From an uncultured Candidatus Saccharibacteria bacterium (GTDB lineage Bacteria; Patescibacteriota; Saccharimonadia; Saccharimonadales; CAZVRA01): 64,000 nt of DNA. Position 1 is the first letter of the stretch; every line of letters starts with the position of its first letter. The notes under the pieces are model-generated. The model searched no databases and was not told where the DNA came from. It saw only the letters and a program-made list of their open reading frames with translations. Shown here in pieces: positions 1 to 64,000 of the stretch. Both the position numbers and the translations under genes were made by a program. The stretch covers positions 91,569-155,568 of the forward strand of contig CAZVRA010000001.1 of assembly GCA_964630055.1 (NCBI GenBank), given 5' to 3'.

Positions 1-1
1 C

Positions 2-586
2 GAGGCTGGCCACGCAATTGTTGGTCATGTTCTGCCGGAAAGCGACATGGTGCACAAGGTTACTATTATTCCGCGCGGTGGCACCGGCGGCGTAACTTGG
101 TTTATACCGCCCGAAGACAAGAGCTACCACACAATATTGGAGTACAAAGATATTCTGGCGCGCATTCTGGGCGGGCGAATTGCTGAAGAAGTTATTTATG
201 GGGCAGACCGTGTTACTACTGGCGCCGGTAATGATCTTCAAAAAGCTGCTGAACTTGCTAGGGATATGATCGTTAATCAGGGGATGGGTAAAAAGCTGCG
301 CGACCAAGTTTTTCATGTAGACGAAGGTATGATGCTAGACCGGCTGGTACACGAAAGAACTTATTCCGACGACACCGCCAAGGTGATTGACCAGGAAGTA
401 GAAAGCTTGATTACGGAAGCTGCCAATAGGGCCCGGGAGGTAATAAAATCCAATCTACATAAGCTCGAAGAGCTAAAAGATAGGCTGCTCGACAAAGAAA
501 CTGTCGAGGCCGAAGAGGTTCTAGAGATTTTACAGGGTTCATATTTGCCTGCAGCGGCATCAATCCATGCGGCTGCTAGCCATTAA
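2..586 (+). CDS. ftsH: ATP-dependent zinc metalloprotease FtsH, C-terminal part (5' end upstream of window)
   Basis: Frame already open at base 2 and reads EAGHAIVG (HEAGH zinc site of M41 peptidases), then KVTIIPRGGTGG. Same frame as ORF-track piece 47..586. Stop at 584-586. Confidence 0.9.
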   Translation, partial: EAGHAIVGHVLPESDMVHKVTIIPRGGTGGVTWFIPPEDKSYHTILEYKDILARILGGRIAEEVIYGADRVTTGAGNDLQKAAELARDMIVNQGMGKKLRDQVFHVDEGMMLDRLVHERTYSDDTAKVIDQEVESLITEAANRAREVIKSNLHKLEELKDRLLDKETVEAEEVLEILQGSYLPAAASIHAAASH

Positions 587-643
587 TCAATTTTAATTAT
601 TTTAGCTTTTTTATAGGTACGTGGGCGGGTATAATAATACCTA

Positions 644-2236
644 ATGAATCGTTTACTCAGCCGTGCCAACAAAAAAATCGGTCTGGGCGGTGCGGCTATG
701 ATGATGATTGCCGTGGCACTGCTAGGTCAGACTTTAGGTTTTTTTCGTAACCGCTTGGTTAGCGCCAACTTTACGGTGCATGACCCTGGTAGCACCGATG
801 CTTTTTTTGCTGCCTTCCAGATACCAGATTTCTTTTACCTAACCATTGCGGCCGGTGCTTTGGGAGTGGCTTTTGTGCCAGTGCTGGCTGATCGCCTGCA
901 AAAAGGTGATCGTCAGGGCATGTGGGATCTTACCAATAGTCTGCTTAATCTGCTAACCTTGGTTATGGCTGTGGTAGCTGTGGTTATTTTCTTTTTTGCA
1001 CGGCCGCTGCTGCACACTATTGTGGCGCCCAAATTAACGCCACATCAGCTAGACCAAGCCACCACAATAATGCGTTTTTTGGCTCTGAATCCGTTGTTTT
1101 TTACGTTGTCGGGCATTATTACTAGCGTGCAGCAAACTTTTGGGCGGTTCTTCTTTTTTGCTGTGGCACCGCTGTTTTATAACCTGTCGATTATTGCTAG
1201 TGTTTATATTTTTAAAGACCACTTGGGTGTGGTTGGGCTTGGTTTGGGTGCATGTGTAGGCGCTTTTTTGCAACTTTTGGTGGCCGGTTTTGGCATGTGG
1301 GGATTGGGCTTTAAATATAAGCCAAAAATCAACTTTAAAAACACCGACTTTAAACACGTCATGAGTGCTCTGCCGGCCAGGTCTATCGACCAGGGGATCG
1401 ACTCTATAAACAGTATTGTCGAAACTAACCGAGCTAAGACATTAGGCAATGGGCCGGTTAGCTATTTTAACTTTGCCATGACTCTCCAGAATGTGCCGAT
1501 TATGCTGTTTGGTACGGCTATTGCCACGGCGGCGTTTCCTAAACTGGCCGATCGGCTGGCTCAAAAAAGGCCCGATTTGTTCCATAAAGATTTTTTCCAG
1601 ATTTTACGCCTAATGATCTGGATAGCCATGCCGGTGGTAGTGGTTTGCTACTTTGCCCGCGGCTATTTGGCGCGTATGTTGTTTGGCGATGTGGCTCCAG
1701 AGGTGTCGCTGATATTTGGCTATTTGTGCGTGGCTATTTTATTTAGAATTATTTATAGCATTGTGTCGCGGTATTTTTATGCGCAAAAAGATACGCGCAC
1801 ACCTCTTATGGTGTCGTTATTTGCAATTGGTTTAAACATATTTTTGGTGTTTCGATTAGCAGCGCCAACGGCCTACGGCATTGCTGGCCTGGCTATGTCC
1901 CAATCCATAACCGCTGCTGTAGAAATTTTACTGTTGTTTACAGTTATGTTTGCACGTGACCATTATTTGGCTAATGCTGCGTTCTGGGGGGCGATTATGC
2001 GTATTGTGTCGGTGACTGGCTTTACTGTGCTGACGGCTTTTATTATGGTTTCGCTGCTGCCGCTAGAAATTGCGGATCGTGGGTTTATTACCCTTGGCTT
2101 CAAGCTGGGTGGTATTGCATCGGCAACCTTCTTGGTGCACGTGTTTGTGTCGCTGTTGTTCGGACTGGATGAGCCTAAACCGGTGCTCAAAAAAATTGCC
2201 AGCTATATTTTAAAACCAATTAAAATCCAGTACTAA
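644..2236 (+). CDS. murJ: lipid II flippase MurJ/MviN
   Basis: 530-aa polytopic membrane protein. N-terminal LLGQTLGFFRNRLV and overall helix pattern typical of MviN/MurJ. TATAAT 630-635 lies 8 nt before the ATG. Confidence 0.8.
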   Translation: MNRLLSRANKKIGLGGAAMMMIAVALLGQTLGFFRNRLVSANFTVHDPGSTDAFFAAFQIPDFFYLTIAAGALGVAFVPVLADRLQKGDRQGMWDLTNSLLNLLTLVMAVVAVVIFFFARPLLHTIVAPKLTPHQLDQATTIMRFLALNPLFFTLSGIITSVQQTFGRFFFFAVAPLFYNLSIIASVYIFKDHLGVVGLGLGACVGAFLQLLVAGFGMWGLGFKYKPKINFKNTDFKHVMSALPARSIDQGIDSINSIVETNRAKTLGNGPVSYFNFAMTLQNVPIMLFGTAIATAAFPKLADRLAQKRPDLFHKDFFQILRLMIWIAMPVVVVCYFARGYLARMLFGDVAPEVSLIFGYLCVAILFRIIYSIVSRYFYAQKDTRTPLMVSLFAIGLNIFLVFRLAAPTAYGIAGLAMSQSITAAVEILLLFTVMFARDHYLANAAFWGAIMRIVSVTGFTVLTAFIMVSLLPLEIADRGFITLGFKLGGIASATFLVHVFVSLLFGLDEPKPVLKKIASYILKPIKIQY

Positions 2237-2284
2237 AATATAACCTCCACGGTAAACTATTTCTCATCTGTTATAATGACTGTA

Positions 2285-4066
2285 ATGAGCCAGTCTAAAA
2301 TTAGGAATTTTTGTATTATTGCCCATATTGATCATGGTAAGTCAACTTTGGCTGACCGTTTGCTCGAAATAACCGGCACTGTCCAAAAGCGTGACATGAA
2401 GGCCCAGCTTTTGGACAAAATGGACCTAGAGCGTGAGAAGGGTATTACCATTAAGTTGACGCCTGTTCGAATGAACTACCAGGGTTATCAGCTTAATTTG
2501 ATTGATACGCCAGGGCATGTTGATTTTAGTTATGAGGTTTCGCGTAGCTTGGAAGCTTGCGAGGGGGCTATTTTGGTGGTTGATGCCGCCCAAGGAATCC
2601 AGGCTCAGACTTTGGCTAATGTTTATTTGGCTATGGCGGCCGACTTGGCAATCATACCAGTTCTTAACAAAATTGATTTACCAGCCGCCGATGTGCCGCG
2701 AGTTACGGCCGAAGTTGTAAGCCTGCTGGGCTGTAACCCGGCAGATATTTTGCATATCAGTGCCAAGACTGGCCAGGGGGTAGAGTCGGTGCTGGAGGCG
2801 GTTGTCGGTAGAGTTCCGGCACCAATTTCTGCGGCAGATGCCTCGGCTCGAGCATTAATTTTTGACAGTTACTACGATGATTACCGTGGGGTAATTTTAT
2901 ATGTGCGTTTGGTCGATGGCCAAATTGCTAAGGGTGAGCAGCTGCAAATGATGGCCACAGGTGCGCACGGCTTGGCATTGGAGGTTGGGCACCTAAAGCC
3001 AAGTATGTCGCCAGATCAGGCGCTAGTTAGCGGCGAAATTGGCTATATTGTAACTAACCTTAAAAGTACTCGTGAAGCCAAAGTGGGTGATACGGTCACA
3101 ATTGTTGGTACGGCCGCCGAAAAACCATTACCGGGTTACCAAGAGGTCAAGCCATTTGTCTATGCTGGCTTTTTCCCAGAGTCAAACGAATATTACCAAG
3201 AGCTAAAAGATGCCATAGAAAAGCTCAGCCTAAGCGATTCGGCTCTGCAATTTACACCAGAAAATTCGCCAGTGCTGGGTTTTGGGGTGCGGATTGGGTT
3301 TTTGGGCTTGCTGCACATGGACATTGTACGAGAGCGCCTGGAGCGCGAATACGACCTAAGCCTAATAGTCACCAATCCCAGCACGGATTATCATGTTACT
3401 TTAACCACCGGCGAGCAAATCGACATCAAGTCGGCCGCCGACTTGCCTGATGTTGCAAAGGTGGACACTATTGCCGAGCCCTGGATAAAGGGCGAAATTG
3501 TTGTGCCAAAAGATTACGTTGGCGCTGTGATTCAATTAGTCTCTAGCAAGCGTGGCTTGCAAAAAAACCTCAGCTACGTGGATGCCCAGCTGGCCTTGGT
3601 TAGTTTTGAAGCGCCGCTGGCCAACCTGCTGACCGATTTTTACGATCAGCTAAAAAGTGTTACTAGCGGCTATGGCAGCTTTAATTACGAACTAGCGGAT
3701 TATCGAACAGAGGATTTGGTGCGAGTCGATTTTTACGTAGCTGGCGACATGGTGGCGGCACTTAGCGTTATGGCGCATCGCAGCGAGGCTCAGCGCTTGG
3801 GCCGCGAAACGGTCGAAAAGCTCAAAGATGTTATCCCACGGCAGAACTTTCAGGTGGCACTGCAAGCAGGTATTGGTGGTAAATTTATTGCTCGCGAAGA
3901 TATTTCGGCTTACCGCAAGGACGTTACAACTGGTTTGTATGGCGGTGATGTTAGCCGCAAAAAGAAGGTTCTGGCCAAGCAGGCCAAGGGCAAAAAGCGT
4001 CTAAAACGCTTTGGCAAGGTCGATATACCGGCCGAAGCCTTTACGGTTATGCTCAAGCGGGACTAA
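2285..4066 (+). CDS. lepA: elongation factor 4 (LepA)
   Basis: GTPase motifs IAHIDHGKSTL, DTPGHVDF, NKIDL. LepA-type C-terminus GKKRLKRFGKVDIPAEAF. Start placed at ATG 2285 because ATG 2276 overlaps the TATAAT box 2272-2277. Confidence 0.95.
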   Translation: MSQSKIRNFCIIAHIDHGKSTLADRLLEITGTVQKRDMKAQLLDKMDLEREKGITIKLTPVRMNYQGYQLNLIDTPGHVDFSYEVSRSLEACEGAILVVDAAQGIQAQTLANVYLAMAADLAIIPVLNKIDLPAADVPRVTAEVVSLLGCNPADILHISAKTGQGVESVLEAVVGRVPAPISAADASARALIFDSYYDDYRGVILYVRLVDGQIAKGEQLQMMATGAHGLALEVGHLKPSMSPDQALVSGEIGYIVTNLKSTREAKVGDTVTIVGTAAEKPLPGYQEVKPFVYAGFFPESNEYYQELKDAIEKLSLSDSALQFTPENSPVLGFGVRIGFLGLLHMDIVRERLEREYDLSLIVTNPSTDYHVTLTTGEQIDIKSAADLPDVAKVDTIAEPWIKGEIVVPKDYVGAVIQLVSSKRGLQKNLSYVDAQLALVSFEAPLANLLTDFYDQLKSVTSGYGSFNYELADYRTEDLVRVDFYVAGDMVAALSVMAHRSEAQRLGRETVEKLKDVIPRQNFQVALQAGIGGKFIAREDISAYRKDVTTGLYGGDVSRKKKVLAKQAKGKKRLKRFGKVDIPAEAFTVMLKRD

Positions 4067-4155
4067 TTAATAGTTGTATCGACAATATGTGCTTGCTCAA
4101 TTAAGCCACTTATGGTTAATTATAAGCAGTAATATTATTAAAAGGGTAGGTTGGT

Positions 4156-6336
4156 GTGAATAGCATTAGAAACAAAGCGTTTTTTAAGGATAAAAAGTTT
4201 TTGGTAGCCGGCATAACAGTTTTGGTTTTTGCTGTTTTGGGAGCATTTTTGCTTCAACGCAGCATGGCTAGCAGTGGGCTAACCCCTACGGCTTCCTGTG
4301 GCGCCCGAGTAGCAAACTACAACTATCAGCGCCCATTTGGCGCCGATGCTGCCTGGAACGTTCCAGCCTGTAATTTAAAAAAATGGTCACGATCGGACGA
4401 CATGGTTAATCGGGTTTGGAATTTTTCTCAGCGTTGGCGATATGATTTTGCCAGACCAAACGGCGACTGGTCTATGGAGTTTGGCCTGGTAGACGACAAA
4501 TATAAAACCGATAGCTTTGCGTTGCCCATTTACAACGCCAAAGACGCTACTTATAAGGCAAAGGCCAAGCTTAAGACTGGCTATGGAGCCGTTGCCAATT
4601 TAGGGTCAGATATTTGGAGTAATAGCGAGGACGATTGGGGCGCAAGCATACCTTTTAACCAGAGTTGGCGGCCATCTACTGGTAGTGATGGACAAATGAC
4701 CATAATTGACCCCGATACTGGCAAAATGTGGGACCTATGGGCAACGGCCTGGGATGGCTTCCAGAACCCTAAAAATACTGTAGCTTCTTGTTTGACCGAT
4801 CTAAACAATAGTCAGCCGCAGAGCTTGTTTTTCCCTAATGGCCGCGGTGGATACGATACAGCCAGTGATTTGTGTGTTGGTTCGGCCATACTTTCTAGGG
4901 GCCCAGACGGCAAGCCAGCCGATTATAGGACATACACGGGTAATTCCCCGGGAGCGACTGGCCTGGGTCTACAGCATTATGCGGGTATTATTACCCCCGA
5001 AGAAGTGGCCGCTGGCGAGGTAAGGCACGCCACCAGATTAACCGTTGCCAATACTATTTTTGCTCCAGATTGCGCATCCATGGGCGTGACCTCAATTGAT
5101 GATATGCGAATTGGCAGCGAATGCGGTACAGCGCTAGCGCCTGCCGGTATGTTCGAAAAAACATCGGCTAACGATTCGCCTGGCGAATTTGACTCACGTT
5201 TTGGTAATTTTGGTAATAATGCCAACGAAAGAAGGCGCAACTCGGTTCCGGAGGGGCTAAGAATAGCGCTAAATATTACCGATCAGGAAATAGAAAACTG
5301 GTTAACCAGCCGAGGCTACACCGGTCGCAAGCGCGAAACGGCCAGAGTGATAGCTGTGGGCATGCGGGATTACGGCCTGATTGTGTCCGACAGCTCGGGC
5401 ATGGCCGGCATACAGGCTATGGGCGCCGAAAACCCCGAGACAGCCAAAAAATGGCGTGATCTTGGTTTGGATGGCGATGGCAAAAACTTGCTGTTTGGCT
5501 TGTTCCAGAAAGAAAAATTGTATGCTGTAGAACCAGCCGTTAACACCTGTAAAAATGGAGTTAAAAGTCGTTTTTACTGCCATGCTAGTGCCACGGGTTA
5601 CTCGGAAGATATAGCTCGCCAAGCAGCCGTAAACGACCCTTCGGCTCCGGTGCAGCCAGCGAATACCCCGCCAACTGTTGCTATAGCCGCACCTACCGAC
5701 GGCCAGACCGTTGTTAACACGGCTACAGTTATAACTGCCAAGACCAGCGACGACGGTTACGTGGCCAAAGTTCAGTACATGAATGGTCCTAACACCGTGG
5801 CGACATCGACCGCTGCGCCAGATTATGCAGCCAGCCTTAGTAGCTTGCCAGTTGGTTCGTACAAGCTGACGGCCGTAGCCACCGATAACAAGGGTGCTAC
5901 AGCCACATCGGCGCCAGTTAACGTAACCATTAAGGCGGCAGCTACTCAGACGCCAGTACCGGTTAATAACCAGACGACCCAAAAACCTAGTGCCAATGAA
6001 TTATCGTCTAAACCAGCAGTGGTTACTACTTCGGTCACGCCACCAAGTGTCCCGGCTAATCTTGGCGGTTACCTAAACTTCGACATCACCCGTTGGCACT
6101 ATGCGATTGTGCCAAATTGGTCCAAATCTAGTTCGACAAATGTTAAAACTTATGTCCTAAAACGAGACGGCATAGAGATTTATCGGGGCCCCAATACTAG
6201 TCATAGTGACTTCAACATTGCTGACGGCAAAACATACACTTACGAGGTGAGCGCCTTTGACGGCACTTACTATTCGACACCAAAAACCTTCAAGGCCACA
6301 ACTAAGTGCTACTGGTTCTACTGCACGCTACAATAG
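4156..6336 (+). CDS. secreted/surface protein with C-terminal Ig-like and FN3-like modules (central domain unrecognised)
   Basis: GTG start after AAAGGGTAGG. N-terminal hydrophobic anchor FLVAGITVLVFAVLGAFLL. Ig-like segment PPTVAIAAPTDGQTV...VNVTI. FN3-like segment ending YTYEVSAFDG. Confidence 0.6.
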   Translation: MNSIRNKAFFKDKKFLVAGITVLVFAVLGAFLLQRSMASSGLTPTASCGARVANYNYQRPFGADAAWNVPACNLKKWSRSDDMVNRVWNFSQRWRYDFARPNGDWSMEFGLVDDKYKTDSFALPIYNAKDATYKAKAKLKTGYGAVANLGSDIWSNSEDDWGASIPFNQSWRPSTGSDGQMTIIDPDTGKMWDLWATAWDGFQNPKNTVASCLTDLNNSQPQSLFFPNGRGGYDTASDLCVGSAILSRGPDGKPADYRTYTGNSPGATGLGLQHYAGIITPEEVAAGEVRHATRLTVANTIFAPDCASMGVTSIDDMRIGSECGTALAPAGMFEKTSANDSPGEFDSRFGNFGNNANERRRNSVPEGLRIALNITDQEIENWLTSRGYTGRKRETARVIAVGMRDYGLIVSDSSGMAGIQAMGAENPETAKKWRDLGLDGDGKNLLFGLFQKEKLYAVEPAVNTCKNGVKSRFYCHASATGYSEDIARQAAVNDPSAPVQPANTPPTVAIAAPTDGQTVVNTATVITAKTSDDGYVAKVQYMNGPNTVATSTAAPDYAASLSSLPVGSYKLTAVATDNKGATATSAPVNVTIKAAATQTPVPVNNQTTQKPSANELSSKPAVVTTSVTPPSVPANLGGYLNFDITRWHYAIVPNWSKSSSTNVKTYVLKRDGIEIYRGPNTSHSDFNIADGKTYTYEVSAFDGTYYSTPKTFKATTKCYWFYCTLQ

Positions 6337-6366
6337 CGCTTGGTACAAAATTACACACCTTAGTTT

Positions 6367-6393
6367 TTAGCGCTCGTTGCAGTCGAGTGCTAA
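6367..6393. promoter_or_regulatory. CIRCE operator (HrcA site) in the hrcA promoter
   Basis: TTAGCGCTC-N9-GAGTGCTAA versus consensus TTAGCACTC-N9-GAGTGCTAA (1 mismatch). Followed by TGcTATAAT (-10 at 6401-6406) and ATG at 6413. Confidence 0.85.
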
Positions 6394-6412
6394 AAAATGC
6401 TATAATGCAAGC

Positions 6413-7123
6413 ATGACAAGTCGACAGCAAAAAGTGCTTCAATCGATTATTGAACAATATGCCGAAGTTGCTAGCCCGGTTGGTTCTAATTTGCTGGCCA
6501 AAGTTTTTGGCGTTTCATCGGCGACTATTCGCAGCGAAATGGCCGAATTAGAGCAGGCTGGCTATATAATGCAGCCTCACACTAGTGCTGGCAGAATTCC
6601 AACCGACAAGGGCTATCGGTTTTATGTTAATCATTTGGGCGACACGCAACATGCCGAAACGGCCAACGAGCGGCGCGGCGAAAAGGCTTTGACCAGCCGT
6701 ACGGCTGGCGGAGGTGTGCCGGATCGTCTGATACGCACAACAGTCGATACTTTGGTAGAACTGACTCACAACTTAGGCTTGGCTACTATTGGCGACCAAC
6801 TTTATATGAGCGGGCTGTCTAACTTATTTGGCCAGCCAGAGTTTATGAATACTGAGCAGGTCAAAGAGGTGGCGCGCTTGCTGGACAACCTAGAGCCATG
6901 GCTTTACGAAGCAGCCCCCAACGAACCGCTCAGTGTTTACATTGGCCACGAAAATCCCATCGGTCGTAGTGCTGGCTGCTCGTTAATTGTTAGTCGCTTT
7001 CGCAGTCCGTTTTCCGACACAAGTTACATTGGAGTACTTGGTCCGACCAGACAAAGCTACCGAGATGTTATGAACTTGGTGCGCCGCGCCGGCCAAAACC
7101 TAGAGGAGATTTTATATGTCTAG
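6413..7123 (+). CDS. hrcA: heat-inducible transcription repressor HrcA (short form, 236 aa)
   Basis: N-terminal winged-helix MTSRQQKVLQSIIEQYAEVASPVGSNLLAKVFGVSSATIRSEMAELEQAGYIMQPHTSAGRIPTDKGYRFYV. Sits before grpE-dnaK and behind a CIRCE. ATG 6413 chosen over TTG 6377, which lies inside the CIRCE. Confidence 0.85.
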   Translation: MTSRQQKVLQSIIEQYAEVASPVGSNLLAKVFGVSSATIRSEMAELEQAGYIMQPHTSAGRIPTDKGYRFYVNHLGDTQHAETANERRGEKALTSRTAGGGVPDRLIRTTVDTLVELTHNLGLATIGDQLYMSGLSNLFGQPEFMNTEQVKEVARLLDNLEPWLYEAAPNEPLSVYIGHENPIGRSAGCSLIVSRFRSPFSDTSYIGVLGPTRQSYRDVMNLVRRAGQNLEEILYV

Positions 7124-7415
7124 AACCATAGTTGATCAGCGTTTCTTTGAGCAGCCCGGATTTACCGAACTGTTTGATGCATATTCCAATATGTTTGAGC
7201 GTAAGGATGACGGCCAATACAAAATACCACCCGACGAGGCCTTGGCTGGCGTAATGAAGGTTCGTCATGAACTCGACATGCAGTATTTACTAGCCACAAG
7301 AGAAATGAACCAGATAGAGCGTATTGCCTGTAAGTATGCCATAGAAATGTCTATTATGGCCGACGAGCTAGAATATGAAAACGAAAACGAGGATTTGGCT
7401 GGGTACATAAAATGA
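7116..7415 (+). CDS. hypothetical small acidic protein (99 aa) inside the hrcA-grpE operon
   Basis: Start overlaps the hrcA stop by 8 nt and the stop overlaps the grpE start (ATGA at 7412-7415). No family recognised. Confidence 0.6.
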   Translation: MSRTIVDQRFFEQPGFTELFDAYSNMFERKDDGQYKIPPDEALAGVMKVRHELDMQYLLATREMNQIERIACKYAIEMSIMADELEYENENEDLAGYIK

Positions 7416-7951
7416 ACAGATCACACAAGAACAAGCAAAATCAGCCAGATTCCAGCTTGCCAGACCACGAGGAAGTTACAGTTTTGCAACAACAAATTGG
7501 CGAGCTAACCGAGGCCTTGCAGCGCGAAAGAGCCGACGTTAGCAATATTCGCCGCCGACACGCCGAAGATATGGCCAACCTGCGGACCAGCGCTGTGGCC
7601 GATGTTGTTGAGCAGCTACTACCAGTTATAGACAATTTTGAGCGATCGCTTAAATACGTACCAGAAGATTTGGCCGATAACCAGTATGTTAAGGGTGTTG
7701 GCGGCTTAATTAAGCAGTTTCAGAGCACGCTAAGCGCTATGGGCGTGCAAAAAATTCCAACGGTGGGGCATGGTTTTGACCCCAATCTTCATGAGGCGGT
7801 TAGCATGGAAGAAGGCCAAGGCAAGCACGAAGTAGTTACCGAGGAGCTCCAATCTGGTTATAGTATGGGCGACAAAATTATTCGACATGCCATGGTGCGA
7901 GTTGGTCATAGTGATCTCGCGCCATCCGATGCTACTACCCCAGCCAAATAA
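7412..7951 (+). CDS. grpE: nucleotide exchange factor GrpE
   Basis: 179 aa. N-terminal coiled coil and C-terminal FDPNLHEAV...VRVG pattern typical of GrpE. Position between hrcA and dnaK. Confidence 0.85.
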   Translation: MNRSHKNKQNQPDSSLPDHEEVTVLQQQIGELTEALQRERADVSNIRRRHAEDMANLRTSAVADVVEQLLPVIDNFERSLKYVPEDLADNQYVKGVGGLIKQFQSTLSAMGVQKIPTVGHGFDPNLHEAVSMEEGQGKHEVVTEELQSGYSMGDKIIRHAMVRVGHSDLAPSDATTPAK

Positions 7952-7967
7952 CTTATAAAATTGTAAG

Positions 7968-7994
7968 TTAGCACTCTTGACATGTGAGTGCCAA
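7968..7994. promoter_or_regulatory. CIRCE operator overlapping the dnaK promoter
   Basis: TTAGCACTC-N9-GAGTGCCAA (1 mismatch). TTGACA (7977-7982) sits in the spacer and TATACT at 8001-8006. A degenerate second copy CTGGCAGTA-N9-GAGTGCTAA lies at 8005-8031. Confidence 0.85.
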
Positions 7995-8102
7995 CTAATA
8001 TATACTGGCAGTATTGCATGTTGAGTGCTAAAATTATCGTAGTAAATATTAGCTAAAGTAAAGCAAACTATTAACAATAAGTTATAAAAAAGGGGAAATA
8101 AT

Positions 8103-10046
8103 ATGGGTAAAATTATCGGAATCGATCTTGGTACAACCAACAGCGCTATGGCGGTTATGCAGTCGGGCAAGGCCGACATTATTGCCAATAGCGAGGGCAA
8201 CCGTACCACGCCTAGCGTGGTGGCCATCAACAAAAATAAGGAGCGCTTGGTGGGTCAAGTTGCTCGCCGCCAACAGGTTACTAACCCAAAAAACACAATT
8301 TACGAGGTCAAGCGTTTAATTGGCCGCCGCTGGGAAGACAAAGAGGTTCAGCGTGACCTCAAGCTGCTAGGCTACGAAATTGTCAAAAGCGGCAGTGGCG
8401 TTAAGGTTAAGATGGGCGGCAAAGAATACAGCCCCGAAGAAATCAGCGCCATGATTTTGGGCAAGCTAAAGGCCGACGCCGAAGCATTTTTGGGCCAAAA
8501 AGTAGACGAGGCAGTCATTACCGTGCCGGCTTATTTTGACGACGCTCAGCGCCAGGCTACCAAAGATGCCGGCAAAATTGCTGGCCTCGAGGTCAAGCGC
8601 ATAATTAACGAGCCAACAGCGGCCGCACTGGCCTACGGCTTAGACAAAGGCAGCAAAAAAGACGAAAAAATCGTTGTCTTTGACCTGGGTGGTGGTACCT
8701 TCGATGTGTCCATTCTGGAGCTAGGTGATGGTGTCTTTGAGGTAAAAAGCACCAATGGCGACACGCATTTGGGTGGTGCCGACTTTGACCGTGTCCTGGT
8801 TAACTACTTCGCCGACGAATTTAAGCGCGAGCAGGGCATAGACATCCGCGAAGACAACGCCGCTATGCAGCGCCTACGTGATGAGGCCGAAAAGGCCAAA
8901 ATTGAGCTTAGCTCTACTAACGAAATCGACATCAATTTGCCATTCTTAACGGCCGACGCCGACGGGCCAAAACACTTTGAGCTTAAGTTGACTCGTGCCA
9001 AGCTAGAAAGTTTGGTTGGCGACCTGGTGGACAAAACCGCTGTGCCATGCGAAAAGGCGCTTAAAGATGCCGGACTAAAAGCCAGCGACATAGATGCAGT
9101 TGTTTTGGTGGGTGGTATGACCCGCATGCCAGCCGTGCAGGCCAAGGTTAAAGAGATATTTGGCAAAGACCCAATGCAGGGCGTTAACCCCGACGAAGTA
9201 GTGGCCATTGGCGCCGCTATTCAGGGTGGCGTGTTGCAGGGCGACGTCAAGGACGTACTGCTGCTAGACGTCACCCCACTGAGCCTAGGTATAGAAACTT
9301 TGGGCGGTGTGGCAACCAAGCTAATCGAGCGCAACACGACTATTCCGACCAGTAAATCCGAGGTCTTTAGTACAGCCGCCGACAACCAGAACCAGGTAGA
9401 AATTCATGTTGTCCAGGGCGAGCGCGAATTTGTGACAGACAACAAGTCGCTTGGTCGGTTTGTGCTAGACGGCATTCCTCCAGCTCCGCGCGGTGTGCCT
9501 CAGATCGAAGTTACCTTTAACATCGACGCCAACGGTATTTTAAACGTTACCGCCAAGGACAAGGGCACTAGCAAGGAACAAAGCATTACTATCCAAAATA
9601 GTGGCAACCTAGACAAGTCCGAGGTCGAGAAAATGGCCAAAGAAGCCGAGACTCATGCCGAAGAAGACAAGAAAAAACGCGAGGCAATCGATGCTCGCAA
9701 CCAGCTAGACAGCGCTATTTACCAAGCCGAAAAAATGAAGTCCGACAACAAAGATAAGCTGGACGAAGCCGACGTTAAAAAGTTGGACGAAGCCGTCGAA
9801 ACTGCCAAAAAGGCAGCTGGCGACGAAGCCGCCGACAAAGATACGTTGGAGGCCGCAGCCAAGGCGCTAACAGAGGCAATTATGCCAATTGGTGCCAAAA
9901 TGTACGAAGCTGCCAGTAAAGCCGAAGAAGCCGCCGAGGCCGCCAAAGAAAAAGACCAAAAATCCGACAGCGACTCAGGCTCAAAGGCTAAAAGTAAAGA
10001 CAAGGACGAGCCAGTCGAAGGCGAAGTGGTAGACGAATCCAAATAA
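8103..10046 (+). CDS. dnaK: chaperone DnaK (Hsp70)
   Basis: [48 protein letters not shown] upstream. Confidence 0.98.
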
Positions 10047-10071
10047 ATTGTCTTTCTGCCGCGACGCTAAA

Positions 10072-10106
10072 AAAAGCCGCCCCAAATCCGGGCGGCTTTT
10101 GCTTTT
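10072..10106 (+). terminator. rho-independent terminator after dnaK
   Basis: AAAAGCCGCCC-caaatcc-GGGCGGCTTTT followed by GCTTTT. Confidence 0.8.
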
Positions 10107-10175
10107 AGGGCCAATCACATGCCCGGTATATGCTATACTGAATAAAGTTATAAGCATAAACACAGTTGGATTTAT

Positions 10176-13070
10176 ATGCTGACTAAGGGCTTTTATAGGA
10201 TTAGGGTAGATAAGCTAGCAAAAATAACTCTGGCTGGTGTTTTTTTGTTTGGCGTTGTACTAGGTTCTTTGAGCAATTTGGTTTGGACGGCCGCCAGGCC
10301 AAAACTCGCAAAGGCCCAGTCAGCCCAGCCGACCCTGCCACGGCTTCAGTTAACAGAACTAGGTACTCACCCCCAAGCGGCGGCTCAGCCAACTACCGAT
10401 GGCAAAAGCATTAACAGCCTCAAGGTTTTTGACGGCAAGCTTTTTGCTGGTTATGGCGACTACCAAAACAACACTGGGCCAATTATCATAAACCCTTTTA
10501 ACCTAAGTACTAATACTTTTGAGGGCCAGGCCCTAAGCGTGCCCAGCGAAGCGATTGGCAACTGGACGGTTATAAACGGCAGCCTTTATGCAACTACAAT
10601 TGATCCTAATTGTTCCAAAACCTGCCCTGCCGGCTATGCCAAATACACGCCGGGCGGGAGTTGGTCCATGCAAACACCAATCAATGCCGAGCACGTCTTT
10701 GCTATGGCTAGCTTAAACGGTAGCGATTTGTGGCTTTTTGGATCTGCCGGTGGCTACACTTCTACCGCTTGGCGGAGTACCGATGGTGGCAGCACTTGGG
10801 CGGTGGTTCGCACCTATGCCAACGAATCATCGAGTAATCTAGAGCGTTATTACTGGGGCATTGCTACCGGCGGCAAAATGTATATGCAATCAAACTTGTA
10901 CGGATTTCAAAACCCAGTCGAGGCGTTTGACGGCACAAATTGGACCTCTAACACATCGGTGCCAGCATTGTGCGATACAGGCACTGCCGGCAGGGGGCCA
11001 TCGATAATTGTTCACCAGTCTAAAATAATTTGCGCTGGTAGCTCATGGAACCAAGCCCAGGCAATGGTGTATGATGGCAGCACGGCAACACAGCTTGATA
11101 TCAACAGTTCTGTTTGCGGCAATTCTGTTTATATGCTGCAAGAAGCTGATGGCTATGTTTATGCACTCTGTCGGTCCTGGTATGACCAGAATTACTCAGA
11201 CAGAGCTTCTAAGATTATGGATTCGCGCATAATCCGCAGCAAAGATTTAAATAACTGGCAAACAATAACCACCTTTGACAGTAATTTAATGAACAGTAAT
11301 TTTACCATCGAATCATTCGCCATAGATGGCTCGACGCTCTATGTGGGCGATAATAATTCCAAAATATATAAAACTACCTTTGACGCTGGCGCCGACACTA
11401 CACCGCCCACGGGCAGCGTAACTACCTCGGCCAAAAATGGCCTGGCCGAAGGATCGTTTACAATGAGTGTTGACGCCAACGATGCCAAAGGTGATGTTTA
11501 CGTTGAGTATTACATTAATGGGGTTGTTCAGCCGATGCCATATAGTTATCGGCCTACCAACGGTGGAAACAACACTGCTACTAACAAAGACTATTATTCG
11601 CCATTTACTTTTGACATAACTAACCGTTATTTGCAAAACGATTGGCAGTACCCACCCGACAAAAACCTGGTATTAACCGCCAAAATTACCGATGGCAGTG
11701 GCAATACCACCACTACTCAGCCGGTCACGGTTCACTTTGCCAAGCCAGACATCAATGTGAGTTCGCTAACTACAAGTGGTATAAATTTAGGCGCGCCTAT
11801 GGCGACCGACCAAGCCGGCAACATTTGGACTCCAGACATCAATCCCTTTGTTAGCGAAGAGTTACTTGGTTTTATAAAAGTCGACCCGGCAACCGGCGTT
11901 ACTACAAAATATCCGTTTGCTTCTTCGCACCCCAGCTATGCATATGTTTATGATGGTGGTTTTACAGTAGACAAAACAGGCCATATTTGGTTTGTGGATT
12001 GTCGAAGTAGCCAGCTGCACAAGTTTAACCCCCAAACAAAAGCCGAAGTTGTTAGCGACCTGCCGTTTAGTGTTTGTACCGATTCAGGTACCCAAATGGT
12101 GCTTGGAAGCGGCTCCGACATGCTGATACTAAAGCGAGGTAGCGACCAAATTGTTCGGGTCAATATAGAAACCGGTGCTTTGTCGCGCCAAGATATACCC
12201 AGCAATTATTTAGTTACAACATTGGAGCCAGACAATAGCGGCCAGTTTATGGCGGCTTATGCTACCGGCCAACCAGGCAGTGGCAGTAGCGTAGATGTCG
12301 GCTTAGCCAATATTAATGCTGCTGGGGTGTTTTCGTCCTTTTACGAAGAACCTTACGATGCTAATTCTATTTTGGGTAATGTGTGGTCTATCATTAAAGA
12401 CCAAGCTGGCAATATTTGGATAAGCAGCGATACCGAGCGCCAGACCGATGGACCGCTAATATCTGTGCTGACCGTTTCTGGCCAAAAAAAGACCTTTGGC
12501 ACAGTGCTGGGTGGGAGTTATGGTCATTCGGCTAGGTTGCATTTTACGCCTTCGGGCATGTTGGTCGGGCAAACTGCCGACGGTGCCGTAGTAATAATTG
12601 ACCCAGGCACAGGTAATATAAAGAAGCATTATGTTTTAAGTACGGTGCTGCCGGGTGGAGAAGTCATTGCTTACCCTGGAATGTTTTCCTCATTGGTCAT
12701 AGACAAACAGGGGGTCATGTGGGTTAATGATATTATTGGACAGCGGCTAGTTAAGATTTCGGTATTGTCGGCTGCCACCGGCTCGGTCAATGCCCTGGTC
12801 GACGGCGCGGCCAGTAGTAACGGCTCGCTACTTGCCACCACTGGGGCTTATCTTTTGGCAACTCCTCTGGTGGCGATTGTTTTGGGCACCATAGCCTACA
12901 CATTTTTTGACTACCGGCGCTGCAAGCGAGGCCTGTCCGGCAGCCCCGGCTCGGAGGCCTATACCTACAGGCACCACTTGCAGGTGGTTAGTTTTCCGCT
13001 GTTTAGATACAGGCTGGTGTTGGCTTTTGACAAAATTGTCAAAACTAACGGCAAAATATCGCGCTACTAG
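10176..13070 (+). CDS. very large surface protein (964 aa) with BNR/Asp-box, Ig-like and beta-propeller-type repeats and an LAxTG-like C-terminal signal
   Basis: N-terminal anchor ITLAGVFLFGVVLGS. Asp-box STDGGSTW. Repeated DQAGNIW / DKTGHIW / DKQGVMW blades. C-terminus LLATTG + hydrophobic AYLLATPLVAIVLGTIAYTFF + DYRRCKR. Confidence 0.7.
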   Translation: MLTKGFYRIRVDKLAKITLAGVFLFGVVLGSLSNLVWTAARPKLAKAQSAQPTLPRLQLTELGTHPQAAAQPTTDGKSINSLKVFDGKLFAGYGDYQNNTGPIIINPFNLSTNTFEGQALSVPSEAIGNWTVINGSLYATTIDPNCSKTCPAGYAKYTPGGSWSMQTPINAEHVFAMASLNGSDLWLFGSAGGYTSTAWRSTDGGSTWAVVRTYANESSSNLERYYWGIATGGKMYMQSNLYGFQNPVEAFDGTNWTSNTSVPALCDTGTAGRGPSIIVHQSKIICAGSSWNQAQAMVYDGSTATQLDINSSVCGNSVYMLQEADGYVYALCRSWYDQNYSDRASKIMDSRIIRSKDLNNWQTITTFDSNLMNSNFTIESFAIDGSTLYVGDNNSKIYKTTFDAGADTTPPTGSVTTSAKNGLAEGSFTMSVDANDAKGDVYVEYYINGVVQPMPYSYRPTNGGNNTATNKDYYSPFTFDITNRYLQNDWQYPPDKNLVLTAKITDGSGNTTTTQPVTVHFAKPDINVSSLTTSGINLGAPMATDQAGNIWTPDINPFVSEELLGFIKVDPATGVTTKYPFASSHPSYAYVYDGGFTVDKTGHIWFVDCRSSQLHKFNPQTKAEVVSDLPFSVCTDSGTQMVLGSGSDMLILKRGSDQIVRVNIETGALSRQDIPSNYLVTTLEPDNSGQFMAAYATGQPGSGSSVDVGLANINAAGVFSSFYEEPYDANSILGNVWSIIKDQAGNIWISSDTERQTDGPLISVLTVSGQKKTFGTVLGGSYGHSARLHFTPSGMLVGQTADGAVVIIDPGTGNIKKHYVLSTVLPGGEVIAYPGMFSSLVIDKQGVMWVNDIIGQRLVKISVLSAATGSVNALVDGAASSNGSLLATTGAYLLATPLVAIVLGTIAYTFFDYRRCKRGLSGSPGSEAYTYRHHLQVVSFPLFRYRLVLAFDKIVKTNGKISRY

Positions 13071-13111
13071 TTTTCCACAGGTTATTGTTTGCAGACTTGA
13101 CAAGCATAAGC

Positions 13112-13122
13112 GGGGGGGGGGG
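13112..13122. repeat. homopolymeric G11 tract in the intergenic region
   Basis: Eleven consecutive G, counted directly. Flanked by TTGACA (13097-13102) and TAACAT (13123-13128). Confidence 0.95.
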
Positions 13123-13169
13123 TAACATCGAAGAGTACATTAACAGTATGTGTAGGTATCTTAGGGCAG

Positions 13170-13205
13170 AGCAGTTTTGGTTAACTGCTATGCTTTGGTT
13201 TTTTC
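13170..13205 (+). terminator. hairpin plus T-rich tail (candidate terminator of the 10176..13070 gene, or an attenuator)
   Basis: AGCAGTT-ttggtt-AACTGCT, then atgcTTTGGTTTTTT. Confidence 0.5.
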
Positions 13206-13317
13206 CGTAAGTGGCGCCCATTTTGGTCTTATCAGCTTTGGCAAAACATTGTGGTATTTACAACATACAAATAATTTAAGCTTTTATTAAGTAAACAAGG
13301 AAGCAAGGAAACAAAAA

Positions 13318-14931
13318 ATGACAACCAAAAGACCCCAAGCCAAAACAATCTCGGTCCTAGCAGGCGCCATCCGCCGCACTGGCTTTTTGGCCATAGCAAC
13401 CGTCCTATTCGCCTCCGGCCTGGCCGTCCTGGCTCCCGCCAAAAAAGCCAGCGCCGCCGCGTGTGTAAAGAATTATGGTTCTTACGGTGGAAGCTCTGGA
13501 TTCACGCCTTTTCAATTAGTTGGCGGAATTGGCTCATCACTAGACTCTAGCGTTCAATCTTATGATACTGAATTTACGCCAAAAGGAACGGGCTATGCCT
13601 ATAGCATTAGGGCAAGTATTGTTAAATCCGATTGTACTGATCCTGGTCAATCTGTAGATATAAGTATCTACAAGGGGGGCGATGGTACAATTAAAGCTTA
13701 TGCGTATGATGGAAATCGCACAACTCCTTATGCTGCGACTACTGACTATAAGAATATAAATTCGGCTTTTACGCCAAGCCCAAGCGGCAGCACCGGTCTT
13801 AGTTTAAGCTCATCTGCACTTATTAATTCAGATAATAATACAGCAGTCAGATTCCGACTGGATATATCAACTAGCGGCTGGCTTAAGGTTTCGTACTTTG
13901 TAGGCAGTGGAGCAGAGCAAGTCATAGGTGAGTTTGCGATTCCAGCTAGTGCAGTATCGTTCCTTGGTCATGACTATGGTGACTTCAGTTTAGACCTTCA
14001 ACGCAAGGGTGCGACTACCTGTTCTCAGGTAACTGGTAGCGCAAATATGGACGTTAGGGTATTGAGTGGGGGAACCGCCGCAGTGCCCTTAACTATATAC
14101 ACAGCCGACGCCCAGTCTAATATGTATACGTGCTATGCTATGGTTAAATCATCCTTTAACGCTACTTCTAAGGTTGCCACGCTGGCATACGATGTCGCCG
14201 GAGCTAGCGTGCCAAAAGGGGTAAAGAATGATCTTAATGTGCTGTCAGATCCTGGATTACCTTTTGTCTATAGTGCCTCGCTGGAGCTTGGTACCAGTGG
14301 GGATAGCCCGTGGCCGAAACAAGAATTTATTAGCTCAACCTCTGCCGACCAGCAACTCTACTTTTTTGCCCAGAACTATAATGGCAGCAAGACTATGGCG
14401 AAGGGGGTTATTTATCCAATCGCTGGTGGTATTTTTGACATGAGCTCTAGCGATGTTGACCTAAAAGACGTAAAAATGGATGTTGACGGCATGGCATTTA
14501 AGTCCTTGGCGCACAACCTGGGAGCCTTAACAAAAGACAAGACATTTACCTTGTTTGTACCCTATAGGGACGGCGATAAATCGGTTGGGATATGCCCTGG
14601 CGCCAGCACATTAGATACGGTAACCGATAAATGCGACAAGGTTTACTACTTGGCCGACGGTATGACCAAGACCAGTGCAGACAGCAGTACAATTCCTAAA
14701 GGCGTCAATGTTAAAGCCAATAAAGTTAAAATTGGCAATACAAACTTCTGGCGCATAGATGGTCTAAGCGGTACCGGCGGCTTTAGCTCACCAGCCGTGG
14801 CCGCAGCGCCAGCTACTGGTGCGATTCAGCTGATTACTTCTAACCCAATTGTTGCTGGTTTGGCCACTTTGGCGGTTGTAGGGGCCTTGGCGGTTCTGCG
14901 CCGCAAGTATGTGCCGGCAGTTAACAAATAG
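13318..14931 (+). CDS. surface protein (537 aa) with sortase-type C-terminal sorting signal
   Basis: SD AAGGAA 7 nt upstream. N-terminal signal/anchor FLAIATVLFASGLAVLAPAKKASA. C-terminus AAPATG...VAGLATLAVVGALAVL-RRKYVPAVNK (xPxTG + TM + basic tail). Confidence 0.7.
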   Translation: MTTKRPQAKTISVLAGAIRRTGFLAIATVLFASGLAVLAPAKKASAAACVKNYGSYGGSSGFTPFQLVGGIGSSLDSSVQSYDTEFTPKGTGYAYSIRASIVKSDCTDPGQSVDISIYKGGDGTIKAYAYDGNRTTPYAATTDYKNINSAFTPSPSGSTGLSLSSSALINSDNNTAVRFRLDISTSGWLKVSYFVGSGAEQVIGEFAIPASAVSFLGHDYGDFSLDLQRKGATTCSQVTGSANMDVRVLSGGTAAVPLTIYTADAQSNMYTCYAMVKSSFNATSKVATLAYDVAGASVPKGVKNDLNVLSDPGLPFVYSASLELGTSGDSPWPKQEFISSTSADQQLYFFAQNYNGSKTMAKGVIYPIAGGIFDMSSSDVDLKDVKMDVDGMAFKSLAHNLGALTKDKTFTLFVPYRDGDKSVGICPGASTLDTVTDKCDKVYYLADGMTKTSADSSTIPKGVNVKANKVKIGNTNFWRIDGLSGTGGFSSPAVAAAPATGAIQLITSNPIVAGLATLAVVGALAVLRRKYVPAVNK

Positions 14932-15049
14932 TTAGTAGTTTGTGCCGGTTACCAGCTGGCAACCGGCGAGGCAAATTGTTGCCCAAAAATAAAATTCTAA
15001 AACTTTAAAAACCTAAAATTAACACCCAAATTTAAAATCAAAAAATAAA

Positions 15050-16186
15050 ATGCAACCAAGTCGAATATATTTAGATGATGCTGTTTTTGCGTCGCGCCTC
15101 AGGCGGGAATTCCCCCGGCGCCAGTTTGGCGCTGGCGGAGCGCCATACTCTGGCGCCGCCAAGCCGCGGTCCCAACGGTCCTTTAGCTCCGAGCCTTTTG
15201 TTGGCCAGGGTGTTCTGCTGTCGCGACCTTTGCCCGGGACGCCGCCAAAAACTGCGCCTAACCCTTCGCCCAAAGCTGTGGCAGTGGCGTCGGCCCAGAT
15301 GGTAGACGGCATAGTAATGCGTACTCCTTCGGTTGCCCAAACTGCGACCGTCCAACCTGCAACTGCCCAAGGAACAACGAAAAATGTGTTGCAGCCAGGG
15401 CGGACCAATCCGGTTGTTGGTAGGCCACAAATACCCAGTCCGCCGGAATTATCTGTCATGGCCAAGCAATTTGCGCCCCGGGTTGCGCCCCAAAACTCCA
15501 AAACACCGGCCGCATCCACTCCAAAGCAAAAAGGTTGGCGCAAAGTACTGGGACACGCCTTAACCGGCTTTAGTTTACTGGTGCTTATGGCCGGCAGCTA
15601 CGTAGTAACAAGCAGCTATTTTACCAACAAGCACGTGGCGGCTCAGGTTCAGCAGTCATCTAGCCAGCAGGAAGATGCTAACAACAGCTTGCCCTCCGAA
15701 GAACCACCTAGCGAAGACATAGGCAAATATGCTGTTGCGGCCGACATGCCCAAGTTGGTGTCTATCCAAAAGCTGGGGGTCAAGGCGCGAGTTAGGCGCA
15801 TGGGCGTCGACAAAACAGGGGCCATTCAGGCGCCGCGCAATATTTACGACGCCGGCTGGTACGATGGCAGCGCCAAGCCTGGCGAGCCAGGCACAGTTTT
15901 CTTGGATGCTCATGTGTCGGGGCCGACAAAACCTGGGGTTTTTCACGACATCAAAAAACTGGCCGCTGGCGATACCATCACCATAGAAATGGGCGATGGC
16001 AAAACCCACACATATAGCGTGGTCAGCCAAAAGTCCTACCCCAGAGATCAGGTTAACATGCAGGAAGCGCTGGTGTCGGCTAAACCTGGCAAGCGAGCCT
16101 TAAACATGATGACATGTAGTGGCAAGTTCGATTCTAAGACTCAAAGTTATTCCGAGCGCCTAGTTGTCTTTGCGGTAGAGCAATAA
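15050..16186 (+). CDS. sortase (class E/F-like) with ~165-aa Pro-rich N-terminal extension
   Basis: C-terminal domain has His (FLDAHVSG), Cys (LNMMTCSG) and Arg (SERLVVFA). Single TM LTGFSLLVLMAGSYVV. N-terminal part is P/A/Q-rich low complexity. Confidence 0.8.
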   Translation: MQPSRIYLDDAVFASRLRREFPRRQFGAGGAPYSGAAKPRSQRSFSSEPFVGQGVLLSRPLPGTPPKTAPNPSPKAVAVASAQMVDGIVMRTPSVAQTATVQPATAQGTTKNVLQPGRTNPVVGRPQIPSPPELSVMAKQFAPRVAPQNSKTPAASTPKQKGWRKVLGHALTGFSLLVLMAGSYVVTSSYFTNKHVAAQVQQSSSQQEDANNSLPSEEPPSEDIGKYAVAADMPKLVSIQKLGVKARVRRMGVDKTGAIQAPRNIYDAGWYDGSAKPGEPGTVFLDAHVSGPTKPGVFHDIKKLAAGDTITIEMGDGKTHTYSVVSQKSYPRDQVNMQEALVSAKPGKRALNMMTCSGKFDSKTQSYSERLVVFAVEQ

Positions 16187-16201
16187 GCGTGCTATAATTA
16201 C

Positions 16202-16350
16202 AGCCGTTATCAAACCGGTCCAATGAATAAAGCGGCTCAGGGAGCAAGCTATGTTACGTAAACAGCTTGCACCAACCTGAGAAGTTTGGACTTTAAGCCT
16301 AATCACCGCATGGCTGGCATTAAAATGCTGCCTGGGTAAAAAAGACGGCT
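16202..16350 (+). promoter_or_regulatory. structured 5' leader / candidate riboswitch upstream of the transglycosylase lipoprotein gene
   Basis: Starts just after TGcTATAAT (-10 at 16193-16198). Closing stem AGCCGT (16202-07)/ACGGCT (16345-50). Nested stems CTCAGG (16236-41)/CCTGAG (16276-81) and GCAAGCT (16244-50)/AGCTTGC (16264-70). Hairpin GGC..GCAT-taaa-ATGC..GCC (16312-16332). Confidence 0.4.
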
Positions 16351-16437
16351 TACAATCTGATAACCCAACTAATATTAATTGGCCATTTGGCATGTTTTTG
16401 TTGTTTGGCCCTATTTATACAGAAGGGACTGTTTGCT

Positions 16438-17025
16438 ATGTCTATTGAGTCTATGGAACAAGCACCAGCAACAATACAAAATAACGAAATTGCCACTGCG
16501 ACCAATTGGCGACGCGCCGTAGCCGTGGCTGGCCTAGCCACTTCGGCACTTTTGAGCGCTGGTTGCGATGCTAGGGACGTGCCGTTTTTTCGCGAAGCCT
16601 GCGAGCAACAAGGCCAATCGGCGGATACTTGTTACAACCAGTTTAACCAATTAATCCGCCGGGCAAATGCCGTAAATGGCGGGCAGGTTGTTGACCCGGA
16701 TGCTTTTTTTGAGGCCGGTGGCTTAACGCCCGGCGAGGCCAGCGCCGCCAGACAAATTATGACCCCCGAATCTGGCATGTGCGCCTGGAAGGTCCAAGGC
16801 AAGTTTGGCGCTTGTCCACCCGCACCGCCCGCGCCGTCCAGAGTACCGAAGAGTGGCGGTTATGGTTTGTGCCAGTCAACTCCGCCCCAAAAAATGGCTT
16901 CCGCCGGTCCAGACTGGGTCACTAACCCTTACACCCAACTAAAATGGTGCGATTCGTATGTAAAAGGACGCTACGGTGGTTGGTTGCAAGCGTTGGGTTA
17001 TCGCCGTGCCCACGGAAATTTCTAA
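16438..17025 (+). CDS. putative lipoprotein, lytic transglycosylase-like (SLT/IsaA-type C-terminal domain)
   Basis: RRAVAVAGLATSALLSAG|C lipobox-like signal. C-terminal PESG...GGYGLCQSTPPQKM...DWVTNPYTQLKWCDSYVKGRYGGW resembles transglycosylase-like domains. ATG 16438 (AAGGGA upstream) preferred over TTG 16387. Confidence 0.5.
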   Translation: MSIESMEQAPATIQNNEIATATNWRRAVAVAGLATSALLSAGCDARDVPFFREACEQQGQSADTCYNQFNQLIRRANAVNGGQVVDPDAFFEAGGLTPGEASAARQIMTPESGMCAWKVQGKFGACPPAPPAPSRVPKSGGYGLCQSTPPQKMASAGPDWVTNPYTQLKWCDSYVKGRYGGWLQALGYRRAHGNF

Positions 17026-17068
17026 CCTGGTTTGATGCTCGGCGGCTACCTGCGGTATACTAATTTAT

Positions 17069-17794
17069 ATGCCAAAAGATATACCGCGGAAAATGCTAAA
17101 GAAAATACCGACAGTAAAAAGAAAAGTAAAAACCGCAAAATCGTTGAGCGCCAGCATAAAGCTTGGGCCGACTGCTAAAACCGTTAGCAAAACCAGTTGG
17201 CTGGACCGATGGTACCCCAGAATACTGCTAGTTTTGGCGGTTATTGGTTTTGTGGCTTCGTTTGTGCTGACGCTAGAGAAGATTGCCATTATCAAGAACC
17301 CGCAACACCATTTAAGCTGTAGCATTAATCCGCTTTTGTCTTGCGGACCGATCATTACGTCGCCGCAGGCTAGTGCCTTTGGATTCCCCAACCCCATTAT
17401 CGGCTTGTTTGCCTTTAGTGTGCTAATTTGTGTGGCCATTACCATGATGGCTGGCGCAGTCGTGGACAAAACCAAACAGTGGTACTGGCGGCTATTTGTG
17501 GCTGGGCATTTGTTTGGCCTGGGCTTTGTGCTTTGGCTAATTCACGAAGCTGTTTTTGAGCTAAAGGCGCTGTGCATTTACTGCATGGTGGCCTGGGCGG
17601 TGACTTTTGCCCTAAATTGGTACGGCTATTTGTGGCTGAGCAGCACCGGTCGGCTGGTAGTTACAGGGGTGGGGCGACAGCTGCGAGACTGGGGTTTGCG
17701 CAATCACTTAGGTGTTCTGTTTTTGAGCTATCTGGCCGTTTTTGCAGTTATTTTGCTGCAATTTAGGGATTACTTCGAAAGTTTTTTGCACTAG
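17069..17794 (+). CDS. vitamin K epoxide reductase (VKOR) family membrane oxidoreductase
   Basis: Loop cysteines HHLSCSINPLLSCGP and CxxC in a TM helix (LCIYCMVAW). TATACT 17056-17061 lies 7 nt before the ATG. Confidence 0.8.
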   Translation: MPKDIPRKMLKKIPTVKRKVKTAKSLSASIKLGPTAKTVSKTSWLDRWYPRILLVLAVIGFVASFVLTLEKIAIIKNPQHHLSCSINPLLSCGPIITSPQASAFGFPNPIIGLFAFSVLICVAITMMAGAVVDKTKQWYWRLFVAGHLFGLGFVLWLIHEAVFELKALCIYCMVAWAVTFALNWYGYLWLSSTGRLVVTGVGRQLRDWGLRNHLGVLFLSYLAVFAVILLQFRDYFESFLH

Positions 17795-17817
17795 CACTCT
17801 CGACCTCAAAGTGCTAA
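17791..17817. promoter_or_regulatory. CIRCE-like inverted repeat overlapping the VKOR stop codon
   Basis: CTAGCACTC-N9-AAGTGCTAA (8/9 + 8/9 to the CIRCE consensus, correct 9-nt spacer). Confidence 0.6.
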
Positions 17818-17885
17818 AATGTACTAAGTGGCTAACAAAAGCTGCTTGTAAATTATTCTACAATGTGCTACAATTTTGCCACAGC

Positions 17886-17920
17886 ACCTCGCTTGGCATT
17901 ATTGTCTCGCGAGGTTTTTT
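17886..17920 (+). terminator. hairpin plus T6 (weak terminator or attenuator) between CIRCE-like site and NYN gene
   Basis: ACCTCGC-16 nt loop-GCGAGGT followed by TTTTT. The large loop lowers confidence. Confidence 0.4.
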
Positions 17921-17957
17921 GATATAAAAATAATTTCTTAATTTCTGGAGATATTTA

Positions 17958-18557
17958 GTGAGAAGAGTTGTTTTAGTGGATGGCGAAAATCTCAACTATG
18001 CAATACGCAAGATGATAGGATCAAGCAGTAAGCCGGCTAGCAGAGCTGTACTTATAGGCTATAACTATCGTGGTCTTATTGATAATGTTCTAGAAAATGA
18101 GCAATATGATTCTGTATTATTTTTTGGGGCTAAGTTGCGCCGCTATAAACACAGCGAAGAGTTATCGAAGAAATGCGAAAAGGCTATCCACCTGCAATCC
18201 ATATTAGTAAACCAGCTAAATAAACAAGGTATCCAATTTATAAAAGCTGGATATTTGCGAGCCCGAGAAACCAAATCCTGCAAGCAGTGTGGCGACAGCA
18301 GATGGGCTCTAATAGAGAAGGGTGTAGATGTCGCATTAGCTGTGCGGATAGTAGAAGAGGCAAAAAAAGACACAGAAATAGTGGTTATTAGTGCCGATAC
18401 CGATGTATTGCCGGCTATAAAAACAGCTGCCGTTAAGGGTGCCAAAGTTACGGTGGTAAGCTACGAAGACTGTGTACCCCTGGCATTGGTGAAGAATGCG
18501 TCGTTATCTAGAGTCATAACTCGTAATATGGTAAAAAAGGCGGCCAAACATGAGTAA
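17958..18557 (+). CDS. NYN-domain (LabA/DUF88-like) putative RNase with inserted zinc-ribbon-like CxxC
   Basis: [15 protein letters not shown] at the N-terminus and [14 protein letters not shown]...KVTVVSY, typical of NYN/Lab[10 protein letters not shown] insert. GTG start with GGAG 9 nt upstream. Stop overlaps the dnaJ start. Confidence 0.7.
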
Positions 18558-19674
18558 ACGCGATTATTACGAAGTGCTTGGCGTGGGCAAAAAAGCCAGC
18601 GACGACGAGATCAAAAAGGCTTTTAGGCGAGCTGCAGTTAAGCATCACCCAGACAAAGGTGGCGACGAAGTAAAATTTAAAGAGATCAACGAAGCCTACG
18701 AAGTTTTAAAGGACGAAAAAAAGCGCCAGCGCTACGATCAGTTTGGTCATGCCGGTGTCGGGACCAGCGCTGCCAGCGATGGGCCGACTGGCAATCCTTT
18801 TGGTGGCGCTGGCGCGGGCGGCCAGAACGTGCACTTTGACTTTGGTGATTTGGGGTTGGGCGACATTTTTGGTAGCTTTTTTGGTGGCGCGGGCGGCATG
18901 GGTGGTTCTGGCCGCTCCGGCGGCCGCGCGGCGCGCGGCCGCGACGTCGAAACAGCCATAGAGCTAACTTTTGAGGAAGCAATTTTTGGCATAGAGCGCG
19001 AAATAAACTTAAACCTGGCCGACACCTGCGAACACTGCAAAGGCACGACTGCCGAGCCAGGCTCCGAGATCAAAACTTGCGACACCTGCAAGGGCAGCGG
19101 CCAGGTGCACCGCGTAATGCAAACGGTTTTTGGCAACATTCAGCAAGCTTCGGTCTGCCCAACCTGCAAAGGTCGCGGCAAAATTCCCGAAAAAGTTTGT
19201 ACGGTTTGCCACGGCAAGGGTGTACAACCCAAAAACCAGAAGATTCGTCTTAAAATTCCGGCTGGCATAGACGATGGCGCAACCATTCGCTTGCGGGAAC
19301 GTGGCGAGGCTGTAGCCGATGGCCCCAAGGGCGACCTGTATGTGCATGTCAGGGTCAAGGCCCACAAACAGTTTACTCGCGAAGGCGACCTAATACTCAG
19401 CAGTCAGCATATTGGCATGGTCGATGCAGCTCTGGGCACCGAAATAGATGTGGCCACTGTCGATGGCAATGTGCGCATGAAGGTGCCGGCTGGTACGCAG
19501 AGCGGCACAGATTTTAAGCTATCGGGCCATGGAGTTCCACACATGCGTGGTGATCGCCGTGGCGCTCATATTGTGACCATAATTGTCGACACACCGACCA
19601 AATTGTCGCGTCGCCAGCAAGAATTGCTGCAAGAATTTGGGGCTGCTTCAGGACGCCGCGGGTTCTTCAGGTAG
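18550..19674 (+). CDS. dnaJ: co-chaperone DnaJ
   Basis: J domain DYYEVLGV...HHPDKGG, G/F region, four CxxCxGxG zinc motifs ([32 protein letters not shown]). Confidence 0.97.
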
Positions 19675-20526
19675 CTGATCGGTCGAAGCGGCAGCCACTT
19701 TTGCATTTTGTTCATTTTGTTGCTTTTGGTTGAATGCGTTGACCACATTAGTCATCCAGTCGGGTATTCTAACGCCTAGTTCTTCGAATTTGGGCAAATG
19801 CTCCGACAAAAATTTTAAGTCTTCGAATGTTAGTTTCTCGATTTTACCAGCATATTTAACGGCGTACATGTTGGTATCCGCTTGCGCGACTACTTTATTA
19901 ATATTATCGCCTTTTTTGGCAAACTCGTAGCCGATGGCTAGCGTTGGACCAAATTTTTCAAATTCGGTGCCAGCAATAGCTTCGGCCAGAATTTTGTTGA
20001 GGCGCTTAATTTCGTTCTGTGCATTTTCGTCTGGAGTAGACAGTGCTCGGTTTTCGGTGCCCTTTTCTTGATTTCTAAAAACGGTTGCAAGTGCAAATTC
20101 GTCTCCACCCAATCGGGCCGAATTATTGGACGGATCGGCGCTACGCGGTTGACCATGCGTCGCCACTTCGTCGGTACGACGGTAACTGTCTTTGAGCGCC
20201 TGACCGACAATGCCAAGTAGCTCATCGCCTTTGGGGTGACCAAGTGTGTCATTTACTTCTTTAAAACCGTTCATATCCATAATGAACACAGTGGCAATGT
20301 CGTTTTCGCCTAAAGATTCTACCGTGGTTTTTAATTGTTCGGTCCAGGATTCTTGATTTAATAGGCCTGTTTTGGAATCAAACCGTAGCTTTTTATCTAG
20401 GTGTTCAACGGCACCAAGCACAAAATCCATACCGGCAACTGGCGCTCTGTTCATTATCTCTTGCATCATATTGCTTCTATGTGCAGTTGGTTGTTCTTGC
20501 CCTGGTTGCCCTTGACTTTCGGCCAT
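19648..20526 (-). CDS. GGDEF-domain diguanylate cyclase (no recognisable sensor domain)
   Basis: [25 protein letters not shown] and intact [15 protein letters not shown]. 3' end overlaps the dnaJ 3' end by 27 nt (convergent). Confidence 0.85.
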
Positions 20527-20610
20527 TTTGAATATCTCCGTAGTCTAATATGTGTACATATTTTAACATTTTTTGTTTACAAATAATATGCCTTATGCTT
20601 GAATGAGGTG

Positions 20611-20718
20611 ATGAAAGACAACTCTCAGTCTGGTCTTATTCCTATGTTGATTATACTTTTTTTGCTGATGGTAGGGGTGATTGTATTTGCTTTTATGAGG
20701 GTAGCCCATAACCGTTAA
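20611..20718 (+). CDS. candidate 35-aa single-TM micro-protein
   Basis: Hand translation MKDNSQSGLIPMLIILFLLMVGVIVFAFMRVAHNR*. Below the ORF-track cutoff, no conservation evidence. Confidence 0.25.
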   Translation: MKDNSQSGLIPMLIILFLLMVGVIVFAFMRVAHNR

Positions 20719-20787
20719 ACTACTTATGCCTATGCATCACCAGAGTCTATAGACGAAAAAACCAAAAAATGCTATAATATAGTAATC

Positions 20788-21219
20788 ATGAGCGACAAAA
20801 ATACGGCTAATCAGCAACAAAACATAATTGGCACATTCGAGCGAGTTTCGTTTCCGGATCTAAAGGTGCTAGACGTGGTAGCCAAAATAGACACCGGCGC
20901 TTATACTGGTGCGCTACACTGCAAAATTATTGAGGAGCGAACCAAAAAAGACGGTAAAAGCGAGCTTTATTTTATCCCCTTTGATGATCCAGAGCATGCT
21001 CATGTGGTGGCAACCTACAAAACCCAAACTGTTAAAAGCTCAAATGGCAAAAAGCAGAAGCGTTTTGTAATACCGACTGTTATAAAAATTCGTGGCCAAG
21101 AATATCAGATATCTTTAACATTAGCCGACCGCTCGGACATGAAATACGCTGTTTTAATCGGTCGAAAGTTCTTGCGCCAAAATCACTTCATAGTTGACGC
21201 AAGGCAGTATAAGAAGTAA
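20788..21219 (+). CDS. RimK-associated retropepsin-like protein ('ATP-dependent zinc protease' family, RimB-like)
   Basis: VVAKIDTGAYTGALH ... AVLIGRKFL pattern, immediately upstream of rimK. TGcTATAAT 9 nt before the ATG. Confidence 0.7.
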   Translation: MSDKNTANQQQNIIGTFERVSFPDLKVLDVVAKIDTGAYTGALHCKIIEERTKKDGKSELYFIPFDDPEHAHVVATYKTQTVKSSNGKKQKRFVIPTVIKIRGQEYQISLTLADRSDMKYAVLIGRKFLRQNHFIVDARQYKK

Positions 21220-21233
21220 GGTTAGGTAGGTTT

Positions 21234-22136
21234 ATGAATATTGCAATTTTATCTCGAGGTCCAGGAAATTACTCTACCCGCCGTCTGCGCGAGGTAGCCG
21301 AAGCACGTGGCCACAATGTGCGGGTAATTAACCACGCCGAGTGTTACGTAACGGTCGAAAAAAGCAAGCCAGTGGTTCGATACCAAGGAGAAGACCTAAG
21401 CGACATAGATGTAATTATTCCCCGAATTGGCCAAAGCATTACCAAATATGGCTCGGCTATGGTGCGCCAGTTTGAGATGCAGGGTGTTTATACTACGGCC
21501 AGCTCGATTGCCATAAATCGCTCGCGTGACAAGTTGCGCAGTATGCAAATTTTGGCTCGGGCCGACGTGGGCATTCCCAAAACCGTTTTTGCACGCGAAA
21601 CCAGCGACGTGGACGACGTTATTGCCCAGGCCGGTGGCACGCCGCTGATTATTAAGGTGGCCCGCGGTACTCACGGCAACGGGGTGGTGCTGGCCGAAAC
21701 CAAAAAAGCTGCTCAAGCGGTAATGCAGGCCTTTTATGTTGAGGGCGTGAACTTTTTGGTGCAAGAATTTGTCGCCGAATCGGCCGGAACCGACATTCGC
21801 GCCTTTGTGGTTGGCGGCAAAGTGGTGGCCAGCATGAAGCGCCAAAGCCTAGACGACGATTTTCGTAGTAATTTGCACCAAGGCGGCGAGGGCACTCCTG
21901 TTAAATTGAGCGACGCCGAGCGCCGAACGGCTATAAAAGCTGCTCGTGCCATGGGCCTAAGCATATGCGGCGTAGACATGATGCGCAGCGACCGCGGCCC
22001 ACTGGTGCTAGAGGTTAATCCTAGCCCAGGATTTGGCATAGAAAAGGTTACTAGCCGCGATGTCGCCGAAAAGATTATAGAATATATCGAGCAAAACGCC
22101 CGCGGCAAACGGCGTAAAGACCGCGTCGGCGCCTAA
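21234..22136 (+). CDS. rimK: ATP-grasp ribosomal protein S6 glutamate ligase RimK
   Basis: MNIAILSRGPGNYSTRRL..., PLIIKVARGTHGNGVVL, DIRAFVVGGKVV, LEVNPSPG. Confidence 0.9.
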   Translation: MNIAILSRGPGNYSTRRLREVAEARGHNVRVINHAECYVTVEKSKPVVRYQGEDLSDIDVIIPRIGQSITKYGSAMVRQFEMQGVYTTASSIAINRSRDKLRSMQILARADVGIPKTVFARETSDVDDVIAQAGGTPLIIKVARGTHGNGVVLAETKKAAQAVMQAFYVEGVNFLVQEFVAESAGTDIRAFVVGGKVVASMKRQSLDDDFRSNLHQGGEGTPVKLSDAERRTAIKAARAMGLSICGVDMMRSDRGPLVLEVNPSPGFGIEKVTSRDVAEKIIEYIEQNARGKRRKDRVGA

Positions 22137-22188
22137 GTGCGAACCGACCCATAACTGGCCCCTTTTTCGCTTATGGTATTATGAGGAT

Positions 22189-22689
22189 ATGCAATCCTTA
22201 GTAATTGTTGCCATCGTTGCTGCCATACCGGTTATTCTAATACTTTTGCTGCGAGTAAATGCTGGACTAGTTTTTTTAAGCGCCTGCGCCGGCACGTTAA
22301 TTGCCAAATATTTTGGCCAAGACGTAGAAACCTTTGCCCGTGGTTTTATTGCCCAGCCAGGGGTTAGCCTGCTGTCATCTACCAGGCTATTGCTAATTAT
22401 TCTACCAGTGCTGGTGACAATTATTGCGCTGCGGCGGACCGTGGCCGGTGCTCAACACCTAATTAACCTGATTGTTGCTTTAGCAACGGGCTTAAGTTTA
22501 ATATTTTTGGCATTCCCGTACTTATCATCGGGAACGGCTGGCACTATAAGACAGGTGCCTTTTTGGTCAACCGCCGAACAAATGCAGGGTACTATTATTG
22601 GCGCAACAGCATTTTTGAGCCTAATTATGCTCTGGTCGCTGCGCGCCCTCAAACATCCTAAAAAAGACAAAAAAAAGAGGCATCGCTAG
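22189..22689 (+). CDS. hypothetical integral membrane protein (166 aa)
   Basis: Four or five hydrophobic helices, basic C-terminus KKDKKKRHR. TATTAT 6 nt before the ATG. Confidence 0.6.
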   Translation: MQSLVIVAIVAAIPVILILLLRVNAGLVFLSACAGTLIAKYFGQDVETFARGFIAQPGVSLLSSTRLLLIILPVLVTIIALRRTVAGAQHLINLIVALATGLSLIFLAFPYLSSGTAGTIRQVPFWSTAEQMQGTIIGATAFLSLIMLWSLRALKHPKKDKKKRHR

Positions 22690-22714
22690 CCTCCGTACAA
22701 ATACAAAATATAGT

Positions 22715-22791
22715 TGGAGGGCCCACTGGGACTCGAACCCAGGACACCCTGCTTAAAAGGCAGGTGCTCTAACCGGCTGAGCTATGGGCCC
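22715..22791 (-). tRNA. tRNA-Lys (anticodon UUU)
   Basis: Reverse complement folds as a cloverleaf: GGGCCCA acceptor, anticodon arm CCTGC-CTTTTAA-GCAGG, T-arm GGTTCGAGTCC, encoded CCA. Confidence 0.9.
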
Positions 22792-22944
22792 ACTCAGCAA
22801 TTTACTTAATTTACTTGGGGTATTATCGCTTTTTTAGCTTAAAAAGTCAACCCGCGGTGCGATATTTTGATATTCCGTTTTAACTGGTCAAATCTGGTCA
22901 AAGTGGTTTTGTTTAAAGCTGGTTTAGGTGCGTATGATGAACAT

Positions 22945-24498
22945 ATGCCAAATATTTATAATAAAAACCGGGCCAAAAGTAGGGTGCTGCAGCAAATGCG
23001 ACATAGTCGCAGGTTGCGCGAAAGTGTTGCAATGCGCCGGACGACACTTATAAGTTATGGTTTGGCGGCATTTGTGGCCGGTTTGGGCCTGGCTCGTGTT
23101 ATTAGTCTGCCGGCCGGGCTAAGCGTAGTAATATTGCTAGCCTTTTTCTTAATCGCGCGGCGGCCAGCTACAGTGCGCCTGTGCATGGTAGTGGTTATGC
23201 TGATGGTTGTGGCGGGCATAGCCCGAGGATCAGCTTTTTTGCCAAAATTATCTACCTATAACCAGCTAAAAGGGCAACAATTAACTCTAGAGGCGGTAGC
23301 CCAAAATGACGCGGTCTATGCCGACAAAGGCCAGCTCAGCTTCGACATTGGCAGTTTGCAGTTGCTGGAGCCGTCGTCGCGGCCACTGGTGGGTGTAGTT
23401 GGCGTTAAAGGCTATGGTTTGCCTATGGTTTTTCAGGGTGACAAGCTGCAAATAAAAGGCAAAATGTCGCCGGCTCGTGGCTCGCGGCAGGCCTATATTA
23501 GTTTTGCGCAAATAGAGCTGCAACATCGCGGTGATTCGCGGGTTAATAAGTTTAGGCGCGATTTTGCGGCTGGTTTGGGGTCTACGCTGCCGGAACCGCT
23601 AGCATCGTTTGGGCTTGGGCTGCTGATTGGCCAGCGGACAACTTTGCCTAAAGAGCTAAATGACCAGCTGTCTACCGTTGGCTTAACACATATTGTGGCG
23701 GTGAGCGGCTACAATTTAACTATAATTATTATGGCGGCCAGTCGACTTTTGGGAAAGAGGTCAAAATATCAGACGCTTGTGCTAACTTTGGCGATGATTG
23801 CCGGTTTTTTGCTGTTGGTCGGTGGCAGCGCTTCGATAGTAAGGGCTGCATTAGTTAGCGGTTTGAGCTTGGCGGCTTGGTACTATGGCCGGACGTTCAG
23901 ACCGTTGGTTATTATTTTGTTGGCGGCGGCCATTACGGCCGGGATTTACCCAGTTTATCTGTGGAGTGACATTGGTTGGTATTTGTCTTTTTTGGCTTTT
24001 TTTGGTGTCTTGGTGGTTGCTCCGGCACTAACAAAGCGCTTTTTGGGCAAGCGTAAACCAAAAATAATTTTAGCGGTGCTTATAGAAACCACTGCCGCCC
24101 AGCTCACTACTTTGCCCCTAATTATGTACATATTTGGCCGCCTATCGGTGGTGGCACTGGTGGCCAACATGCTTGTAGTACCTCTGGTGCCGTTAGCCAT
24201 GCTAACGAGTTTTATGGCCGGCCTGGCGGGCATGGTTATGCCTAATTTTGCTGGCTGGCTGGCTTGGCCCGCCAAACTGCTAATGAGTTACATGATAGAT
24301 GTGGTGCAAATATTCGCCCGTTTGCCAAAGGCGGCCATTCAGCAGCCACTACATTTGCCTGAAATGGTTGCCTTGTATACTATTTTGGTGGCGCTACTAC
24401 TGCTTTTACGAATCAAAGGTGCTACAATAACAGATGCAGGAACACGAGGAAAGGTGAAATTAGAGTTATGTCGGGACACAGCAAATGGTCAACCATAA
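22945..24498 (+). CDS. comEC: DNA internalisation competence protein ComEC/Rec2 (membrane domain)
   Basis: GLTHIVAVSGYNLTII core motif and many TM helices. True start uncertain (ATG 22945, 22996 or 23032). The TTG 22867 extension is unsupported. Confidence 0.8.
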   Translation: MPNIYNKNRAKSRVLQQMRHSRRLRESVAMRRTTLISYGLAAFVAGLGLARVISLPAGLSVVILLAFFLIARRPATVRLCMVVVMLMVVAGIARGSAFLPKLSTYNQLKGQQLTLEAVAQNDAVYADKGQLSFDIGSLQLLEPSSRPLVGVVGVKGYGLPMVFQGDKLQIKGKMSPARGSRQAYISFAQIELQHRGDSRVNKFRRDFAAGLGSTLPEPLASFGLGLLIGQRTTLPKELNDQLSTVGLTHIVAVSGYNLTIIIMAASRLLGKRSKYQTLVLTLAMIAGFLLLVGGSASIVRAALVSGLSLAAWYYGRTFRPLVIILLAAAITAGIYPVYLWSDIGWYLSFLAFFGVLVVAPALTKRFLGKRKPKIILAVLIETTAAQLTTLPLIMYIFGRLSVVALVANMLVVPLVPLAMLTSFMAGLAGMVMPNFAGWLAWPAKLLMSYMIDVVQIFARLPKAAIQQPLHLPEMVALYTILVALLLLLRIKGATITDAGTRGKVKLELCRDTANGQP

Positions 24499-25220
24499 AA
24501 CGTCAAAAAGGGGCTAAAGATGCTGCCCGCGGGGCGCTATTTACAAAATTAGGCAACGCCATTGCCATTGCGGCGCGTGATGGCGCCGACCCTGACATGA
24601 ATTTTGCTTTGCGTCTGGCTATAGACAAAGCCAAGGCGTCTAACATGCCGACGGCCAATATTCAGCGTAGTATTGACCGAGGAAGTGGCAAGCTAGGTGA
24701 CGCCCAAATTCAGGAAGTTTTATACGAAGGTTACGGGCCGGGCGGCGTGGCCATAATTGTTGAAGCGGCCACCGACAATGTCAATCGCACCTTGCCCGAG
24801 GTCCGTCTGGCTTTTAGCAAACATGGCGGTAACTTGGCCGAAAAAGGGGCGGTGGCTTTTCAGTTTGATCGCCGCGGGGTCATTAGGCTCAAGGGTGCTA
24901 GCGACGATTTAATGCTGCAAGCGTTGGACGCTGGAGCTTTGGACGTGGACCAGGACGGCTCATCTGAGGACGATTCGGCCGAGACAATTGTGTACACCGA
25001 CCCCAAAGAGCTGGCCAAGGTGCGGCAAGCCTTAGCCGACCAAGGCGCTCAAATAACCGAGGCCGAGCTAACCTATGTGCCCAGCAATACGGTGGAGGTT
25101 ACCGACCAAGTGACTGCCGGCAAAATAATGCGGCTAATGGATGCGCTCGACGAAGTCGACGATGTTACCAATACTCACGTTAACTTCGACATAGCGCCAG
25201 AATTGCTGGACCAAAATTAG
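24468..25220 (+). CDS. yebC: YebC/PmpR family transcriptional regulator
   Basis: MSGHSKWSTIKRQKGAKDAARG... canonical family N-terminus. Overlaps the comEC 3' end by 31 nt. Confidence 0.95.
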   Translation: MSGHSKWSTIKRQKGAKDAARGALFTKLGNAIAIAARDGADPDMNFALRLAIDKAKASNMPTANIQRSIDRGSGKLGDAQIQEVLYEGYGPGGVAIIVEAATDNVNRTLPEVRLAFSKHGGNLAEKGAVAFQFDRRGVIRLKGASDDLMLQALDAGALDVDQDGSSEDDSAETIVYTDPKELAKVRQALADQGAQITEAELTYVPSNTVEVTDQVTAGKIMRLMDALDEVDDVTNTHVNFDIAPELLDQN

Positions 25221-25229
25221 GCAGGTTAC

Positions 25230-25715
25230 ATGAGGATTATTGGCATCGACCCAGGCACCGGAATTTTGGGTTTTGGAGTAATCGACGTCGAGCCAAGCAG
25301 TAAAATGGTACTGGTTGATGCTGGGGTTATTCGGACGCCTGCCGGTCAGCCAGACGCCGAACGGCTAGCGACTATTTTTGACGAACTTAACCAAATAATT
25401 GATGCCCACAGGCCGGGCGTTATATCGGTCGAAAAGCTGTTTTTTGCGCGTAATGTTACCACCGCCATGACAGTAGCGCAGGCCCGCGGCGTTGTTTTGC
25501 TGCTGGGTCAGCAAAAAAAAATGCAACTGCACGAGTTCACGCCGCTGCAAATTAAGCAAGCTATAACCGGTTATGGTAAGGCCGACAAAAAGCAAGTTCA
25601 GGAAATGGTAAAAGTGCTGCTGGGCCTAAAAAGTATTCCCAAACCCGACGACGCCGCCGATGCTTTGGCGGCTGCCATCTGCTGCGCTTCATCGATAAAA
25701 ATCAATAAAAAATAA
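25230..25715 (+). CDS. ruvC: Holliday junction resolvase RuvC
   Basis: MRIIGIDPGTGILGFGVI, VEKLFF, DAADALAAAIC. Confidence 0.9.
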   Translation: MRIIGIDPGTGILGFGVIDVEPSSKMVLVDAGVIRTPAGQPDAERLATIFDELNQIIDAHRPGVISVEKLFFARNVTTAMTVAQARGVVLLLGQQKKMQLHEFTPLQIKQAITGYGKADKKQVQEMVKVLLGLKSIPKPDDAADALAAAICCASSIKINKK

Positions 25716-25733
25716 AAAGGGTATAATAACACT

Positions 25734-26141
25734 ATGAAGAAAAACTTTTTTATTGCTTACAAATTTAGCGGCGAAGATATGATGACATTGTCGCGCCGGA
25801 TTCGCACGGTGCAAGAAGCGCTGGCTACTCACGGCATTAAGGCTTACGCCACCCTGGCCGAGGAGGAGCGTTTTAAAGAAAAGCAGCTAACAATTAAGCA
25901 AATATTTGACCTGGCGTTCCAAAAAATTAACGCTGCTGATGGCTTGTTTGTTTTGCAGGCCGGCAACGAGCGCAGTGAAGGTCAGTTGGTCGAAATTGGT
26001 TATGCACTGGCCAAAAACAAGCCAATTATTGTGGCTCGCAAGCTTGGCGTAAAATCCTACATTCACGAATTTGCCAGCCACGACATACTCTACACCGATC
26101 TGGCCGATCTGAGCCGTAAAATCCAGGATTTGGCCCTGTGA
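25734..26141 (+). CDS. nucleoside 2-deoxyribosyltransferase-like protein (135 aa) inserted between ruvC and ruvA
   Basis: FFIAYKFSGE ... ERSEGQLVEIGYALAKNKPIIV resembles the NDT-like fold signature. TATAAT 25722-25727 lies 6 nt before the ATG. Stop overlaps the ruvA GTG. Confidence 0.5.
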   Translation: MKKNFFIAYKFSGEDMMTLSRRIRTVQEALATHGIKAYATLAEEERFKEKQLTIKQIFDLAFQKINAADGLFVLQAGNERSEGQLVEIGYALAKNKPIIVARKLGVKSYIHEFASHDILYTDLADLSRKIQDLAL

Positions 26142-26713
26142 TAGCCACTTTAAGGGGTCAAGTTACCGAGCATTTGCCCGATGGCTTGGTTTTAGAATGC
26201 GGCGGTGTTGGCTATGGGGTCAAAACCACAGCCGCCGACACCGGAGCCAGCCCGCCAGGTGTAGACGCCAAGTTTTATATTCACGAGCACATCAAGGAAG
26301 ACCAGTTCGATTTGTACGGCTTTTTAAATGCCGACAGCAAAGCACTTTTTGAACAACTGCTGGGCGTAAAAAATGTTGGTCCAAAAGTAGCTTTGGCGCT
26401 ACTCGACACCGGCTCCACCGGAGCTGTGCGGACGGCCATCGCCGGCGGTGACATAAAACAGTTGCAAACTGCCAAGGGTGTAGGCAGGCGGGCGGCCGAA
26501 CAAATTGTCGTAGAGCTGCGCGACAAAATGGGCGCCGCCGTGGGGGCGGCGGCCGAGCAGCTAGTTGGCCGTGGCGGCATTAATACTGCCGACGAGGCCG
26601 TGCAAGCATTAATTGCGCTGGGCTACAGCGAGGCCGACGCTGCGCTGGCACTGCAAAACATTGATCCTTCGCTACCAACCGAAGCACGCATAAAGCAAGC
26701 GCTAAAAAGCTAG
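26138..26713 (+). CDS. ruvA: Holliday junction DNA helicase subunit RuvA
   Basis: IATLRGQV..., HhH segments LLGVKNVGPKVAL and LQTAKGVGRRAAEQIVVEL, C-terminal ALIALGYSEADA. Confidence 0.9.
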   Translation: MIATLRGQVTEHLPDGLVLECGGVGYGVKTTAADTGASPPGVDAKFYIHEHIKEDQFDLYGFLNADSKALFEQLLGVKNVGPKVALALLDTGSTGAVRTAIAGGDIKQLQTAKGVGRRAAEQIVVELRDKMGAAVGAAAEQLVGRGGINTADEAVQALIALGYSEADAALALQNIDPSLPTEARIKQALKS

Positions 26714-26751
26714 TTCTACAATTCACGATTGCCAAAGATTGCCAAACTTTG

Positions 26752-28497
26752 CTAAAGCTGCGGAGTTATTTCGTCTAGGGCCTGATTAACTGTTCGGACT
26801 GCTAAGCCGCTAGCGGCTATTGCTTGAAAGTGCTGCTCTAGCTGGCTTGGCGTGGTGTTCCAGTAATTATCGGGTATATCTGCCGAGGGGTCGGTAGCGT
26901 GATAGACCAAAATTAGCCAGGTTTTTTGGGCGGCCGCTTGGGCTAACCAGCTTTGCACCTCGCCAACTGTAGTCGTAGCAACAATGTTTTGAACTTTTAG
27001 ATCATAAATATCGAAATTATTTTTGGCGTTGTAGCCAGGCTCTACGCCGCGGTGTGATCGATAATACTGCTTAATTTTTGCCAAAGTGGTCGAATTGTAT
27101 TCGCCGTATGGACTAGCAAAATTAGCCGGTTGACTGCCAGTTATGGTGGCAAGCCCGCTTCGTGAGGCGCTTAGCTCGGTATTAAGTTTGCTGCTGGTAA
27201 CTTGAGTAAGGTGCGGATGACTAACTGTGTGCGAGCCAATTTCCTGGCCAGCTTGTTTAAACGCAAGCATCATGGTTTTGTCCATGTAATATGGGTCGGT
27301 GGTCAATCCGCTTATCATGTAATTGGTGCTTGTCAGATTATATTTGGTCAAAAGAGGCAGGGCATAGGTGTAGTTGGACCGAATCGAATCGTCGAAGGTA
27401 ATGCTTACTAAACCTCGGCTAAAACCAGTTGGCCTAAAAACATGCAAGTCGTAAGCGTCGGTTGTGAGCGTGCCAACAGCTGCCAAAGACTGATAAAAGG
27501 CGGCTTTTTTAGCACCAGCCGGCATAGTAAACTGGGCGTAAAATTTATTCCAACCCGGGCTGGCCATGGCAGTACCCACATATCGCCATTGTTCACTGTT
27601 GTCTTGATTGGTTATATGAGCATAAATATCGGTATTGACAGTACTCTTATACCAGTTGGTGTATTCGTATGTGGTATTTTCGGCCACTAAGGCAGCCTGT
27701 GGCTCCCAGAAAGCATCACCAGAAGTATAAGAGCTGGTTTTTACTTGAATGGCGCGGGATCCGTCACGGGCGCCGCTGCTTAAATAAGCAAAACTGCTGG
27801 TATTGACGCGTGATTTGTTGGTAGACCATGCTTGTGGCGTATTGCCCTGGGCTGTTTCTAGAGACGGGTTTAACAACACATTGCTGCCATCAACAACTGG
27901 CGCGATTGGTGGCGCGGCTAAGCTTACAGAATAATCATCGGTTTGCAACCAGCCATTACCAGCCAGCAATTGAAAAATTGTGATTGTTTTTGCAGTTGGC
28001 GATGTGCGAAAGTCTTGCTGGTAGTTTTTCCAGTCGGCACTGGCGGCTTGTCCGCCCAGCCACTGGTAATTGCGAGAGCCATCGATATTGGTTGTTTGCA
28101 TTAAATAATCGGTATAAACCGACGACTGGAACCAGTTAGAAAATGTGTAGTTTGTGTTTGGGGTAACCTGTATTGGGTCAAAAAACCATTTGGCATCGCC
28201 CGAGCTGTAGCTGCTAACGGTTACTTTTAGGCTTTTTGCACCGCTGTGGGCAACCGAGCTATATTCAAAGTTCGAGCTAAGCGAGCCCCAGCTATCGGCT
28301 GTCCAGCTCTGAGGCTTTAGCGGATTATTCGGGTCAGCAACCTCGGCTGAATTATTGGCAACTAAATTAGGGCTATCGGCAAAGGCTTTGCTGGTAAATG
28401 AAACCGCATTCAATAATATGGTTAATAAAGCAATAGCCAGTAGGTATAAGAATCTACCGCCAATAATAGAGGTGTTTTTGATTAATCTCCGCAACAT
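26752..28497 (-). CDS. secreted polysaccharide deacetylase (NodB domain) with two N-terminal CBM_4_9-like modules
   Basis: NodB motifs VSITFDDS and GSHTVSHPHL. Two ~170-aa internal repeats (...SGAKSLKVTVSSYSSGDAKW... / ...DGSRAIQVKTSSYTSGDAFW...). N-terminal signal anchor. Confidence 0.8.
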   Translation of the reverse strand: MLRRLIKNTSIIGGRFLYLLAIALLTILLNAVSFTSKAFADSPNLVANNSAEVADPNNPLKPQSWTADSWGSLSSNFEYSSVAHSGAKSLKVTVSSYSSGDAKWFFDPIQVTPNTNYTFSNWFQSSVYTDYLMQTTNIDGSRNYQWLGGQAASADWKNYQQDFRTSPTAKTITIFQLLAGNGWLQTDDYSVSLAAPPIAPVVDGSNVLLNPSLETAQGNTPQAWSTNKSRVNTSSFAYLSSGARDGSRAIQVKTSSYTSGDAFWEPQAALVAENTTYEYTNWYKSTVNTDIYAHITNQDNSEQWRYVGTAMASPGWNKFYAQFTMPAGAKKAAFYQSLAAVGTLTTDAYDLHVFRPTGFSRGLVSITFDDSIRSNYTYALPLLTKYNLTSTNYMISGLTTDPYYMDKTMMLAFKQAGQEIGSHTVSHPHLTQVTSSKLNTELSASRSGLATITGSQPANFASPYGEYNSTTLAKIKQYYRSHRGVEPGYNAKNNFDIYDLKVQNIVATTTVGEVQSWLAQAAAQKTWLILVYHATDPSADIPDNYWNTTPSQLEQHFQAIAASGLAVRTVNQALDEITPQL

Positions 28498-28658
28498 TTC
28501 AGCATTTTATAACATTATTAACTATATGTCAAAATAAATTATTGTAGCAACATGCTTATGTCTACAAAATATACTTTACAAAAAGTCACAAAGCATGTAT
28601 AATTGGCATAACCTTATTTCACGGTGGAGTGATTTGGGCGCTTATTAAATAATAAAGT

Positions 28659-28856
28659 ATGGGACTTAACATGTCTGGAACAAACACAGGTTCTGCAGTA
28701 TTGTCGGCAACTACTATGGTTGGCGGTATCGCTGTTTTGCCAAACACTGGCGGCAACGTATTGCTAACAATCTTGAGTGTTGTTTGCATCGCAGCCAGCG
28801 CTGTAGTTTTGGTTAGCTTTGGCCTTTCTCGCCTAGTTGGCAAAACTCTTCGCTAA
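28659..28856 (+). CDS. mini LPXTG protein (61-65 aa): LPNTG + TM + basic tail with almost no mature domain
   Basis: MGLNMSGTNTGSAVLSATTMVGGIAVLPNTGGNVLLTILSVVCIAASAVVLVSFGLSRLVGKTLR. TATAAT at 28598-28603. Alternative start ATG 28671. Sortase gene 90 nt downstream. Confidence 0.5.
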   Translation: MGLNMSGTNTGSAVLSATTMVGGIAVLPNTGGNVLLTILSVVCIAASAVVLVSFGLSRLVGKTLR

Positions 28857-28948
28857 GCAGATAAACCACCAAACGTTAGTTTTATTAAAACCAAGGCTTT
28901 ACAACAATATGTTGGTAGTCTTTTTCAGGTTGTAGAAAAAAGGATAAT

Positions 28949-29575
28949 GTGGTGAGGACAACTTTTAGCTCTAGACGCCGTATAAAGGCGTTATGCTTGA
29001 TTGGAATTTTTCTACTGTCGCTAACGGCGATTGGTGTTTATTTTTGGTGTCGCCATAATGATTATTTAGCGCAAAAAAATCGACTGAATCAGGTAGTTAA
29101 AACCACCGATCAACGCTTTGCCGCTGCTTCCAAAACTGCCGCCGAGCCTCTGATTGAAGGACGGCCAACCAAGCTGGTTATTCCTAGGCTGGATTTGGTT
29201 GTATCAATTGTGGACGGACATTACATACCCGAGCAGCGCACCTGGACGGTCGCTGCCCAGGCCGCCAATTATGCCACTAACTCCAGCCTTAGCAACAATA
29301 AAAGTGGCAAAACATTTATTTATGGTCATTGGTACGACTCTGTGCTTGGCCGGACTAGCCGTTTGCAGCCCGGGGACGAAGTGCTTGTATACACCGACAA
29401 TAACCATGTTTTTAAATACTACTACCAGACGCAAGTGTCGCTAAAACCGACCGACACCTGGATTTTTGACGCTGCTAATTTGGGCGGCAAGCCCGGCTTA
29501 CAGCTAATGACCTGCGAGGGGGTGTGGGCCCAGAATAGGCGGTTAATGAAATTTGATCTAGGGGCGGCAGTATGA
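28949..29575 (+). CDS. sortase (208 aa)
   Basis: N-terminal TM ALCLIGIFLLSLTAIGVYFW. His in TFIYGHW, Cys in LQLMTCEG, Arg in QNRRL. GTG start after AAGGA. Confidence 0.8.
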   Translation: MVRTTFSSRRRIKALCLIGIFLLSLTAIGVYFWCRHNDYLAQKNRLNQVVKTTDQRFAAASKTAAEPLIEGRPTKLVIPRLDLVVSIVDGHYIPEQRTWTVAAQAANYATNSSLSNNKSGKTFIYGHWYDSVLGRTSRLQPGDEVLVYTDNNHVFKYYYQTQVSLKPTDTWIFDAANLGGKPGLQLMTCEGVWAQNRRLMKFDLGAAV

Positions 29576-30891
29576 GCGCGTCTTTAATAATGCACTATTT
29601 TGTATACTTTGTTTTGTGCATTAGCATAATCAATATATTACGCCTAATGGTTATGATGGTCGGCTCCGACATTTACGAGGTCAAAAAACAGCTCAAATTG
29701 CGTCAGCAGAGGCGCCAGTTAAATAGTGGTCAAAGACCGTATCGACCCTATATTTCTGTTATTATTCCGGCCCACAACGAGGAGCTTTGCATAATCCGCA
29801 CAGTTAAGTCGGTTCTGGCTAATGACTACGCTTACAAGCAGATTATTGTGGTTGATGATGGCTCAAAGGACAAAACCCTAGGTAAGCTTAGGTATTTTAA
29901 GAAAAAACACCAACTGAGCAAGCTGGTGATTGTGCACCAAAAACAGCAGGGTAAAGCCGAGGCAATCAATAACGCGCTGCGCAACCACGTTCGGGCTAGC
30001 TTGGTAATGGTGCTTGATGCCGACTCTATATTACACCCAGAGGCTCTGACTCGTATGGTTCGTCATTTCGAAGATCCACTGGTGGGGGCGGCAGCATCAA
30101 ACGTTAAAGTTATAGATTCGCCGCGTCTGCTGACTCTGGCCCAACGTTTGGAGTATGTTGTTTCGTATCGGATGAAGCGTGCTTTAACTACTATGAATAT
30201 GGAGTACATTATTGGCGGCGTGGGCTCGACTTTTCGCCGGTCTATTGTCCGCCAGGTAGGCTTTTTTGACAATGACACCATGACCGAAGACATTGAGTTT
30301 ACCATGAAGGTGATTGCCCAAAAGGGTAATAGGCAGCACAAGGTGACTTTTGCTGCTGACGTTTTGGCCTACACGGAAGCTGTGCTAACCTTTGGCGCAC
30401 TGCTAAGACAACGCTTTCGTTGGAAGTATGGTCGTATGCAGACGTTTGTTAAAAACCGTCAAATATTTTTTAGTCGAGACAAAAAGCACACCAAGCGCCT
30501 AACTTGGGTTAACCTGCCATTTGTGGTTTTTAGCGAAGGACTACTGCTACTGGACCCCTTACTGAGCGGTTTTGTTTTGTTTGCCGCCATACGTTTTGGA
30601 GGTGTTATATCACTACTCAATATATATGTTGTGGTAACGCTATTTTGTTTGTTGAATGTTTTGGGCGAGTCAACCGAGTCGTTGCGTTCCAAGGCTAAGC
30701 TAATTATGCTAGTGCCTTTTGCCTATCCATTGCTATTAATCATGTCATCGGTAGACTTTTTTGTGCTGGTCAAATCTTTGGTTAAGTTCCCGGCAATTTT
30801 GCGGGGTAATTCTGGCAATTCTATTTGGCAGCCAGTTGCACGATCAGGTAGCGCGGCCAATTTACATAACAATCAATTAGGGATATCCTAA
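29572..30891 (+). CDS. processive family-2 glycosyltransferase (PNAG/chitin/cellulose-synthase-like membrane synthase)
   Basis: ISVIIPAHNEE, VVDDGSKDKT, VLDADS, TEDIEF and QRFRWKYG (D,D,D,QxxRW signature). TM helices at both ends. ATGA overlap with the sortase stop. Confidence 0.85.
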   Translation: MSASLIMHYFVYFVLCISIINILRLMVMMVGSDIYEVKKQLKLRQQRRQLNSGQRPYRPYISVIIPAHNEELCIIRTVKSVLANDYAYKQIIVVDDGSKDKTLGKLRYFKKKHQLSKLVIVHQKQQGKAEAINNALRNHVRASLVMVLDADSILHPEALTRMVRHFEDPLVGAAASNVKVIDSPRLLTLAQRLEYVVSYRMKRALTTMNMEYIIGGVGSTFRRSIVRQVGFFDNDTMTEDIEFTMKVIAQKGNRQHKVTFAADVLAYTEAVLTFGALLRQRFRWKYGRMQTFVKNRQIFFSRDKKHTKRLTWVNLPFVVFSEGLLLLDPLLSGFVLFAAIRFGGVISLLNIYVVVTLFCLLNVLGESTESLRSKAKLIMLVPFAYPLLLIMSSVDFFVLVKSLVKFPAILRGNSGNSIWQPVARSGSAANLHNNQLGIS

Positions 30892-30908
30892 GAATCGTTG
30901 GGTCAACA

Positions 30909-31805
30909 ATGAGCGAACAAAAAAGATGGCCTACTTTTGGCATAAATAAGGAAGTAAGAGGCTTAAGTCCCGAAACGACGTTTAAATACGGCATACCATA
31001 CGCGTGGGGCGCACTCCACGTGACTAGCCAGGCCGAAGAAGCTTATGGTTTTGTGCCGCTTACCGCTAACGCCATTAATGGCGATGGTATTGACATCACT
31101 AAGCAACCAGAAACCGGCATAAGAACTGACATATATCTTATGGGCCTGCAGGAGTTTACTGAGCATAACAACTTTGCTTTTGCATTATCCAACTTCGAAA
31201 TGAATGACATTGGCGTCAGTGCAGCCAGCATCGGTACAGATAAAATTGAGCTTCGACTGGCCTTAAGCCGTCATGCAGATGACCTAAGAGAATCCATTTT
31301 AGATGATATAAGTCGGATTGCCCACGATCTTGGTAGCGATATTGACGATGTAATGGACCACAATAATATGCCCATCAGCGAATCAATAGGGCAAAGTTCA
31401 TCTCAGATACTAATGCACGGCCTATGTGCTTTTACGGCCAGAAAAGTGCATGAATCTGCTGTGGAGCTGGCAAATGCTCAGCTTGATAAAAAGGCGCTCA
31501 GGCGCATGACTGCCTTAGGCGGCGCGGGACTGGCTGGTGCAGGGACGTTACTAACGATGAATGGCCTAATCAATCATGGTAACATTGACGTTTTGAGCGC
31601 TAGCTTGGCAATGTCCTACGTTGGTGCTTATGCCTATAACGCACGAAGAACAATAAAGCAGCACTTAGCGTCAGCAAGTGTTAGACAGCCTATTATAGAA
31701 GATAACGCCGAGCGCTATGCAATTATGGTCGCCGACGATGTGCACGCAACTTTTTGCTCGTCTCATTTCGACAACAATGCCGAACAAATGCTAAAAGACA
31801 ACTAG
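30909..31805 (+). CDS. hypothetical protein (298 aa) downstream of the GT2 synthase
   Basis: Long ORF with one or two hydrophobic segments (MTALGGAGLAGAGTLLTMNGL, LSASLAMSYVGAYAY). No family recognised. Confidence 0.55.
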   Translation: MSEQKRWPTFGINKEVRGLSPETTFKYGIPYAWGALHVTSQAEEAYGFVPLTANAINGDGIDITKQPETGIRTDIYLMGLQEFTEHNNFAFALSNFEMNDIGVSAASIGTDKIELRLALSRHADDLRESILDDISRIAHDLGSDIDDVMDHNNMPISESIGQSSSQILMHGLCAFTARKVHESAVELANAQLDKKALRRMTALGGAGLAGAGTLLTMNGLINHGNIDVLSASLAMSYVGAYAYNARRTIKQHLASASVRQPIIEDNAERYAIMVADDVHATFCSSHFDNNAEQMLKDN

Positions 31806-31847
31806 ACCCGTAGCCACCAAAAATCTATTTTGTGCTCCGAGTCAGAA

Positions 31848-32909
31848 CTAATGCTTAGTTTTGGCAGATAGTAAATGTCTACGCACCAAAGATAATGCCT
31901 CTACTGCACTAATGGCCTCAATGCTGGCTCCGGCTGCATGTTTGTGGCCGCCGCTTGCGCCCAGGCTACGGGCAATTACTGATATATCAATTTGGGTGTT
32001 TGGTTTGGAGCGGAAAGAGGCTCTGTACTGTCGCCTTGTTTTGTTGTAGTCTACCAGGCTTGGGTATACAATAAATCCCCAGTCTGCTCCTGTTATGGCA
32101 GTAATATATCTATTGCCAAAACTGGTGCATGCGGCCTTAAAATCACCGGGGCAATAATCTGCCGGCAGCCTATCCTGCACAAACTGGTCGCTAACAAAAC
32201 TATAACAATAGTTTGATTCTAACTTCATGTTGCTGGCCAGCTCGGCAACAATAGAGACTTGCTCTATGGTTAGCCGATTAATAACAGACGCCGCTCGGGC
32301 AATAGAAGCTTCGTCTTTTATTAATTGAGTGACAATCGGGAATGTCTCCGTGTAGTTATATGGGTAGGTAAAAAATCCGCTATCGTCGACCATGCCGAGC
32401 ATGGTAATTTGGCTTATGTTGGCCGGCTTATTTACGCCCAATTGATTAAAACATATCTGGTAGACTAGCTGTGTCGCCGAGGGTAAGTCGGCATTTTGTA
32501 TGCATACATCAAAATCCGTGCTGCTTTTATGATCGTGATGATCGATAACAATTGTTTTAATTTTGTGCTTTTTGATAAAAGCACTTATCTGGGATTGTTC
32601 GCCGCGCGTAACGTTGCTTAGGCTATATGTATCGGTCAGTATTAGGCAATCGGTCTTGCTAGACTGTAAGTAATCAATTATTGGTGCAGTTTTGATTTCA
32701 TGGCTATCGATAATGTCATTATGCTTTGGTTTATCTTCTAGAACTACCTGAATATGCTTGTTGGGCAAATTAAATTTTAGTGTCCGAGCAAGTAAAACCG
32801 CAGAACAAACAGCGTCATGATCGGGGTAGAGATGCGATGTTATGACTATATTTTGGGTGCTGTCTATGGTGTCGACGAACTTTTGTATTTCGCTAATTTT
32901 AAGGCTCAT
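31848..32909 (-). CDS. DHH/DHHA1 phosphoesterase (NrnA-like nanoRNase/pAp phosphatase)
   Basis: ITSHLYPDHDAVCS, VIDHHDH, C-terminal GASGGHKHAAGA (DHHA1 GGGH motif). Confidence 0.8.
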   Translation of the reverse strand: MSLKISEIQKFVDTIDSTQNIVITSHLYPDHDAVCSAVLLARTLKFNLPNKHIQVVLEDKPKHNDIIDSHEIKTAPIIDYLQSSKTDCLILTDTYSLSNVTRGEQSQISAFIKKHKIKTIVIDHHDHKSSTDFDVCIQNADLPSATQLVYQICFNQLGVNKPANISQITMLGMVDDSGFFTYPYNYTETFPIVTQLIKDEASIARAASVINRLTIEQVSIVAELASNMKLESNYCYSFVSDQFVQDRLPADYCPGDFKAACTSFGNRYITAITGADWGFIVYPSLVDYNKTRRQYRASFRSKPNTQIDISVIARSLGASGGHKHAAGASIEAISAVEALSLVRRHLLSAKTKH

Positions 32910-32950
32910 TATGACAGCCGCCGATCCAGGTCTTGTTTAGTCGGTTTAGT

Positions 32951-33027
32951 TGGTACCGGCGGAGGGACTCGAACCCCCGACCCTCTGTTCCGAAGACAGA
33001 TGCTCTAATCCACTGAGCTACGCCGGC
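32951..33027 (-). tRNA. tRNA-Arg (anticodon UCG)
   Basis: Reverse complement: GCCGGCG acceptor, D-arm GCTCAGTGGATTAGAGC, anticodon arm TCTGT-CTTCGGA-ACAGA, T-arm GGGGGTTCGAGTCCCTC, ACCA end. Confidence 0.9.
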
Positions 33028-33088
33028 ACCGTAACAGATTAACATATTTTGGCTAACAAGGGTAGGGATAATAAATAGACATTGTATC

Positions 33089-33186
33089 GCCACGCAACCC
33101 AGTGTGCGAGGCGCCTCCGCAGCAAGCCATGTTATATATAAACATGGCGCGGCGAGGACCAGTGCCGGCACACTGGGTTGCGTGGC
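33089..33186. other. 98-nt GC-rich extended hairpin (19-bp perfect outer stem) between the Lnt-like gene stop and the tRNA-Arg promoter
   Basis: GCCACGCAACCCAGTGTGC (33089-33107) pairs perfectly with GCACACTGGGTTGCGTGGC (33168-33186). Imperfect inner pairing. Apical CCATGTT-atatata-AACATGG. Confidence 0.6.
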
Positions 33187-33198
33187 AAGAACAACAGC

Positions 33199-34581
33199 TT
33201 ATTTATTGGACTTTTTGGCTTTACTATTTTTACTCTTTGTTCGGTGCAAGCCGAGATAGGCCAGAATCAGCAAACCGCTCCAGGGAATCAGCTCACCAGT
33301 TTTGGTATAAAAGGTGTGGCGGCTATTTGTCTGTACAGTTACGACCTGCGAATCTATGCCGCTAAACAGGGTTAGTAACTCTCCATTGTGGGTATAAGCA
33401 TAGCCAGTAGCGCCGTTGGCCGACTGCAAGTAGCCGCGGGCGTTGGCCACTGCCATGAATCGGCCAAATGACCGTTGTTGCAAAAAGAACACCGGTGAAC
33501 CCTGAAAAATCCCCAAAGAAGCCGAGTTGCTAAAAACATTAGCGCCGCGACTGGCTAGCCATCGGTAATCCTGGGGCGCGATTATGCTAGAGCAAACGGC
33601 AGCGCCAACCTTTACTCCGTCGCCAACCTCAAACGGTTCCAGTTGCTTTGGCCCGCGGATTACGCCTTTGGCGTAACTAAAATAGTTGAGCGTTCCGACC
33701 TGGCCGGTGGCTCGCAAACCAATACGCACCAGATAGGGCAGGTCCTCGCCACCCGGAATCAGCCGATATTTGTCCTGCGCCTGCAAAAATCCGTCTTGGT
33801 TGTTGCCAACATGCATACGGTTGATGTGGCCAGTTTGGTCATTCGGGAAAATTTGCTCCGAACCGAGGAAGTAGGTCTTTGGCTGACCAGCCGCCGGCTG
33901 CTCTAACCGCTGATCCAGGTTGCTGTTATTAATTTTTTCTAGGCCATATTCCGGAAACACAACCAGTTTTTCGCCCTCTGGCTTGATGGCCGGAATTCTG
34001 GCATCGAGCGTTTCGCTAACCACGCGGGCCGTTAGCTGGCTGCCATCGGCACTTCGCCAAATTAGCCAGCTGGCGGTAGATATTACTACCAGAATGGCAA
34101 GCGGCAGGTAGGCTAGGCGCCGAGTTTGGCGCTGCCCGAGCAAAAAAATGGTGGCCCAAACAAACCCGGCCAGACCATAAAAACCAACCAGTCGGCCAGC
34201 AAATACCAGGGGTGTGTTAGCCAGCAGCAGCGCCGGCGAGGCCAGTGGCAACACACTGTCCCACTGGGCTTGCGGGCCAACCCAAAAAAGAGTCGGCAGC
34301 CAGGCAACGGCGTAATCTGCCAGAGCGCCCAACCCAATGGTGGCAGCCACCACGGCCGCCGGATGCCAATTGGCTGGTAAGCGTCGTCGCCAAAACCAAT
34401 GGATTATAAACACCGATGCAAAAATCTCAAAAGCAAAAACAATCGATGCAACCACCATAGCCTGCGGCCGTGACCCCGCTAGGTCCAGCATGTCCGTAAA
34501 AAACACCCAAGACCAATTAAGCCCATACCAAACAACCAGCCCCAAAAGGACTGGTTGTTTTAACTTTCTTAAAACCTTCAC
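33199..34581 (-). CDS. apolipoprotein N-acyltransferase-like protein (polytopic N-terminus + carbon-nitrogen hydrolase domain)
   Basis: GTG start. About 7 TM helices, then KLVVFPEYGL (catalytic Glu context) and VGAAVCSSII (Cys context), as in Lnt/CN-hydrolases. Confidence 0.55.
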   Translation of the reverse strand: MKVLRKLKQPVLLGLVVWYGLNWSWVFFTDMLDLAGSRPQAMVVASIVFAFEIFASVFIIHWFWRRRLPANWHPAAVVAATIGLGALADYAVAWLPTLFWVGPQAQWDSVLPLASPALLLANTPLVFAGRLVGFYGLAGFVWATIFLLGQRQTRRLAYLPLAILVVISTASWLIWRSADGSQLTARVVSETLDARIPAIKPEGEKLVVFPEYGLEKINNSNLDQRLEQPAAGQPKTYFLGSEQIFPNDQTGHINRMHVGNNQDGFLQAQDKYRLIPGGEDLPYLVRIGLRATGQVGTLNYFSYAKGVIRGPKQLEPFEVGDGVKVGAAVCSSIIAPQDYRWLASRGANVFSNSASLGIFQGSPVFFLQQRSFGRFMAVANARGYLQSANGATGYAYTHNGELLTLFSGIDSQVVTVQTNSRHTFYTKTGELIPWSGLLILAYLGLHRTKSKNSKAKKSNK

Positions 34582-34595
34582 TGATTTTTCTTTTG

Positions 34596-35330
34596 TTATG
34601 GGTTTTTCTTTGTTGGTGCTGGCGCTGGAGCAGGAGCTGGTGCTGGTGCTGGTGCTGGTGCCGGAGCTGAATTTTTGCTAGGAGTGTTTGTACTTACAGA
34701 GCTTATTGAAACACTAATGTAACCGACATTCATAGCACCTGTAGCATATGTAGACAAGTAGGCACCTGACCCAGCTCTACTGTCGCTCCTAAGGTAGAAG
34801 GAAGGGGTGCATATATTAGTGTAAGAAGAAGAGGATATTGTTACTAGGTTGCCTCTGACGTAACCTTCAGGATTAGTGCCCATATTAGTTGCCTCGACTC
34901 TGGCTTGTGTGCTAGAACCAGACACAGATCTTACATAAGCACATACTTTTACAGGTAGCCCTGCGTTAGCTATGACAAAATCCGCTAACTTAGACTGGCC
35001 ACTACGATTTCTTGTAGAGTCGACGTTGAGAGAGTTCCCTGTTCTCACTACATCTATATTATTTTTCTCTCCTGTGGTTTCACGAATAATCTGGGTCCCT
35101 TGATCTCCTACTATGTCTGCGGGTAATAATTTTAGTTCGGGTGTCGCCGCAAAACTCCTATACACCATCACACCACCACCAATTACGGCAAAGGCTAGAA
35201 CCGTAACTATCAACATAGTCTTTGGTGACCTTGTATTAATCCTAGACAAAAAGCCAAACGTACTCTTTTTGGTATTAGCACTAGAACTAACCTTGGCTCG
35301 GCTAGCTACTTTAGGTTTAGTTACGGGCAT
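34596..35330 (-). CDS. secreted/anchored protein with C-terminal (Ala-Pro)9 repeat
   Basis: N-terminal basic region + TM [18 protein letters not shown]. C-terminus [26 protein letters not shown]. Confidence 0.6.
   Translation of the reverse strand: [244 protein letters not shown]
34614..34667. repeat. hexanucleotide tandem repeat (TGGTGC-type unit, 9 units) encoding (AP)9
   Basis: Codon-by-codon reading of 34614-34667 on the minus strand gives nine Ala-Pro pairs. Central units are identical (tggtgc x4). Confidence 0.9.
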
Positions 35331-35393
35331 ACAGATAATATCCTTATGATTAAGCTTATGTTAATTAAAGAGTAGTACGTGGGAGTTGGCGTG

Positions 35394-36074
35394 TCAAGCT
35401 TTTTGGGGATTATCTGGCTTTTGCTTGGGGTTTTGGCTAATTGGTTTGGTGGTTTCGGTACCAGCACCGCCGACTGTTTTGGCTAAAATTTCCATCATTC
35501 TTTTGGCATGCTCGCGGCTCATGCCGACGCGGGCAACGGTTGCCGACTGGCCAGAATTGCCGGTTTGCTGCATAAAACTGAGCACCACGCCGTGGTCGTC
35601 TACGGCCACATTGACGCGGTTGGTATAAACAATCCGCGGGTCTAGCGCCAGCAGCATGGCAATTGGTGGTAGCTGCTCTAGGGCAGATGGCAAGCGTTTT
35701 GACTGGTCGTCTCCGCCACGGCGCTGGTTGCTCGATCCTCTGTCATTATCGTGGTCATCGGCGTCAGGGTCGTAATCTTGGTCGGTGTCGTCTTCCTGAG
35801 GTAGATTGTCTGGGTCGTAGCCGGCCAAGCTCCAGCAGTCAAGAGCGGTTTGGTCGTCTACATCAAAATAACTAAATAGCAAAAACAATACGTCTTCGCT
35901 GGGGCGCTGTTCGCCGACTTCTATGCGGTTTAGTTGGCCGGGGTCAATTTCTACAGCGCCAGAAACTTCGTCTAGGCTGGCTTTTTGCTGTTGTCTTAAA
36001 ATGCGTAGCTGCTGGCCTAGGTCTTTAAAAGGCCGTTTTAGAGGTCCGTGGTCATTTTTCCCGGTTTTGCTCAT
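35394..36074 (-). CDS. XRE-family HTH protein with acidic linker and C-terminal DUF3467-like segment
   Basis: LGQQLRILRQQQKASLDEVSGAVEIDPGQLNRIEVGEQRPS HTH. D/E-rich linker. C-terminal VYTNRVNVAVDDHGVVLSF. ATG 36074 preferred (TATCAT 7 nt upstream on the minus strand). Confidence 0.7.
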   Translation of the reverse strand: MSKTGKNDHGPLKRPFKDLGQQLRILRQQQKASLDEVSGAVEIDPGQLNRIEVGEQRPSEDVLFLLFSYFDVDDQTALDCWSLAGYDPDNLPQEDDTDQDYDPDADDHDNDRGSSNQRRGGDDQSKRLPSALEQLPPIAMLLALDPRIVYTNRVNVAVDDHGVVLSFMQQTGNSGQSATVARVGMSREHAKRMMEILAKTVGGAGTETTKPISQNPKQKPDNPQKA

Positions 36075-36143
36075 TAGAAGTATGATACCCCTAAAGCGAT
36101 GGCATGGCAAATATGACGCAAATACGGCATACTATAAAAGCAT

Positions 36144-37172
36144 ATGCGTGTACAAGAAAAAGTTAGTCTAAAAGATCATTCGACCATGCGGCTGGGCGGC
36201 CAGGCCGCCTATTTTTGCACAATATCCGACAAGCACGAGCTGGTCAACGCGCTGGACTGGGCCGATAAGCATCGCCAAAAAGTCAAAATAATTGGTGGCG
36301 GTAGCAATTTGGTCTGGAGCGACGACGGTTTTGCCGGGCTGGTTATAGTCAACCAAATCAAGGGTTTTAAAGTGGTCAAACAGGGAAGCACCAGCTACGT
36401 AACGGTTGGCGCCGGTGAAGATTGGGACAGTGTGGTCGAGCGGACGGTGCGACTAGGCTTAAGCGGCATAGAGGCTTTGTCACTAATACCGGGCAGGGCC
36501 GGAGCGACCCCAGTGCAAAACGTGGGCGCTTACGGCCAGGATGTGTCGCAGACCCTGGTCAGAATAGAGGCTTACGACCGCGACAGTCAGGCTTTTATAA
36601 CTTTACAAGCCGAAGATTGCCAATTTAGTTACCGATACAGTCGTTTTAAGGGGCCAGACGCCGGTCGGTTTTTTATTGTTGCGCTGACATTTGCTTTGCA
36701 GCGAGTCAACCCTCGGCCACCTTTTTACCCAGCAGTGGCCAATTATTTGCGTGAGCACCGCATAAATGTGGTAACACCATTGGTGCTGCGCCAGGCAGTT
36801 ATAGCGATTCGGTCGGCCAAGTTGCCCGATCCGACTAAGGTGGCCAACAGTGGGTCTTTTTTTGGCAACCCAATTGTGGGGCCGCAAACCTTGGCCAAGC
36901 TGCTCAAAAAATACCCTGATGCGCCACATTGGGTTTTGTCGGGTGGTAATGCCAAACTTTCGGCCGCCTGGTTAATAGATCAGGCCGGGTTCAAGAATTT
37001 TCGCGACAAGAGTACCGGTATGGCCACCTGGCCCCAGCAGCCGCTGGTTTTGGTTAACGAAAAGGCCAAAAAAACCGAGGACTTGATAGTTTTTCAGGCC
37101 AAAATCCGCTCGGCCGTAGACAAAAAATTCGGCGTCTACCTAGAAAACGAACCCGAAATAGTCGAAGTGTAG
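36144..37172 (+). CDS. murB: UDP-N-acetylenolpyruvoylglucosamine reductase MurB
   Basis: LKDHSTMRLGGQAAYF, IIGGGSNLV, GIEALSLIPGRAGATPVQNVGAYG, SGSFFGNP. Confidence 0.9.
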   Translation: MRVQEKVSLKDHSTMRLGGQAAYFCTISDKHELVNALDWADKHRQKVKIIGGGSNLVWSDDGFAGLVIVNQIKGFKVVKQGSTSYVTVGAGEDWDSVVERTVRLGLSGIEALSLIPGRAGATPVQNVGAYGQDVSQTLVRIEAYDRDSQAFITLQAEDCQFSYRYSRFKGPDAGRFFIVALTFALQRVNPRPPFYPAVANYLREHRINVVTPLVLRQAVIAIRSAKLPDPTKVANSGSFFGNPIVGPQTLAKLLKKYPDAPHWVLSGGNAKLSAAWLIDQAGFKNFRDKSTGMATWPQQPLVLVNEKAKKTEDLIVFQAKIRSAVDKKFGVYLENEPEIVEV

Positions 37173-37173
37173 T

Positions 37174-38478
37174 CTAGGCTTGGTCGCTGGGCAAGGGAAA
37201 TTGCTCGGAAAATTGGCGGACTTCGCGGGCTAGGCGGACTAATTTGGCCTGGTCGCCGCGGTTTTGGATGGTGGCCTGCATCCAGCGGGCAATTTGCTCC
37301 ATGTCCTTAACCTTAAGCCCACGAGTGGTAATGGCGGGTGTGCCTAGGCGCAAGCCGCTGGGCCTAAAAGGTGGCAAGCTGTCGTTAGGTATGGCATTGC
37401 AGTTGGCGTTGAGGCCAATTTGGTCTAGAGCATCTTGGGCTTCGCGACCAGAAATGCCAAAACTGGACATCATGTCGATCATAATTAGGTGGTTGTCGGT
37501 ACCGCCGCCGACCAATTTAAAGCCGCAGTCCATTAGCTGACCGGCCAATTCTTGAGCGTTGTCTAGTATGGCCTGGGCATATTTGGCAAAGCTGGGCTGC
37601 AAGGCCTCGTTAAAAGCAACTGCTTTGGCGGCAATGCTGTGCATGTGCGGGCCACCCTGGAAGCCAGGGAAGACCTCGCGGTCAATAAGGGTTGGCAGGT
37701 TATCTATAGTTTTTGGCGGGGCTTTGAGCGGGTTGCTAACAGTACCCTTGGACAAAATTAGCCCGCCACGCGGTCCGCGCAAAGTTTTGTGAGTGGTGGT
37801 GGTTATAACATGAAAGCCAAAATCGAATGGGTTGGGCAAAACTTTGCCGGCGATTAATCCGGCAATATGAGCCATGTCGGCCATCAGCACGGCACCGACT
37901 TCTTGGCCGATGGCGGCAAATTTGGCGTAGTCGAGGCTGCGGGGATAGCCGCTAAAGCCGGCCACAATAATTTTGGGTTTTTCGCGCAGGGCAACCTGGC
38001 GCATTTGTTCGTAGTCTATGTCGCCTGTTTGGGGGTCGGACACGCCGTAGCGCACAAAATTATAAAGCTTGGCGCTGCTGGTAACTGGAGCGCCGTGGGT
38101 CAGGTGGCCGCCGTGATCTAGCCGCATGGCCATAATGGTGTCGCCCGGTTCCAGCCACGCTTGGTAGACGGCAATATTGGCTGGAGCGCCGCTGTGGGGC
38201 TGAACATTGGCGTGGTCGGCGCCAAAAAGTTTTTTGGCTCGTTCTATGGCTAGCGATTCTAGTTGGTCGGTGTTTTCTTGCCCTCCGTAGTAGCGTTTGC
38301 CGGGGTAGCCTTCGGAGTATTTGTTGGTAAAAACGCTGCCTAAAGCGGTTAGGACGTCTCGGCTAACGTAATTTTCGCTGGGAATTAGTTCTAACCCTCG
38401 CCGTTGGCGGGATTCTTCGGCGGCAATTAATTTGGCCACAGTTTTGTCGTGCATAATTGGTGCGTTGGCGTCTGACAT
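37174..38478 (-). CDS. glyA: serine hydroxymethyltransferase
   Basis: ELIPSENYVS, YPGKRYYGG, TTTTHKTLRGPRGG (PLP lysine). SD GGAGGAG. Confidence 0.97.
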   Translation of the reverse strand: MSDANAPIMHDKTVAKLIAAEESRQRRGLELIPSENYVSRDVLTALGSVFTNKYSEGYPGKRYYGGQENTDQLESLAIERAKKLFGADHANVQPHSGAPANIAVYQAWLEPGDTIMAMRLDHGGHLTHGAPVTSSAKLYNFVRYGVSDPQTGDIDYEQMRQVALREKPKIIVAGFSGYPRSLDYAKFAAIGQEVGAVLMADMAHIAGLIAGKVLPNPFDFGFHVITTTTHKTLRGPRGGLILSKGTVSNPLKAPPKTIDNLPTLIDREVFPGFQGGPHMHSIAAKAVAFNEALQPSFAKYAQAILDNAQELAGQLMDCGFKLVGGGTDNHLIMIDMMSSFGISGREAQDALDQIGLNANCNAIPNDSLPPFRPSGLRLGTPAITTRGLKVKDMEQIARWMQATIQNRGDQAKLVRLAREVRQFSEQFPLPSDQA

Positions 38479-38602
38479 TGCTACTCCTCCTGAACTTACA
38501 ATTTATAGTAACACAAACAGGGGTGTCAGGCACGGGCAAAACGCCAAAAATGCTGGCAAAAATACTTGCGGATTATCTCACGAATAGTATACTTAAGGGC
38601 AC

Positions 38603-40126
38603 ATGTCGACCACAAACCAAAAAATAGGTCAATTTATTTACCAAGTACGGCAAGAAAGAGGTCTCACGCAGGCCGCACTGGCCAAGCGCCTAGGCACTAG
38701 CCAATCGGCGGTTAATCGGATCGAGCACGGCAAGCAAAACCTCAGCTTAGAAACGTTGGGTCGAATTAGCGACGTGCTGAATCGGCCCATAATTCAGACT
38801 GGCGACAGCGGCGTGAACCTGCGTATAGAAGGCGGGCATGAATTGCACGGTAGTGTTACGCTTAAAACCAGCAAAAATGCCGCGGTGGCGCTGCTGTGTG
38901 CCAGCTTGCTAAATACTGGCGTGACGCGTTTTAAGGCCTTTCCGCGGATAGAAGAAGTCTACCGGATTATAGAGGTGCTTGAGAGCATTGGGGTCAAGGT
39001 AAAGTGGCTGCCCGGTAATGATCTGGAGCTGCGCCGCCCTGCCAAGCTGGATTTGGCAAATATTAATGCCAAATCGGCTCGTCGCACGCGTAGCGTTTTG
39101 ATGCTGCTTGGACCGCTCATGCACCAGCATAAAAGTTTTACCATACCGTATGCTGGCGGTTGCAAGCTTGGTTCGCGGACGGTGTCGCCTCACCTTATGG
39201 CGCTAGAAAATTTTGGTGTCGATGTAGTGGCCGAAGAGGGTCATTACCAGGTCACGGTGGGCAAAAAAGTGCCCAAAGACCGAGTGGTTTTGTACGAGCA
39301 GGGCAACACCGTAACCAACAACGCGCTTATGGCGGCAGCCGGCACCAAGGGCACGACCATCATTCATGGGGCCAGCGCCGACTACATGGTCCAGGACCTG
39401 TGCTACTTTTTGCAAAGGTTGGGCGTAAAAATACAAGGGGTCGGCTCGTCAATTTTGACTGTTCACGGGGTTGGTATGGTCAAAAAAAATATTCGTTTTG
39501 GCTCGACCGAAGACCCAATCGAGGCGATGTTTTTTGTTTCGGCCGCGGTCACGACTAACTCGCAGCTAACAATCTGCCGAGTGCCAATCGACTATATTGC
39601 GCTAGAATTGCTTAAGCTAAAGGTCATGGGCCTAAAGTTTTCTACGACCGACCGCTACAAAGCCGAAAACGGTACCACCGACCTCGTTGACCTAACAATT
39701 TACAAGCATGATGGTTCGCTAAAAGCGCCGGCCGACAAGCTCCATCCAAATTTGTGGCCCGGCATTAACCCCGACAATATCCCATATTTTGTACCAATTT
39801 GCGGCGTCTTGCGCGGTCGAACGCTAATTCACGACTGGATGTTCGAAAATCGGGCCATTTATTACACCGAAATGACCAAAATTGGCATGAATGTCGAATT
39901 GGTCGACCCCCACCGCCTGTATATTAAGGGGCCAACGGCTTTTGTCGCCGGCGACGTGGTCTGCCCGCCAGCACTGCGTCCTGCCAGCCTGCTGCTAATT
40001 GGCATGCTGGCTGCCAAAGGCACTAGCATGTTGCGCAACGTCTACACCATTAACCGTGGTTACGAAGACATTGCCGAGCGGCTTAATAGTTTGGGTGCGC
40101 AAATCACCATTTTGCACGAATTGTAA
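38603..40126 (+). CDS. murA: UDP-N-acetylglucosamine 1-carboxyvinyltransferase MurA with N-terminal XRE-type HTH domain fusion
   Basis: Residues 1-65: IGQFIYQVRQERGLTQAALAKRLGTSQSAVNRIEHGKQNLSLETLGRISDVL (HTH_3-like). Then LRIEGGHELHGSVTLKTSKNAAVALLCASLL and the active-site Cys context YAGGCKLGSRTV, typical of MurA. One uninterrupted 507-aa ORF. Confidence 0.9.
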   Translation: MSTTNQKIGQFIYQVRQERGLTQAALAKRLGTSQSAVNRIEHGKQNLSLETLGRISDVLNRPIIQTGDSGVNLRIEGGHELHGSVTLKTSKNAAVALLCASLLNTGVTRFKAFPRIEEVYRIIEVLESIGVKVKWLPGNDLELRRPAKLDLANINAKSARRTRSVLMLLGPLMHQHKSFTIPYAGGCKLGSRTVSPHLMALENFGVDVVAEEGHYQVTVGKKVPKDRVVLYEQGNTVTNNALMAAAGTKGTTIIHGASADYMVQDLCYFLQRLGVKIQGVGSSILTVHGVGMVKKNIRFGSTEDPIEAMFFVSAAVTTNSQLTICRVPIDYIALELLKLKVMGLKFSTTDRYKAENGTTDLVDLTIYKHDGSLKAPADKLHPNLWPGINPDNIPYFVPICGVLRGRTLIHDWMFENRAIYYTEMTKIGMNVELVDPHRLYIKGPTAFVAGDVVCPPALRPASLLLIGMLAAKGTSMLRNVYTINRGYEDIAERLNSLGAQITILHEL

Positions 40127-40174
40127 GGGCAGATTCTGGCGTCAATAGACTTGCTGAGGTGATATAATACTTGC

Positions 40175-40684
40175 ATGATACGAGTAATTGTGGTCATAGA
40201 TGCAAAGCGTGGCCTGGCGAACGAGCGGGGGCTGCCCTGGCATTTGCCTGGTGACTTGGCTTATTACAGGGAGCGCACCAAGGCTGGCCCGATAATTATG
40301 GGCTATCACACATACCAGGAACAAAAAGTGCCGCTCGGCCACGGCACCAATTATGTGTTTGTTGTTAGTGGTCGGCCGGCCAAGCTGCGGCCAGGTTTTG
40401 TGGCGGTGCATGACTTAGCGCAATTTTTAAATAATTACAGGGGTGCGAGTAGTCCGGGTAGTCCTAAAGGCGACATCTGGAACATCGGCGGCGCCAGGCT
40501 TTTTGCCCAAACTATGGACATGGCAGACGAGCTGTACATAACACTTATTGACGGAGATTTTAACTGCACTAAGTTTTTTCCGGAGTACGAGGCCGATTTT
40601 GAGCTAGCCGGCGAAAGCCAGCCTCAGGTCGAGAACGGCACCGAGTATCGCTTTACCACTTGGCGCCGCAAAGGCAAACAATGA
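40175..40684 (+). CDS. folA: dihydrofolate reductase
   Basis: IRVIVVIDAKRGLANERGLPWHLPGDLAYYRERT..., IWNIGGARLF. TATAAT 40163-40168 lies 6 nt before the ATG. Confidence 0.8.
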   Translation: MIRVIVVIDAKRGLANERGLPWHLPGDLAYYRERTKAGPIIMGYHTYQEQKVPLGHGTNYVFVVSGRPAKLRPGFVAVHDLAQFLNNYRGASSPGSPKGDIWNIGGARLFAQTMDMADELYITLIDGDFNCTKFFPEYEADFELAGESQPQVENGTEYRFTTWRRKGKQ

Positions 40685-42216
40685 CACCCGAAACTACAAC
40701 TGAAGCGCCAGCGGTCTCTGCTTGGCGCCGTCTGGCTGCCCGGGCGATGTTGTGCGGCGGCCTAGGTATGGCGGCTGGCTTGGCTGGCACTATGCTAGAC
40801 CCGGTCGAGTCGCAGCTGGGGCCGCATCGGGCAGAGGTTACCACCACCTTTGACCAGTACGACACTATCGACGCCGGCCCAATTGGGGCGCTGCGCCAAT
40901 CTATTGGCAGCCGCACTTTACCGCTGGGCGTGCATTTGGATATTAAGGAGCCGGCCGTGGGTAGCCCGCTAGCGGTGCAGGGGGACAGCGCGGCCAATGA
41001 GCAACTGCTCCGCCAGTATGTTGGCTTGCTGGACACCAAAGTTATTGCGCGCAATATAGAAGATATCCGCACCGGTCTGGAGCGACGTTTTATTTTTTAC
41101 GGTTTGGCAGGTGTGGCAGCCGGCTTTTTGGCCACCCGAACCCGAGCCCGAGCCCAGGCTCGCCTGCCAGGCGTGGCCACTAGGAGGCAACGCTTTTTGC
41201 CCATCGTGCTGGCCGGTAGTTTGCTGACTGTTGGCTCGTCACCATCGCAACAGGATTCGCTGTCTTGGCAGCCAGTATCTGGTGTTTTTGCTGATACGCC
41301 GCTCAAAAATATGCAGGTGGCGGGGGCGCCGCTTCAGCTGGCGCTCAACAATTATGGCCCGCGGGCGGTAGAGTTTTGGCATCAAACCGAGGATTTTTAT
41401 GCCGAGGCTGCGAATAGTACCGCCCAAACCTTGGCCTCGGCGCTGCCGGCAAAAATTCCCGATGGCCACGCGCGAGCCTTATTTATTAGCGATAACCATT
41501 GCAATATTGGTATGGGCCAGGTGTACGAGTCGGTTATAAAAAGCGCCAACCCAAGCCTGGTTATTGATAGTGGCGATACCGCGATGGGCGTGCTGCCATA
41601 CGAAGGAATTTGCATAGACAGCCTGTATAGCCAATTTGGCAAGCTGTCAATAGCGGCGACACTTGGCAACCACGACGCGCCGTCTATTGCCGACGCCATG
41701 CGCCAGAACAAGGCGGTGGTCATGAATGGCAAGGCCCAAACGGTGGCTGGGGTGACGTTTTTGGGAGTGCCCGACCCCAGGCAAACTGTTATTGGTCAGG
41801 GGACCAGTTTGCGCGAATCCAGCATGACCATGGACTCGGCGGCCCAAAATCTTTTGGCCGCCGCTTGCAGCGAGCAGCAAAAAACCGGCCGCGAACCGTT
41901 GATTTTGGTTCATGCCAGTCAGCTGGCTGACTTGGCGCTGCGAGGCTCTTGCGCCACAGATGTATTGGCCGGACACAAGCACGTTTTTAGCGCCGAGCAG
42001 GTTAGCGACTGGCTGGGCAGTAAGCATACCGTATTGACCAATGGCACTAGCGGCGGCGCAGCCGAAAATAGCTTTACACCCGGGCCGCTCAAAGCCCCGG
42101 GCGTAATGGCGTTGCTTGACATAAACACAGCCACCAATCGGCTGGCAGGTTACCGGACCATTAGTATTATGCCCGACGCCACTGTGTGGTTGGGGTCGGC
42201 AACTAGTGTTGGTTGA
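40681..42216 (+). CDS. membrane-anchored calcineurin-like metallophosphoesterase
   Basis: LFISDNHCN, DSGDT, LGNHDA, GHKH motifs. ATG 40681 overlaps the folA stop (ATGA) and is preferred over 40660. Confidence 0.7.
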   Translation: MTPETTTEAPAVSAWRRLAARAMLCGGLGMAAGLAGTMLDPVESQLGPHRAEVTTTFDQYDTIDAGPIGALRQSIGSRTLPLGVHLDIKEPAVGSPLAVQGDSAANEQLLRQYVGLLDTKVIARNIEDIRTGLERRFIFYGLAGVAAGFLATRTRARAQARLPGVATRRQRFLPIVLAGSLLTVGSSPSQQDSLSWQPVSGVFADTPLKNMQVAGAPLQLALNNYGPRAVEFWHQTEDFYAEAANSTAQTLASALPAKIPDGHARALFISDNHCNIGMGQVYESVIKSANPSLVIDSGDTAMGVLPYEGICIDSLYSQFGKLSIAATLGNHDAPSIADAMRQNKAVVMNGKAQTVAGVTFLGVPDPRQTVIGQGTSLRESSMTMDSAAQNLLAAACSEQQKTGREPLILVHASQLADLALRGSCATDVLAGHKHVFSAEQVSDWLGSKHTVLTNGTSGGAAENSFTPGPLKAPGVMALLDINTATNRLAGYRTISIMPDATVWLGSATSVG

Positions 42217-42745
42217 GATAGTCTTTTAGTTTGTCAAAAGGTTTAATTTTCAAATATGTTTTTTGGTCGTCGGTTTGGTTCATTTCGGCGCGGGTTATGC
42301 TATAGCCCTCTGGTATAAAAATTTGATCCCAACCATAACCATTGTTGCCTCGCGGGTGTTGTGCTATTTTGCCGCGCAGGTAGCCCTCAAAAAGCTCCAA
42401 CTTGGCCCCATCGTAGTAGCCAAAAACACAGCGAGCGGTAGCGTCTCTGTCTAGACCGTCTAACGTTCGGCAAAGTGTTTCGAAGGGCACTTTTTCGACG
42501 TAAAATTTTATGAACGTGCCCGGTAGCCCATTAAGCGCCGCAAATTCAAGGCTAACATCCTCGACTATCACCGGAGTTTTAACAAAATTATAAGCTTGCT
42601 TAATCTTGTGTTCGACCACTTTTTTAAGATTGAGCGACTGAATCTCGTCCAGGGCAATTTTTTTGTGCCGAATAGGAGCGCCCAAATACTTTGCAAGATA
42701 ATCGGCTTTAGCCTGATTGCCGGTTATAAAAGTCGCTCTTTGCAT
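42203..42745 (-). CDS. rdgB: non-canonical purine NTP pyrophosphatase (HAM1/RdgB family)
   Basis: ATFITGNQAKADYL, VIVEDVSLEFAALNGLPGTFIKF, GYGWDQIFIP. Confidence 0.8.
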   Translation of the reverse strand: MQRATFITGNQAKADYLAKYLGAPIRHKKIALDEIQSLNLKKVVEHKIKQAYNFVKTPVIVEDVSLEFAALNGLPGTFIKFYVEKVPFETLCRTLDGLDRDATARCVFGYYDGAKLELFEGYLRGKIAQHPRGNNGYGWDQIFIPEGYSITRAEMNQTDDQKTYLKIKPFDKLKDYLNQH

Positions 42746-42935
42746 ATGCCGATTTTACCACGTCATTGGATATATTATGTGGTTATGCTATAATATGGTT
42801 TATGAATTTGAGCAACAAATTCCTACCGGTTACAGATAATTTTGCTCGGTACAACTCTTATTGGGCTTAGAGCCCATTTATCTAAAAATACTTTTTAATC
42901 TATTTATCTAACTCAAATTAACTGAGGAGACTATT

Positions 42936-43622
42936 ATGTCCGTCATTGGAATACTCGGCGGCATGGGCCCTCAGGCAAGTGCTAGGTTGGTTGAGCTGAT
43001 TATTGCTAAAACACCTAATTTTGTTTCTAATCCTATTGATAGTGATTTTCCAGAAATAATACACTTGTCTGTGCCCGTGCCAAACTTCGTATCAAGTAAA
43101 AATAATATGGAGAAAGCCAAACAAATACTAATAAAACGCACAAAGCTGCTCGAAGCAGCAGGGAGTACAATTAACTGCATTGCTTGCAATACGGCTCATT
43201 TGTTATTGCCCGAATTGCAAGCAGAAACGTCGGTGAAATTCCTTTCTATTCCTGTGCTAGTCGCAGAAAAAATAAATCAACAGAACTTTAAGAGGGTTGG
43301 ATTATTGGCTTCCCCAAACACCTTAAATTCTAACTTGTTCGATCAGGCGATTGACCCATCGGTTACTTTAATTCGCCCGTCTAAACCATTGTCCAAAAAA
43401 ATTGAGAAGTTAATTGTTAGCCAGTTAAAGGGGAGTATAGGCACTGCAGACAAAGCTGAATTTAGAGAAATGGTTGGTGCTTTTCTAGAGCAAAACAGTC
43501 TTGACGCTGTGATTTTAGGCTGCACCGAGCTGCCGCTTATTTTTGGAAATAGTCAGGATGAAAGAATTATCGATACACTAAATGTTCTTTCCGAAGGCTT
43601 GCTTTTGGAGCACTATCGTTAA
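42936..43622 (+). CDS. aspartate/glutamate racemase family protein
   Basis: IGILGGMGPQAS, catalytic Cys contexts IACNTAH and LGCTELPL. SD GAGGAG. Visibly more AT-rich than its neighbours. Confidence 0.85.
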   Translation: MSVIGILGGMGPQASARLVELIIAKTPNFVSNPIDSDFPEIIHLSVPVPNFVSSKNNMEKAKQILIKRTKLLEAAGSTINCIACNTAHLLLPELQAETSVKFLSIPVLVAEKINQQNFKRVGLLASPNTLNSNLFDQAIDPSVTLIRPSKPLSKKIEKLIVSQLKGSIGTADKAEFREMVGAFLEQNSLDAVILGCTELPLIFGNSQDERIIDTLNVLSEGLLLEHYR

Positions 43623-43624
43623 GA

Positions 43625-43783
43625 CTATTTTTTCGAATTCTGAGCAGCAATTAGGTTTGCGAATGCCGCGATAAAAAATAATGTTGTAGCAATAAGCTTT
43701 GAAGGACCAGGTACTGCCAACCAGATACAGCCTGCTGCAAACAGTAACCCAGCACTGAGATATGGAAGATTTTTCTTATTCAT
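43625..43783 (-). CDS. candidate 52-aa two-helix membrane micro-protein
   Basis: Hand translation MNKKNLPYLSAGLLFAAGCIWLAVPGPSKLIATTLFFIAAFANLIAAQNSKK*. Minus-strand TATAAT (43790-43795) lies 6 nt before its ATG. Confidence 0.35.
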   Translation of the reverse strand: MNKKNLPYLSAGLLFAAGCIWLAVPGPSKLIATTLFFIAAFANLIAAQNSKK

Positions 43784-43797
43784 AACCTAATTATATT

Positions 43798-44181
43798 TTA
43801 TTTATTGGTGCGAGCCTTCTCAAGCCAGTTAGCAATTGACTCCACAGCTAGATTATCTGTAGTTATTTTAACAGCAAAATCTTCCAGGTCTCCGGGTGTA
43901 ATTTGAAAACCAATATCGTTAATTCGTAAAAAGGTCAGCCCAACCAGCATAGCTGTTCGCTTGTTCCCATCCACAAAAGGGTGATCGGCAATAATACCCC
44001 GTATTAACGCCGCTGCTTTGTGGGTTAAGCTAGCATATACTTCTTTGCCAAAAACATTCTGCTGCTGGGTTGCAAGAGTCGCTTCAAGCCTGCCTAAGTC
44101 GCGTAGTCCGGCTGAGCCACCCGTATCGCGGGCTACTAATACATGCATCTGCAATACTTGTTCAAGAGTGATGAGATTCAT
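43798..44181 (-). CDS. doc: Doc (death-on-curing) Fic-fold toxin
   Basis: Fic/Doc motif HPFVDGNKRTA. 127 aa. 4-nt overlap with the upstream antitoxin gene. Confidence 0.85.
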   Translation of the reverse strand: MNLITLEQVLQMHVLVARDTGGSAGLRDLGRLEATLATQQQNVFGKEVYASLTHKAAALIRGIIADHPFVDGNKRTAMLVGLTFLRINDIGFQITPGDLEDFAVKITTDNLAVESIANWLEKARTNK

Positions 44182-44405
44182 CTTTTAGCGAGGTTTGCAA
44201 AATCCTGTTTGTACTCGCTCAGGATTGATCTAGCTGCATTAATGACTTTTTGGTCTTCGTGACTGGCTGTACGGATCGGCTTAATGGTCACTTCAACTTC
44301 ATCCCCAAAGCCTATATTTTGACGCTTTAACTCCTTGGCTGGAATAGTAACACCGCCACTCGAACCGATTCTAATGATTTTTTGGGTACTGTGTATCATA
44401 CGCAT
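44178..44405 (-). CDS. AbrB/SpoVT-type antitoxin partner of Doc
   Basis: IRIGSSGGVTIPAKELKRQNIGFGDEVEVTI swapped-hairpin motif. Duplicated TTATAATA boxes upstream (44406-44424). Confidence 0.75.
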   Translation of the reverse strand: MRMIHSTQKIIRIGSSGGVTIPAKELKRQNIGFGDEVEVTIKPIRTASHEDQKVINAARSILSEYKQDFANLAKR

Positions 44406-44459
44406 ATTATAACAATATTATAATAAAAGCACAACCCTTAATTTAAAGCTGCTTATGAT

Positions 44460-44536
44460 TGGAGGGCCAGGAGGGGCTCGAACCCTCGACACCCTGCTTA
44501 AGAGGCAGGTGCTCTAACCAGCTGAGCTACTGGCCC
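44460..44536 (-). tRNA. tRNA-Lys (anticodon CUU)
   Basis: Reverse complement: GGGCCAG acceptor, anticodon arm CCTGC-CTCTTAA-GCAGG, T-arm GGTTCGAGCCC, encoded CCA. Confidence 0.9.
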
Positions 44537-44621
44537 ATTCCAATGGGCCACACTATAGCATAATACCCCTGTTGTAGCAACTACAATACCGCTTAAATAA
44601 GGCTTATGTCATACTGTAACC

Positions 44622-45638
44622 ATGGCAATAGAGAGGATACTAGATGCGGCGCCGCAAGCGGAGGACCCGGCCGACAAAGAGCTGGAGCAGACGCTGCGCC
44701 CCCAGGATTTTGCTAATTACATCGGTCAGAAGCGGCTCAAACAGAACCTAAAACTGGCCATAGACGCGGCCAAAAAACGCGGCGAACCGCTGGATCATGT
44801 GTTACTTTATGGGCCGCCGGGCTTAGGCAAAACCACCATGGCCACGGTTATTGCCAACGAAATGGGTGCTCAGCTCCGCATTACTAGCGGGCCGGCCATC
44901 GAGCGGGCCGGCGACCTGGCCAGTTTGCTAACCAACTTGCAGGACGGCGACATATTATTTATCGACGAAATCCACCGTTTGCACCGGACCGTAGAGGAGG
45001 TGCTGTATAGCGCCATGGAGGATTTTCGCTTAGATATTATGCTTGGCAAGGGGCCGAGTGCGCGTAGTCTGCGGCTGGATTTGCCTAAGTTTACTATCAT
45101 TGGTGCTACCACGCGCACTGGTTCGTTGGCGGCGCCGCTGCGCGACCGTTTTGGCATGATTCATCGCTTAGAATTTTATGCTCCAGAAGAGATTGCCCAG
45201 GTTATTACCCGAGCCGCCGGCATTTTGGGTATAAAAATAGACCGAGCAGCGGCCGAGCAACTGGCGACGCGGGCTCGCCTGACGCCGCGAATTGCCAATC
45301 GGCTGCTGCGCCGGGTGCGCGATTACGCCGATGTTAACGGCGATGGCATTGTCGATACGGTGGCAGCCGAGCAGGCGCTGGCTCTGCTCGAAATAGACGA
45401 ATTGGGCCTGGACCCAGGCGACCGTATGTTGCTTAGAGCCATCATAGAGCATTACGGCGGCGGACCGGTAGGTGTCGAAACTTTGGCGGCGGCTACGGCC
45501 GAAGAACGCACAACTATAGAAGACTTTTACGAGCCATATTTGCTTCAGATCGGCTTGTTGCAGCGGACGCCTCGCGGACGGGTGGCGACTCATAAGGCGC
45601 ACCAGCATATTGGCAGCCATACTACCAATAAAACATAA
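44622..45638 (+). CDS. ruvB: Holliday junction DNA helicase RuvB
   Basis: [12 protein letters not shown], Walker [10 protein letters not shown], Walker [10 protein letters not shown], sensor regions. Confidence 0.97.
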
Positions 45639-45677
45639 GCGTTACTTTTTTAGGGCGAATCATTATATAATGAAGCT

Positions 45678-46709
45678 ATGCCTAACATGTCCAAACACTT
45701 GGTTTCTAAAAATCCTAGCATGTCTAAGCTGGATCCAGACGAAGAGCAGGTGGCGGTTATTTATCGGCACCCGTTTGGTATTATGGCGCTTTATGCCCAG
45801 GTTGGTTTTGGTCTGCTGGCGGCTGCGGCGCTTATATTTTTGATTATGCCAAATTTTGTGGCTCGCACCGACAACCCGGCGCTTTATGTGTGGTTTGGCA
45901 TTGGTTTGCTGGCGGTGGCTGTTTTTATGGCGGTCATTTTGCTGGCGGCAACGGCAATTTACCACCAAAACAAAATGGTCATTACCAACAAAGCTATTAC
46001 CGAATTTACCCAAATTGGCTTGTTCGATAGACGAGTTTCTCAGCTAGCGCTAGGCAATATAGAGGACGCGACATCCATCCGTAAGGGTTTTGCTCAAACC
46101 ATGTTAGATTACGGCACGCTAGACATAGAAACAGCCGCCGAGGCCGAGAACTTTTATTTTCACTACTGTCCCAACCCAGATAAATACGCCAAAATGGTTT
46201 TGGAGTTGCGCGAAAATGCTATGACCACAAGAGCAGTCAAGCGTGACGAAGCTAGCACGGCCTACGCTATATCTAGTGGTAAAATTCCGCATCCAACTTA
46301 CATGGCAGCGGCGGCCGGCGCCGCCGCTGCGGCAGCACAGCATCAACAGCAGCAAGCTGACCAAGCTCAGGCAGCAGCTAACACTGGATTTGCGCCACCC
46401 ACACCAGGCTATCCTGGGCCCGAGCAGTCGGTCTATCCATATCCAGCTCAACCACCACAGCCGGCCTATATGTCTCAGCAGCCGCAACAACAACCTCAGC
46501 AAGCTCAAGCTGCTCAACCTATGCCGCCATTGTTGCCTACACCTGGCGAATATCAGCAGTCGTACCAGCCGCAGCAACCCCAACAACCTCAGCCCTACCA
46601 AGCGTATCCTTCGCCAGCTCAGTATCCAGGTCCCACCGAGCAAGGTCCTGCCCAGGGCCCTAATCAGGGACAATACCCAGACCAATACAGGGGAAGTGGT
46701 CAAGCTTAG
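45678..46709 (+). CDS. membrane protein with bacterial PH (YdbS/DUF304-like) domain and long Q/P-rich C-terminal tail
   Basis: EQVAVIYRHPFGIMALY + two TM helices + ITNKAITEF...GTLDIETA. The last ~120 aa are Gln/Pro low complexity. Confidence 0.6.
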   Translation: MPNMSKHLVSKNPSMSKLDPDEEQVAVIYRHPFGIMALYAQVGFGLLAAAALIFLIMPNFVARTDNPALYVWFGIGLLAVAVFMAVILLAATAIYHQNKMVITNKAITEFTQIGLFDRRVSQLALGNIEDATSIRKGFAQTMLDYGTLDIETAAEAENFYFHYCPNPDKYAKMVLELRENAMTTRAVKRDEASTAYAISSGKIPHPTYMAAAAGAAAAAAQHQQQQADQAQAAANTGFAPPTPGYPGPEQSVYPYPAQPPQPAYMSQQPQQQPQQAQAAQPMPPLLPTPGEYQQSYQPQQPQQPQPYQAYPSPAQYPGPTEQGPAQGPNQGQYPDQYRGSGQA

Positions 46710-46779
46710 ATTTGTTTGACTATTAGCCGCCTAAAACCCAAGACTTCAAATATTAAAACGCTAATGGTAAGCTAAGGCT

Positions 46780-47403
46780 ATGAGTAGCTACAAAAAACTA
46801 CGAATGGCTGGCTTTACGTTGACCGAAGTTATGGTAGTTGTATCTATATTGTCAATTTTGGCAGTTATTACTTACGGTGTTTCGGTTACACAGGGCAAGG
46901 AACGGGCCCAATTTACGGCCACAATTAGCGATCTTACGCAAATGGGCCAGGCGGCCAAATTATTTGTGACCAATAATGACGATTACCCAGCCGCCGTATC
47001 TGTTAATGTGCTGCCGGGGCAGAGTGGCCAAACACAAAATGCCCGGCCTATTAGTACTCCATATTCGATTCAAAAGTCCGATAGCGACACGGCGGCTGGC
47101 AAAATGCCCAAAGCTCAGTGGGCTGGCGCCCAGTACCATTACGAATACCTTAGCGACGGAACGGTACAAGTAGAATTGCGATTTTGTGCCGATTCGTCGG
47201 TTAATCCATGCGCAAAACCCAAAGGCGACTGGGCCAAAGACATGCTGGCTAGCGGGGCCACCATGTATTACTGCGTCAAAGCGGGGACCAGCGGCTGCCG
47301 CTCAACTGGGCTTAACTCGGACGGCTCAGTAAAAGAAAGCTCCACGCCCAGCAATGGCATCTGCGTTGGTGGCTATGGCTGCCAGACGCCCAAATATAAT
47401 TAG
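46780..47403 (+). CDS. type IV pilin-like protein (prepilin leader G|FTLTE)
   Basis: KKLRMAG|FTLTEVMVVVSILSILAVI with Glu at +5. Cys-rich C-terminal globular part. Confidence 0.7.
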   Translation: MSSYKKLRMAGFTLTEVMVVVSILSILAVITYGVSVTQGKERAQFTATISDLTQMGQAAKLFVTNNDDYPAAVSVNVLPGQSGQTQNARPISTPYSIQKSDSDTAAGKMPKAQWAGAQYHYEYLSDGTVQVELRFCADSSVNPCAKPKGDWAKDMLASGATMYYCVKAGTSGCRSTGLNSDGSVKESSTPSNGICVGGYGCQTPKYN

Positions 47404-47456
47404 AAAAATGACCGATTAGCGCTTGTGCTTAACATCATTTATACTAAGTAGTATCT

Positions 47457-49274
47457 ATGCATATTCCCGATGATGCGGTAGCAGCAATTTTGGTGGCCTC
47501 GGGCAAGCTAACAGCCCAGGGGGTGGCCGAGCTACGGGCCAAAGACAGTAGTAAAAACCATAGCTTGCAAGATGTGGCTATTGCCGACTCAATAATTACC
47601 GAGGCCGACCTAACCAAGCATTATGCCGACAAAATAGGCGTTAGTTTTGCCGAAATTGACCCTAAAACAATTAAAAAAGAGCTGCTCAATAAAATCCCTG
47701 ACCGTATTGCCAACCGCTATAAAACGGTGTTGTTTGCCGTTGACCCCAAGGGTGTGGCATTGGTGGCGGTCGGCGATCCGGACGATGTTCAGGCTCAGGA
47801 CTTTTTGCAAAAAACCTTTGGCAAGGCTTTTAAAATATATGTGGTAACTCGCCCCAACATGGCGGCTCTGCTGGACCTGTATCGGGCCAGCATGGGGAGC
47901 GCCATTAGCACGGCCATATCTAGTGATGGTCACGACGAGCTGGGCATAGAAGTTCCGGACGAGATCCGTGAAGACGATCTGGCCGAAAATTCGCCAATTG
48001 CCCAAACGGTTAATTTGTTGCTAGAATACGCCATTCGCTCGGGGGCGTCGGATGTTCATATCGAGCCGCGCGAGCACCTGGTTTCGGTCCGCTACCGCAT
48101 AGACGGCGTTTTGCGCGAGGTCCAGCAACTGCCCAAAAAAGTGCTAGGGGCGTTGGTGTCGCGTATTAAAATTGTCGCCAGCCTAAAAATCGACGAGCGG
48201 CGTGTGCCCCAAGACGGCCGGTTTAAAATCGACATCGAGGGCCGCCGCTACGCCCTGCGTGTCTCGACACTGCCTATAACAGATGGCGAAAAAGTGGTTA
48301 TGCGTATTTTGGACGAATCCAACAAGGCCCAAACCCTGGAGCAGCTGGGATTTTGGGGCCGCTCGCTAGAAATTGTTAACCGGGCCATTTCGCAGCCGCA
48401 TGGGGTGGTACTGGTCACCGGACCAACTGGTTCTGGTAAGTCTACAACCCTGTTTTCTATGCTTAGTTTGCTCAACAAGCCGGCTGTTAACATTAGCACC
48501 ATCGAGGACCCGGTGGAATATCGCATTCCTGGAGTTAACCAGACGCAGGTTAATCCGGTGGCCGGTATGACATTTGTGAATGGACTGAGGGCGCTGCTGC
48601 GACAGGATCCAAATATTATAATGGTTGGCGAAATTCGCGATAGCGAAACGGCCGACCTGGCGGTGCAGGCGGCTTTAACTGGTCACATGGTTTTTAGTAC
48701 GCTGCACACCAATAATGCGGCAACTTGTTTGCCGCGTCTGCTCGACATGAAAATAGAGCCGTTTCTGATTGCCAGCACCGTGCGAGCGGTGGTGGGCCAG
48801 CGTTTGGTGCGCAAACTTTGCGATGATTGCCGCGAATCTTACGAGCCCGACATTCCGACTCTGTCTAAAATTGGCAACATGTTTGGCATTAAAGACGCTC
48901 GGGCGTTGGCGCTTTTACACGCCTTAGAAGCCATTGCTTTTGATGCTGGCTTGGGACGCGATAAAGATAACAGATTACCAGAGGTCAACGAACTCAGTAC
49001 CAAAGGCATATCTATTGTGCGGCTTTATCGGGCGCACGATGGCGGTTGCAACAGCTGCGCTCACACCGGCTACAAAGGCCGCCGCGGCATTTACGAAGTT
49101 CTTAGCAACACACCAGCCATTCAGCAAATGATTACCAGCAAAGACACCAGCGAAAACATACAGGCCCAAGCAGTTAAAGAGGGCATGATAACCATGCAGC
49201 AAGACGGACTAATAAAAGTGCTGCGTGGCATAACCAGTATAGACGAGCTGCTGCGCGTCACCAGCGAGACTTAA
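47457..49274 (+). CDS. pilB: type IV pilus assembly ATPase PilB (GspE family)
   Basis: Walker A GPTGSGKSTT, Asp/His boxes, tetracysteine CDDC...CNSCAHTGYKGRRG. N-terminal T2SSE_N-like repeats. Confidence 0.9.
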   Translation: MHIPDDAVAAILVASGKLTAQGVAELRAKDSSKNHSLQDVAIADSIITEADLTKHYADKIGVSFAEIDPKTIKKELLNKIPDRIANRYKTVLFAVDPKGVALVAVGDPDDVQAQDFLQKTFGKAFKIYVVTRPNMAALLDLYRASMGSAISTAISSDGHDELGIEVPDEIREDDLAENSPIAQTVNLLLEYAIRSGASDVHIEPREHLVSVRYRIDGVLREVQQLPKKVLGALVSRIKIVASLKIDERRVPQDGRFKIDIEGRRYALRVSTLPITDGEKVVMRILDESNKAQTLEQLGFWGRSLEIVNRAISQPHGVVLVTGPTGSGKSTTLFSMLSLLNKPAVNISTIEDPVEYRIPGVNQTQVNPVAGMTFVNGLRALLRQDPNIIMVGEIRDSETADLAVQAALTGHMVFSTLHTNNAATCLPRLLDMKIEPFLIASTVRAVVGQRLVRKLCDDCRESYEPDIPTLSKIGNMFGIKDARALALLHALEAIAFDAGLGRDKDNRLPEVNELSTKGISIVRLYRAHDGGCNSCAHTGYKGRRGIYEVLSNTPAIQQMITSKDTSENIQAQAVKEGMITMQQDGLIKVLRGITSIDELLRVTSET

Positions 49275-49304
49275 GCCTTTAGGTAGTTTAAAATATAAGA
49301 AAAC

Positions 49305-50528
49305 ATGGCAAAATTTCACTACACCACACTAGATAAATCCAAAAAGATGGCCGAAGGCAATATAGAGGCCGCCGATCATGCTCAAGCTATAGAGCTGCTA
49401 ACCAAGCAAGGCATAAAGCCCTTAACATTGCACGAAGGAGTGGGTCCCAAACCTGGCGGGTTAAAGGACTTGCTGAGCCGCAAAAAAGTTAGCCTGCGCG
49501 ACATGGTGGTATTTACGCGCCAACTGTCGACCATGATTAGTGCCGGCGTGCCGCTGGTACGCAGCCTGCAAACCATGGCCAACCAGACCGACAACAAATA
49601 TTTTAAGCACGTCATTACCGATATTATGCACAAGGTCGAAGGCGGTATGCCGCTGTCGGACGCTATGTCTGCTTTCCCGCGGGTTTTTAGCGATATTTAC
49701 GTTAGCATGGTTAAAGCTGGCGAAACAGCTGGTATTTTGGATGAAGTGCTCAAGCGCTTGGCTACACAAACCGAAAAAGATGCCTCGATCCGCAAAAAAA
49801 TTAAGAGCGCCTCGGCCTACCCGCTGGTTTTGCTGGTGGTTACAGTGGTGGCGTTTTTCCTAATTATGCTTGGAATTATGCCCAAAATTACCAAAATTTT
49901 AAGTGACCTTAGCGATGGCGAGGGTAAGTTGCCACCAATTACAGTATTTATGATCTGGCTGAGCCACTTTATTCAGCACAACATAATTTTTATTGTAGTT
50001 GTGGCCGGGGCTTTGGGCTATGCAGTCATGCGCTATATTCGTACGCCTGGCGGCAAATTGCAGTGGCACCAGCTACTGCTGCGCATACCAGTGCTTGGCA
50101 CTTTGGTTACAAAGGTGGCGGTGGCACGGTTTGCGCGAACGTTTTCTTCACTTATGGGGGCTGGTGTTGGCGTGCTCAATGCCATAGAGGTGACTAGTGG
50201 GGCTGTTGGCAACGAGGTTATTGCCCGCGAGCTGCGCGACAGTATAGACGATGTTCGGAATGGTAAGCAGTTGTCGGCAGTATTGGGTGCCAGTAAGCAC
50301 TTCCCAGTTATTGTGCCACAAATGATTGCGGTCGGCGAAGAAACCGGCCAGATAGACAAAGTTTTGGTCAAGGTGGCGGACTTTTACGAAGAAGAGGTCG
50401 ACACTATGATTGACGGTCTGGCCTCGATTGTGGAACCGGTAATGATTGTTATTATGGGCTCGATGGTGGGTCTGATTGCGGTCAGTGTTATGGGGCCGAT
50501 TGCTTCGCTTAGCAGCAATGTTAAATAA
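49305..50528 (+). CDS. pilC: type IV pilus platform protein PilC (GspF family)
   Basis: Two GspF repeats (VFTRQLSTMISAGVPL... / RFARTFSSLMGAGVGV...) and three TM segments. Confidence 0.9.
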   Translation: MAKFHYTTLDKSKKMAEGNIEAADHAQAIELLTKQGIKPLTLHEGVGPKPGGLKDLLSRKKVSLRDMVVFTRQLSTMISAGVPLVRSLQTMANQTDNKYFKHVITDIMHKVEGGMPLSDAMSAFPRVFSDIYVSMVKAGETAGILDEVLKRLATQTEKDASIRKKIKSASAYPLVLLVVTVVAFFLIMLGIMPKITKILSDLSDGEGKLPPITVFMIWLSHFIQHNIIFIVVVAGALGYAVMRYIRTPGGKLQWHQLLLRIPVLGTLVTKVAVARFARTFSSLMGAGVGVLNAIEVTSGAVGNEVIARELRDSIDDVRNGKQLSAVLGASKHFPVIVPQMIAVGEETGQIDKVLVKVADFYEEEVDTMIDGLASIVEPVMIVIMGSMVGLIAVSVMGPIASLSSNVK

Positions 50529-50541
50529 TTTAATTTTATGC

Positions 50542-50674
50542 GGGCCAGTGCTGGGTGGGGCTCAGGCCGCTCACGCGCGGACGGGCGGCCAGCTGATCTG
50601 CCTAAAATTATGGCATATCCCTGGCCGCCCGGCCCGGCTTCACTTAGAGTCTTCGCCCCACCCAGCACTGGTCC
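50542..50674. other. 133-nt GC-rich nested hairpin between pilC and the pilA promoter
   Basis: Outer stem CCAGTGCTGGGTGGGGC (50545-61)/GCCCCACCCAGCACTGG (50655-71), extendable to 50542/50674. Inner perfect 10-bp GGGCGGCCAG (50583-92)/CTGGCCGCCC (50621-30). Apical GATCTGCC-taaaattat-GGCATATC. Confidence 0.6.
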
Positions 50675-50754
50675 TAATTAAAAATAAATAATACTTAATC
50701 TGGCATCTAGCGGGCTGGCGATTAACAAATTGGCCATAGTTGGCCGCAAATTTA

Positions 50755-50782
50755 TTGACATCTTGCTGCTTATGGTTACAAT
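50755..50782 (+). promoter_or_regulatory. sigma70-type promoter of pilA
   Basis: TTGACA (50755-60), 16-nt spacer, TACAAT (50777-82). SD AAGGGGG 10 nt before ATG 50829. Confidence 0.7.
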
Positions 50783-50828
50783 AGAGGCATAGGCAAATTA
50801 ATAAAACCGCAAAGGGGGCATTTGCAAA

Positions 50829-51398
50829 ATGAATCTCGCCAAACTTCAACAACTTCGTAAAAACCAAAAGGGCTTCACCATCGTTGAGCTCTTGATCGTA
50901 ATCGTCATCATCGTAATCTTGGCCGCTTTGGTGCTCAACACCTTCAACGGTGCCCAAAAGAAGGCCCGTGATGCCAAGCGCGATAGCGACATCAAGGCCA
51001 TAGCTACACAGCTCGAGGCTTGTTACAATGATGACAGTAATACTCAGAGCTGTAATGTGACTGGTAGCTATCCGCTCACGCTAGTTGCTGGTCCGTCTGG
51101 TCTTAAATCTTTAGACCCCAAAGCTCTTAGTGATCCAAAGGGCACTGCTGCAGCTACTGCTACGGCGGCAACAATTGTCACTAGCAGCTGTAATACATCA
51201 TCAGTTGGTGGCTCTTTCTCTGCCACCACCCCAGCTAATTCGGCCACAACATACCAATATGTATACGTTCCATTGACTAGCGCCGGAGGCCCATGTGCTT
51301 CTGGACAAACTCTTTGTACAACAGGTACTTGCGCTAGTTTTGCAATAGTTTACGCAAAAGAAAACGGTGGATCTCAACTAAAAGTCGGTCTTAACTAA
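50829..51398 (+). CDS. pilA: major type IV pilin
   Basis: Leader ...KNQKG|FTIVELLIVIVIIVILAALV (Glu+5). Strong promoter, SD and terminator suggest high expression. Confidence 0.85.
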   Translation: MNLAKLQQLRKNQKGFTIVELLIVIVIIVILAALVLNTFNGAQKKARDAKRDSDIKAIATQLEACYNDDSNTQSCNVTGSYPLTLVAGPSGLKSLDPKALSDPKGTAAATATAATIVTSSCNTSSVGGSFSATTPANSATTYQYVYVPLTSAGGPCASGQTLCTTGTCASFAIVYAKENGGSQLKVGLN

Positions 51399-51417
51399 TT
51401 AAGTGGAATAATCTAAT

Positions 51418-51447
51418 AAACCCCGGGTTACCGGGGTTTTTAATTTT
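51418..51447 (+). terminator. rho-independent terminator after pilA
   Basis: AAACCCCGG-gtta-CCGGGGTTT followed by TTAATTTT. Confidence 0.8.
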
Positions 51448-51474
51448 GTACATGTGGTAAAATTAGAGGTAAGC

Positions 51475-52002
51475 ATGAGCGAGTTACGGCGCGGCGCCCA
51501 AGCGGGTTTTACCATTGTTGAGCTTCTCATCACGTTAATTGTGGTGGGGTTGGCTTTTAGTATTTTTTCGTCTTTGCATGATTCGGTAAATTCGCTGGCT
51601 GGCCGCGGGCAGGTTAATATTAATGCCACCGATACGCTCAATCGTTTTGTGCAGTATTACCAGAACCAAAAGGCCGATAATCTGCCGCCGCCTATTAGCA
51701 CTCCAGCTATTTCTAATGATCCATATACAGAGACTATCGACGCCAATACGTCGTCGGATTCGGTTCTTTTTAAAGCTACTGGGGCTGGTGCCGACGCCTT
51801 GACGGCGCTCAAATCTATGCCAAAACCAGCTCAGGTTGTAGTAAAAACTTGTTTTGCCAGTATGAATTTGGGCAGTGTGGCTTGCGGGCAACAGCCAACA
51901 AAACTAAAAGCAGTTACCATAACACTAACTTATGGCAACCCTAGCCGCACCAAAGTATCAACGGTCTTGGTCGCCACTCAGAATGATGGAGGGTCCCACT
52001 AA
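51475..52002 (+). CDS. minor pilin / pseudopilin
   Basis: MSELRRGAQAG|FTIVELLITLIVVGLAF. ATG 51475 (AGAGG upstream) preferred over GTG 51454. Confidence 0.7.
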   Translation: MSELRRGAQAGFTIVELLITLIVVGLAFSIFSSLHDSVNSLAGRGQVNINATDTLNRFVQYYQNQKADNLPPPISTPAISNDPYTETIDANTSSDSVLFKATGAGADALTALKSMPKPAQVVVKTCFASMNLGSVACGQQPTKLKAVTITLTYGNPSRTKVSTVLVATQNDGGSH

Positions 52003-52883
52003 TGGCCGAACATTTTGGGGTTATAAGGCGTAATCCGCGTCGGCGCGGCAAGGCTAAGCACCAAGCGGGCTTTACCTTGATTGAACTAGTGGTTATTGCG
52101 CCGGTAATGCTATTTGCCATTGGTTACACTATGGGATTTTTGATTGACTTATATGCTTCTTCCTTGGCTAAAACGGCTAAGCTAAACCTGCGGCTTGATG
52201 CTCAGACGCTTTCATCGACAATGCAAAACGATCTTTATTATGCCACACGTTTAACATCGGGCTCTATAGCAGGTGATCCCAGCCCGCCATCCGGCGGCTG
52301 GTCGATTGTGCCAAATGGTGAGGGTCGTTTTAAAGCGCTCGAAAAAGGCGTGCCCCTGTCTGGAGCTAGAGCCTTGTTTGTGGCGGTAGAGCTTCAGACT
52401 ACTTCCAAGGCTTCGGCGGCTGGTCGTCAGATTATATTCGATAACACCAGTGGTCTGGACTGCAACGACATTGCCGCTCAGCAAACACCGCGACTTAATT
52501 ATATTATTTATTACGTAGCCTATCGGGACAATACCAATAATTTGTATCGGCGGGTGGTGCCGGCATCAAACAGCGGTAATGCTTGCCCGGTCGGCGCTCA
52601 GTCTTCTCGGGCGGCGACCTGCACTAAGATATCTGTCGATTGTCCGGCAGGCATGCCTAGTGACATATTGATGGCTTCTAACTTAAGCTCGATAGACATG
52701 TCGTTTTTTACAGTCAACAATACGTTGGTAAACGGCCAGCTTTCTTCGGCATCTAGCCCAATTTTGCGGGCCGATCTGACGGTAGTGCTAAAGCAGTTAA
52801 TACAGGGCGAAGACAATACGGCTACCGCCGCTACATCTATAAAAGTAACCAATTGTATGTCTGGGGCGGCGTCATGTTTGTAA
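52002..52883 (+). CDS. minor pilin / pseudopilin
   Basis: ...KHQAG|FTLIELVVIAPVMLFAIG. Start overlaps the previous stop. Confidence 0.7.
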   Translation: MAEHFGVIRRNPRRRGKAKHQAGFTLIELVVIAPVMLFAIGYTMGFLIDLYASSLAKTAKLNLRLDAQTLSSTMQNDLYYATRLTSGSIAGDPSPPSGGWSIVPNGEGRFKALEKGVPLSGARALFVAVELQTTSKASAAGRQIIFDNTSGLDCNDIAAQQTPRLNYIIYYVAYRDNTNNLYRRVVPASNSGNACPVGAQSSRAATCTKISVDCPAGMPSDILMASNLSSIDMSFFTVNNTLVNGQLSSASSPILRADLTVVLKQLIQGEDNTATAATSIKVTNCMSGAASCL

Positions 52884-55156
52884 GGTTTAAATGCTTTTTT
52901 ATGGCTGCCACACAATTGGGCTCATCGGCATTTATGATGCCAATGGTTATTTTGCTAATGGCAATTTTGATGATTGTGGGCAGCGCGGCGTTGGCGCAAG
53001 CGGCTAACTCATTTGGCTTAAGCACCAAACAAGGTTATGACAACATGGCTTTGGAAGGGGCCCGGTCGGGCATAGAATATGCCCGAGTGCATTACAAAAA
53101 CGATTCCCCCTGCTATAACCCCCAGGGATCTAGCCCGGTCGAAACTGTTTCTAGCGGTCAAAGCGGGGGAACCTACAAAGTAACCTTCCAGGTCGAGCCG
53201 GTTGTGCCCGCCGGTACGACTTTTTCGCCCTGCGGCAGCTACACGGTTAAAGTTACCGGCCGAGTTTATACACCAGCCACTTCATCGACTCCACGAACCA
53301 GCAAAAGTTTACAGCTAGCCTTAGTGCCTAATGCTGCCGTAGCGGGCAGTGGGCAGGCTACGGCGGGCAGCGGGGCAGGCTCTAATGTAAACGCTCAGCT
53401 CAACACTTTTACTTCTGGGGGCAAAACAATTGTTTTTGGGGTCATGGCCAATGCCAAAGCCGCCTATAACCAATCGCCAAATTACTTTGTTTGTTTTGAC
53501 CTAAGTAAGCCCAAAGATCCAAATAACTCCAATAACATTGATGCCCAAGCTTGTGATGGCACCGGTAACGGTACAGCCAGCCTCAAGGCCAATTCTTATA
53601 TAGATTCCAATATGATGGCCGGCGACTCTTTGGCGTCCTCGAGCACTGGCATAGGAGGTGCTTTTAATGCAGCAGGCACCGGCGGCGGCACCAATTTATT
53701 TTTGACCGATAACAACAATTCAGGCTACTTTGACCGCGAAACTGGCAATTATTATGTCAACGTCCACCGCACCAATTCGCCAGCCAGCAACCGAACCGAT
53801 GCCAACACCGACATCGGCTGGTTGTGCGTAAATATCAGCACTGCCGGTGCCAAAAATTGCGGCTTTCGCAAGGCCGGTAATTTAGCGCCAGCGTTCTCTG
53901 GTACGGTAGCCGCTGCCGCTCCTCAGTCGATGTTTATTAGCACAGTTTACAAAGAATCAGGCTCCGGTGGCGGGCGGATTAAGCGGATTTACGCCCTGGC
54001 TGGCAAAGATGTGCCCAGTGGCTCCAAACGTAAGGTTTATTGTTGGGACATTACCAACACCGTCGGCGCCGGTAATGCTTGCAGCGGCCAGCCCTACCAG
54101 ACCAATTTGCCAGATTATTTGCCCGATCAACACCAATTTGGTGCTGCCTATGGGCCTTATGGCATTACTGGTTACGGCTCAAGCTTTAACGACGACGGCA
54201 ACAGCAAAGTTTACTGGACAATTAATTATTCAACCTATTCTACGCCTAATTATTTAAGGAATACTTCTTGTTATAGTGACTGGGGGTATTACTACCCATG
54301 CCAATACTGGACAGGTGGCGGCTCCCAAAAAACCATGGGCGCACGCATAGATTGCTTTGATACGTCCCTGTCTACGCCAGGACCTTGTTTTAATGGTACT
54401 GATGCCAACAACTTTTTGAATGGCCAGAATGTTTTGCCGGGATCTGGTGACCAGATAACGATTGACGCTTTATTTATGAACCGATTGTATGGTGATAATG
54501 CTAATACAGGCGGTAATGGCTGGGTTGGTCTAACTGCAGCACCGTTCTTTTGGCGCAATACCAGTTTGGCTGTGGGTGGTTTGTGCCAGCTTACTCACCC
54601 AGATGTTGTGTCGCACCAGTTTATGCGCAAACCTTTGGCTTGCTATAACCTCGGCAATGGCACGCTACAGACTAGCCCACCAGCTAATTTGGCCAGCGCT
54701 ATAAACAGCATGAATGGCGACCTCAGCTTAATGATATCGGCCGAAACGTCTAACAGATTATATTCGCCATATGTGATTATAGATAGTTTATATGTAGCCC
54801 TGGGGATGGACACTAAATGCAGTGGTAACCCACCCGACGCCAACTGGTGCCCTGGCTTTAAGCGCAGTCGCGGTTTTTGTTACGATTGGGCGGCCAATCA
54901 GCCATGTAGTCAATGGACAAACAGCTACGGTTTTGGCAGCGGTGTGGTAACTTGGGATAATTTGTCGGCTAGCGGTAGTAGCAACCAGAACAACCCGGGG
55001 GTAAGCCAGTTCGTAGTAGACCGTACGTGCATAAACGTTTCGACGTTTTTGGGTGCCTCGCTGTATTCTATAAACCGGTCGAACGGTCTTTACCCTGTGT
55101 CAAACGGTGGTAATAATGTTGGTTGTGCTCCATCTGGGCCGAGTTTTATCTTCTAG
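52874..55156 (+). CDS. large pilus-associated protein with PilX-like N-terminal hydrophobic segment (candidate tip/adhesin)
   Basis: SSAFMMPMVILLMAILMIVGSAALAQA followed by ~730 aa rich in G/N/S/C. Position between the minor pilins and pilM. Start ambiguous (52853, 52874 or 52901). Confidence 0.6.
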   Translation: MFVRFKCFFMAATQLGSSAFMMPMVILLMAILMIVGSAALAQAANSFGLSTKQGYDNMALEGARSGIEYARVHYKNDSPCYNPQGSSPVETVSSGQSGGTYKVTFQVEPVVPAGTTFSPCGSYTVKVTGRVYTPATSSTPRTSKSLQLALVPNAAVAGSGQATAGSGAGSNVNAQLNTFTSGGKTIVFGVMANAKAAYNQSPNYFVCFDLSKPKDPNNSNNIDAQACDGTGNGTASLKANSYIDSNMMAGDSLASSSTGIGGAFNAAGTGGGTNLFLTDNNNSGYFDRETGNYYVNVHRTNSPASNRTDANTDIGWLCVNISTAGAKNCGFRKAGNLAPAFSGTVAAAAPQSMFISTVYKESGSGGGRIKRIYALAGKDVPSGSKRKVYCWDITNTVGAGNACSGQPYQTNLPDYLPDQHQFGAAYGPYGITGYGSSFNDDGNSKVYWTINYSTYSTPNYLRNTSCYSDWGYYYPCQYWTGGGSQKTMGARIDCFDTSLSTPGPCFNGTDANNFLNGQNVLPGSGDQITIDALFMNRLYGDNANTGGNGWVGLTAAPFFWRNTSLAVGGLCQLTHPDVVSHQFMRKPLACYNLGNGTLQTSPPANLASAINSMNGDLSLMISAETSNRLYSPYVIIDSLYVALGMDTKCSGNPPDANWCPGFKRSRGFCYDWAANQPCSQWTNSYGFGSGVVTWDNLSASGSSNQNNPGVSQFVVDRTCINVSTFLGASLYSINRSNGLYPVSNGGNNVGCAPSGPSFIF

Positions 55157-55219
55157 CCGAGGAGTCGCTGGTCGCCTTTGAGGCTGCTTTTTGATAGACT
55201 ATAAAAAGGTTAAGCTTAT

Positions 55220-56332
55220 ATGCAAAAAATTCCTACTTTTTACCGCGACAAGCCGATTATTGGTGTTGATATTGGTCAACACACAATTAAAATTGTTCGT
55301 ATTGATGTTGGCAAAAAAGATTACCACGATGTGCGGGGCTATGGTTCGGCCGATTTTACCAAACCCATCATACAGTCTGATATGATCATAGACCCAGCGG
55401 CTACTGGCAACGACATTCGTAACTTGCTTAATCAGACTCTTGGTAGCGACACCATTGGTGACCGAAGGGTGGTTGGTTCGCTGCCAACGCGCTACGCTTA
55501 TATTCGCAGTTTGTATTTTCCCAAGCTCAAAAGCAAGGAGCTGCGCGACGCCATTAATCTAGAGCTGGAACAGTCTGTGCCCATACCGGTGGCAGATTTG
55601 GTGGTATCTTACGATGTTTTTGATGCCAAGCCACACAAAGATAAAGATGGCCACGAAGTGCCAGTGAGTGCCGACCAGGCCATCGAGGTAGTAGTAACGG
55701 CTGCACCGCGTAAGCTTATAGATTCGTTTTGCCAAGCTTTTGTCGAGGCTGGTCTGGAGTTGGCCGCCATCGAAACGTCTATCCAGTCGCTTAATCGGCT
55801 TATTGGCTTTGCCGACGACAAATCGTCGACCACCTTGTTGGTGGATATAGGCGACAATTCGGTAGATATGTGCGTGGTTGATTCTGTTATACGAGTGGTC
55901 ACCATGGTAGATGGCGGCGGCCGGTCGTTTACTCAGCAGATTGCCAAACATTACGATGTGCCCCAAAAAGTGGCCGAAGGCTTGAAGTTTAAGTATGGTT
56001 TAGGTGTTGGCAAATATCAGGCGGGTATGCGAGAGGCGCTTACTCCACCCCTGTCAGTTTTAATTAAAGAAATCCAAAAAATAATGCGTTTTTACGAGGA
56101 ACGATCTGGTCCTCAAGGCGGCGTCCAGCAAATTATTACCACTGGAGGTGGCGCTAATATGCCCGGTTTAAGCGATTACCTTATCGATACTTTGCGTTTG
56201 CCGGTTCGTATGTGCAATGTTTGGCAGAACATGAACTTTAGCAGTATTGAAAAACCAAAAATCTATGACGACTCAACTTATGCCACGGCCGCTGGCCTAG
56301 CGTTGCTTGATATTAGGGAGATTTATTCATGA
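55220..56332 (+). CDS. pilM: type IV pilus assembly protein PilM (actin-like ATPase fold)
   Basis: IIGVDIGQHTIKIV, LLVDIGDNSVDMCVV, ITTGGGANMPGLSDYL. Confidence 0.85.
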   Translation: MQKIPTFYRDKPIIGVDIGQHTIKIVRIDVGKKDYHDVRGYGSADFTKPIIQSDMIIDPAATGNDIRNLLNQTLGSDTIGDRRVVGSLPTRYAYIRSLYFPKLKSKELRDAINLELEQSVPIPVADLVVSYDVFDAKPHKDKDGHEVPVSADQAIEVVVTAAPRKLIDSFCQAFVEAGLELAAIETSIQSLNRLIGFADDKSSTTLLVDIGDNSVDMCVVDSVIRVVTMVDGGGRSFTQQIAKHYDVPQKVAEGLKFKYGLGVGKYQAGMREALTPPLSVLIKEIQKIMRFYEERSGPQGGVQQIITTGGGANMPGLSDYLIDTLRLPVRMCNVWQNMNFSSIEKPKIYDDSTYATAAGLALLDIREIYS

Positions 56333-56910
56333 TTAATTTACTCCCAGAGGAAACGCGCACCGAAATCATGTATGGCCGGCGTAATTTATGGATCCTCCAC
56401 CGCCTATTGGCAGTTTTTTGCGTGATGATTGTTATTGTTGGATTAGCCGGTGTAGGCACAAAATATGCCATTGATTCTCAGAAGCAGGTTCAGTCGTCGA
56501 TTAGCCAAAACAATACTCAGCTCGAAAGTGGGCGCTGGGGCAAAGTTATGGCTCAGGATCATGAGCTGGGCAAAAAGGTTGAGGCGGTGGCGCAAGTGTT
56601 GGACCAAGAAGTCAGGTTTTCCGAAATAGTACACGCTATAGCTACCACCATGCCTGACGGCAGTATTTTGACTGGTGGGCTGAGCTTGGCCCCAAACCAG
56701 AGTGGGCCAGTTAACTTAACCATTAAGACTAAGAATCAAGAGATGATACCTTCCTTGGCATCAACTTTAACGACCGCTACTGGGTCGCCCTTTAAGACGG
56801 CCGTTATCAATAACACTAATTGCGCTCCTTCCGGTGATTACCCCTGTACGGCTCAAATAACTGCTACCTTTAAAGACAATGTATTTAAGCATAGTAAGGT
56901 TAAATCCTAA
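56329..56910 (+). CDS. pilN: type IV pilus assembly protein PilN
   Basis: MINLLPEE N-terminus + single TM. ATGA overlap with pilM. Confidence 0.7.
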   Translation: MINLLPEETRTEIMYGRRNLWILHRLLAVFCVMIVIVGLAGVGTKYAIDSQKQVQSSISQNNTQLESGRWGKVMAQDHELGKKVEAVAQVLDQEVRFSEIVHAIATTMPDGSILTGGLSLAPNQSGPVNLTIKTKNQEMIPSLASTLTTATGSPFKTAVINNTNCAPSGDYPCTAQITATFKDNVFKHSKVKS

Positions 56911-57527
56911 TGAGTAACAAACGCTACGCATTTATACTATCGGCTATTTTGGTGGTCTCTATTATTGGGTCGATTGGTGTTTTGTATGGGGCGCACAAGT
57001 ATATTATGTCGCGAGCTAGCCATTTTTCTAACCTAAAAGCCGAGGACGAAGCCGGCCAACAACGCTTAGCTCAGCTTGGCAAGATTGAAGGACAGCTCAA
57101 GAAATACCAAGATTTTACAGCAATATCAGAGCAAGTAATGCCGACCAAGTACGATCAAACAGAGATCAACCTAATAGTTAGACTAGCTGCCCAGTCGGGT
57201 ATTAGCCTTTCTACAATTGGCGTTGGTAGTGGCCCAGGCGCAGGTACCGGGGCCGCCCCAGCCAGCCCTGGAGCCGGCGGAACGTCGTCTGCAGCGTGTG
57301 CGTCACCTCTGGTAACCTACAAACCAGCACCTGGAGTTTGCTCTGTAACTTTTCGTATTCAGCCCAATGGTACAGTAAGTTTTGGCCAATTTATGGATTT
57401 TTTGACTCGTATAGAGCAGAGTCGCCGAAAAATTGTTGTTACCAATCTTACTATTAGTCCGACGGGCGATAATGCTAGTCGGCTAAACTTTGCAGCAGAT
57501 CTTAATATGTTTACGAGGCCCAAATAA
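56910..57527 (+). CDS. pilO: PilO-like pilus assembly protein
   Basis: N-terminal TM + coiled coil. Start overlaps the pilN stop codon by 1 nt (TAATG). Confidence 0.6.
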   Translation: MSNKRYAFILSAILVVSIIGSIGVLYGAHKYIMSRASHFSNLKAEDEAGQQRLAQLGKIEGQLKKYQDFTAISEQVMPTKYDQTEINLIVRLAAQSGISLSTIGVGSGPGAGTGAAPASPGAGGTSSAACASPLVTYKPAPGVCSVTFRIQPNGTVSFGQFMDFLTRIEQSRRKIVVTNLTISPTGDNASRLNFAADLNMFTRPK

Positions 57528-57937
57528 TGGACGATAAAGAAAAAGCTACTACAACAATAAAAGCACCAGCTGGCGCTAACAAGGTTTCGGTATCTAGCCC
57601 CAAAGCTAGACCAAAGTCCAAAATATCGCCTCGCGACATGATTGTGCGTGGCTCTACTTATGTTAAACGAACCCAGGGCTTTATTTTTAACCATAGTCTG
57701 TGGGGTATTTTCATTATTTTGGTGGCTGCTATTAGCTTGCTGGTGTATGACATACAACGTTTTAGCAGTACTCCAGTCAATGATTCCAGAGTTCAAGAGA
57801 TTTTGCAGCAAAACCAATTACCTCCGGTAGATACCAAGACTATCGATTCGGTCATGAAACTGCAAGAAACGCCAACGGGGGGTGGCCCCTTGGCAGCTCC
57901 AACGGCCGGAAACCGGGCTAATCCATTCGGTGAGTGA
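57527..57937 (+). CDS. hypothetical single-TM protein, last gene of the pilMNO operon
   Basis: Start overlaps the pilO stop. TM LWGIFIILVAAISLLVY. No family recognised. Confidence 0.5.
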   Translation: MDDKEKATTTIKAPAGANKVSVSSPKARPKSKISPRDMIVRGSTYVKRTQGFIFNHSLWGIFIILVAAISLLVYDIQRFSSTPVNDSRVQEILQQNQLPPVDTKTIDSVMKLQETPTGGGPLAAPTAGNRANPFGE

Positions 57938-58120
57938 GGTTAGCAAACACTTAATGGCCGGTTGTAACATCTATTCTGTAGGACATATATTAAATATTTG
58001 TTAAATATTTTCAAAAAAGTTACATAATTTTAGCATAAGCAGTTAACATGGCCCAATTCTTGCTATACTATGGCAGAGCATACGGGGAATAATTCAGTAT
58101 TTTAAGTGAAGGAGAGGGAT

Positions 58121-59155
58121 ATGGCAGAAGCTAAAAAGACAAAACAGGCTAAGACCGAAGTGGCGGCTGAACCGACTAGCGGCAAGGCTAAGGCGCTTGG
58201 TTTAGCGCTCGAGGCTATAGAAAAACAGTTTGGTAAAGGGTCAATCATGAAGTTGGGTGATGCCCAAGATACAAAAGTCGAGTGTATACCGACCGGCAGC
58301 TTGTCGTTAGATTTAGCTCTGGGCGGAGGCGTGCCTAAAGGGCGAATCATCGAAATATATGGTCCGGAATCATCGGGCAAAACGACTTTAACTCTACACG
58401 CAATTGCGGAGATTCAAAAACAGGGTGGCACAGCAGCCTTTATTGATGCCGAACACGCGCTGGATCCGGCCTACGCCAAGCGTATTGGTGTCGATCTAGA
58501 GAACCTGCTGCTTAGCCAGCCAGATAACGGCGAGCAGGCATTAGAAATAACCGAGACTCTGGTGCGCAGTAATGCAGTTGATCTAATTGTCGTGGACTCC
58601 GTTGCTGCCTTAGTGCCTCGGGCCGAAATAGAAGGCGATATGGGCGACAGTCACATGGGCTTGCAGGCTAGGCTTATGAGCCAGGCTTTGCGTAAGCTCA
58701 CCGGTGTTATTAGCCGTTCTAAGGCCACGGTTGTGTTTATCAACCAGATTCGTATGAAGATTGGTGTTATGTTTGGCAACCCCGAAACAACAACCGGCGG
58801 TAATGCTCTAAAATTCTATGCTAGCGTCAGGATGGATATTCGCCGCATTGCCCAGATCAAACAGGGCGACAACATAATAGGCAATCGTACTAGAGTCAAG
58901 GTTGTTAAAAACAAAATTGCACCGCCATTTAGACAAGCCGAATTTGACATTATGTACAATAAAGGCATTAGTATGGCCGGCGATGTGCTAGATCTGGCGG
59001 TCGAAAAAGGTGTTGTAGATAAGGCGGGTGCTTGGTTTGCCTATAATGATGCCAAGATTGCCCAAGGTCGCGAAGCTGCCAAAAAATACCTAGAAGACAA
59101 CCCCAAAATTCTTAAAGAAATAACCGAAAAAATTAAAGTTGCCAGCGTAGATTAG
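58121..59155 (+). CDS. recA: recombinase RecA
   Basis: [10 protein letters not shown] Walker [50 protein letters not shown] 58121 (AGGAGAGGG SD) preferred over GTG 58106. Confidence 0.98.
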
Positions 59156-59249
59156 TTAGTTGAGTTCTGAGTTTTTGTGCACTGTTTAATTTTGTTAGTG
59201 GCGTCCATGGGTGGCAAAAAGCGACTCAAAATAGTACTATAAGCTTTAT

Positions 59250-59582
59250 ATGTCTGCAGTCGATATCGGTTCTAGCCCAGAATTTGTTGCGCAATCAACT
59301 TCAGCTGCGGCTTTTTCGGAAATGCCCATACACAGACGCTTCAGGGTGATTGCCGAAATGGCGGTTGGAGGTGCTTGGGTTGCTCTCAGCTATTCATCGG
59401 TGTTCAACGAGGAATTTCCGCCCAGAACTGTTGGTGGGTGGGCCGTGGCTTTAACATCTACTGGTGTAGGCGTTGGGTCGTTATTGCATGCTGGTTACGC
59501 CAACCAAATCCCAGTTGGCCCTAACGAACACCAACAATTCGACGATCAAATCAAACAAATAAAACAAGTTGAGGCTGTGTGA
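59250..59582 (+). CDS. hypothetical two-TM membrane protein between recA and recX
   Basis: 110 aa. TACTAT 9 nt before the ATG. Stop overlaps the next gene's start. Confidence 0.5.
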   Translation: MSAVDIGSSPEFVAQSTSAAAFSEMPIHRRFRVIAEMAVGGAWVALSYSSVFNEEFPPRTVGGWAVALTSTGVGVGSLLHAGYANQIPVGPNEHQQFDDQIKQIKQVEAV

Positions 59583-60034
59583 CCGGATTTAACCACTTGG
59601 CTACTGGTGCTGCAATTGCAGTGATTGCTCACAGTCCTGCCGTCGCTTTGCCGGCCGCTTTAGCTTCGCATTTTATTCTTGATGCTCTGCCTCATTATGG
59701 GGTGGATCATCATGACCCAGAGCATTCCAGATTTTTTTGGCGTGTCATATCTATAGATTTAGCAGCTTCTATTTTGCTGACCATATCTATCGTTTGGCTA
59801 ACCAGGAGCTGGTTATTTGTTGGCTGCATGCTGGCAGCTATATCGCCAGACTTTGTTTGGTTCGCAAAATTTGGTCTGGATCGTTTGCGAAATCAACCAT
59901 TTGCACTGCCCAAAGACTTATTTTCGCGTTTACACAAAAATATTCAGTGGGGTGAACGCTCTTGGGGTTGGGGAGTAGAGCTAGTCTATGCCCTAGGCGT
60001 TATTGGTTTGTTAGTACGCATTCTAAAAAAGTGA
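59579..60034 (+). CDS. hypothetical polytopic membrane protein (weak resemblance to YdjM/DUF457-type membrane hydrolases)
   Basis: GFNHLATGAAIAVIA and SHFILDALPH segments. The resemblance is by eye only. Confidence 0.45.
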   Translation: MTGFNHLATGAAIAVIAHSPAVALPAALASHFILDALPHYGVDHHDPEHSRFFWRVISIDLAASILLTISIVWLTRSWLFVGCMLAAISPDFVWFAKFGLDRLRNQPFALPKDLFSRLHKNIQWGERSWGWGVELVYALGVIGLLVRILKK

Positions 60035-60070
60035 TACCTAAGTGCGATAATCGAAAGGTTAAGTTTTGTT

Positions 60071-60682
60071 GTGGCTCAGATTACAGATATAAAACAACAG
60101 GTTAAGCAAGCTGGTCGCTATTCGGTTTATGTCGATGGTGCTTTTTGCTTTGGCATTAGCGCCAATGGTTTGCTGGAATCGGGGCTACACACAGGGCAAG
60201 AAATTACATTGGACCAGCTAAAGCAGCTACGAAGTCGGGCTGCTGAGGATAAATCTTATAATTTGCTATTAAATCTAATTGCACGTCGCCAACGCAGCCG
60301 CTATGAGATTGAGCAATACATGCAACGCAAAAAGTACGATAAAAACACCGCCGAGCAGCTAATCACTAAATTGGAACAGGCCGGCCATATCGAAGATGAA
60401 GCGTTTGCAAAAGCATGGGTATCTAACCGGCGGTTGCTTAAGTCGATTAGCCGGCGGCGATTAGTGCAGGAGCTGCGGGCTAAAGGTATTGCCACCACGA
60501 CAATCGAGGCTGTTATGGCCAATGACAATACCGAGGATAGCGAAGTATTGACCGATTTGGTCCGGCGTAAAAGCCAGCAATCACGATATAAAGATCCGCA
60601 AAAATTGTTGGCATATTTGGTGCGTCAGGGCTACGGCTACGCTGATGTCAAGCAAGCTCTAGACGGCTATACTCGACCCTAA
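60071..60682 (+). CDS. recX: recombination regulator RecX
   Basis: GRYSVYVDGAFCFGIS N-terminus and three helical repeats (YNLLLNLIARRQRSRYEIEQYMQRK...). GTG start. Confidence 0.85.
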   Translation: MAQITDIKQQVKQAGRYSVYVDGAFCFGISANGLLESGLHTGQEITLDQLKQLRSRAAEDKSYNLLLNLIARRQRSRYEIEQYMQRKKYDKNTAEQLITKLEQAGHIEDEAFAKAWVSNRRLLKSISRRRLVQELRAKGIATTTIEAVMANDNTEDSEVLTDLVRRKSQQSRYKDPQKLLAYLVRQGYGYADVKQALDGYTRP

Positions 60683-60685
60683 ACT

Positions 60686-61231
60686 TTAGGATGCCGCAGC
60701 AGCGGTCATGGTGACATTGGCGGTGGTTATTTTGGTGGGTTGCAAGGGGTCGCGGATAACAATTTTGCGGTTTGTGACTTCTACAATTTGGCTGCGGTCT
60801 ACACTGAGGCTGCCAGTTGTGAAATTCTTTAATAAAGATTGCCCAACGTAGAGTTTTTTGACATAAAGAGACGTGGAGTCACAGGCGTAATCGTTAATTT
60901 TGCCCAATCGCTTTTTTTGTTCATTAAAAACCGGCTTATTTTTTAGTTCGTAATTTATGTCTATAGTTTTTTTGAGTCGCACCAGATCGTCTGGGTGCGC
61001 TAAAACATCGTGATCATTAACCACCAAACCGGCGCCAATAACTTCTCGGATATCTTGAGTTAGGAGTATTAATACCAGCTTTTTATTAAGCGAATCGGTA
61101 CAGAAAAAACCTTCGATTTTCAGGTTGTTGGGGTTAATAATAGCCGAGTAGGTATGCGCTACCTGCCGCCCTGTTCGCAGACTTAGAACGGGTTGGTCGA
61201 TCAGACTTTTGCTAAGCAACAGCATAAGCAT
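60686..61231 (-). CDS. PRC-barrel domain protein (two repeats)
   Basis: LIDQPVLSLRTGRQVA...IINPNNLKIEGF and a second similar half. By-eye assignment. Confidence 0.55.
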   Translation of the reverse strand: MLMLLLSKSLIDQPVLSLRTGRQVAHTYSAIINPNNLKIEGFFCTDSLNKKLVLILLTQDIREVIGAGLVVNDHDVLAHPDDLVRLKKTIDINYELKNKPVFNEQKKRLGKINDYACDSTSLYVKKLYVGQSLLKNFTTGSLSVDRSQIVEVTNRKIVIRDPLQPTKITTANVTMTAAAAS

Positions 61232-61457
61232 AGTATAGCAGGCGCAATTGGTCTTGGCGACGATCCCAAGGTGTAATTATTTGCAAGTTTTTTGAACAAA
61301 TTTAACAATAATTTAACAAATTTTTAGTGCTGAAATTGTAATATTACAGTGGTCGTCATGCTTAGTTCATTGTGCTTGTGTTTTATAAAAAAAGTTGTTG
61401 CAACCATCCAAATAGGTTCTTATACTGGCTCAGCTAACCATAAATAAAGGAGGGAAT

Positions 61458-62948
61458 ATGGAACACATTGGTCTTATTTTGAAACGACGCGGACGTCAGC
61501 TCAAATTGTTGGCATTACTTATGCCAACAATATTTTGGAACATTGCTTACGCTAGAACGGTCGTTGCCGAGTCGCCACCGTTAATAATTACTGAGCTACA
61601 AACCGGCACTACCGATAGTGCCACTCAAGAATTTATAGAAATTTATAACTGCTCTGGTAATGATGTGAATCTGTCTAATTGGTTTATACAATATTTCTCA
61701 TCTTCGGCCATAAATCTTGACAAACCGAGCCGCACCATACCGCTTAGTGGCAAATTGCCAGCAGGCACGCATCACCTGGTAGCAAGCAGCAATTACTTAC
61801 AAGACAAGGCTAACGACAGCTTTGCGGCTACTCTTGCCGGAGCCGGTGGGCATGTTCGGCTGGCATTTGTGAATAATGGCACAACCGAAGGTCTGGAGCT
61901 GCTAACTTGGGGAACTACAAAAGCAATGAACTCTAGCGCATTGACGGCCCCACCTGCCGGACAGAGTATTGCTCGTCGTCAAAATTCTGCTTCTGGGCAA
62001 ACTGTTGAATATGCTGTAACTGGCAAGAACGACGCCGATTTTGAATTAAGCACACCTTCACCAGAGGGGCATATTAAGACTCCAGAATTGTCAGACACAA
62101 GCGACGAGGCCGAAGGACCAGCCACAATGCCAGCAACAGACCCAATTGCTGGCTCAGGTGAATCGCCAGTTTCGGACCAGCCTACAAGTACCTCGCCGCC
62201 AGAATATATAAGCTTTCCACAAATTCAGATTACAGAATTACTGCCTAATCCCGCAGCACCACAGACCGATAGCAACGATGAATTCCTAGAGCTTTATAAT
62301 CCAACAGATCAGATTGTGGATTTATCCGGTTGGAAATTACGCTCAGGCTCTACTCTAAGTCATAACTTTACAATAGGTCAGCAGGCTATTGGGCCCCATA
62401 GCTACTTAGCTCTTTATTCATCGCAAACTAAACTTAGCCTAGCCAACAGTGGAGGACGAGCCCAGTTGTTAAATCCCAATGGAGAGGTTTCCGCTGACAC
62501 CATGTCTTATGGGACAGCTCAGCCTGGTCAGTCATGGGCTTGGGACGGAGCAACTTGGGTATGGACAACAGAACCCACTCCCAATGCGGCCAATACAATA
62601 GTCGATCCTGCTAAACCTAAACAGTTGCCAAGTTCGGGCCTGAGTAAAACTACTGCCGCCAAAGCAGTTGCCGGTACTAAAATTACCAAAGCTGCATCTG
62701 CTGGAGTATCTAAAGCGGCTAAAGCCACAACAACCAAAACCGGTACTGCTAAAAAACCGTCTGGCAGCAATAAACCTAACGGTACTGCAGATAGTGGCCA
62801 TGGCAGCTTGCATCCGGCAATCCTTGCAGCGGTGGGAGGTGGTGCGGTAATATACGGAGCATATGAGTACCGACAAGACTTGGCAAATTTGTACCGCAAG
62901 CTCCGCCGACACCGAGGCGTTAGCGCGCCGGGTGGGGCAGCGGCTTAG
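61458..62948 (+). CDS. lamin-tail-domain (LTD) surface protein with C-terminal TM anchor
   Basis: Two LTD signatures, IITELQTG...EFIEIYN...NLSNW and ITELLPNP...EFLELYNPTDQIVDLSGWKL. SD AAAGGAGGG. C-terminal TM ILAAVGGGAVIYGAY. Confidence 0.75.
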   Translation: MEHIGLILKRRGRQLKLLALLMPTIFWNIAYARTVVAESPPLIITELQTGTTDSATQEFIEIYNCSGNDVNLSNWFIQYFSSSAINLDKPSRTIPLSGKLPAGTHHLVASSNYLQDKANDSFAATLAGAGGHVRLAFVNNGTTEGLELLTWGTTKAMNSSALTAPPAGQSIARRQNSASGQTVEYAVTGKNDADFELSTPSPEGHIKTPELSDTSDEAEGPATMPATDPIAGSGESPVSDQPTSTSPPEYISFPQIQITELLPNPAAPQTDSNDEFLELYNPTDQIVDLSGWKLRSGSTLSHNFTIGQQAIGPHSYLALYSSQTKLSLANSGGRAQLLNPNGEVSADTMSYGTAQPGQSWAWDGATWVWTTEPTPNAANTIVDPAKPKQLPSSGLSKTTAAKAVAGTKITKAASAGVSKAAKATTTKTGTAKKPSGSNKPNGTADSGHGSLHPAILAAVGGGAVIYGAYEYRQDLANLYRKLRRHRGVSAPGGAAA

Positions 62949-63333
62949 TGGTGGCGAAGTCATAGAGCTATCTAGCGATCTTGGAGGAGGTAAAACTACT
63001 TTTGTTAAGGGTTTGGCTGAAGGCATGGGTAGCAAAGATCACATTTCTAGCCCAACATTTACAATTTGCAATGTATATAATGGCCGCAATAATCTTAAGC
63101 TTTGGCATTACGATTTTTATCGTTTGCCCGAACCGGGATTAATGGAGCATGAATTGGCAGAAGCATTGTCTGACAAAAAATCTATCATTGTGGTCGAGTG
63201 GGCACAGATAGTACGCGGCGTACTGCCGCTGGAAAGGTTAACTGTACGCATTCGACCAACAGGAGAAGATTCTCGGCTGATAGATTTTACTTGTCCACCA
63301 TCTTTGGCATATTTGTTAGGTGGCATAAAATGA
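62863..63333 (+). CDS. tsaE: tRNA t6A biosynthesis ATPase TsaE
   Basis: GEVIELSSDLGGGKTTFVKGL, SPTFTI, HYDFYRL. Start overlaps the LTD gene by 86 nt in another frame. Confidence 0.9.
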   Translation: MSTDKTWQICTASSADTEALARRVGQRLSGGEVIELSSDLGGGKTTFVKGLAEGMGSKDHISSPTFTICNVYNGRNNLKLWHYDFYRLPEPGLMEHELAEALSDKKSIIVVEWAQIVRGVLPLERLTVRIRPTGEDSRLIDFTCPPSLAYLLGGIK

Positions 63334-63770
63334 AATCAGATAAAACAAAGCTTGCCAATTCAAAGCATAATTTTATTTTGGCTATTCGTACCGACAGCCC
63401 AACGGCCGAGATTGGTCTATTGCTCGATTACCCCAGTCACCAAATAGCTCACTACACTTGGGAGGCGAATCGCTTACTGGCCGAGACAATCCATGACAAA
63501 ATTACAGAGATGCTGGGCAAGAATAACGTCGAGTGGTCACAAATAATAGGCTTAATAGCTTACCAGGGGCCAGGCAGCTTTACTGGGTTGCGCATAGGCA
63601 TTAGCGTGGCGAATGCTCTAGCCTACAGCCTAAAAATCCCAATAGTAGGAGTCCAAAAAAACCATAACTGGTTGATCGAAGGTTGTGAATTGCTGGGTGA
63701 GAACAAAAATCATTATCCGCTAGTTCCTAGCTACGGGGCGCCGGCTTTTGTTACGCAACCCAGAAAGTAG
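63330..63770 (+). CDS. tsaB: tRNA t6A biosynthesis protein TsaB (short, 146 aa)
   Basis: ILAIRTDSPTAEIGL and GPGSFTGLRIGISVANALAY. ATGA overlap with tsaE. The ORF-track start 63198 lies inside tsaE. Confidence 0.8.
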   Translation: MKSDKTKLANSKHNFILAIRTDSPTAEIGLLLDYPSHQIAHYTWEANRLLAETIHDKITEMLGKNNVEWSQIIGLIAYQGPGSFTGLRIGISVANALAYSLKIPIVGVQKNHNWLIEGCELLGENKNHYPLVPSYGAPAFVTQPRK

Positions 63771-64000
63771 TTTGTGCTTCCGGTTGTTTAGTCCTTGTCC
63801 AATAGTCTATTTAACGGTATTATATATCTTAGGATACTCGTGTTTTTGGGACGTTATCCTGGCTTGAAATATTTGATTATCAGACCGTTTTGGCCAGCTA
63901 ATGATGTGATAGTGATGCTGTTTACCTCGGGCGGACTGAGTAAAAGGAGACAAACATGGAACCAATAACAATTGCATTGGCTATTGCTGGTATTATCGCT

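Follow-up and report, generated by a model that had tools for sequence, protein, structure and literature searches.

A MurA fused to an XRE-type helix-turn-helix domain in Saccharibacteria is a candidate repressor of its own gene

The first committed step of peptidoglycan synthesis is carried out by MurA, the enzyme that fosfomycin targets. In the window analysed here, a stretch of 64 000 nucleotides (64 kb) from an uncultured Saccharibacteria bacterium, the gene for this enzyme starts with a segment that codes for an XRE-type helix-turn-helix (HTH) domain. What a DNA-binding domain does on a cell wall enzyme is the question raised by this locus. An earlier note, made from the sequence alone, had proposed autoregulation or a coupling of precursor flux to transcription, with protein interaction as an alternative role of the HTH. 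The gene is a single uninterrupted open reading frame, exactly as that note had claimed, and its features are compiled in Table 1.

Table 1. Features of the HTH–MurA gene and its upstream region. Positions are those of the window.
Feature	Position	Strand	Basis or remark
Weak −35-like hexamer TTGCGG	38566..38571	+	Separated by 16 nt from the −10 box; read from sequence
Putative operator ATCTC-ACGAAT-AGTAT	38575..38590		Degenerate family palindrome; starts 28 nt before the ATG
−10 box TATACT	38588..38593	+	Read from sequence; overlapped by the right operator half
Complete HTH–MurA gene	38603..40126	+	507 aa, ATG start; ORF list and sequence, both domains in one frame
XRE/HTH_3 DNA-binding domain, aa 8–63	38624..38791	+	Pfam HTH_3, AF2 helices
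Recognition helix T32-S-Q-S-A-V-N-R-I-E41	38696..38725	+	Conservation across 80 loci and covariation
Flexible linker, aa 64–72	38792..38818	+	Low pLDDT, low conservation
MurA (UDP-GlcNAc enolpyruvyl transferase) domain, aa 73–505	38819..40117	+	PRK09369, PDB matches, Foldseek
Codon of active-site Cys187 (E. coli Cys115)	39161..39163	+	Alignment to E. coli and PDB MurA

The N-terminal segment, for which an HTH_3/XRE domain had been claimed at about residues 8–62, matches the Pfam profile HTH_3 (PF01381) at residues 12–63 with E = 4.4e-16 and 59.1 bits, above the gathering score (cut-off 23). In the AF2 model of the whole protein (pLDDT 84, pTM 0.81), the HTH region has helices at residues 2–18, 23–30, 34–41 and 49–59, the second and third of which make up the helix-turn-helix. 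Among solved structures it is best matched by HipB and by a designed DNA-binding protein; the PRK08154 model (BzdR-type architecture) matches it weakly. The linker between the HTH and MurA is about 10 residues long, with pLDDT below 50 at residues 65–69 and a mean of about 52 for residues 61–70.

Relatives of the protein were compared in a main sample of 80 fetched species-level Saccharibacteria genome loci and a second sample of 80 more distant metagenome loci. Across the 80 species of the main sample, mean pairwise identity is higher in the HTH (82%) than in the MurA domain (74%), and the linker is the least conserved segment (50% for residues 61–72). Within the recognition helix, T32, S33, Q34, S35, A36, N38, R39 and E41 are invariant in these loci, while V37 is sometimes replaced by Ile and I40 sometimes by Met.

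Upstream, glyA (37174..38478, minus strand) is divergent from the HTH–MurA gene and a TATACT box is located 9 nt before the ATG, both as described in the earlier note. In a consensus promoter scan of positions 38400–38700, the plus strand gave no promoter, as only three of the six positions of the −35 hexamer match. A leaderless start about 2–3 nt ahead of the ATG is predicted. In relatives, the −35 position reads CTTG(T/C)A.

The −10 box is overlapped by an inverted repeat. Its family form is a 16-bp palindrome, ATAYC-N6-GRTAT (consensus form ATATCATATATGATAT). The centres of its two half-sites are separated by 11 bp. Right half and −10 box together read TGRTATAAT in relatives, an extended −10. 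We counted 64 exact sites in 674 kb, compared with 3.8 ± 2.0 expected from shuffles. In 55 of the 80 Saccharibacteria loci the palindrome lies at −27 to −31 relative to the start codon, and three more exact copies are found at −132 to −143 from the same gene. Elsewhere in the flanks of the 80 loci, a search for extra operators yielded six sites where about four are expected, which is about chance level. In more than 100 loci, the putative operator covers the −10 box of the gene itself. At murA promoters the left half-site is present in 42 of 54 cases, compared with at most 17 of 441 for other −10-like sites; judged by this comparison, it is no promoter element.

The same palindrome recurs in every deep branch, including the GC-rich genus Nonomuraea, where it lies upstream of the gene or operon in an AT-rich island within DNA of 69% GC. 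The copy in the window is two positions off the strict consensus. Its score with a position weight matrix (PWM), which is dominated by the −10 box, is about 9 compared with a median of 22. It is the second-best match in the window and is found at the family position; the best match outside the promoter, at 17064, scores 10 and the next, at 2256, scores 8, both being weak. ATCTC serves as a half-site in Nonomuraea and other lineages too, and the right half AGTAT is common to the window and its close relatives L001, L003 and L035. Autoregulation may be weak in the source genome.

A connection between the palindrome and the HTH comes from covariation. Within the 80 close Saccharibacteria loci the comparison was uninformative because none of them departs from S33, and the signal emerged only after more distant loci had been added (123 in total). 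Helix residue 33 (Ser or Thr) then covaries with base 4 of the half-site (T or G), 118 of the 123 loci being concordant: the helix TSQS pairs with ATATC and the helix TTQS with ATAGC. Half-sites without G at position 4 are present in 94 of 97 TSQS loci, and ATAGC/GCTAT is found in 24 of 26 TTQS loci. The association is strong by Fisher's test (p = 4e-20), a value uncorrected for phylogeny and computed on loci that are not phylogenetically independent. Parsimony on a neighbour-joining tree requires at least three operator changes and five helix changes, with 75 of 77 tips concordant. The autoregulation proposed in the earlier note thus gains comparative support from a palindromic operator fixed over the gene's own −10 box and from its covariation with the recognition helix.

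The HTH could instead have been repurposed for protein contacts or for another DNA target, the palindrome being recognised by a different factor such as the HTH–DUF3467 protein encoded nearby. There is a precedent for such a role in RodZ, whose XRE-like HTH contacts MreB, and the murA genes of unfused relatives are divergent from mreB. The neighbouring protein is a second XRE-type protein, syntenic in 63 of the 80 Saccharibacteria loci. It had been noted at 35394..36074, near murB (36144..37172). The protein is real and divergent from murB; the end at 36074, however, is an internal ATG, and the longest ORF, with a TTG start, runs to 36110. In Pfam it matches HTH_31 (E = 3.6e-9) and, weakly, DUF3467. 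In the intergenic region between the HTH–DUF3467 gene and murB the ATAYC palindrome was not found. A recurrent GCAAG was observed in this region. What makes us regard the repurposing of the HTH as unlikely is that the palindrome accompanies the fused gene also where the flanks lack HTH–DUF3467, as in Nonomuraea and in the metagenome loci (0 of 80 with HTH–DUF3467), and that the specificity base of the operator covaries with the recognition helix of the fused protein itself. Hallmarks of RodZ, in which HTH_25 precedes a transmembrane segment and a periplasmic domain, are missing as well: the RodZ-type domain HTH_25 gives no Pfam match in the window protein, and the model consists throughout of a soluble HTH and a MurA fold. 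The protein-interaction reading is thus the less favoured one.

If the fused protein binds its own promoter, it has to be asked whether it is still an enzyme. The earlier note had described a complete MurA after the HTH, which agrees with the profile matches: Pfam EPSP_synthase covers residues 76–494 (E = 2.6e-36), and NCBIfam PRK09369 (MurA) covers residues 73–503 and just passes its cut-off of 297 with 304.6 bits. The stricter equivalog TIGR01072 stays under its cut-off (286.5 compared with 392.7 bits), and the domain is therefore a divergent member of the MurA family. PDB MurA chains match the protein at E = 1e-51 and below. All nine residues that we checked are kept (K22, N23, R91, C115, R120, D305, R331, R371 and R397 in E. 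coli numbering); the motif positions of the E. coli reference sequence agree with the PDB alignment. Cys187, located in YAGGCKLGSRTV, where the note had placed the active-site Cys, aligns with E. coli Cys115, and the loop around it (residues 187–191) has low pLDDT, matching the expectation for a mobile Cys loop.

The best 45 Foldseek matches of the model are all MurA or NikO (target-normalised TM 0.83–0.91); matches to solved MurA structures have target-normalised TM scores of 0.85–0.91. The model has the two-domain inside-out alpha/beta barrel fold. Fold, catalytic residues and mobile-loop Cys are those of the canonical stand-alone MurA of E. coli and E. cloacae (PDB 1uae, 5ujs, 3swd), from which it follows that the window enzyme is probably fosfomycin-sensitive. 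The differences are an identity of only about 25–28% in structure superpositions, the additional 70 residues of HTH and linker, the replacement of E. coli D369 by Ala throughout the clade of the window protein, and an insertion near residues 345–388 with a low-confidence part at residues 381–387. The C-terminal 435 residues are probably a catalytically competent MurA, and probably the working MurA of the cell.

Some distant paralogues have lost catalytic residues (for example P0130, P0133, P0137, P0170, P0184 and P0286–P0289). These dead HTH–MurA-like proteins retain both the HTH and the operator. In seven deep-branch loci of the dead clade the same palindrome precedes the gene or the operon to which it belongs. 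The paralogue is, in four of these seven loci, divergent from an operon containing a stand-alone murA, murB and genes for Mur ligases, and in such loci the operator lies between the regulator gene and the divergent operon. The persistence of HTH and operator in dead paralogues, together with this gene arrangement, points to a regulatory role of the HTH that is separable from catalysis. Wherever a stand-alone murA lies beside a fused copy, the fused copy is without C115, R91 and R120. This suggests that a fused copy retains these residues only where it serves as the working enzyme.

These paralogues lend some credit to a further reading, in which the window protein is a transcription factor only, its MurA fold senses a ligand without turnover, and another locus of the genome supplies the working MurA. 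Dead regulators of this kind occur in related lineages, and the MurA domain of the window protein is divergent, as indicated by its TIGR01072 score. We nevertheless consider this slightly less probable than a repurposed HTH. The nine residues are intact not only in the window protein but also in 114 of the 118 relatives that a dead-clade query brought up, and they are retained by its unfused closest relatives. Fused copies next to a stand-alone murA have lost C115, R91 and R120. The 64 kb of the genome covered here contain no second murA.

The least tenable reading, that two separate genes were joined by an assembly, frameshift or gene-calling artefact, is ruled out, together with the concern about the junction raised in the earlier note, by a single ORF of the same start and length, which recurs in each of 80 independent assemblies at species level and in database clusters by the hundred (NCBI, JGI, ENA, Logan). 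Nothing in favour of an artefact was found. In the 80 Saccharibacteria loci the ORF spans query residues 1–507, with three exceptions that start at residue 5 or end at 505–506, and an ATG is present at the aligned start in 77. The best 120 database matches are all about 506–510 residues long and have both domains. Among the distant metagenome loci, 76 of 80 carry the fusion. The statement of the note that MurA is normally a stand-alone enzyme is valid for model bacteria but not here, where the fused form is the norm in the lineage and in much of Patescibacteria; it is therefore not peculiar to the source genome. Upstream of the unfused relatives L122, L128 and L134 no separate HTH gene was found in a split-gene (Rosetta-stone) test; the neighbour is mreB. 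On the sequence comparisons, the fusion is kept under selection, given its occurrence in both samples and an HTH that is more conserved than the enzyme. Nonomuraea, a member of the Actinomycetota, carries an HTH–MurA with 54% identity to the window protein. The known hosts of Saccharibacteria belong to the same phylum, and gene exchange between the two groups may account for the Nonomuraea copy.

The reading that we prefer takes the protein for a bifunctional 'trigger enzyme': MurA would be active and would also repress the transcription of its own gene. We give this reading a probability of roughly 0.7. The N-terminal XRE HTH, tethered to MurA by the flexible linker, would most likely bind the 16-bp inverted repeat as a dimer. 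MurA enzymes are generally monomeric, which counts against binding as a dimer. The repeat covers the promoter spacer and the −10 box; binding would thus occlude RNA polymerase, and by this negative autoregulation MurA would repress its own synthesis. A more speculative addition is that DNA binding might be tuned by the ligand state of the MurA fold. Candidate states are the open form versus the form closed with UDP-GlcNAc and PEP, or the dormant complex with bound UDP-MurNAc. From such ligand control we infer, equally speculatively, that murA transcription would be coupled to the cell wall precursor pool, and precursor flux to transcription.

A wider picture would combine the sole MurA of Saccharibacteria and many Patescibacteria with a metabolite-sensing repressor, a full series from enzyme to regulator, and lateral transfer into Nonomuraea. 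We regard it as tentative and, taken as a whole, rather doubtful. If it is true, there would be living stages from unfused MurA via an active fused autorepressor to, after duplication, a dead sensor-regulator of a murA–murB–mur ligase operon.

Known trigger enzymes are BirA (wHTH and biotin ligase), NadR (HTH and NMN adenylyltransferase/kinase) and PutA (RHH and proline dehydrogenase). Archaeal RbkR, a riboflavin kinase and regulator, is of the same type (PMC5397151). These systems resemble HTH–MurA in that a metabolic enzyme (predicted to be active in the window protein) and a DNA-binding domain controlling genes of the same pathway (a predicted function here) are combined in one polypeptide, and in that the operator (putative here) lies across the promoter that drives the enzyme's own gene or operon. 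The window protein differs from them in its enzyme (MurA, with the EPSP-synthase fold), its HTH family (XRE/HTH_3) and its pathway (peptidoglycan precursors), and its target appears to be its own promoter only.

BzdR subfamily regulators consist of an XRE-type HTH and a catalytically inactive effector domain derived from shikimate kinase; their bifunctional 'missing link' had to be built synthetically as chimera Q1 (PMC3602430). With BzdR the window protein shares the order of an N-terminal HTH_3-type domain, a linker and a C-terminal enzyme-fold domain, but the enzyme fold is another one and all nine catalytic residues are kept. It corresponds to the 'missing link', whereas the direct analogue of BzdR is represented by the catalytically dead paralogues, so that both stages are natural in the HTH–MurA family. 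The series from active fusion to dead sensor-regulator is thus a natural counterpart to the synthetic BzdR reconstruction (PMC3602430).

Stand-alone XRE/Cro-C1 repressors and HipB-type antitoxins belong to the same HTH family, and they regulate themselves negatively from a palindromic operator that spans their promoter; operator binding and autoregulation are predicted for the window protein. Those proteins are small and dimerise alone or via the toxin; here the partner is an essential enzyme of 435 residues. MurA is known to be controlled through feedback inhibition, exerted by UDP-MurNAc, and through proteolysis by ClpCP, which involves ReoM/PrkA. These controls are allosteric or proteolytic, and neither is a transcriptional self-repression.

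Literature searches found no description of an HTH–MurA fusion; the design is standard in Saccharibacteria and their relatives and seems not to have been reported before. The putative operator, a 16-bp inverted repeat over the gene's −10 box, is likewise new. Little is known about transcriptional regulation in Patescibacteria (CPR), a large group whose members have very small genomes and are mostly uncultured. Concrete predictions that can be tested without culturing are the sequence and position of the operator and the switch from S33 to T33 with T or G at half-site base 4. A repressor domain built into MurA would be a new mode of regulating the first step of peptidoglycan synthesis. If the affinity of such a MurA for DNA depends on metabolites, this one protein would act as a homeostat for cell wall precursor flux.

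An earlier note had described an XRE-type HTH fused in-frame to MurA, and this is what the window contains. HTH-MurA is encoded by one ATG-started ORF of 507 aa, as seen in both ORF listing and sequence. The N-terminal segment holds up in a Pfam search, where HTH_3 is matched over aa 12–63 (E = 4.4e-16) and EPSP_synthase over aa 76–494 (E = 2.6e-36). Solved MurA structures match aa 71–506 at E = 1e-51 and weaker. Since the MurA subfamily model PRK09369 (NCBIfam) is only slightly exceeded (304.6 bits, cut-off 297) and the equivalog TIGR01072 stays under its cut-off (286 bits, cut-off 392.7), the enzyme domain is a divergent MurA. A second murA was not found within the 64-kb window. Promoter and neighbourhood also agree with the earlier description: a TATACT box ends 9 nt 5′ of the ATG, glyA is divergent, and a second XRE-type protein adjoins murB.

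Alignment to E. coli MurA (motifs consistent with the PDB alignment) revealed that K22, N23, R91, C115, R120, D305, R331, R371 and R397 are all kept. The same nine residues are kept in Saccharibacteria, Nonomuraea and the closest unfused relatives. The AlphaFold2 model (pLDDT 84, pTM 0.81) consists of a four-helix HTH domain (helices 2–18, 23–30, 34–41 and 49–59), a confidently modelled MurA fold and, between the two, a low-confidence linker (aa 61–70, pLDDT about 52). Top Foldseek matches in the PDB were solely MurA and NikO (TM 0.83–0.91, normalised to target), with no solved structure of an HTH-MurA fusion in this search. By sequence, residues and predicted fold, the protein belongs to the MurA and HTH_3 families. 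Because mean pairwise identity over 80 species is 82% for the HTH versus 74% for MurA (linker, 50%), the DNA-binding domain is constrained at least as much as the enzyme.

Among 5.8 billion proteins searched, the best 120 matches are 74–100% identical at 100% query coverage and about 506–510 aa long. All 120 have both HTH_3 and EPSP_synthase, and their source names read Candidatus Saccharibacteria or Patescibacteria MurA. When one genome per GTDB species was scanned, 144 relatives were found, of which the best 80 supplied the loci L001–L080; the titles are Saccharibacteria, Saccharimonadales or unclassified, except one Parcubacteria. The entire protein lies within one ORF in all 80 loci (ATG at the aligned start in 77), which rules out an artefact. 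The fusion is almost certainly real and conserved, and by these matches it is not confined to the genome of the window. With a distant family member as query, 1,296 proteins were found at E ≤ 1e-20. The best 120 of these all have the HTH_3 + EPSP_synthase architecture, and source names in this search include Colwellbacteria, Taylorbacteria, Liptonbacteria, Parcubacteria and Saccharimonadales. A metagenome scan yielded 587 relatives, and 76 of the 80 loci retrieved carry the fused gene. As the four unfused loci (three adjoining mreB) nest within fused clades and no separate HTH gene was found upstream of them, they are secondary losses.

Aligning the upstream regions brought out a 16-bp inverted repeat, ATAYC-N6-GRTAT, over the gene's own −10 box. 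Relative to the start codon, an exact palindrome lies at −27 to −31 in 55 of the 80 loci and at −132 to −143 in three more; the remainder mostly have versions with one or two mismatches at the same position. The 674 kb analysed contain 64 exact palindromes versus 3.8 ± 2.0 in 100 shuffles, and the six lying away from the HTH-MurA promoter correspond to chance level. The right half doubles as a promoter element, since with the following bases it reads TGRTATAAT, an extended −10 box. The left half sits in the promoter spacer and is present at 42 of 54 murA promoters versus at most 17 of 441 other −10-like sites. It is specific to the HTH-MurA gene, and the palindrome is more than a promoter element. 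Half-site centres are spaced 11 bp, one helical turn, which we infer to be the usual geometry of a dimeric HTH repressor.

The −10 box lies merely 9–14 nt from the ATG and the mRNA is therefore probably leaderless. This holds for the window, where the 9-nt gap, kept in most fused loci examined, has no Shine–Dalgarno sequence. Two positions of the putative window operator, which is the second-best PWM match in the window, depart from the strict consensus. Elsewhere in the family ATCTC occurs as a genuine half-site variant; the closest relatives L001, L003 and L035 have the same right half, AGTAT. The best PWM match (score 10) may be due to chance; it sits within a larger inverted repeat (GCGGTATA...TATACCGC). 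Three unfused genes begin directly at the MurA domain, divergent from mreB, and L134 keeps a relic of the operator right half (GCTATAAT).

The palindrome accompanies the HTH-MurA gene in every deep branch examined. A second type of operator, ATAGC-N6-GCTAT, was seen in the 80 metagenome loci that are more distant, and it goes with a substitution at the residue that opens the recognition helix. With a T-S-Q-S helix, 94 of 97 loci scored have half-sites without G at position 4 and three have G in at least one half; with T-T-Q-S, G occurs in at least one half in 24 of 26 loci (in both in 22) and is missing in two. The association has a Fisher p of 4e-20, loci being taken as independent despite shared ancestry. 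TSQS/ATATC and TTQS/ATAGC lineages are interleaved in an NJ tree of the MurA domain, on which parsimony counts at least five helix and at least three operator changes, with 75 of 77 tips concordant. Covariation affects the free N in the extended −10 (TGN) and the mirror base of this N in the left half, so the change cannot be put down to promoter constraints. We consider this covariation the strongest argument for recognition of the palindrome by the fused HTH itself. Residue 33 presumably corresponds to that residue of the 434 repressor which is the first in its recognition helix to contact a base; we take this as a lead only.

A divergent clade of catalytically dead paralogues, 32–38% identical to the window protein (including P0130, P0133, P0137, P0143, P0145, P0170, P0184 and P0286–P0289), retains the HTH motif TSQSA[VI]xRIExGxQNL[ST]. 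C115 and R91 are lost in every member, R120 in all but one, and several also lack K22, D305, R371 or R397. Of 118 additional relatives recovered with a dead-clade query (P0286–P0403), 114 keep all nine residues. All seven dead-clade loci examined have the operator, either before the gene or before its operon. In L082, L165, L166 and L167 the dead gene is divergent from an operon with a stand-alone, full-scoring murA and also murB and/or Mur ligases, and the palindrome lies within the shared intergenic region of 25–84 nt. Downstream of the dead gene follows a Mur ligase (murF in L082), preceded by ddl in L167. Judged by their residues, these paralogues can only be regulators, and they would show the HTH–operator pair to function apart from catalysis. 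They also keep the MurA fold, which presumably serves for sensing or dimerisation. In another dead-clade locus, L083, ATATC-ATATAG-GATAT precedes a NUDIX/NTP_transferase/HTH-MurA-like operon, not the regulator gene immediately, and a weaker second site precedes the NTP_transferase gene.

Nonomuraea, an actinomycete genus, supplies the representative (WP_214634277.1) of the nearest 50%-identity cluster to the window protein; it is 54% identical over aa 7–504, and its 90%-identity cluster has 246 members. Its gene in locus L081 has a formyltransferase-C/enoyl-CoA-hydratase fusion gene and an AMP-binding enzyme gene on the 5′ side and a phage-type integrase on the 3′ side. The catalytic Cys is kept, and the operator ATCTCATATGTGAGAT (ATCTC-ATATGT-GAGAT at −29) forms an AT-rich island within 69%-GC DNA. 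Since the GC content of the gene (68%) matches the host genome, the copy is an old resident. Lateral transfer between Saccharibacteria and Actinomycetota, in either direction, is plausible.

The order HTH-DUF3467/murB/glyA/HTH-murA is kept in 63 of the 80 Saccharibacteria loci, and the HTH-DUF3467/murB pair also occurs in distant locus L084. The intergenic DNA of this divergent pair lacks the ATAYC palindrome; GCAAG is frequent there about 30–40 nt before the murB −10 box. Cell-wall genes may have a second dedicated regulator in the HTH-DUF3467 protein.

Coordinates of the features (window positions unless a locus is named)
Feature	Position	Remark
HTH-MurA gene	38603..40126 (+)	507 aa
TATACT box	38588-38593
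−10 box to start codon	38588..38602
Putative operator	38575-38590	ATCTC-ACGAAT-AGTAT
Best operator PWM match	17064..17085	GGTATATCTTTTGGCATATAAA
HTH-DUF3467 gene	35394..36110 (-)	HTH_31/HTH_3, weak DUF3467 match
murB	36144..37172 (+)
244-aa protein	34596..35330 (-)	hydrophobic N-terminal segment, (Ala-Pro)n repeat near C-terminus
460-aa multi-pass membrane protein	33199..34581 (-)	adjoins 244-aa gene; VVFPEYG motif, resembling CN-hydrolase domain of apolipoprotein N-acyltransferase
Nonomuraea HTH-MurA	L081 7972..9530	Nonomuraea sp. NEAU-A123, JAHFZZ010000002.1
Unfused murA	L122 415..1824; L128 1931..3306; L134 1902..3288
Dead-paralogue loci	L082 95..6201; L165 275..9106; L166 2714..8001; L167 3558..10321
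Dead-clade operon	L083 4683..7554
HTH-DUF3467/murB pair	L084 2703..4413

BirA, NadR and PutA are trigger enzymes carrying a DNA-binding domain. HTH-MurA would resemble these in function, as it would archaeal RbkR (PMC5397151), another enzyme of this type. Closest in architecture is BzdR, with an XRE HTH, a linker and an effector domain derived from shikimate kinase and no longer active (PMC3602430). In contrast, the window protein keeps its catalytic residues and corresponds to the bifunctional intermediate that was built artificially in that study. Public databases show the architecture, labelled MurA or ‘helix-turn-helix domain-containing protein’. Neither the fusion nor the operator nor the dead paralogues are described in the openly available full-text literature searched.

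DNA binding might respond to the ligands carried by the MurA fold, a coupling that we propose tentatively and consider somewhat improbable. Candidate states would be the open-to-closed transition upon UDP-GlcNAc binding or, alternatively, the dormant complex seen in PDB 3swd and 3su9, in which UDP-MurNAc is bound and PEP covalently attached. With a probability of about 0.7, HTH-MurA autoregulates through the palindrome: it would bind as a dimer across its own −10 box and repress its own transcription, and this self-repression would yield homeostatic control of the MurA level.
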